Shown in pieces: positions 1 to 12,594 of a stretch of 12,594 nt of DNA; positions within the stretch are counted from its first letter, which is position 1, and the number at the start of each line of letters is the position of its first letter. Position numbers and translations under genes: made by a program. This stretch comes from Candidatus Iainarchaeum sp. (GTDB lineage: Archaea > Iainarchaeota > Iainarchaeia > Iainarchaeales > DTGL01), in assembly GCA_038736825.1 (NCBI GenBank), contig JAVYME010000033.1, forward strand, positions 1-12,594, in the 5' to 3' direction. The notes under the pieces were generated by a model that saw nothing but the letters and a program-made list of their open reading frames with translations, was not told the DNA's origin and did no database searches.

Positions 1-851
1 TCCTTAATGGATTGCGCTGAAGTTACAGTGAAATCCTTTGTGTTTGCTGTAACCTTGCGGGAAACAAGAAGTGCAGAGGTTATTTCCTCAACTGTTTTGT
101 CCACTTTTGAAACATCCTCCACTTGAACTTGAATTGAGGAAAAAACCCCGTTCTCAACATCAGTCACCTCCCATGCACTCTTGTAAGGCATAAAGACAGT
201 TCTGTCATTGCCACCGCCGCCCATTGTCATTCCAGATGGCGCCAGGATTCCAACCACTGTAAAGGTTTGTTTGCCAATTGCAACCCTCCGCCCAAGGGTT
301 ATCGGCTGCTTGAACATTTCATTTGCCACAGCATGGCCTATTACAATGGCTTTTGAGTCACTTGAATTCAAAAGCCTGCCTGTTGCAAGCTTTAAAGTGG
401 ACATTTCCTTCCAAGTGTTGGGATTGACACCGCTAATGCTCACATTTGCTTTTTCTGCAAGGAACGCAAGCTCTGCCCTTCCAGAAACCAGTTCATTGAT
501 GTTTTTCACATTGTTGGTTGAAGCAATAATCTTTGAATCCAAAATGTTAAGCTTTGGGGTTGAAGTTGGCTGTGAAGTCGCCCGCTCTCTCGGCATAAAA
601 TTCCTTTCACCTCCACGCAACATAAAGCCCCCAAAACCTTGGGCTCTATAAGAGCCAGCAGTCACAGTTATAATGTCAGCACCAAAAGATGAAAGTTGTT
701 CATCTATGCTTGCCCGGGCTCCCTCCCCCAATGAAAGTATTGCAACAACTGCAGCCACTCCAATCACTATGCCTAACAGGGTTAACCAGCTTCTAAGCCG
801 CCTGTGCAGAATGCTGTTTACTGCCAATCCAACCAAATCAGTGAATTTCAT
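1..851 (-). CDS. ABC transporter permease, MacB/FtsX type (N-terminal TM helix plus extracytoplasmic core domain); 3' end runs off the window
   Basis: Absent from the ORF track because it is open to the window edge. My minus-strand translation from ATG 851..849 reads MKFTDLVGLAVNSILHRRLRSWLTLLGIVIGVAAVVAILSLGEGARASIDEQLSSFGADIITVT...FTVVGILAPSGM...RTVFMPYKSAWEV. That is the typical MacB/LolCE-type N-terminus: basic stretch, one TM helix, then a large soluble domain. It starts 8 nt after the TGA (862..860) of the upstream gene. Plus-strand ORFs 208..651 and 673..873 are antisense shadows. Confidence 0.8.
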   Translation of the reverse strand, partial: MKFTDLVGLAVNSILHRRLRSWLTLLGIVIGVAAVVAILSLGEGARASIDEQLSSFGADIITVTAGSYRAQGFGGFMLRGGERNFMPRERATSQPTSTPKLNILDSKIIASTNNVKNINELVSGRAELAFLAEKANVSISGVNPNTWKEMSTLKLATGRLLNSSDSKAIVIGHAVANEMFKQPITLGRRVAIGKQTFTVVGILAPSGMTMGGGGNDRTVFMPYKSAWEVTDVENGVFSSIQVQVEDVSKVDKTVEEITSALLVSRKVTANTKDFTVTSAQSIK

Positions 852-859
852 TTCAGCAA

Positions 860-2353
860 TCACTTTGCCCTGAACTTAAAAAAATAAAGAACAAACAAGA
901 CAATGGAAACCACTATTGCGCTCAAAAAAAACACTTGACTGGAATTAAAGTAATAGGCTGCTGCAATAAAAAGGATTGAACAAACTGCAATAACTGCAAT
1001 CATTTTTTTCAGGTTTTTTCTGTCCGCCTTGAAAGTGCAAGCAATCAATGCAAAACCAAGGATTGCACTTAAAGCCATCCACGGCGAAATATCCGCTTGG
1101 CTTGAAGCCCTACTCCTGCTTGCAATAACACTATCAGAAAGCAAAAAAGAGCCTGTCTGGCCCAGCAGAACTGTCTTTCTTGAAGTCTGCCTTTCGCCGG
1201 TTGTGTCAGTGTAATCGATTTCTACAAAAATCGGCTGAACTTGAAGAGAATTACTGTCAAACTGTCTTTGACGGAAAAAATTAGTGTCAGTAGCACTTGC
1301 GGTTCTCGGAAAAGCCCCTCTTTGAGTTTGAGCGTTTTGGGCGAATGGCGGTTCATTGGTTGAAACAGGCGCTTGCTCGCTGCCAGATGCATTTGCTTGG
1401 GTTCTGGTTTGGACTGTAAAGCTTGCCACTGTGAAATCCCCCTTGTTCAAGTTTCCAAGAATTGAAATGTTGCTACCGGAAACCGTGATTCCGTTTTGTC
1501 TGGGAATTCTCGCAATTACCGCTTGAGCGTTATTAGAGCCTATGTTTGCAATGCTGAGTGAAAGCTGTCCTGAAACCAGTTCTGCACTGACTTCAAAATC
1601 AGTTCCCCCGCCAACAATAAGCCCAACCTGCGAATTCTGTGTACGAACACCATTAACATCAAGAAAAGTCATTGTCAGGTTTAAGGGATAAATGCCGGTT
1701 GTAATGTTTGGATCGGCTGCCACAGTATAGGAAATTTTGACAGTTTCTCCTGCCTCAATTGCAGAAACATACTTTTTGTTGTCAGAACCAACTGGCAAAA
1801 TCAAATTGTTTGGCTCAGTCCAAGAGAAAGAAACATTGGAAACCCTGGCTTGCCCGACATTTTTAAGAGAAAAAACAAGCTCGGTCTGGTTTCCAGGATT
1901 TATTTTTTTAGGTTCAGCTGTTACATCAATGTTTTTTTCAATTTTTGCAACAGGAACAGAAAAACTGTTTGTTTGCTCCACAAGGCTGCCGAGATTGTAA
2001 TAATAAATTGTAAGAAATGCTGGATAATAGCCTGGCAAAGTGTCATCCTTTACTTTAAAGCGAAAAATAAGGGTTTTAGTCTGTCCTGGCAGTATTTCCC
2101 TCACACTAACCTTGCTTTGAACATCCTCAAAGTGAACCCCGAGGTCTAAAAAAGCATTCAAGTCAACAACTGAAACGCTTAAACCACGATTCTTTATATC
2201 AACCTTTAAGCTTGCAATATCACCCGCATAAATTGTTCCCGGCAGAAAACTTGTGCCAGTTATTTCAACCAGATATGCATAATCCGCTCCCCTTGCCTGT
2301 GGAAGCAAAACCACAAGCGCTAAAACCGAAAACAAAACAAACAACTTATTCAT
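860..2353 (-). CDS. Large surface protein with repeated CARDB/COG1361-like beta-sandwich domains, a Q/N/S/T-rich linker and three C-terminal TM helices
   Basis: ORF 860..2398. Preferred start is ATG 2353..2351 (MNKLFVLFSVLALVVLLPQARG, a signal peptide), preceded by GGAGG (2365..2361) with a 7-nt spacer. Three copies of the NxGxxxA-type strand motif (SLKVDIKNRGLSVSVV, LVFSLKNVGQARVSNV, LSLSIANIGSNNAQAV). Six N-x-S/T sequons in the ectodomain. Hydrophobic C-terminus (ISPWMALSAILGFALIACTF, MIAVIAVCSILFIAAAYYF, VFFLSAIVVSIVLFVLYFF). Confidence 0.75.
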   Translation of the reverse strand: MNKLFVLFSVLALVVLLPQARGADYAYLVEITGTSFLPGTIYAGDIASLKVDIKNRGLSVSVVDLNAFLDLGVHFEDVQSKVSVREILPGQTKTLIFRFKVKDDTLPGYYPAFLTIYYYNLGSLVEQTNSFSVPVAKIEKNIDVTAEPKKINPGNQTELVFSLKNVGQARVSNVSFSWTEPNNLILPVGSDNKKYVSAIEAGETVKISYTVAADPNITTGIYPLNLTMTFLDVNGVRTQNSQVGLIVGGGTDFEVSAELVSGQLSLSIANIGSNNAQAVIARIPRQNGITVSGSNISILGNLNKGDFTVASFTVQTRTQANASGSEQAPVSTNEPPFAQNAQTQRGAFPRTASATDTNFFRQRQFDSNSLQVQPIFVEIDYTDTTGERQTSRKTVLLGQTGSFLLSDSVIASRSRASSQADISPWMALSAILGFALIACTFKADRKNLKKMIAVIAVCSILFIAAAYYFNSSQVFFLSAIVVSIVLFVLYFFKFRAK

Positions 2354-2741
2354 TATAAAACCTCCTTTCCCTGTTGAAATCTTTTCCAAATTTTTCAAAA
2401 AAAGTCATTCTTAATTCCTCCATTGAAGCGGTTTCAGGAAGACCAAGGGCTTGCTTGACTTCAAGCACTGTTGCTTCCTGAGGCAAACCCATTGCTTGCC
2501 GCACTCTTTGCATGAAAAGGTTTTCATCCATCCTTCTGGGCGGGCGTCCATTGAAATCAGCATTATTCCAATCAGGTGGCAAACCATTGAAATCCCTGCC
2601 TCCCCTGCGCGGGGCAAAATTGCCCGGATTGCTTTCAGCAGGCTTTTGGGTTTGACTTGCACCAGAAGACATTTCAGCACAACCAGCAAACAAAATGAAT
2701 GAAAGGAAAAACAAAAAAGAAAACAAAAAACCGCACCTCAT
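2346..2741 (-). CDS. Small secreted lipoprotein (about 131 aa) with internal duplications, function unknown
   Basis: ORF 2346..2756. Preferred start is ATG 2741..2739 ([21 protein letters not shown], signal peptide with lipobox LFAGC). This ATG overlaps the TGA (2740..2738) of the ATPase gene as ATGA and follows GGAGG (2754..2750) by 8 nt. The track's upstream ATG at 2756 overlaps that SD. Its stop TAA 2348..2346 overlaps the next gene's start region. Confidence 0.6.
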   Translation of the reverse strand: MRCGFLFSFLFFLSFILFAGCAEMSSGASQTQKPAESNPGNFAPRRGGRDFNGLPPDWNNADFNGRPPRRMDENLFMQRVRQAMGLPQEATVLEVKQALGLPETASMEELRMTFFEKFGKDFNRERRFYNE

Positions 2742-3436
2742 TTTTTGCGCCTCCAAAAATCTGACTTAATCAGTCCATCACTCAATTCAACTTGCCTTTC
2801 AGCATAAGCCGCAATATCGTGCTCGTGAGTGACAAGGATAACCGTCTTGCCCTGCTCCTTGTTCAGCTTGCAAATCAAACCCAATATTTCATGGCTTGTT
2901 TTTGTGTCAAGGTTGCCAGTGGGCTCGTCTGCCAAAATTATTTGGGGATCCGTTGAAAGCGCTCTCGCAATTGCAACCTTTTGCCTCTCTCCGCCTGAAA
3001 GTTGGGCTGGCAGGTGAGCAAGCCTTTTTGAAAGCCCTACAAGCCCAGCAAGCTCTTTTGTTCTAATTTCAATAATTTCCTTTTCAAATTCATGAATCCT
3101 CATTGGCAGGGCAATGTTTTCAAAAACATTTAGTGTTGGGTAAAGGTTGAACGTCTGGAAGACAAAGCCTATTTTTTTGCCTCTTATCCTTGCAAGCTTT
3201 GACTCTGAAAGGCGTGAAATCTCGGTTTTCTCCAAAAAAACCTCCCCCTTTGTTGGAACATCAAGCGCCCCCATCATATTAAGCACAGTTGACTTGCCAC
3301 TGCCAGATGCACCAACCACTGCCAGAAAATCACCCTCTTCAACCTCAAGATTTATTCCACGCAGGGCAGTAACCTCTACATCATCCATCTGGTAAACCTT
3401 CCAAACATCCCTTAATTCAAGAACTTTTTTACCCAA
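2738..3436 (-). CDS. ABC transporter ATP-binding protein, MacB/LolD-like (COG1136 type)
   Basis: Walker [11 protein letters not shown]-loop FVFQTFNL, signature LSGGERQ, Walker [10 protein letters not shown]-loop VTHEHD. The ORF is open to ATG 3469, but GGAGG (3448..3444) plus a 7-nt spacer points to TTG 3436..3434 ([15 protein letters not shown]) as the start. The start is uncertain by 33 nt. Confidence 0.9.
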
Positions 3437-3459
3437 TTTAAAACCTCCAAAGAAAAAAA

Positions 3460-3565
3460 TGAAACACATTTAATACTTTGCAACCATTAATAGGTTTAAT
3501 TGTAACAACCTGAAACAAATAATATGGCATTGTGAAACGTGATGAAACATGAAACGACTTGAAAC
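3460..3565. promoter_or_regulatory. Divergent promoter/operator region carrying six exact TGAAAC repeats
   Basis: TGAAAC at 3460, 3511, 3533, 3543, 3550 and 3560, all in one orientation, plus the variant TGTAAC at 3501. AAATAATAT (about 3517-3525) lies ~27 nt upstream of ATG 3549, suggesting a leaderless regulator mRNA. On the minus strand, CTATTAAT (about 3488-3495) is a possible TATA for the ABC operon. Confidence 0.45.
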
Positions 3566-4136
3566 CTTTTTCAATTCCGACAAAAAATATGCAGTGATAA
3601 TGATTCTCTGCTTTATTTACGGCGGATACGCAATCCTTTCATTTTTGCTTCAAGCTTACACCGCCTTTTGGAGAATTGAACTCTTGGGTTTTCCCATGCA
3701 AGGACAGGGAAGCCCGAGAACTGAAGACTTCAACCGTTTCCGGCAACCGGATTCGAACAGGCTTTCAAACCAAAGATTTATCACACAAGAACCGCTTGCA
3801 CAAATAGTTTCCCCTCTCTCACTTTCCTGGCTTTTAAGCGGCATAATCTCTCTTTTGGCTGGACTTTCAATCTGGCACCTCGTAAGAAAAAAAGAAATAA
3901 AAAAAATAAAGCAAGAAACAGCGAACAACCTCCTGCTTCCAGATGAAAGAAAAATAATTGAAACACTCAAAAAATCAAACTTTGAAATGCTGCAGTCAAG
4001 GATTGCCAAAGAAACCGGCTTGAGCAAGGTTCAAGTCCACCGTGCAATTAAAAGGCTTGAAGCCAAAGGAATACTTGAAAAACACACATACGGGCTTTCC
4101 AACAAAATAATGCTGAAAAGAGAGTTTTTTGATTGA
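3549..4136 (+). CDS. Membrane-anchored winged-helix transcriptional regulator (two TM helices, extracytoplasmic loop, C-terminal MarR/TrmB-like wHTH)
   Basis: TM1 YAVIMILCFIYGGYAILSFLLQAY and TM2 LSLSWLLSGIISLLAGLSIWHLV, then a K-rich linker. The wHTH reads LLPDERKIIETLKKSNFEMLQSRIAKETGLSKVQVHRAIKRLEAKGILEKHTYGLSNKIML. ATG 3549 is the first start after an in-frame TGA (3543-3545). This is the only clear plus-strand gene. Confidence 0.7.
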   Translation: MKRLETFFNSDKKYAVIMILCFIYGGYAILSFLLQAYTAFWRIELLGFPMQGQGSPRTEDFNRFRQPDSNRLSNQRFITQEPLAQIVSPLSLSWLLSGIISLLAGLSIWHLVRKKEIKKIKQETANNLLLPDERKIIETLKKSNFEMLQSRIAKETGLSKVQVHRAIKRLEAKGILEKHTYGLSNKIMLKREFFD

Positions 4137-4156
4137 AACTGCCTTTTTAAAACAAG

Positions 4157-4214
4157 CGGCTCGGAATTGGATTCACTCATCACCTTGCATCAGAAAATGG
4201 AATCGTCATCGCCT
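4157..4214 (-). ncRNA. Candidate archaeal C/D box sRNA (2'-O-methylation guide)
   Basis: The minus strand reads GGC-GCGAUGA-like C box (gcGATGA, 4212..4206), 12 nt CGATTCCATTTT, D' CTGA (4193..4190), 6 nt TGCAAG, C' GTGATGA (4183..4177), 12 nt GTGAATCCAATT, D-like CCGA (4164..4161), then GCCGCTTGTTTT. Spacing is the canonical 12/6/12. The palindromic TATA TTTATAAA (4234-4241) is centred ~26 nt upstream and an oligo-T follows. The terminal C and D boxes each deviate by one base (U to C) but keep the GA dinucleotides. Confidence 0.4.
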
Positions 4215-4233
4215 TAAGCAATGGCTCGGATTA

Positions 4234-4241
4234 TTTATAAA
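4234..4241. promoter_or_regulatory. Palindromic TATA-like box TTTATAAA in the convergent gap
   Basis: Exact TTTATAAA. It is positioned ~26-28 nt from the C box-like element on the minus strand and from ATG 4266 on the plus strand. Confidence 0.35.
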
Positions 4242-4379
4242 ATATTTTCTTCAGGCCTTTTTCCCATGTGTTGTGTAAATTCAGTGCCAGCCTGTTCCTG
4301 AGTTCTGGTAAAGCCTTGCGTTGGCTGACTTCATTATGTTTGGTTTGAAAAGATTGCAGAGCCGCCTTTTCATGCTTGG

Positions 4380-4562
4380 CTAAGCTTGGCTTGATTTCTT
4401 TGCAATTGCTTGTTTTTGGTCTTTTAGTCCTTGTTTTTTGAATTCTTCACGCCAGCCCTGCACGCTGCAAAAAAGAAGCGTAACCAAGGTTAATATGCCT
4501 GCCAGGTTAAGAATTTCTTTTGGCGAAGAATAAATAAATGAAGCCAAAAGAACATAGTTCAA
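4380..4562 (-). CDS. Small two-TM protein, or the C-terminal part of the upstream membrane gene (same frame, see findings)
   Basis: TTG-started track ORF with no SD. It is in the same frame as ORF 4698..5288, and all 45 codons between TAG 4700..4698 and TTG 4562 are sense codons that encode a further TM-like segment. Ends with TAG 4382..4380. Confidence 0.35.
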   Translation of the reverse strand: MNYVLLASFIYSSPKEILNLAGILTLVTLLFCSVQGWREEFKKQGLKDQKQAIAKKSSQA

Positions 4563-4697
4563 AAAAACAGAAAGCAGAATCGAAAGAGAAATTATTAAGC
4601 CATAAATAACAAATCCTAGGAACGAGCTAATTTTTGACTCCTTTAGGAATAGCCAGTAGGCTTTTCTCTTCTCTTTTGAATAGGTCAGCCAATCTTG

Positions 4698-5288
4698 CTA
4701 CAAGAAGAAGTATGGTGGAATAGATGCCAAAAGAAACAAAAGGATTGGAAGGGCAGAGGCGCCCAACACACGGAAAAGTATGGGTGAACCCAAAAAAGAA
4801 ATAACCACTGGGGCTGTCTTTTTCAGGGGACCATCCAAATAATAGAATGCCCCCCTGGAATAGCTGAAGGCGGGACCGAAAATTATCAGAATTAAAAAAA
4901 GAAAAAATATAGTAAAAAGCCAAAAAGGCGGAAAAAACAGGACGATCCAGTTTTGAAAAGACCAGCCAGTTACCTCAAAAAAAGAAAAAACCCAGTATAA
5001 AGAGAAAAGACCGAAAAAAATCAAGTAAAAATAGGCATAAACCCCATAGAACCGATGGTATCTTTTTTTTATCTTTCTGACTTTTTGCATGAAGGCTGCT
5101 TGCTTTGAATATTGCTTTTTTCCCATGTGTTCTGGCATAGAAAGCCATAGCGCCTCAATATCTTCTTCTTTGAGATTTGTGTGGGCTGCTTGAACTCCTC
5201 GTATTCCTTTTTGTAGGCTTCCTTGGAAGCCCAAGTTTGCTTTCCAGGGGAATTGCCAAACGGGCAGTAGGCCATAAAAAAACCACAA
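4698..5288 (-). CDS. Polytopic membrane protein of unknown function (start uncertain; ends at an in-frame TAG)
   Basis: Charged N-terminal region (NLKEEDIEALWLSMPEHMGKKQYSKQAAFMQKVRKIKKRYHRF) followed by at least four hydrophobic helices. The track start TTG 5288 has no SD; alternatives are ATG 5138 and ATG 5126. Lies 40 nt downstream of the radical SAM gene on the same strand. Confidence 0.55.
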   Translation of the reverse strand: MWFFYGLLPVWQFPWKANLGFQGSLQKGIRGVQAAHTNLKEEDIEALWLSMPEHMGKKQYSKQAAFMQKVRKIKKRYHRFYGVYAYFYLIFFGLFSLYWVFSFFEVTGWSFQNWIVLFFPPFWLFTIFFLFLILIIFGPAFSYSRGAFYYLDGPLKKTAPVVISFLGSPILFRVLGASALPILLFLLASIPPYFFL

Positions 5289-5328
5289 ATTAGTTGTGTG
5301 AACTGGTTAATATTGGTTTCCTTTCAGG

Positions 5329-6498
5329 TCAAGGTATTATTTCTGGACCGCAAAATTTTGTGTGTTCAAAATCATTGAGGGAGATTCTTTTTTTCTCTAT
5401 GAGTTCTTTTATTTCTGGAAGAACTTCCAAGAGCATTTTTCTGAATTCTTTCACGGATTTGCAGACAAGGTTCCTGCCTTTTTCCGGCCATGGTTTCACA
5501 ATATTTGAGTAAAGGCATCTGCCACCGCAAAACTTGTATATGGTGCAGGAAGGGCATTTTCCGGATACAAAAACTTTTTTTAGTTTTAGGGGGTGTGCTG
5601 TTGCAATGTGTCCTAAATAGAAGTCTTTCATTCCAGCCATTATGGGGCAAGGGGCAATGAAGCCGTTTGTCATGATGCTGTAATTGGCATAGCCTGAACC
5701 GCACCTTAAAAGGCTTTTTTTGCCAAGCAAAAGGTCTTCGGTTGTGTCAAGGAATGGGTAAAAGCGCAATACTTTGCCTTCTTTTTTCATTTTTGAAATC
5801 CAGAATTTCAATAGCCGTTTTGTGTTCGGCAAATAGTTTTCTTCAAGCCATTTCTTGAAATTTTTTCTTTGCTTGAAATCGTTCCAGAAATTGGCGTCAA
5901 TCTGCCAGTGCACTGAAGTGAATGGAAATTCCTTGTTGGATGCAAGGTGTTTTACAGCCGAATAAATATTTGTGTGTTCTGTTATTGTCATTCTTGCAAT
6001 CAATTCTCCCTTGAAGCCATTCCTTTTGATTTTTTTAAGGTTCTCCATTACCTTGTCATAGGTTCCCTTTCCTCGATTATAGTCGGTTAGGGTTCGATTG
6101 CCGTCAAGCGATACAAGTATAGCGCTGAAGCGGTTAACGTATTGTGGCTCAAGCTTGTTTAAAAGCAAGCCGTTTGTCTGCATCATGAACTGTTTTGGAT
6201 TGCATTCTTGCATTATTTTTCTTATCAAGTCCAAGCGAATGGTTGGCTCTCCGCCATAAAAGGTTAGAGTGCTATCTGGGTCTTTTGAAATGAAGTTGTA
6301 AAGTAGGTGAAGGTCATAGGATAGTTCTGCTGGCAGGCTTTCATCCAAGGCGAATTTTTCCATTCTGGGACTGCAAGAGAAGGCTTTTCCACTGCAATAA
6401 TTGCATTGCAGGTTGCAGTTGTTTGAAAGCAGGACATGAAAGTGCAAAGCTTGCCACCAAGTATGCCTAAACCATATTTGCAATGAAAAATAATGCAT
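5329..6498 (-). CDS. Radical SAM enzyme with a complete C-terminal SPASM domain (putative peptide/protein-modifying maturase)
   Basis: CNLQCNYC (C28, C32, C35), GGEPT, and the SPASM pattern C266-x12-G-x4-C284, C315-x2-C318-x5-C324-x3-C328, then C346. From memory it resembles the archaeal AF0577-type putative peptide-modifying rSAM family; this was not verified by search. Confidence 0.85.
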   Translation of the reverse strand: MHYFSLQIWFRHTWWQALHFHVLLSNNCNLQCNYCSGKAFSCSPRMEKFALDESLPAELSYDLHLLYNFISKDPDSTLTFYGGEPTIRLDLIRKIMQECNPKQFMMQTNGLLLNKLEPQYVNRFSAILVSLDGNRTLTDYNRGKGTYDKVMENLKKIKRNGFKGELIARMTITEHTNIYSAVKHLASNKEFPFTSVHWQIDANFWNDFKQRKNFKKWLEENYLPNTKRLLKFWISKMKKEGKVLRFYPFLDTTEDLLLGKKSLLRCGSGYANYSIMTNGFIAPCPIMAGMKDFYLGHIATAHPLKLKKVFVSGKCPSCTIYKFCGGRCLYSNIVKPWPEKGRNLVCKSVKEFRKMLLEVLPEIKELIEKKRISLNDFEHTKFCGPEIIP

Positions 6499-6519
6499 CC
6501 GGCTGAACAGCCGGAATGC
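6495..6519 (-). promoter_or_regulatory. Stem-loop sequestering the radical SAM start codon
   Basis: Minus-strand RNA is 5'-GCAUUCCGGCUGUUCAGCCGGAUGC-3': an 11-bp stem (GCAU+CCGGCUG / CAGCCGG+AUGC) with one bulged U. The AUG (6498..6496) lies in the 3' arm. It is preceded by TTTGTTTTTG just after the serA stop. Confidence 0.5.
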
Positions 6520-6531
6520 AAAAACAAATCT

Positions 6532-7446
6532 TTATTTTTTTCTTTTAAGTTCGGCGATAACTTTTTCCGCTATTTGAATGCCGCAACGGTTTTGTGCTTC
6601 CACTGTTGATGCTCCCAGGTGGGGTGTGTGCACAACATTGTCCAGCCCAATCAAATCCCAGTTTTCCGGTGGCTCTTTTTCGAAAACATCTATTGCTGCG
6701 CCTGCAACCTTTCCGCTTTTTAGGGCATCAAGCAATGCTTTTTCGTCTATTATTCCACCGCGTGCCACGTTTATTACGCGAACTCCTGGCTTCATTTTTT
6801 CAAAAGCCTGTGCATTCAACAATTTAGTGGTTTCAGGGGTTTTTGGCACGTGTACTGTAATGAAGTCGGATTCTTTGAGCAAAGTTTCAAGGTTAACCTT
6901 TTTTGCGCCAACCTTTTTGTAAACCGCTGGTTTTGCATATGGGTCAAAGGCAATTATTTTCATTTCAAAGGCTTTCATTCTTTTTGCAACCTCTTGCCCT
7001 ATTTTGCCCAAACCAATTATGCCCAGAGTTTTTCCGAAAACCTCTGTTCCCTTGAACTTGTCTCTCTCCCACTTCCTTTCAATCAGTGACTGGTGGGCTT
7101 TTGGAATGTTTCTGCATAATGCCAGCATTACTGCAATTGTGTGCTCTGCAGCGCTTATCGTGTTTCCTTCCGGCGAATTAAGAACCTTTATTTTTTTGGC
7201 TTCTGCTGCCTTTACATCAATGTTGTCCAAGCCGGCTCCAGCCCTTCCTATGACTTTCAAGTTGGAGGCGTTTATTATTTCTGCTGTCACTTGAGTGCCG
7301 CTTCTGACTATGAGGGCATCATATTCTTTGATTTTTGCAGCAAGCGCTGTGCCTTTTGATTCAAAGTCTTCTGTGACTTCAAAACCTGCTTTTTTCAGTT
7401 TTTCAACGCCTTCTTTTGCAAGCTTGTCTGTAATTATGACTTTCAC
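6532..7446 (-). CDS. serA: D-3-phosphoglycerate dehydrogenase, short form without an ACT domain (D-isomer 2-hydroxyacid dehydrogenase family)
   Basis: NAD-binding GIIGLGKIGQEVAKRM and catalytic region NVARGGIIDEKAL...DVFEKEP...TPHLGAST, about 304 aa. Preferred start is GTG 7446..7444 (MKVIITDKL), overlapping the upstream TGA (7445..7443) as GTGA, with GGGGG (7458..7454) 7 nt upstream. Substrate specificity is inferred from the family and the neighbouring aminotransferase. Confidence 0.75.
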   Translation of the reverse strand: MKVIITDKLAKEGVEKLKKAGFEVTEDFESKGTALAAKIKEYDALIVRSGTQVTAEIINASNLKVIGRAGAGLDNIDVKAAEAKKIKVLNSPEGNTISAAEHTIAVMLALCRNIPKAHQSLIERKWERDKFKGTEVFGKTLGIIGLGKIGQEVAKRMKAFEMKIIAFDPYAKPAVYKKVGAKKVNLETLLKESDFITVHVPKTPETTKLLNAQAFEKMKPGVRVINVARGGIIDEKALLDALKSGKVAGAAIDVFEKEPPENWDLIGLDNVVHTPHLGASTVEAQNRCGIQIAEKVIAELKRKK

Positions 7447-8540
7447 TTGCACACCCCCTTTGCCATTAAATCATCTATTGCGCTTGTCAGTTCTTTCAAG
7501 TCTTTCAGGTTGAGGTCTCCCATGTGGGCTATGCGGAAGGTTTTTTGCTTGAATGGCCCATAGCCATCGCTTATGTGCATTTTTTTCTTGGCTAAAGCAT
7601 TATTGAGTTTTTCAACGTTTACGAGATTGGCGTTGTTGTCCACTGCTGTCAAGGTTATGGAGCGATAGCCTTCTTCTGCAAACAAGCCAAAGCCTTTTTT
7701 CAAAGCCCACTTGCGCGTGAATTCAGCCATGTCTGAGTGCCTCTTGAATCTTTTTTCAAGGCCTTCCTTCATGAAGGCGTCAAGCTGGGCGTTCAATGCA
7801 AAAATGTGTGATATTGATGGCGTGGATGGAGTCTGGTTTTTTTCAGCGTATTTTTGGAAGGTGCCAAGGTCAAAGTAATAGCCCCTGTTTGGGATTCTCT
7901 TGTGTTTTTCCATTGCTTTTTCGCTTACAGCGAAAACTGTTAGTCCTGGCGGCAAACCAAAGGCTTTTTGGACTCCTGCAAAGAGCAAGTCTATGCCAAG
8001 CCTGTCCATTTCAATTTTTACGCCGCTGAGTGAAGAGACAGCGTCAACCATAAAGGTAACATTTGGAAAGTCTTTCATTACCTTGGCAATGCTTTCCATT
8101 TCAACCATTACGCCTGTGCTGGTTTCATTGTGCACTAGTGTGAGGGCGTCAAATTGTCCTGTTTCAAGTTTTGCTCTTATTTGGTCTGCTTTGACTGCTT
8201 TTCCTGGTTCGACTGAAATGATTTCTGTTTCTTTTCCGCACAATTTCACTACTTCAGCCCATTTGCTGCTGAATTCGCCCATTACACAGCAAAGCGCTTT
8301 TTTTTCCACAAGGTTTCTTGCTCCAAGCTCCCATATTCCAGTGGAAGAACTAGTGCTCAAAAAAACATGCTGGTTTGTGTAAAGCAATTGCTTTAGTTTT
8401 GGAATGGTGTCAGCGTACAAGTCCATGAATTCTTGGCTTCTGTGCCCTATCATGTAATGCGACATTGCTTTCAATATTGGTGCTTTCACTTCCACTGGCC
8501 CGGGAATAAACAATTTTTTGTATTTCATTTTCACAGCCAT
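7443..8540 (-). CDS. Class V (AGXT-type) PLP aminotransferase, likely an archaeal-type phosphoserine aminotransferase
   Basis: FIPGPVEV near the N-terminus, HNETSTGV, VDAVSSLSG, and the PLP-lysine motif GVQKAFGLPPGL. Preferred start is ATG 8540..8538 (MAVKMKYKKL), 9 nt after GGAGG (8554..8550). Confidence 0.8.
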   Translation of the reverse strand: MAVKMKYKKLFIPGPVEVKAPILKAMSHYMIGHRSQEFMDLYADTIPKLKQLLYTNQHVFLSTSSSTGIWELGARNLVEKKALCCVMGEFSSKWAEVVKLCGKETEIISVEPGKAVKADQIRAKLETGQFDALTLVHNETSTGVMVEMESIAKVMKDFPNVTFMVDAVSSLSGVKIEMDRLGIDLLFAGVQKAFGLPPGLTVFAVSEKAMEKHKRIPNRGYYFDLGTFQKYAEKNQTPSTPSISHIFALNAQLDAFMKEGLEKRFKRHSDMAEFTRKWALKKGFGLFAEEGYRSITLTAVDNNANLVNVEKLNNALAKKKMHISDGYGPFKQKTFRIAHMGDLNLKDLKELTSAIDDLMAKGVCK

Positions 8541-8561
8541 TCTATTCAACCTCCAAATATT

Positions 8562-9824
8562 TCATTCTATTTTTCTGTAAAAAAGCCCGCTTAGAATTTT
8601 GGGGTAAAAATAAGTGCTTTTTTGCGGCATTCTTTGCCCGGCAAGACAGCTGGCAACCACTTGTTCTTTCTTTGTTGCATTCATCAAGAAAGCAATATCG
8701 TATTTGCCGGAGTCTGCTTTTTTTAATGCTTCCCCGAAATCCTTTACATACTCTATGTGTTCTTTTCTTGCAACTTGTTCTGCGGAAATTCCAAGAATTC
8801 CTTCTATCACTATTTTGTGCAATATTGAAACGTCCAGTTCTCTTATTTCTTTTACAATTCCTGGCATGAGCGCAGAAAGGTCAACATTTTTTTTCAAGGA
8901 GAAGAGAAGGGTTTTTCCCTTGCTTCTTGCAATAAAGGCTTTTTCTTTTTTTAAAGCAAGCTTTTTTTCAAGCTGTTTTGCATTTCCCCTTATTTCCTTT
9001 ACATTGAACCATTTTGCCAGTTCTTCTTTAAATTTTTTGAAATCAAATTCTTTCAAGCCAAACAAGAGCCTGTGAGTGGGCAAAACTATCAAGCCGGGGT
9101 CTTTCATTTCAACCAAGAGAATTGGCATTGAATCCGCTTGCGGATTTTCTTCAAAATATTTTAAATGGGTTTCATAGCGGTGGTGGCCGTCTGCAATGAA
9201 GAGTTTTTTGTCTTTCATTGTTTCTGCAATAATGCTTATTTCTTTTTCATCGGTTATCGCCCAAAGCCTGTTTTTGATTCCATTGTCGTCTTTTACTTCA
9301 AAAAGGGGTTTTTTCTTGCAGGTTTTTTCAAGTATTTTTTTGATTTTTCCAGATTTGTCACTGTAAAGGGCGAAAATGCATTCAGTGTTTGCTTTTGTGG
9401 CTCTCAATAGTTCAAGCCTGTCTGCTTTTGGACCGCTTAGGGTGAATTCGTGTGGCAAAATGTTGCCTTGCTCGAAAGGCTCAAGTTTTACAAGCGGAAT
9501 AAAGCCTTTCCGGCGGTATTTTTTTCCTTTAAGGGTGTAAATTTGCTCGTAAGCGTAAATTGCAGGGCTTTCCTCTCTGAAAAGAATGCCTTTTTCTTCC
9601 CAGTTTTTCAGGTTTTCAGCTGCTTTTGCGTAAAGATTGAATTGCTTGTTTTCCTCTATTTCTTCGCCTAGTGTGACATGAATGCAGTTATAGGGGGATC
9701 TTTTGCGCAATTCCTCTCTGTATTCGCGCGAAATTACATCGTATGGCGGCGCTACAAGGTTTTCCGGCTTGCCTGCCTTTTTGAAATCATACCTTAGCGC
9801 TTGAAAAGCCTTGATTTGAACCAA
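8562..9824 (-). CDS. DUF1015 (COG4198) family protein, function unknown
   Basis: Family hallmarks recognised from memory: N-terminal IKAFQALRY, APPYDVIS, LPHEFTLSGPKADRLELLRATKAN, IADGHHRYETHLKY, LPTHRLL. Preferred start is TTG 9824..9822 (VQIKAFQALRY), 8 nt after GGGGG (9837..9833). Confidence 0.75.
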   Translation of the reverse strand: MVQIKAFQALRYDFKKAGKPENLVAPPYDVISREYREELRKRSPYNCIHVTLGEEIEENKQFNLYAKAAENLKNWEEKGILFREESPAIYAYEQIYTLKGKKYRRKGFIPLVKLEPFEQGNILPHEFTLSGPKADRLELLRATKANTECIFALYSDKSGKIKKILEKTCKKKPLFEVKDDNGIKNRLWAITDEKEISIIAETMKDKKLFIADGHHRYETHLKYFEENPQADSMPILLVEMKDPGLIVLPTHRLLFGLKEFDFKKFKEELAKWFNVKEIRGNAKQLEKKLALKKEKAFIARSKGKTLLFSLKKNVDLSALMPGIVKEIRELDVSILHKIVIEGILGISAEQVARKEHIEYVKDFGEALKKADSGKYDIAFLMNATKKEQVVASCLAGQRMPQKSTYFYPKILSGLFYRKIE

Positions 9825-9839
9825 AAAAAACGCCCCCAA

Positions 9840-9938
9840 AACCGCTAGCGCTACGCGCCAGAATTATTTTAAACCAATAAACCTTTAAAAGCCAATACAT
9901 TTTAAGGAAAAGGCTTTCTAAAACTGAAAGGAAAGGGC
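9840..9938 (-). promoter_or_regulatory. Intergenic region: likely terminator of the 7-TM gene and promoter of the DUF1015-aminotransferase-serA string
   Basis: The minus strand carries CTTTTAAAGG and TTTAAAATA (about 9873..9865). The latter sits ~26 nt upstream of about 9843, which would give a short leader containing the GGGGG SD. T-tracts follow the TAA at 9941..9939. An 8-bp palindrome CGCTAGCG lies at 9843-9850. Confidence 0.35.
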
Positions 9939-10700
9939 TTATTTTCTTTTTTCAGTTTTGCCAAAGCCTAGCTCCACTTTGAACTCTAAAACTGTTTTTT
10001 TGAATACATAAGTGCTGATTGAGGCAATCACAAATGCTAAAAACAAAAAGATTGTGCTGGCAAAGTCAAAAGTGTTGAGCAGCATGAAACTGGCGTAATG
10101 CGTTGCCACTGCATAACTGTTGAGTATTTGCCCTGTGAGAAGCAACAGGCTTGCAGTTATCAGGAAAACCGGCATTGGATAAATGGAATTGAATTCTTTT
10201 GTGTAAGAGCCAACAATCCAAAAAGAGAAAGCCAAAAACAAGTAGGCTAGAGAGCAAAGCAGGATTGTTGCAAAAGCAACAAAGCTTGTGGTGTTCAAAA
10301 GCAATATTGTATCAGAAGCAAGGAACACCAGGAAAGCAAAAACCATTGTTTTGGGCATCATCATTTTAACCTTCAAGTTCCTTTTAAAAGAATAAGAGGA
10401 CATTAAAAGGAAAACAGAGGACATTACAAGAAAACCGCTTGAAATCAGTTCTTCTATTCCGCTGAGCGGTTTTCCCAAAAAATAATAGGACTGGATTTCA
10501 GCTATGGGGCTTATTAGCAAAAGAGGAAGGCTGACATACACTAAAAGCCAGTCGGTTTTCTTTTTAGTGAAGGCTTCCACTCTCTTGAGTGCATCAATCA
10601 AAAAATAAAAAGCAAACCAGCAAATCAGGCTTCCAGAAAAATAAAAAAGAATCCTTAGCTGGATTATTCCATAAGGATCAAAAGCGTTCATTTTCACCAT
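9939..10700 (-). CDS. Seven-TM integral membrane protein without a soluble domain, unknown function
   Basis: 253 aa with seven hydrophobic segments by eye, approximately residues 12-35, 51-69, 86-104, 118-135, 139-163, 176-193 and 205-233. Starts at ATG 10700, 28 nt after the upstream TAA. Confidence 0.65.
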   Translation of the reverse strand: MVKMNAFDPYGIIQLRILFYFSGSLICWFAFYFLIDALKRVEAFTKKKTDWLLVYVSLPLLLISPIAEIQSYYFLGKPLSGIEELISSGFLVMSSVFLLMSSYSFKRNLKVKMMMPKTMVFAFLVFLASDTILLLNTTSFVAFATILLCSLAYLFLAFSFWIVGSYTKEFNSIYPMPVFLITASLLLLTGQILNSYAVATHYASFMLLNTFDFASTIFLFLAFVIASISTYVFKKTVLEFKVELGFGKTEKRK

Positions 10701-10728
10701 CTTTGCTTCAAATATACGCTGTTTTAAC

Positions 10729-11334
10729 TTATATTCTTTTCCCTGTGCCTTTCTCCACTGCCTCCTGTTTTAGCTCTTCAAGGTTTATTACCTTGTCAAC
10801 AAATTGGCACATTTGGTTTATGAGGTGCTCTTCTGTTTCCTTTTCAAGGGAAATAAAAATCCCTTTAAGGCGGAGAGTGCGCATTTTTCCAATAAGGAAG
10901 TGCGCAAATTTTGTCACAGTGCCTGCTTGATTGTAAACCAGCAAAGTGCTTATAGAGTCAAAGAACAAAAACTTGTTCTCTCCCTTTAAAGCATCTATTG
11001 CCTTGTTCAAAGAAATGCTTATTTCTGTCAAACCATGCGGTGAAGCAATAAATGAAACATTTGCCCTTTCACTGGTTTTCGCTCCAGTTGTTGCAGAAAT
11101 AGTGTCAATGAAATAAAATTTTTTTGGGTCAATGCCGTTTTTTTCAAATAAGGCGACAAGGTTTTCATAAGGCCTGTTGAGTGTCACATAAACGCACTCG
11201 TTTGATTTTTTTTTCACTAAATAGGAAAGTATTTCAAGGTTGACTTTAAGGTAGTCTGTGGCTTTTACCACGATTAGCACTATTTGGTCTTCTTCAAGAG
11301 AACCTAATTCTTTCAAAAGCCTGCTTTCAGCCAT
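10729..11334 (-). CDS. Degenerate (Walker A-less) KaiC/RecA-fold paralog, predicted non-catalytic
   Basis: Co-linear with the upstream KaiC-like protein: ECVYVTLNRP vs GCYISLEES, KFLFFDSISTLLVYN vs RLVIDSISLISLYF, KGIFISLEK vs GCTTIALSE. VKATDYLKV replaces the P-loop and NR replaces the catalytic EE. Start is ATG 11334 (AGGT 8 nt upstream) or TTG 11343. Confidence 0.7.
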   Translation of the reverse strand: MAESRLLKELGSLEEDQIVLIVVKATDYLKVNLEILSYLVKKKSNECVYVTLNRPYENLVALFEKNGIDPKKFYFIDTISATTGAKTSERANVSFIASPHGLTEISISLNKAIDALKGENKFLFFDSISTLLVYNQAGTVTKFAHFLIGKMRTLRLKGIFISLEKETEEHLINQMCQFVDKVINLEELKQEAVEKGTGKRI

Positions 11335-11344
11335 TTTTTTCAAC

Positions 11345-12190
11345 CTAAAACTTGGTGAAAAGCTCTTCTGTTGGGTAAACCACTATGCCTCTGCCTGCCT
11401 CTATCTGGAACGGGTGAACCTTGAGGGAATGATTTGTTGCACGCATTTTTATCACTGAAATTCCCCTATGGAAAACATTTTCTTTTTTTATCATGTAAAG
11501 CACGATTAAGCCGTCAGCAACAAATTCTTCCACTCCAAACCTGCTGAACTTGCCTTCTTGGGCTGGAACCTCTGAAAGAGCAATTGTAGTGCAACCCATG
11601 TTTTTAATGGATTTTTCCAAGTCAAAGATTGCCCTGCGAACCTTGAACTGGTCTTGAAAATAAAGGCTTATAAGAGAAATAGAGTCAATTACAAGCCTTT
11701 CAGCGTTAACTTTGGCGACAGCATCCTCTATTGTCATCAAGAGCTCGTCAAAATCATACAATTCCGGCTTTCTGAGAACAAGATCGCCTTCAGCTATCAT
11801 TTTATTGATGTCCCAGTTGAAAATGCGCATTTGCCTTATTGTTTCCTCTATGGATTCCTCTAGTGAAATATAACAGCCACGTTGCCCCATTTCTAAGCCC
11901 TTGACAAGGAAATTCATTGCAAAAGTGCTTTTTCCGGTTCCAGTTGAACCGCTTAAAAGCACAAGAGAATCCTTTGGAATGCCTCCTTCCACCAATTCGT
12001 CAAAGCCCTCTATGCCAGTGGGCATGCGGTTTATGAAAAGCGGTGCCTCTGCACTAGCCTTTGCTGGTTCTATCACAATCTCTTTCTTTGAAGTCACGGT
12101 TTGCTTTGCTTTTTTTCCAGTTCCCAAGTAAGGAAGATCCACTTCTTCCAGTTTTGGCTCTTCACTTGCATCATCTTCGTCGGCTACCAT
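11345..12190 (-). CDS. Single-domain KaiC-like (RadA/RecA superfamily, COG0467-type) ATPase with a charged N-terminal extension
   Basis: MPTGIEGFDELVEGGIP, Walker A GSTGTGKST, SLEES, Walker B RLVIDSIS. Preferred start is ATG 12190 (GGAAGTGG 5 nt upstream); the track start is TTG 12205. Stop is TAG 11347..11345. Confidence 0.85.
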   Translation of the reverse strand: MVADEDDASEEPKLEEVDLPYLGTGKKAKQTVTSKKEIVIEPAKASAEAPLFINRMPTGIEGFDELVEGGIPKDSLVLLSGSTGTGKSTFAMNFLVKGLEMGQRGCYISLEESIEETIRQMRIFNWDINKMIAEGDLVLRKPELYDFDELLMTIEDAVAKVNAERLVIDSISLISLYFQDQFKVRRAIFDLEKSIKNMGCTTIALSEVPAQEGKFSRFGVEEFVADGLIVLYMIKKENVFHRGISVIKMRATNHSLKVHPFQIEAGRGIVVYPTEELFTKF

Positions 12191-12206
12191 TAAAACCACT
12201 TCCAAG

Positions 12207-12594
12207 TCACTTCCATAAAGGCTTTTTATGCTTTCTGCCTTGCTCTTCCCTCCATGCTTGATAGGAATAAATCACTGGCACAATTGAAAAAACCAACACT
12301 CCAGCAATCAATGCAATAAAAGCCATAGAGGATTGCACAAATGCTAAAATGAAAATAAAAACAGCCATCAAGGCAAAACAATAAGAGCCAATCTTGTGGG
12401 TTTTTTCCCAAACAAAGTCAGAGCTCATAGTCCAAGGCGTGCGAATTCCAACAAACCAGTTTCTCTTGGATTTTCGCAAAAGCAACGCTATGTAAAAGAA
12501 AAGAACAGATAGGGCTGGCAAAAGCATTAATTTTATCTCTATTTGCATTCCCAGCCCTGCCAGGATAGTGAGAGCGTGCAAATAAAGAAGAAAA
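12207..12594 (-). CDS. SdpI/YhfL-family membrane protein, probably 5'-truncated by the window edge
   Basis: Family signature RNWFVGIRTPWTMSSDFVWEKTHK followed by two TM helices. The reading frame stays open upstream of the track's TTG 12581 to the window end. TGA at 12209..12207. Confidence 0.65.
   Translation of the reverse strand, partial: FLLYLHALTILAGLGMQIEIKLMLLPALSVLFFYIALLLRKSKRNWFVGIRTPWTMSSDFVWEKTHKIGSYCFALMAVFIFILAFVQSSMAFIALIAGVLVFSIVPVIYSYQAWREEQGRKHKKPLWK

Follow-up and report, generated by a model that had tools for sequence, protein, structure and literature searches.

The gene of interest in the 12,594-nt stretch of Candidatus Iainarchaeum DNA analysed here (contig JAVYME010000033.1, hereafter the window) is an intact member of TIGR04084 (AF0577), a widespread and uncharacterised archaeal family of radical SAM (rSAM)/SPASM enzymes. 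The balance of evidence tips slightly towards a stand-alone and probably separately transcribed modifying enzyme of a housekeeping type in anaerobic archaea, with its substrate encoded elsewhere in the genome and its position beside a serine operon and an ABC/CARDB module being an incidental gene order of one Iainarchaeum (Diapherotrites) lineage. The family as a whole is compact and strongly conserved, with a layout like that of the anaerobic sulfatase maturases (anSMEs) and no conserved partner gene, and such broad conservation in the absence of a conserved partner points to a conserved substrate in the cell and away from a natural product. The window itself contributes one more member of a catalogued family, at a locus that is ordinary.

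Gene Model and Sequence Motifs

An earlier note on this DNA started the gene at ATG 6498, giving an ORF of 389 aa (5329..6498, minus strand). Homologs of the protein are 366–376 aa in length and align from the codon TTG 6447, 7 nt upstream of which lies the sequence GGTGG, and the called product on this contig (P0001) is of 372 aa. Judging from homolog lengths and alignment, TTG 6447 is probably the true start, while the 17-codon extension, with no counterpart in the aligned closest homologs, is probably a 5′ leader and not coding (Table 1).

The complete radical SAM core (CNLQCNYC and GGEPT) and the complete SPASM signature described in the earlier note were confirmed by motif scan, by HMMs and by their invariance in 64 family members. 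The SPASM cysteines are spaced C-x12-G-x4-C, then C-x2-C-x5-C-x3-C, then a distal Cys, which is the signature of the SPASM subgroup (Cys266/Cys284, Cys315/318/324/328 and Cys346 in the numbering of the 389-aa ORF). Invariance was judged on two alignments, one of 20 sequences and one of 64 sequences reaching down to 26% identity, and all seven SPASM cysteines as well as the three of the core (C11, C15, and C18) are invariant in the latter. The window protein carries every family-invariant element, these being the N-terminal CX3CX2C, GGEP, HWQ, RCG.G, CGGRCL, and the C-terminal E-x-I-P. At the C-terminus, E369 is nearly invariant and P372 invariant among the 64 members, with the protein here ending in CGPEIIP as against the usual NGCEIIP of the family. 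The SPASM region is predicted to hold two auxiliary Fe-S clusters.

Table 1. Features of the window, ordered by coordinate.
Feature	Coordinates	Strand	Remarks
MacB/FtsX permease N-terminus	about 852 to 1	minus	cut by window edge
CARDB protein gene	860-2398	minus	
136-aa lipoprotein-like ORF	2346-2756	minus	
ABC ATPase	2738-3469	minus	profile matches
Membrane-anchored wHTH regulator	3549-4136	plus	profile matches, membrane segments
Variable 1.19-kb slot	4137..5328		holds 196-aa ORFan (4698-5288, minus), 40 nt downstream of enzyme gene
rSAM/SPASM enzyme gene, TIGR04084 (AF0577) family	5329..6447	minus	372 aa from TTG 6447; stop codon 5329-5331
C-terminal E-I-I-P	5332..5343	minus	family-wide signature at protein end; pLDDT <50 here
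SPASM region	5461..5703	minus	seven conserved Cys (C249, C267, C298, C301, C307, C311, C329; 372-aa numbering); includes CGGRC
GGEPT, SAM-binding "GGE" motif	6241..6255	minus	G65, G66, P68 invariant in 64 sequences
CX3CX2C motif CNLQCNYC	6394..6417	minus	residues 11-18 of 372-aa protein; predicted ligands of SAM-binding [4Fe-4S] cluster
In-frame 17-codon extension to ATG 6498	6448..6498	minus	holds GGTGG; probable 5′ leader
Candidate terminator	6498..6515	minus	7-bp hairpin TCCGGCTGTTCAGCCGGA then T-run TGCATTATTT, directly after serA stop
Short SerA gene	6532-7452	minus	Pfam/NCBIfam matches
Class-V aminotransferase gene	7443-8549	minus	Pfam/NCBIfam matches
DUF1015 gene	8562-9839	minus	Pfam/NCBIfam matches

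Family Membership

The resemblance to AF0577-type enzymes stated in the earlier note was upheld when the protein was compared with HMMs of the radical SAM/SPASM subfamilies, TIGR04084/rSAM_AF0577 scoring above its cutoff and far beyond chance (296.5 bits against 225, E-value 2.2e-88). This match is full length, with ORF residues 22-382 aligned to model positions 1-339 of 347. The radical SAM superfamily model PF04055 was also matched above its cutoff (50.4 bits against 29.5, E-value 3.8e-13). In length, Cys pattern and C-terminal E-[IV]-I-P, the protein is the same as thousands of archaeal members, with no essential difference to them; the homologs number roughly 4,000. The family forms 127 clusters at 50% identity (E ≤ 1e-30) and is found in Methanomicrobiales, Bathyarchaeia, Methanofastidiosa, Iainarchaeia, and Nanoarchaeia, with identities of 45–57% between members from Iainarchaeia, Methanomicrobiales and Bathyarchaeia.

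TIGR04084 has no assigned function, and membership therefore names the protein and does not explain it. A literature search for TIGR04084 returned no paper, with matches to AF0577 being unrelated, and searches on SPASM proteins in archaea and DPANN, peptide-modifying rSAM enzymes and deoxyhypusine hydroxylase gave no characterisation of the family. This agrees with the earlier statement that AF0577-type enzymes have no known substrate, as none that is characterised was found in the literature searched.

Predicted Structure and Related Enzymes

The AlphaFold2 (AF2) model of the enzyme (pLDDT 82.8, pTM 0.85) begins with the first barrel strand. Its top Foldseek match is the full-length anSMEcpe (TMq 0.70, TMt 0.72, E-value 5e-13), followed by CteB. 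The anSME enzymes (TIGR03942; PDB 4k36-4k39) are thus the best structural match over the full length and are likewise of approximately 370 aa; they are stand-alone enzymes with no leader-binding domain, whose substrate protein is encoded elsewhere, and are the closest analog for the likely way of working of the window protein. However, the likeness is one of fold and domain layout alone, with TIGR03942 scoring 58.8 bits against a cutoff of 349, an identity of about 20%, and no sulfatase gene in the window. Auxiliary cluster I of anSME has two cysteines in the segment equivalent to the C249 region, whereas the TIGR04084 family has one (C249).

The next-best HMMs were those of thioether-forming maturases, namely PapB (115.1 bits; NF047865, cutoff 340), the SCIFF maturase (85.7 bits; TIGR03974, cutoff 425) and QhpD (80 bits; TIGR03906, cutoff 453), none of which reached its cutoff. 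PapB, CteB, and QhpD have the same layout of rSAM core and seven-Cys SPASM domain as the window protein. CteB (PDB 5wgg) is the best sequence match in the PDB (E-value 2e-20), the SPASM domains of the two aligning with the same single-Cys CGSG...PC segment, but it has an N-terminal extension of about 95 residues without counterpart here. The PapB model, which is matched from position 6 of 330, is therefore also without an extra N-terminal domain. With regard to the partners of these maturases, no conserved adjacent small ORF resembling the Cys/Asp-rich precursor of PapB, and no conserved Cys-rich precursor or QhpC-like protein, was found next to the enzyme across the lineages surveyed, and the small-ORF listing of the window contained no six-Cys SCIFF peptide.

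As the CX3CX2C motif already lies at residue 11, the protein has no N-terminal RRE (leader-recognition) or other domain. The start of the AF2 model and the full-length match to the RRE-less anSME agree with this absence.

Two other rSAM enzymes were considered. Gms (GMGT synthase) is a lipid-bridging rSAM/SPASM enzyme of archaea which is restricted to anaerobes and has three [4Fe-4S] clusters, and its homologs exceed 420 aa and possess both a bridging hairpin and a six-helix domain at the N-terminus (PMC11186832). It demonstrates that archaeal SPASM enzymes need not have peptide substrates; identity with Gms was rejected on architecture, the window protein having 372 aa, CX3CX2C at residue 11 and no N-terminal domain. 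A prokaryotic viperin with a role in defence (PADLOC pVip) was also rejected, since the match of 44 bits covers just the rSAM core (residues 7-146), and viperin model NF038283 gave 40.8 bits against a cutoff of 180.

Proposed Mode of Action

A protein or peptide is the suggested substrate because of the analogy with these relatives, all of which lie far below their family cutoffs, and the type of chemistry is likewise proposed by analogy. The N-terminal [4Fe-4S] cluster (C11/C15/C18) would reductively cleave SAM to a 5′-deoxyadenosyl radical, which would take a hydrogen from a side-chain carbon of the bound protein or peptide segment. The two auxiliary SPASM clusters may then finish the reaction by one of two routes. 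In the first, a substrate Cys held on an open iron site would form a thioether from its sulfur to the carbon, as with CteB, PapB, and QhpD. In the second, the substrate would undergo a two-electron oxidation, with the auxiliary clusters removing an electron, as with anSME. Lacking an RRE or leader-binding domain, the enzyme would be expected to recognise its substrate directly, in the way that sulfatases are recognised by anSME.

Gene Neighbourhood

The surroundings of the gene were surveyed in about 130 related loci, of which 119 have a full rSAM ORF and fall into 27 lineages (<65% identity between lineages); a metagenome scan was made with a 16-sequence alignment. The enzyme has no conserved gene partner across the lineages surveyed. 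Generic ABC ATPases form the neighbour family that recurs most often, in 5 of the 27, with differing subtypes and at a distance of kilobases, and in Pfam counts over 133 flanking proteins nothing occurred above three times. A recurrent small ORF or partner beside the closest homologs, which the earlier note proposed to look for, was not encountered, with no neighbour family exceeding five lineages. Even inside the lineage of the window the upstream neighbour varies, being the serine operon here, speE/speH in the closest relative (L001), a leucine operon in L044 and a divergent pentose-phosphate gene in L045. Adjacency to serA is found in this window alone.

The DUF1015, aminotransferase, and SerA genes (6532..9839) make up a self-sufficient serine operon that is complete without the enzyme. 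DUF1015 has been proposed to take the place of SerB, under the name "SerBK", and its gene typically accompanies serA/serC (10.1101/2024.10.14.618325). The distance between serA and the enzyme gene had been given as 33 nt, which was taken to leave little room for a promoter. From the serA stop to TTG 6447, the probable start, it is 84 nt, and as this gap also contains a hairpin and T-run, the inference is not a safe one. The hairpin and T-run are suggestive of a division between the serine operon and the rSAM gene, although the terminator call comes solely from a consensus scan in which 5 sites were found against 3.2 expected in the region, and read-through from serA is possible. The rSAM gene is probably transcribed separately from serA. 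No Rfam families or tRNAs were found in the window.

Links to Translation Genes in Nanoarchaeia

Within the favoured interpretation of a stand-alone modifying enzyme, a more specific but rather doubtful proposal is that the enzyme acts on part of the translation apparatus, most likely in connection with translation-factor modification (aEF2/diphthamide or aIF5A/deoxyhypusine), with the modification being added or completed under anoxia. It stems from low-GC contigs of Nanoarchaeia type, where the enzyme gene occurs in several different arrangements with diphthamide genes. The gene directly follows a Dph6-like gene (PF01902) and a GATase in L122 (the GATase alone in L116, where the contig is cut), overlaps or directly follows Dph2 (PF01866) in L103 and L107, is convergent with Dph2 in L124 and lies 5.5 kb from a Dph6-like gene in L125. 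About 94 kb of flanking sequence contained five Dph2/Dph6 genes, against a rough expectation of about 0.2, which assumes 1-Mb genomes and one copy of each Dph gene. Moreover, in an independent sample of six further loci, Dph2 was present within about 3 kb in two (L126 and L129).

Other translation genes are also found near the enzyme. In L128 and L129 it sits between secE and spt5/nusG-L11 with aIF5A 2.4–3 kb away, and in L107 the gene for aRF1 lies 1 nt downstream. There are also neighbours related to the supply of polyamine or hypusine, namely speE/speH in L001 (13-nt gap), PvlArgDC in L130, and DHS with agmatinase in L045. The translation and diphthamide arrangements are spread over two or more clades of the enzyme tree.

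However, no diphthamide linkage was seen in about 1 Mb of flanks of Bathyarchaeia and Methanomicrobiales type, nor in the window. In DPANN, whose small genomes have a high share of translation genes, housekeeping operons of mixed content are frequent, and the signal may in part be a single inherited synteny block. In addition, no gap in the known diphthamide pathway calls for such an enzyme, and diphthamide occurs in almost all archaea, whereas TIGR04084 does not occur in all of them. The wider claim that TIGR04084 enzymes are unrecognised modifiers of the archaeal translation machinery, acting on or with the aEF2 diphthamide system or on aIF5A (for example in an oxygen-independent deoxyhypusine step), is marginally less probable again. 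If true, it would account for where the gene is found in Nanoarchaeia, beside Dph2/Dph6-like genes and within the secE-spt5/nusG-L11 cluster, and would also explain why in anaerobic archaea it stands alone as one highly conserved gene. The recurrent diphthamide-gene linkage in Nanoarchaeia gives functional study of this family, whose members number in the thousands, a concrete place to start.

Possible Small-Molecule Substrates

It is improbable, to about the same degree as that wider claim, that the enzyme acts on a small molecule or cofactor and not on a protein, be it in a step tied to the metabolism of SAM-derived nucleosides (MTA or 5′-deoxyadenosine) or sugar phosphates, or on a serine- or phosphoserine-derived metabolite. 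SPASM/twitch enzymes with non-peptide substrates are known, including AhbD and, acting on lipids, Gms, with BlsE and SpeY being among the Foldseek matches, and these examples speak against taking a protein or peptide substrate for granted. One family representative (P0126, 692 aa) is a fusion in which an APH-family kinase precedes the enzyme, the APH-type family being one that mostly phosphorylates small molecules, and an APH kinase is found 2.5 kb from the enzyme gene in L131; the fusion is however a single case and could be an artefact of mis-assembly or gene calling. Several neighbours are MTA-releasing consumers of SAM (speE and Dph2), a RuBisCO large subunit is encoded near the enzyme in L121, L122, L131, and L021, and the window copy follows SerA. 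Nevertheless, these neighbours each recur in three to four lineages at most, and the serA adjacency, unique to the window, gives way to speE/speH in the closest relative. The best relatives in both sequence and structure all act on proteins or peptides.

The Downstream Module and the RiPP-Locus Proposal

On its downstream side, the gene is followed by the variable slot and then by a module of regulator, ABC ATPase, 136-aa ORF, CARDB protein, and MacB permease (1..4136), which is separate from the enzyme gene and is context only. The earlier note regarded positions 1-6498 as a RiPP-like or protein-maturation locus in which the enzyme acts with a membrane protein, a MacB-type exporter, and a regulator on an unannotated precursor, or else matures a neighbouring secreted protein. 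The candidates for such a secreted protein would be the CARDB and 136-aa proteins. Several points speak for this. The exporter and the membrane-bound regulator are both real on the evidence of profile matches, as are all the genes named except the membrane ORF; the order of rSAM gene, regulator and ABC genes is kept in three Iainarchaeum genomes, and the closest HMM relatives of the enzyme are RiPP maturases.

However, the module is common only to the window and its Iainarchaeum relatives L001, L002, and L003, so that the regulator/ABC/CARDB/MacB block is confined to the window's own lineage (lineage 3) and absent from the other 26. Because the three genomes sharing the order are close relatives (78–83% identity), their synteny carries little weight. 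The slot between enzyme and regulator has a different content in each of three Iainarchaeum genomes, being 93 nt long in L002 and occupied by an unrelated 449-aa gene in L003. The polytopic membrane gene placed there by the earlier note does have hydrophobic segments and does lie 40 nt from the enzyme gene, but it is only an ORF; it has no homolog at E ≤ 0.01 in 5.8e9 proteins, lacks a called counterpart even on its own contig and is absent from the two closest relatives, and was rejected as a partner on these grounds. By tblastx against L002 and L003, the small ORFs of at least 20 aa in 4100-5340 showed no conservation, apart from about 95 nt beside the regulator gene. As the note had observed, the window shows no evident precursor gene, and there is neither an RRE domain in the enzyme nor a conserved small ORF in the window. 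Co-location of precursor and exporter, by which RiPP clusters are generally recognised, is not conserved among the homologs.

Outside the window's own lineage, the neighbourhoods of the homologs do not share the block of partner genes, which is the outcome that the note had itself set against its proposal. The survey therefore largely refutes a RiPP locus, leaving it very improbable and by some distance the least credible of the explanations considered, and maturation of a neighbouring secreted protein fares no better, since the CARDB/136-aa block is found in the window's own lineage only. RiPP clusters should not be read from the parts list of a single locus.

Small lineage-specific ORFs do occur downstream of the enzyme gene elsewhere in the family, these being a Tyr/Pro/Gln-rich repeat ORF in one clade of Bathyarchaeia and a 77-aa Cys-containing HDCD/HRCIC protein in a lineage of Methanomicrobiales type. 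Both were rejected as general substrates, being specific to their lineages and absent from the window, but it is possible that in such clades they serve as local substrates.

Identity, extent and distribution of the radical SAM gene

The radical SAM (rSAM) ORF has the motifs CNLQCNYC and GGEPT and a full SPASM signature (C-x12-G-x4-C, C-x2-C-x5-C-x3-C and a distal Cys), and it matches PF04055 of Pfam. With the NCBIfam model TIGR04084 (rSAM_AF0577) it scores 296.5 bits (E 2e-88) over nearly the entire model, against a curated cutoff of 225 bits, a match which, as judged from sequence, is well beyond chance. The earlier note had taken the gene for a SPASM rSAM enzyme of AF0577-type resemblance; both are borne out by these matches. 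Since the homologues (366-376 aa) start at a position aligning to TTG 6447 and the product called on the window's own contig (P0001) is likewise 372 aa, the gene probably spans 5329-6447. This TTG is preceded by GGTGG, and the CX3CX2C motif then lies at residues 11-18, so that the enzyme would have no N-terminal domain.

The closest relatives are found in Ca. Iainarchaeum/Diapherotrites MAGs (78-83% identity), followed by many proteins at 53-57% identity, those with a source name being from Methanoregula or Methanomicrobiales, and by Bathyarchaeia homologues at 43-55%. A search from a Nanoarchaeia member retrieved Nanoarchaeia, Pacearchaeota and Methanofastidiosum proteins, also named TIGR04084. 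The family is already catalogued with thousands of members, to which the window gene adds one, and it is compact, as only 127 of the 50%-identity clusters of a protein library match at E<=1e-30. Down to 26% identity its members keep ten cysteines, GGEP, HWQ and an E-x-I-P at the extreme C-terminus. A literature search found no publication characterising the family, in agreement with the earlier statement that it has no known substrate. In a neighbour-joining tree the Iainarchaeia (DPANN) enzyme groups with Methanomicrobiales-type lineages and not with Nanoarchaeia (DPANN), a placement which suggests that the gene was transferred horizontally or that the family contains deep paralogues.

Predicted enzyme type

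Comparison with the rSAM/SPASM subfamily models, which had been proposed as a check, placed the enzyme in TIGR04084 and below the cutoff of every characterised peptide-maturase family. The next models were PapB (115 bits), SCIFF maturase (86) and QhpD (80), then many other RiPP maturases and the anaerobic sulfatase-maturating enzyme (anSME, 59 bits); all scores are far below cutoff and the protein therefore belongs to no characterised family. PapB, SCIFF maturase and QhpD all form Cys-to-carbon thioethers. A confident AlphaFold2 model built from 40 homologues (pLDDT 82.8, pTM 0.85) has full-length anSMEcpe chains as its top PDB matches (TMq 0.70, TMt 0.72, E 5e-13), followed by CteB, ChlB, SkfB, BlsE and SuiB, while by sequence the sole notable solved relative is CteB (E 2e-20).

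Like anSME, a stand-alone protein maturase, the enzyme has about 370 aa with an rSAM barrel and SPASM region and lacks a leader-recognition domain. In alignment with CteB, the stretch that separates the first SPASM Cys from the 'PC' motif contains a single cysteine in both enzymes; by analogy, one iron of auxiliary cluster I would stay open to a cysteine of the substrate. Its functioning is likened most to that of anSME or of the thioether synthases PapB, CteB and QhpD; by their membership criteria it falls outside each of these families. Because of the anSME-like layout and the CteB-like single cysteine, a protein or peptide modifier is favoured, with cluster content and chemistry that we infer: the enzyme would bind its substrate directly, a 5′-deoxyadenosyl radical would take an H atom from it, and the reaction would end in thioether formation or two-electron oxidation. 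Among other SPASM and rSAM enzymes, the archaeal lipid-bridging GMGT synthase (Gms) is excluded by architecture, and viperin-type defence enzymes match over the generic core only.

Neighbourhood of the gene and its homologues

Of the loci surveyed, 40 were taken from one-genome-per-species GTDB contigs, 80 from metagenome contigs and 11 from exact-protein look-ups; all-against-all BLASTP served to cluster the ORFs of 124 loci, and the rSAM proteins were grouped into 27 lineages at <65% identity. Of the non-overlapping neighbour families, generic ABC ATPases recur most, in 5 of the 27 lineages, and outside the window's lineage these ATPases are longer (305-481 aa) and lie about 1.3-6.4 kb from the rSAM gene. 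No Pfam family exceeds three occurrences among 133 flanking proteins (at most three per side, one locus per lineage). The gene upstream varies even among members of the window's own lineage: where the window has the serine operon, others have a speE-fusion/speH pair between serA and rSAM with a 13-nt gap to the latter (L001, the closest relative), a leuA-leuCD-leuB operon (L044) or a divergent ribulose-phosphate epimerase gene (L045). The pair in L001 (869-2469) encodes a 416-aa AdoMet decarboxylase and spermidine synthase protein plus a separate 111-aa AdoMet_dc protein. The rSAM gene is an orphan with no conserved partner gene. As neighbours are not conserved across its loci, the proposal of a RiPP-like or protein-maturation locus, which was to stand or fall with the surroundings of the homologues, is not supported, and the RiPP-like parts list of the window is coincidental.

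Features of the window and of related loci
Locus	Feature	Position	Strand	Remark
Window	SdpI-family membrane protein	12207-12581	minus	
Window	KaiC-like ATPase	11345-12205	minus	
Window	DUF7504/KaiC-like protein	10729-11343	minus	
Window	253-aa polytopic membrane protein	9939-10700	minus	without family
Window	DUF1015 gene	8562-9839	minus	upstream of rSAM, domain match
Window	class-V aminotransferase gene	7443-8549	minus	upstream of rSAM, domain match
Window	short SerA, 306 aa, ACT-less	6532-7452	minus	upstream of rSAM, domain match
Window	7-bp hairpin (5 G-C pairs), then T-run	6515-6498		directly 3′ of serA stop, consensus match only
Window	rSAM ORF, earlier extent	5329-6498	minus	ORF reading
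Window	CNLQCNYC	6417-6394	minus	motif scan of rSAM ORF
Window	GGEPT	6255-6241	minus	motif scan of rSAM ORF
Window	196-aa ORF with hydrophobic segments	4698-5288		downstream of rSAM
Window	conserved ~95-nt stretch	about 4137-4250		
L002	conserved ~95-nt stretch	3624-3682		
L003	conserved ~95-nt stretch	2217-2311		
L122	Dph6-like (PF01902), class-I GATase, rSAM	6786-9113		in this order; overlapping or 1-nt junctions
L116	GATase, rSAM	18-1713		same order as L122
L103	Dph2 (PF01866), rSAM	3572-5613		Dph2 overlaps rSAM start
L107	Dph2 fragment, rSAM, aRF1	186-2643		fragment directly upstream; aRF1 1 nt downstream
L124	Dph2, rSAM	3679-6012		convergent
L125	Dph6-like gene, rSAM	1176-8528		5.5 kb upstream of rSAM
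L128	secE/rSAM/spt5-nusG-L11 regions	4785-6110; 10166-11110		
L129	secE/rSAM/spt5-nusG-L11 region	5790-8555		
L006	Tyr/Pro/Gln-rich repeat ORF (putative)	9300-9527		also in six other Bathyarchaeia loci
L012	Tyr/Pro/Gln-rich repeat ORF (putative)	9311-9589		
L042	77-aa protein	9492-9725		also in eight other loci of the lineage
P0126	APH phosphotransferase PF01636	residues 36-230		
P0126	TIGR04084 enzyme	residues 332-692		

DUF1015 proteins encoded with serA/serC have been proposed as a SerB replacement, named SerBK (bioRxiv 10.1101/2024.10.14.618325). The operon upstream of rSAM, whose SerA scores 422.9 against TIGR01327 (cutoff 454), fits this SerBK/SerC/SerA route and would be an archaeal (Iainarchaeia) example of it. 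As DUF1015, aminotransferase and SerA already complete the route, rSAM is not required to finish it, and its adjacency to serA is local happenstance. With the start at TTG 6447 the gap from the serA stop is 84 nt, in place of the 33 nt with little promoter room described earlier, and the ATG chosen then falls within the hairpin and T-run; because of this element (a consensus match only), it is not safe to assume that there is no room for a promoter. Further upstream lies a minus-strand run of four genes (SdpI-family to 253-aa membrane protein).

Downstream, the hydrophobic segments of the reported polytopic membrane gene are present, but its status as a gene is doubtful: a search of 5.8 billion proteins (E<=0.01) yielded no homologue of the ORF, and no gene product called on the window's contig matches it. 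The MacB-type ABC exporter and membrane-bound regulator are real: domain matches confirm the ABC ATPase, the N-terminus of the MacB/FtsX permease, the CARDB protein and the regulator. This HTH(DUF7343)/ABC/small lipoprotein/CARDB/MacB block is common only to the window and its genus-level Iainarchaeum relatives L001/L002 and L003. The slot between rSAM and regulator is a variable insertion hotspot, as it measures 1.19 kb with ORFans only in the window (4137-5328), 93 nt in L002, and holds an unrelated 449-aa lipoprotein-like gene in L003. In the window its plus-strand AT skew runs counter to the skew of the minus-strand genes on either side. Just 3′ of the HTH regulator gene, about 95 nt are 85-90% identical among three Iainarchaeum contigs, the remaining spacer being unrelated; this stretch may be a conserved terminator or regulatory element.

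Linkage to diphthamide and secE-spt5/nusG genes

Diphthamide biosynthesis is the sole specific theme to recur in different lineages, and it does so in low-GC contigs of Nanoarchaeia type. About 94 kb of such flanks hold five Dph2/Dph6 genes vs ~0.2 expected, a rough estimate of ours which takes 1-Mb genomes with one copy per gene and ignores shared ancestry. Six long Nanoarchaeia/Pacearchaeota contigs, sampled separately, include two (L126, L129) in which Dph2 lies within about 3 kb. The Dph-linked loci fall in two clades of the neighbour-joining tree, with several arrangements. In L128 and L129 rSAM is inserted between secE and spt5/nusG-L11, an otherwise highly conserved information-processing cluster, with aIF5A 2.4-3 kb upstream. 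A translation factor as substrate is a minority hypothesis that we consider rather unlikely: the five Dph2/Dph6 genes speak for it, whereas diphthamide linkage is absent from the Bathyarchaeia loci, the Methanomicrobiales-type loci and the window. The best handle here on what this conserved anaerobe-specific enzyme modifies is its linkage, in Nanoarchaeia, to diphthamide genes and to secE-spt5/nusG; the window itself is of modest interest, the weight lying in the family-level substrate question.

Lineage-specific substrate leads

One Bathyarchaeia clade has, about 180 nt 3′ of rSAM, a putative small ORF for a Tyr/Pro/Gln-rich protein with YQPPPQ-type repeats, some with Cys and some with a Gly/Tyr-rich tail; other-frame ORFs in the same region cluster too, and its reading frame is thus ambiguous. 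A Methanomicrobiales-type lineage has a conserved 77-aa protein (HDCD...GAC...HRCIC, C-terminal ENPDW) matching no Pfam family; of the 12 loci with room for it, 9 have it about 370 nt downstream of rSAM and in the same orientation. In the 50%-identity representative library, one homologue (P0126, 692 aa) has an APH-family kinase fused N-terminally to a full TIGR04084 enzyme, and L131 encodes a stand-alone APH kinase at a distance of 2.5 kb from rSAM.

Follow-up and report, generated by a model that had tools for sequence, protein, structure and literature searches.

A candidate membrane-anchored KaiC-type regulatory module in an archaeon of the DPANN group

Introduction

Why would an archaeal genome encode a KaiC-like ATPase and a second, apparently inactivated KaiC-fold protein side by side with membrane proteins? 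The question is raised by one end of a contig of Candidatus Iainarchaeum sp., a tiny symbiotic-type archaeon of the DPANN group (Iainarchaeia/Diapherotrites). The whole stretch of DNA analysed here, 12,594 nucleotides and one entire contig of a MAG, is referred to as the window. It has been proposed that KaiC-like ATPases are the principal hubs of native signalling in archaea, and Makarova, Galperin and Koonin reportedly described them in 2017 as a 'signal transduction hub'. To our knowledge, almost none of the inputs to these hubs are known.

KaiC-family ATPases also occur as regulators associated with type IV pili (T4P) in archaea, and ArlH is a KaiC-like component of the archaellum (PMC4858521). 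The inactivated KaiC (iKaiC) domains DUF835 and MEDS are recognised as signalling modules (PMC5847659, citing Makarova et al. 2017). An original prediction for the window had proposed a membrane-coupled KaiC locus of four genes forming one operon. We find that the inactivated KaiC is indeed linked to a membrane protein and to KaiC-like ATPases, while the four genes do not form a conserved unit.

Results

The window contains four tightly packed minus-strand ORFs with minimal gaps, and their coordinates and junction codons are exactly those predicted. All peptides quoted earlier (NWFVGIRTPWTMSSDFVWEKTHK, GSTGTGKST, SLEES, RLVIDSIS, DQIVLIVV, ECVYVTLNRP and KFLFFDSISTLLVYN) are present in the translations. 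The first gene, g1 (12207..>12594, minus strand), encodes a membrane protein of the SdpI/YfhL family, of which the C-terminal 128 aa are present, the 5' part lying beyond the contig end. Its stop codon (TGA 12209-12207) is followed by g2 (11345..12205, minus strand), a gene for a single-domain KaiC-like ATPase of 286 aa from TTG 12205, with ATG 12190 as the alternative start. After TAG 11347-11345 comes g3 (10729..11343, minus strand), encoding an iKaiC protein of the DUF7504 family with 204 aa if translation begins at TTG 11343 and 201 aa if it begins at ATG 11334. The g3 stop codon (TAA 10731-10729) is separated by 28-37 nt, depending on the g4 start, from g4 (9939..10700, minus strand), which encodes a 7-helix membrane protein of 253 aa with ATG 10700 as the start and 250 aa with ATG 10691. 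Database copies of g3 and g4 have 201 aa and 250 aa, consistent with starts at ATG 11334 and ATG 10691, respectively; because g3 is annotated from the downstream ATG, an exact look-up of the TTG-start protein gave no match.

As the sequence itself shows, the spacer that separates g4 from the DUF1015 gene (9840..9938, minus strand) is T-rich right behind the g4 stop, and A/T-rich TATA-like boxes (TTTAAAGGTTTATT and TTTAAAATAA) precede the DUF1015 start. The g(1)2-3-4 transcription unit probably ends in this spacer. The genes 3' of g4 form a serine-pathway-like cluster (DUF1015/aminotransferase/dehydrogenase) unrelated to the KaiC module. An Rfam scan of the window found no RNA family, and PADLOC on the window returned for g2 generic P-loop matches only, which gives no evidence of a defence system.

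The predicted product of g2 is an intact single-domain KaiC-like ATPase, as had been proposed. It matches Pfam KaiC (PF06745) with an E-value of 1.3e-64 and 218 bits (cut-off 26.6) over profile positions 2-230 of 231, and carries Walker A (GSTGTGKST), the catalytic Glu pair (in SLEES) and Walker B (RLVIDSIS). Its K..R motif IKMRATNH aligns with ...LKFRGTSH of KaiC in the Lys/Arg-finger region, and from what is known of KaiC we take this motif to contain the Arg-finger residue. The g2 protein is probably also an autokinase. The RecA fold and the full motif set are shared with the single-domain archaeal KaiC hubs PH0186, PH0284 and SSO2452, and the best PDB sequence matches are KaiC CI (1.3e-72), PH0186 (9e-50) and PH0284 (6e-39). 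However, g2 reaches the cut-off of none of the NCBIfam equivalogs, ArlH and clock KaiC included, and differs from the archaeal hub homologues in its disordered, charged N-terminal tail of variable length. This acidic/lysine-rich tail measures ∼55 aa in g2 and accounts for most of the length spread among orthologues (285-402 aa). An identity as the circadian-clock KaiC of a KaiABC oscillator was rejected because g2, unlike CI-CII KaiC, has a single domain and scores too low against the clock equivalogs (181.6 bits, cut-off 408; 132.7 bits, cut-off 546); KaiA and KaiB genes are absent from the window.

The second KaiC-related gene, g3, falls into a different family than first assumed. It passes the Pfam threshold for DUF7504 (PF24336; E 5e-10, 40.5 bits, cut-off 27) and matches Pfam KaiC (E 1.2e-8, 35 bits, profile positions 41-192 of 231) and DUF7090 (E 6e-6), whereas DUF835 (PF05763), the family originally suggested, stays below its cut-off (14.2 bits versus 33.1; E 0.038). 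Both the DUF7504 and the KaiC profile match 32/32 aligned relatives of g3; DUF835 is matched weakly by half of them (best E 1.1e-4 among the 32), and the tandem relative P0172 passes it. These profile scores assign g3 to DUF7504 rather than DUF835. JGI names relatives 'KaiC/GvpD/RAD55 family RecA-like ATPase'.

The AF2 model of g3 (pLDDT 91) resembles, in order of Foldseek rank, PH0284 (TM 0.67), KaiC, PH0321, PH0186 and RecA, with a Foldseek probability of 1.0 for KaiC and PH0186. The P-loop is absent, NRPY stands where the Glu pair would be, and the C-terminal hairpin/Arg-finger segment is missing; a Walker-B-like FFDSISTLL with an invariant D129 is retained. Walker A was found in 0/86 members of the g3 family versus 64/66 adjacent KaiC-like genes. 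The model and these counts bear out the predicted KaiC fold without P-loop or Glu pair and mark g3 as a putative catalytically dead KaiC/RecA-fold protein of the iKaiC class, a property it shares with the DUF835, MEDS, DUF7504 and DUF7090 families. By its sequence, g3 is expected neither to bind ATP via a P-loop nor to donate an Arg finger.

The DUF835 architecture in Pfam and in the 2017 survey of Makarova is said to join a multi-TM N-terminus and an iKaiC domain in one polypeptide. By comparison, g3 is a stand-alone protein of ∼185 aa, and its membrane counterpart is encoded separately, by a translationally coupled gene. TM-iKaiC fusions were not found among the best 150 g3-profile matches or among 28 relatives of the small-TM partner described below, and a 534-aa 'fusion' in one locus (L019) proved to be an ORF-calling artefact, a transposase-like frame running into a normal g3. 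The idea of a DUF835 architecture split into separate genes is an analogy rather than an established homology. Rare fusions of the g3 domain do occur, with KaiB-like and V4R domains, with WD40, and as tandem g3-g3; they place the domain in signalling contexts.

No Pfam, NCBIfam or PADLOC match was obtained for g4. In agreement with its description as a bare 7-TM protein, the AF2 model has seven helices (pLDDT 79.5, pTM 0.81). The topology is predicted to be N-out/C-in, with roughly 18 K+R residues inside versus 2 outside as read from the sequence, and conservation is highest in the cytoplasmic loops and C-terminal tail (FTKKKTDW, SYTKEF and STYVFKKTVLEF). A Foldseek search against the PDB gave nothing significant, the best hits being generic 7-TM bundles (E 0.046, TM ∼0.4, rmsd >8 Å). 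Microbial rhodopsins are recognised by a retinal-binding Lys in helix 7. A rhodopsin or GPCR-type 7TM identity was rejected on the fold search and because helix 7 of g4 (TFDFASTIFLFLAFVIASIST) has no Lys. The g4 family comprises 11 clusters, every one on contigs that also bear close g3 relatives, and is lineage-restricted.

The wider neighbourhood of g3 was counted in 80 archaeal loci. A small membrane protein of 105-170 aa with 3-5 TM segments is encoded immediately downstream of g3 on the same strand in 63/80 loci, and two further loci have the g4 type. The gap between g3 and the small-TM gene has a median of 1 nt, ∼19/67 pairs overlap by 4 bp, and the cassette is duplicated in three loci (L003, L031 and L043). 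KaiC-like genes are concentrated >40-fold within 2 kb around g3: 71/73 matches lie at this distance, with a density of 0.38 per kb at 0-1 kb that drops to 0.009 per kb or less at distances above 2 kb. At least one occurs within 3 kb in 43/80 loci. The remaining 37/80 have none within 3 kb, which implies that the iKaiC and membrane pair is separable or that the KaiC is encoded elsewhere. Both linkages recur in DPANN phyla, and also in MAGs that carry the labels Methanosarcinales, ANME-2 or Methanocellales. The iKaiC with its small membrane partner occurs in at least 266 species genomes, and ∼880 clusters (50% identity) match the family profile with an E-value of 1e-30 or lower. The core across archaea is g3 with a small 3-5-TM protein directly downstream.

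Within the Iainarchaeia/Diapherotrites, g2, g3 and g4 are conserved together as a trio. It is retained in close relatives with differing flanks (L002, L081/82, L083/84 and L085), and g3 identity in this g4-bearing clade falls to 52%. In this clade g4 takes the place that the small-TM partner has in other lineages; it is by position and by conservation within this one clade that the family-wide membrane linkage would extend to g4. An hmmsearch of g4 against the small-TM family profile found no match. Using g4 at full length and as halves, hhalign against the whole small-TM family and its closest two-paralogue subgroup gave probabilities of 10-18% (P ∼1e-3), confined to the C-terminal half and tail. 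Neither program indicated convincing homology, which leaves an origin of g4 from two fused tandem small-TM paralogues unsupported.

Co-conservation of all four genes fails at g1. Its family was correctly predicted (Pfam SdpI PF13630; E 1.2e-18, 67.4 bits, cut-off 28.2). It is not a whole gene: orthologues (L002 and L081) have 211-222 aa and a DUF1648+SdpI architecture, so g1 in the window is a C-terminal fragment severed by the window end. An SdpI gene adjoins the module in the window, L002 and L081/82, is missing from L083/84 and L085, where the trio persists, and was found in just 1/80 wider g3 loci. It is a facultative upstream neighbour outside the conserved core, and its association with KaiC is lineage-specific. 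SdpI of Bacillus subtilis is an immunity and signal-transduction protein. Unlike in that system, no SdpR-type repressor or SdpC-type toxin gene adjoins g1, in the window, which ends within g1 and lacks its upstream side, or in the loci of its relatives.

Among the alternatives to a membrane-anchored regulatory module, the most probable one has the locus serve a type IV pilus/Tad-like (or archaellum-like) machine as its dedicated accessory or regulator. In this scheme g2 and g3 would act on a secretion ATPase much as ArlH does, while the membrane protein would be located at the TadC platform. The published association of the KaiC family with T4P, and the precedent of ArlH (PMC4858521), are joined here by genomic context. 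T2SSF genes (TadB/C, ArlJ-like) are enriched around g3 and occur no more than 3 kb away from it in 21/80 loci, VirB11/TadA-type secretion ATPases occur directly upstream of T2SSF genes in L023, L041 and L069, and Tad-type pilus genes (secretion ATPase, TadC-like) adjoin many Woese-/Nanoarchaeota g3 loci. However, these pilus operons are mostly convergent neighbours in a separate operon, and neither the window nor the 8 kb around the module in L081-L085 contains T2SSE, T2SSF or pilin genes. The lack of T2SSE/T2SSF genes in the window, together with a score of 70.1 bits against the ArlH equivalog (cut-off 215), also led us to reject g2 as ArlH itself. As an account of the module as a whole, control of such a machine is unlikely.

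If instead the membrane protein were a transporter or channel, g2 and g3 might be cytoplasmic subunits that energise or gate it. A polytopic membrane protein tightly co-encoded with an ATPase would suit this idea, and ion transporters and P-type ATPases do adjoin the module in some relatives, but these neighbours are not conserved, g4 has no sequence or fold likeness to any transporter, and the widespread partner is merely 105-170 aa long. We know of no KaiC-like ATPase that energises transport, and hold this explanation to be very improbable.

Ranking next is a role for g2 and g3 as a pair of RadA paralogues in recombination or repair (of the aRadC/SSO2452 or Rad55-Rad57 type, one subunit active and one degenerate), with membrane genes that are unrelated. 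Both proteins are RecA-superfamily members, the sequence and fold matches include SSO2452 and RecA/RadA, and the JGI label for relatives includes RAD55. Against this stand the profile scores of g2 (1e-64 for PF06745 versus 0.06 for Rad51 and 0.018 for RecA), the fact that ∼80% of loci couple g3 to a membrane protein and that stop and start codons overlap, and the lack of recurrent DNA-binding or repair genes around g3 loci. There is little to recommend such a pairing.

Least probable of all is that four unrelated genes share an inherited position in a small genome with no functional coupling: packing is dense over the whole contig and the DUF1015/aminotransferase/dehydrogenase cluster is syntenic in several relatives too, but the trio outlives replacement of both flanks in L085 (glycosyltransferases take the place of that cluster) and in L083, and the strongly distance-dependent g3-membrane and g3-KaiC linkages recur across archaea, so that this explanation looks refuted for g2-g3-g4 and viable for g1 only.

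Discussion

With moderate confidence, we favour the reading of the locus as a membrane-anchored KaiC-type regulatory module composed of g4, the dead g3 and the g2 ATPase. The module is a variant on the known archaeal theme of KaiC and iKaiC proteins, and g2 is encoded next to putative input or adaptor components, as the hub model proposes. The cassette of a dead KaiC and a membrane protein, present in hundreds of archaeal species, is probably a membrane-anchored regulatory switch.

In such a switch, g4 would be a 7-TM protein presenting its conserved cytoplasmic face, and g3 would be synthesised in a fixed ratio with its membrane partner. It could dock on the cytoplasmic loops and tail of this partner, and its KaiC-like oligomerisation surfaces might recruit or cap the g2 ring. 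The ATPase or phosphorylation cycle of g2 would thereby be tethered to the membrane and tuned by the signal of the membrane protein, a direction of control that we infer. A sensor domain, a ligand site and an output gene were not identifiable in the window. In other archaea the same iKaiC is paired with a small 3-5-TM partner, and one or two KaiC-like ATPases are usually encoded close by. The SdpI-family protein g1 would be a further, dispensable membrane component that some lineages have added.

A close parallel to this arrangement is ArlH (FlaH), a single-domain KaiC-like protein at a membrane machine (ArlI/ArlJ). ArlH retains Walker A, which is lacking in g3, and the g3 profile matches the FlaH structure 4yds weakly (E 0.14). 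No ArlI, ArlJ or archaellin genes occur in the window; in the wider g3 family, loci often adjoin TadC-like and secretion-ATPase genes. Since iKaiC cassettes are often found next to Tad-type pilus operons, control of type IV pilus-like machinery is probably among the outputs of the family. Tentatively, and with more doubt than belief, this can be extended to a widespread archaeal relay from membrane to KaiC that may be undescribed, unless the 2017 KaiC survey of Makarova already lists this neighbourhood. In it, a docked DUF7504-type iKaiC with its small-TM partner would gate one or two KaiC-like ATPases and, in DPANN archaea, act on Tad-type pili for host contact; the window would then hold a lineage variant whose 4-TM partner was replaced by, or expanded into, a 7-TM protein, with an SdpI-type protein added.

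The locus offers a compact and testable input side for archaeal KaiC signalling. If the proposed contacts hold, they would provide a concrete model of signal transfer from the membrane to a KaiC ring, and in Woese- and Nanoarchaeota the cassette would be a candidate regulator of the pili with which these host-dependent cells may attach.

Organization and identity of the four genes

ORF calling and a reading of the reverse strand both show four successive minus-strand ORFs: g1, an SdpI-family gene (12207 to past the window end); g2, a KaiC-like ATPase gene (11345..12205); g3, encoding an inactivated KaiC-fold protein or iKaiC (10729..11343); and g4, encoding a membrane protein (9939..10700). 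This layout, with its stop and start codon positions, is exactly that of the original prediction, and every peptide motif quoted there was found in the translations. The database copies of g3 and g4 are 201 and 250 aa long, consistent with starts at ATG 11334 and ATG 10691, respectively. A profile search placed the g1 product above the Pfam threshold, in line with its proposed SdpI/YfhL-type identity. Orthologues of g1 are 211-222 aa with a DUF1648+SdpI architecture, and the gene is therefore incomplete, its N-terminal part being lost at the contig end; the window corresponds to one whole contig of 12,594 bp.

The g2 product is a complete, single-domain KaiC-like ATPase, as had been proposed, and covers the whole Pfam KaiC profile (E 1.3e-64). 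In the PDB it is closest to the CI domain of KaiC (1.3e-72), followed by PH0186, PH0284 and SSO2452, which are archaeal homologues with a single domain. Its score was below every cut-off of the curated NCBIfam subfamilies, those for ArlH and clock KaiC among them. The ATPase motifs (Walker A, Walker B and the Glu pair) are preserved, as is a K..R motif that aligns with the KaiC finger region, and g2 is predicted to be an active ATPase. The N-terminal tail (12040-12205) is of low complexity and Glu/Lys-rich, and varies from ~55 to ~180 aa among close relatives. Orthologues in the fetched archaeal loci carrying g3 relatives (L001-L085) measure 402 aa (L002), 377 aa (L083), 308 aa (L081) and 285 aa (L085).

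The description of g3 as a Walker-less KaiC paralog was borne out by structure and family alike. An AF2 model, computed from an alignment of 32 relatives, was confident (pLDDT 91), and its nearest structures were PH0284 (TM 0.67), KaiC, PH0321, PH0186 and RecA, which confirms a KaiC/RecA fold. In the family alignment the P-loop is absent, with a short ‘KATDY’-type turn after strand 1; N-R-P-Y stands at the position of L-E-E-S in g2; the C-terminal hairpin/Arg-finger segment is absent; and a Walker-B-like FFDSLSTLL is kept with an invariant Asp. Conserved positions of g3 include Y31, R55, D80, D129, S130 and H148. Across the fetched loci, Walker A was found in 0/86 g3-like proteins vs 64/66 adjacent KaiC-like proteins. 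The g3 protein is a KaiC-fold protein without the nucleotide-binding, catalytic and trans-acting elements.

The g4 product had no match in Pfam, NCBIfam or PADLOC. Its AF2 model (pLDDT 79.5, pTM 0.81) contains seven helices, as expected of the 7-TM protein first described, and nothing significant was found among PDB folds (best E 0.046, TM ~0.4). A rhodopsin was ruled out by this lack of a fold match and by the absence of a Lys in helix 7. Lys and Arg cluster in alternate loops and the C-tail (about 18 vs 2), from which an N-out/C-in topology is predicted. Conservation is highest in the cytoplasmic loops and C-tail, where the segments FTKKKTDW, SYTKEF and YVFKKTVLEF lie; the conserved face of this polytopic membrane protein is the cytoplasmic one.

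Conservation of the locus

The complete order g1-g2-g3-g4-DUF1015 recurs in only one of 80 loci (L002, g3 52% identical); a partial copy, cut by a contig end, is present in L001. In L081/82 the order is Ham1, SdpI, KaiC, g3, g4, DUF1015; in L083/84, Ham1 is followed by rubrerythrin and desulfoferrodoxin, then KaiC, g3, g4 and DUF1015; and in L085 a Na/H exchanger and a Na/Ca exchanger on the opposite strand precede KaiC, g3, g4 and glycosyltransferases. Since the trio g2-g3-g4 survives flank changes on both sides, it is the conserved unit, and SdpI is a facultative neighbour. The proposed four-gene operon thus holds for g2-g3-g4, which are kept in close relatives, but not for SdpI, which is missing from L083/84 and L085. 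The reading needs to be narrowed to a core of g3 and its membrane partner, accompanied by a KaiC ATPase.

The iKaiC-membrane cassette across archaea

An indexed search returned 83 clusters of the g3 family at 90% identity, and its profile recovered 3,856 representatives at 50% identity with E <= 1e-3 (878 at E <= 1e-30). The family is present in at least 266 GTDB species genomes. The labels of g3-bearing MAGs are Woese-, Nano-, Micr-, Iain-, Aenigm-, Alti- and Undinarchaeota as well as Methanosarcinales/ANME-2/Methanoperedens and Methanocellales; the one bacterial label, Anaerolineales, belongs to L048.

The neighbourhood census covered 80 fetched loci with de novo ORF calls and phmmer/hmmsearch annotation. 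Immediately 3' of g3 and on the same strand, 63/80 loci encode a small-TM protein. These proteins form one family of 105-210 aa with 3-5 TM segments and the motifs SLSKGSSLR and, C-terminally, GKEFGF, without a match in Pfam. The gap between g3 and its partner has a median of 1 nt, with a 4-bp overlap in about 19/67 pairs, and the cassette is duplicated as a whole in L003, L031 and L043. A KaiC-like gene lies <=3 kb from g3 in 43/80 loci, and the density of such genes falls from 0.38/kb (0-1 kb) to 0.10/kb (1-2 kb) and <=0.009/kb (>2 kb). The iKaiC-membrane pairing is family-wide, translationally coupled and specifically linked to KaiC-like ATPases; synteny alone, with no functional coupling, fits less well.

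In the commonest KaiC arrangement, seen in about 21/80 loci, two KaiC-like genes of ~235 aa form a divergent tandem pair. This pair lies upstream of g3 and on the other strand (L007, L009, L016, L021, L023, L030 and L041, among others). Its two genes are distinct, each with Walker A, and next to the cassette the pair looks like a ‘split CI/CII’. At eight loci, e.g. in Aenigmatarchaeota, there is a close g2-type KaiC (E < 1e-50).

The g4 family is lineage-restricted, with 11 clusters down to 48% identity to g4, all on contigs that also encode close g3 relatives. It occupies the exact position held by the small-TM partner in other lineages. An hmmsearch of g4 against the small-TM family gave no match, and hhalign gave a probability of 10-18% (P ~1e-3) over the last helices and tail only. 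The two are positional counterparts whose homology is not established.

Several loci from Diapherotrites, Micrarchaeota, Iainarchaeum and unclassified archaeal MAGs (L004-L006, L008, L010, L012) have a HAD hydrolase and a ~140-aa protein ahead of g3 and two tandem ~105-aa small-TM paralogues after it (hhalign probability 94.7% to each other), with no KaiC gene <=6 kb. L010/L069 and L012/L072 each represent one MAG with two differing g3 paralogue contexts. In one context g3 is accompanied by two small-TM genes but by no KaiC. In the other, g3 has an N-terminal extension rich in Lys, and its neighbours are a g2-type KaiC, a Tad operon and, on the opposite strand, a second, weakly g3-like gene.

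T2SSF (TadB/C-like) genes occur <=3 kb from g3 in 21/80 loci. In Tad-type operons beside the iKaiC cassette, a VirB11/TadA-type secretion ATPase lies upstream of two T2SSF genes (L023, 6991-9891; L041, 4606-7978; L069, 3-4277). The L069 ATPase (791 aa) appears to carry an intein-like insertion between its ATPase halves, with LAGLIDADG/HNH-like motifs. These adjoining operons suggest pilus control as one output of the wider g3 family, consistent with a published link between T4P loci and KaiC-family ATPases in archaea (PMC4858521). A dedicated pilus accessory fits less well than membrane control of g2. The window and its close relatives have no Tad-type genes <=8 kb.

Other genes in the window

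Downstream on the minus strand (6532-9839) lies a serine-pathway-like cluster that encodes a class-V aminotransferase, a D-2-hydroxyacid (phosphoglycerate-type) dehydrogenase and a DUF1015 protein. L002, L081 and L083 keep it in synteny with the module, whereas L085 has glycosyltransferases in its place. Minus-strand positions 4698-6498 encode a 389-aa radical-SAM enzyme with a Cys-rich C-terminal region (CPSCTIYKFCGGRC), then an unannotated 196-aa multi-TM protein; the two may be a peptide- or cofactor-maturation pair. The sole sizeable plus-strand gene with a family match (3549-4136) encodes a protein of 195 aa, hydrophobic in segments near its N-terminus and ending in a winged-helix domain (DUF7343/MarR-like); it looks like a membrane-anchored transcription regulator. 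At 860-3469 (minus strand) lie genes for an ABC-transporter ATPase (243 aa), a 136-aa protein that looks secreted, and a surface protein of 512 aa that has CARDB/NEW3 domains and, at its C-terminus, a TM region. Because the ORFs called for the last two share about 50 nt, one of their starts has probably been mis-assigned.

Discussion

Archaeal KaiC-like hubs are an established theme, as is the use of inactivated KaiC domains, e.g. DUF835 and MEDS, as signalling modules (PMC5847659, citing Makarova et al. 2017). The original prediction saw in the locus a DUF835-type architecture split into separate genes. Membership of g3 in DUF835 did not hold: DUF835 reached only 14 bits against a cut-off of 33.1, and the Pfam family of g3 is DUF7504 (40.5 bits), with further matches to DUF7090 and KaiC (35 bits, profile positions 41-192 only). 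g3 is a relative of DUF835 but not a member. The two families are close, since P0172, a tandem g3 relative, passes the DUF835 threshold. The ‘split DUF835’ idea finds no support from fusions or from homology of the membrane parts; as a functional analogy it is reasonable.

Fusions of the g3 domain are rare (KaiB-like + V4R + g3, g3 + WD40 and tandem g3-g3) and support a regulatory, protein-interaction role. P0109, a single 456-aa polypeptide from the representative library, has a g3-type iKaiC domain at its C-terminus, together with a V4R small-molecule-binding domain (E 2e-9) and a KaiB-like thioredoxin-fold region (PF07689, E 4e-5, below cut-off). This rare fusion ties the family to KaiB-style signalling.

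The mechanism of the module is inferential. On the membrane protein, g3 would dock to the loops and tail that face the cytoplasm, and through its own KaiC-like surfaces it could then join the g2 oligomer. There it might act as a subunit that disables neighbouring sites or, on the model of the CI/CII tiers of KaiC, form a ring that stacks on or caps the oligomer. The net effect would be to place the g2 ATPase or phosphorylation cycle under membrane control. A RadA-paralogue repair pair and a transporter-energising module both fit less well than such membrane control.

In the literature searched, a cassette of a stand-alone iKaiC and a dedicated small membrane protein appears to be undescribed. 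The same goes for how widely it occurs, for how closely it is linked to one or two KaiC-like genes and for the 7-TM (+SdpI) variant of the window. The g1-g4 locus is real and coherent, and the claim made for it is to be narrowed and re-centred on g3 and its membrane partner. The finding, while not startling, is of use to archaeal signalling and DPANN biology.
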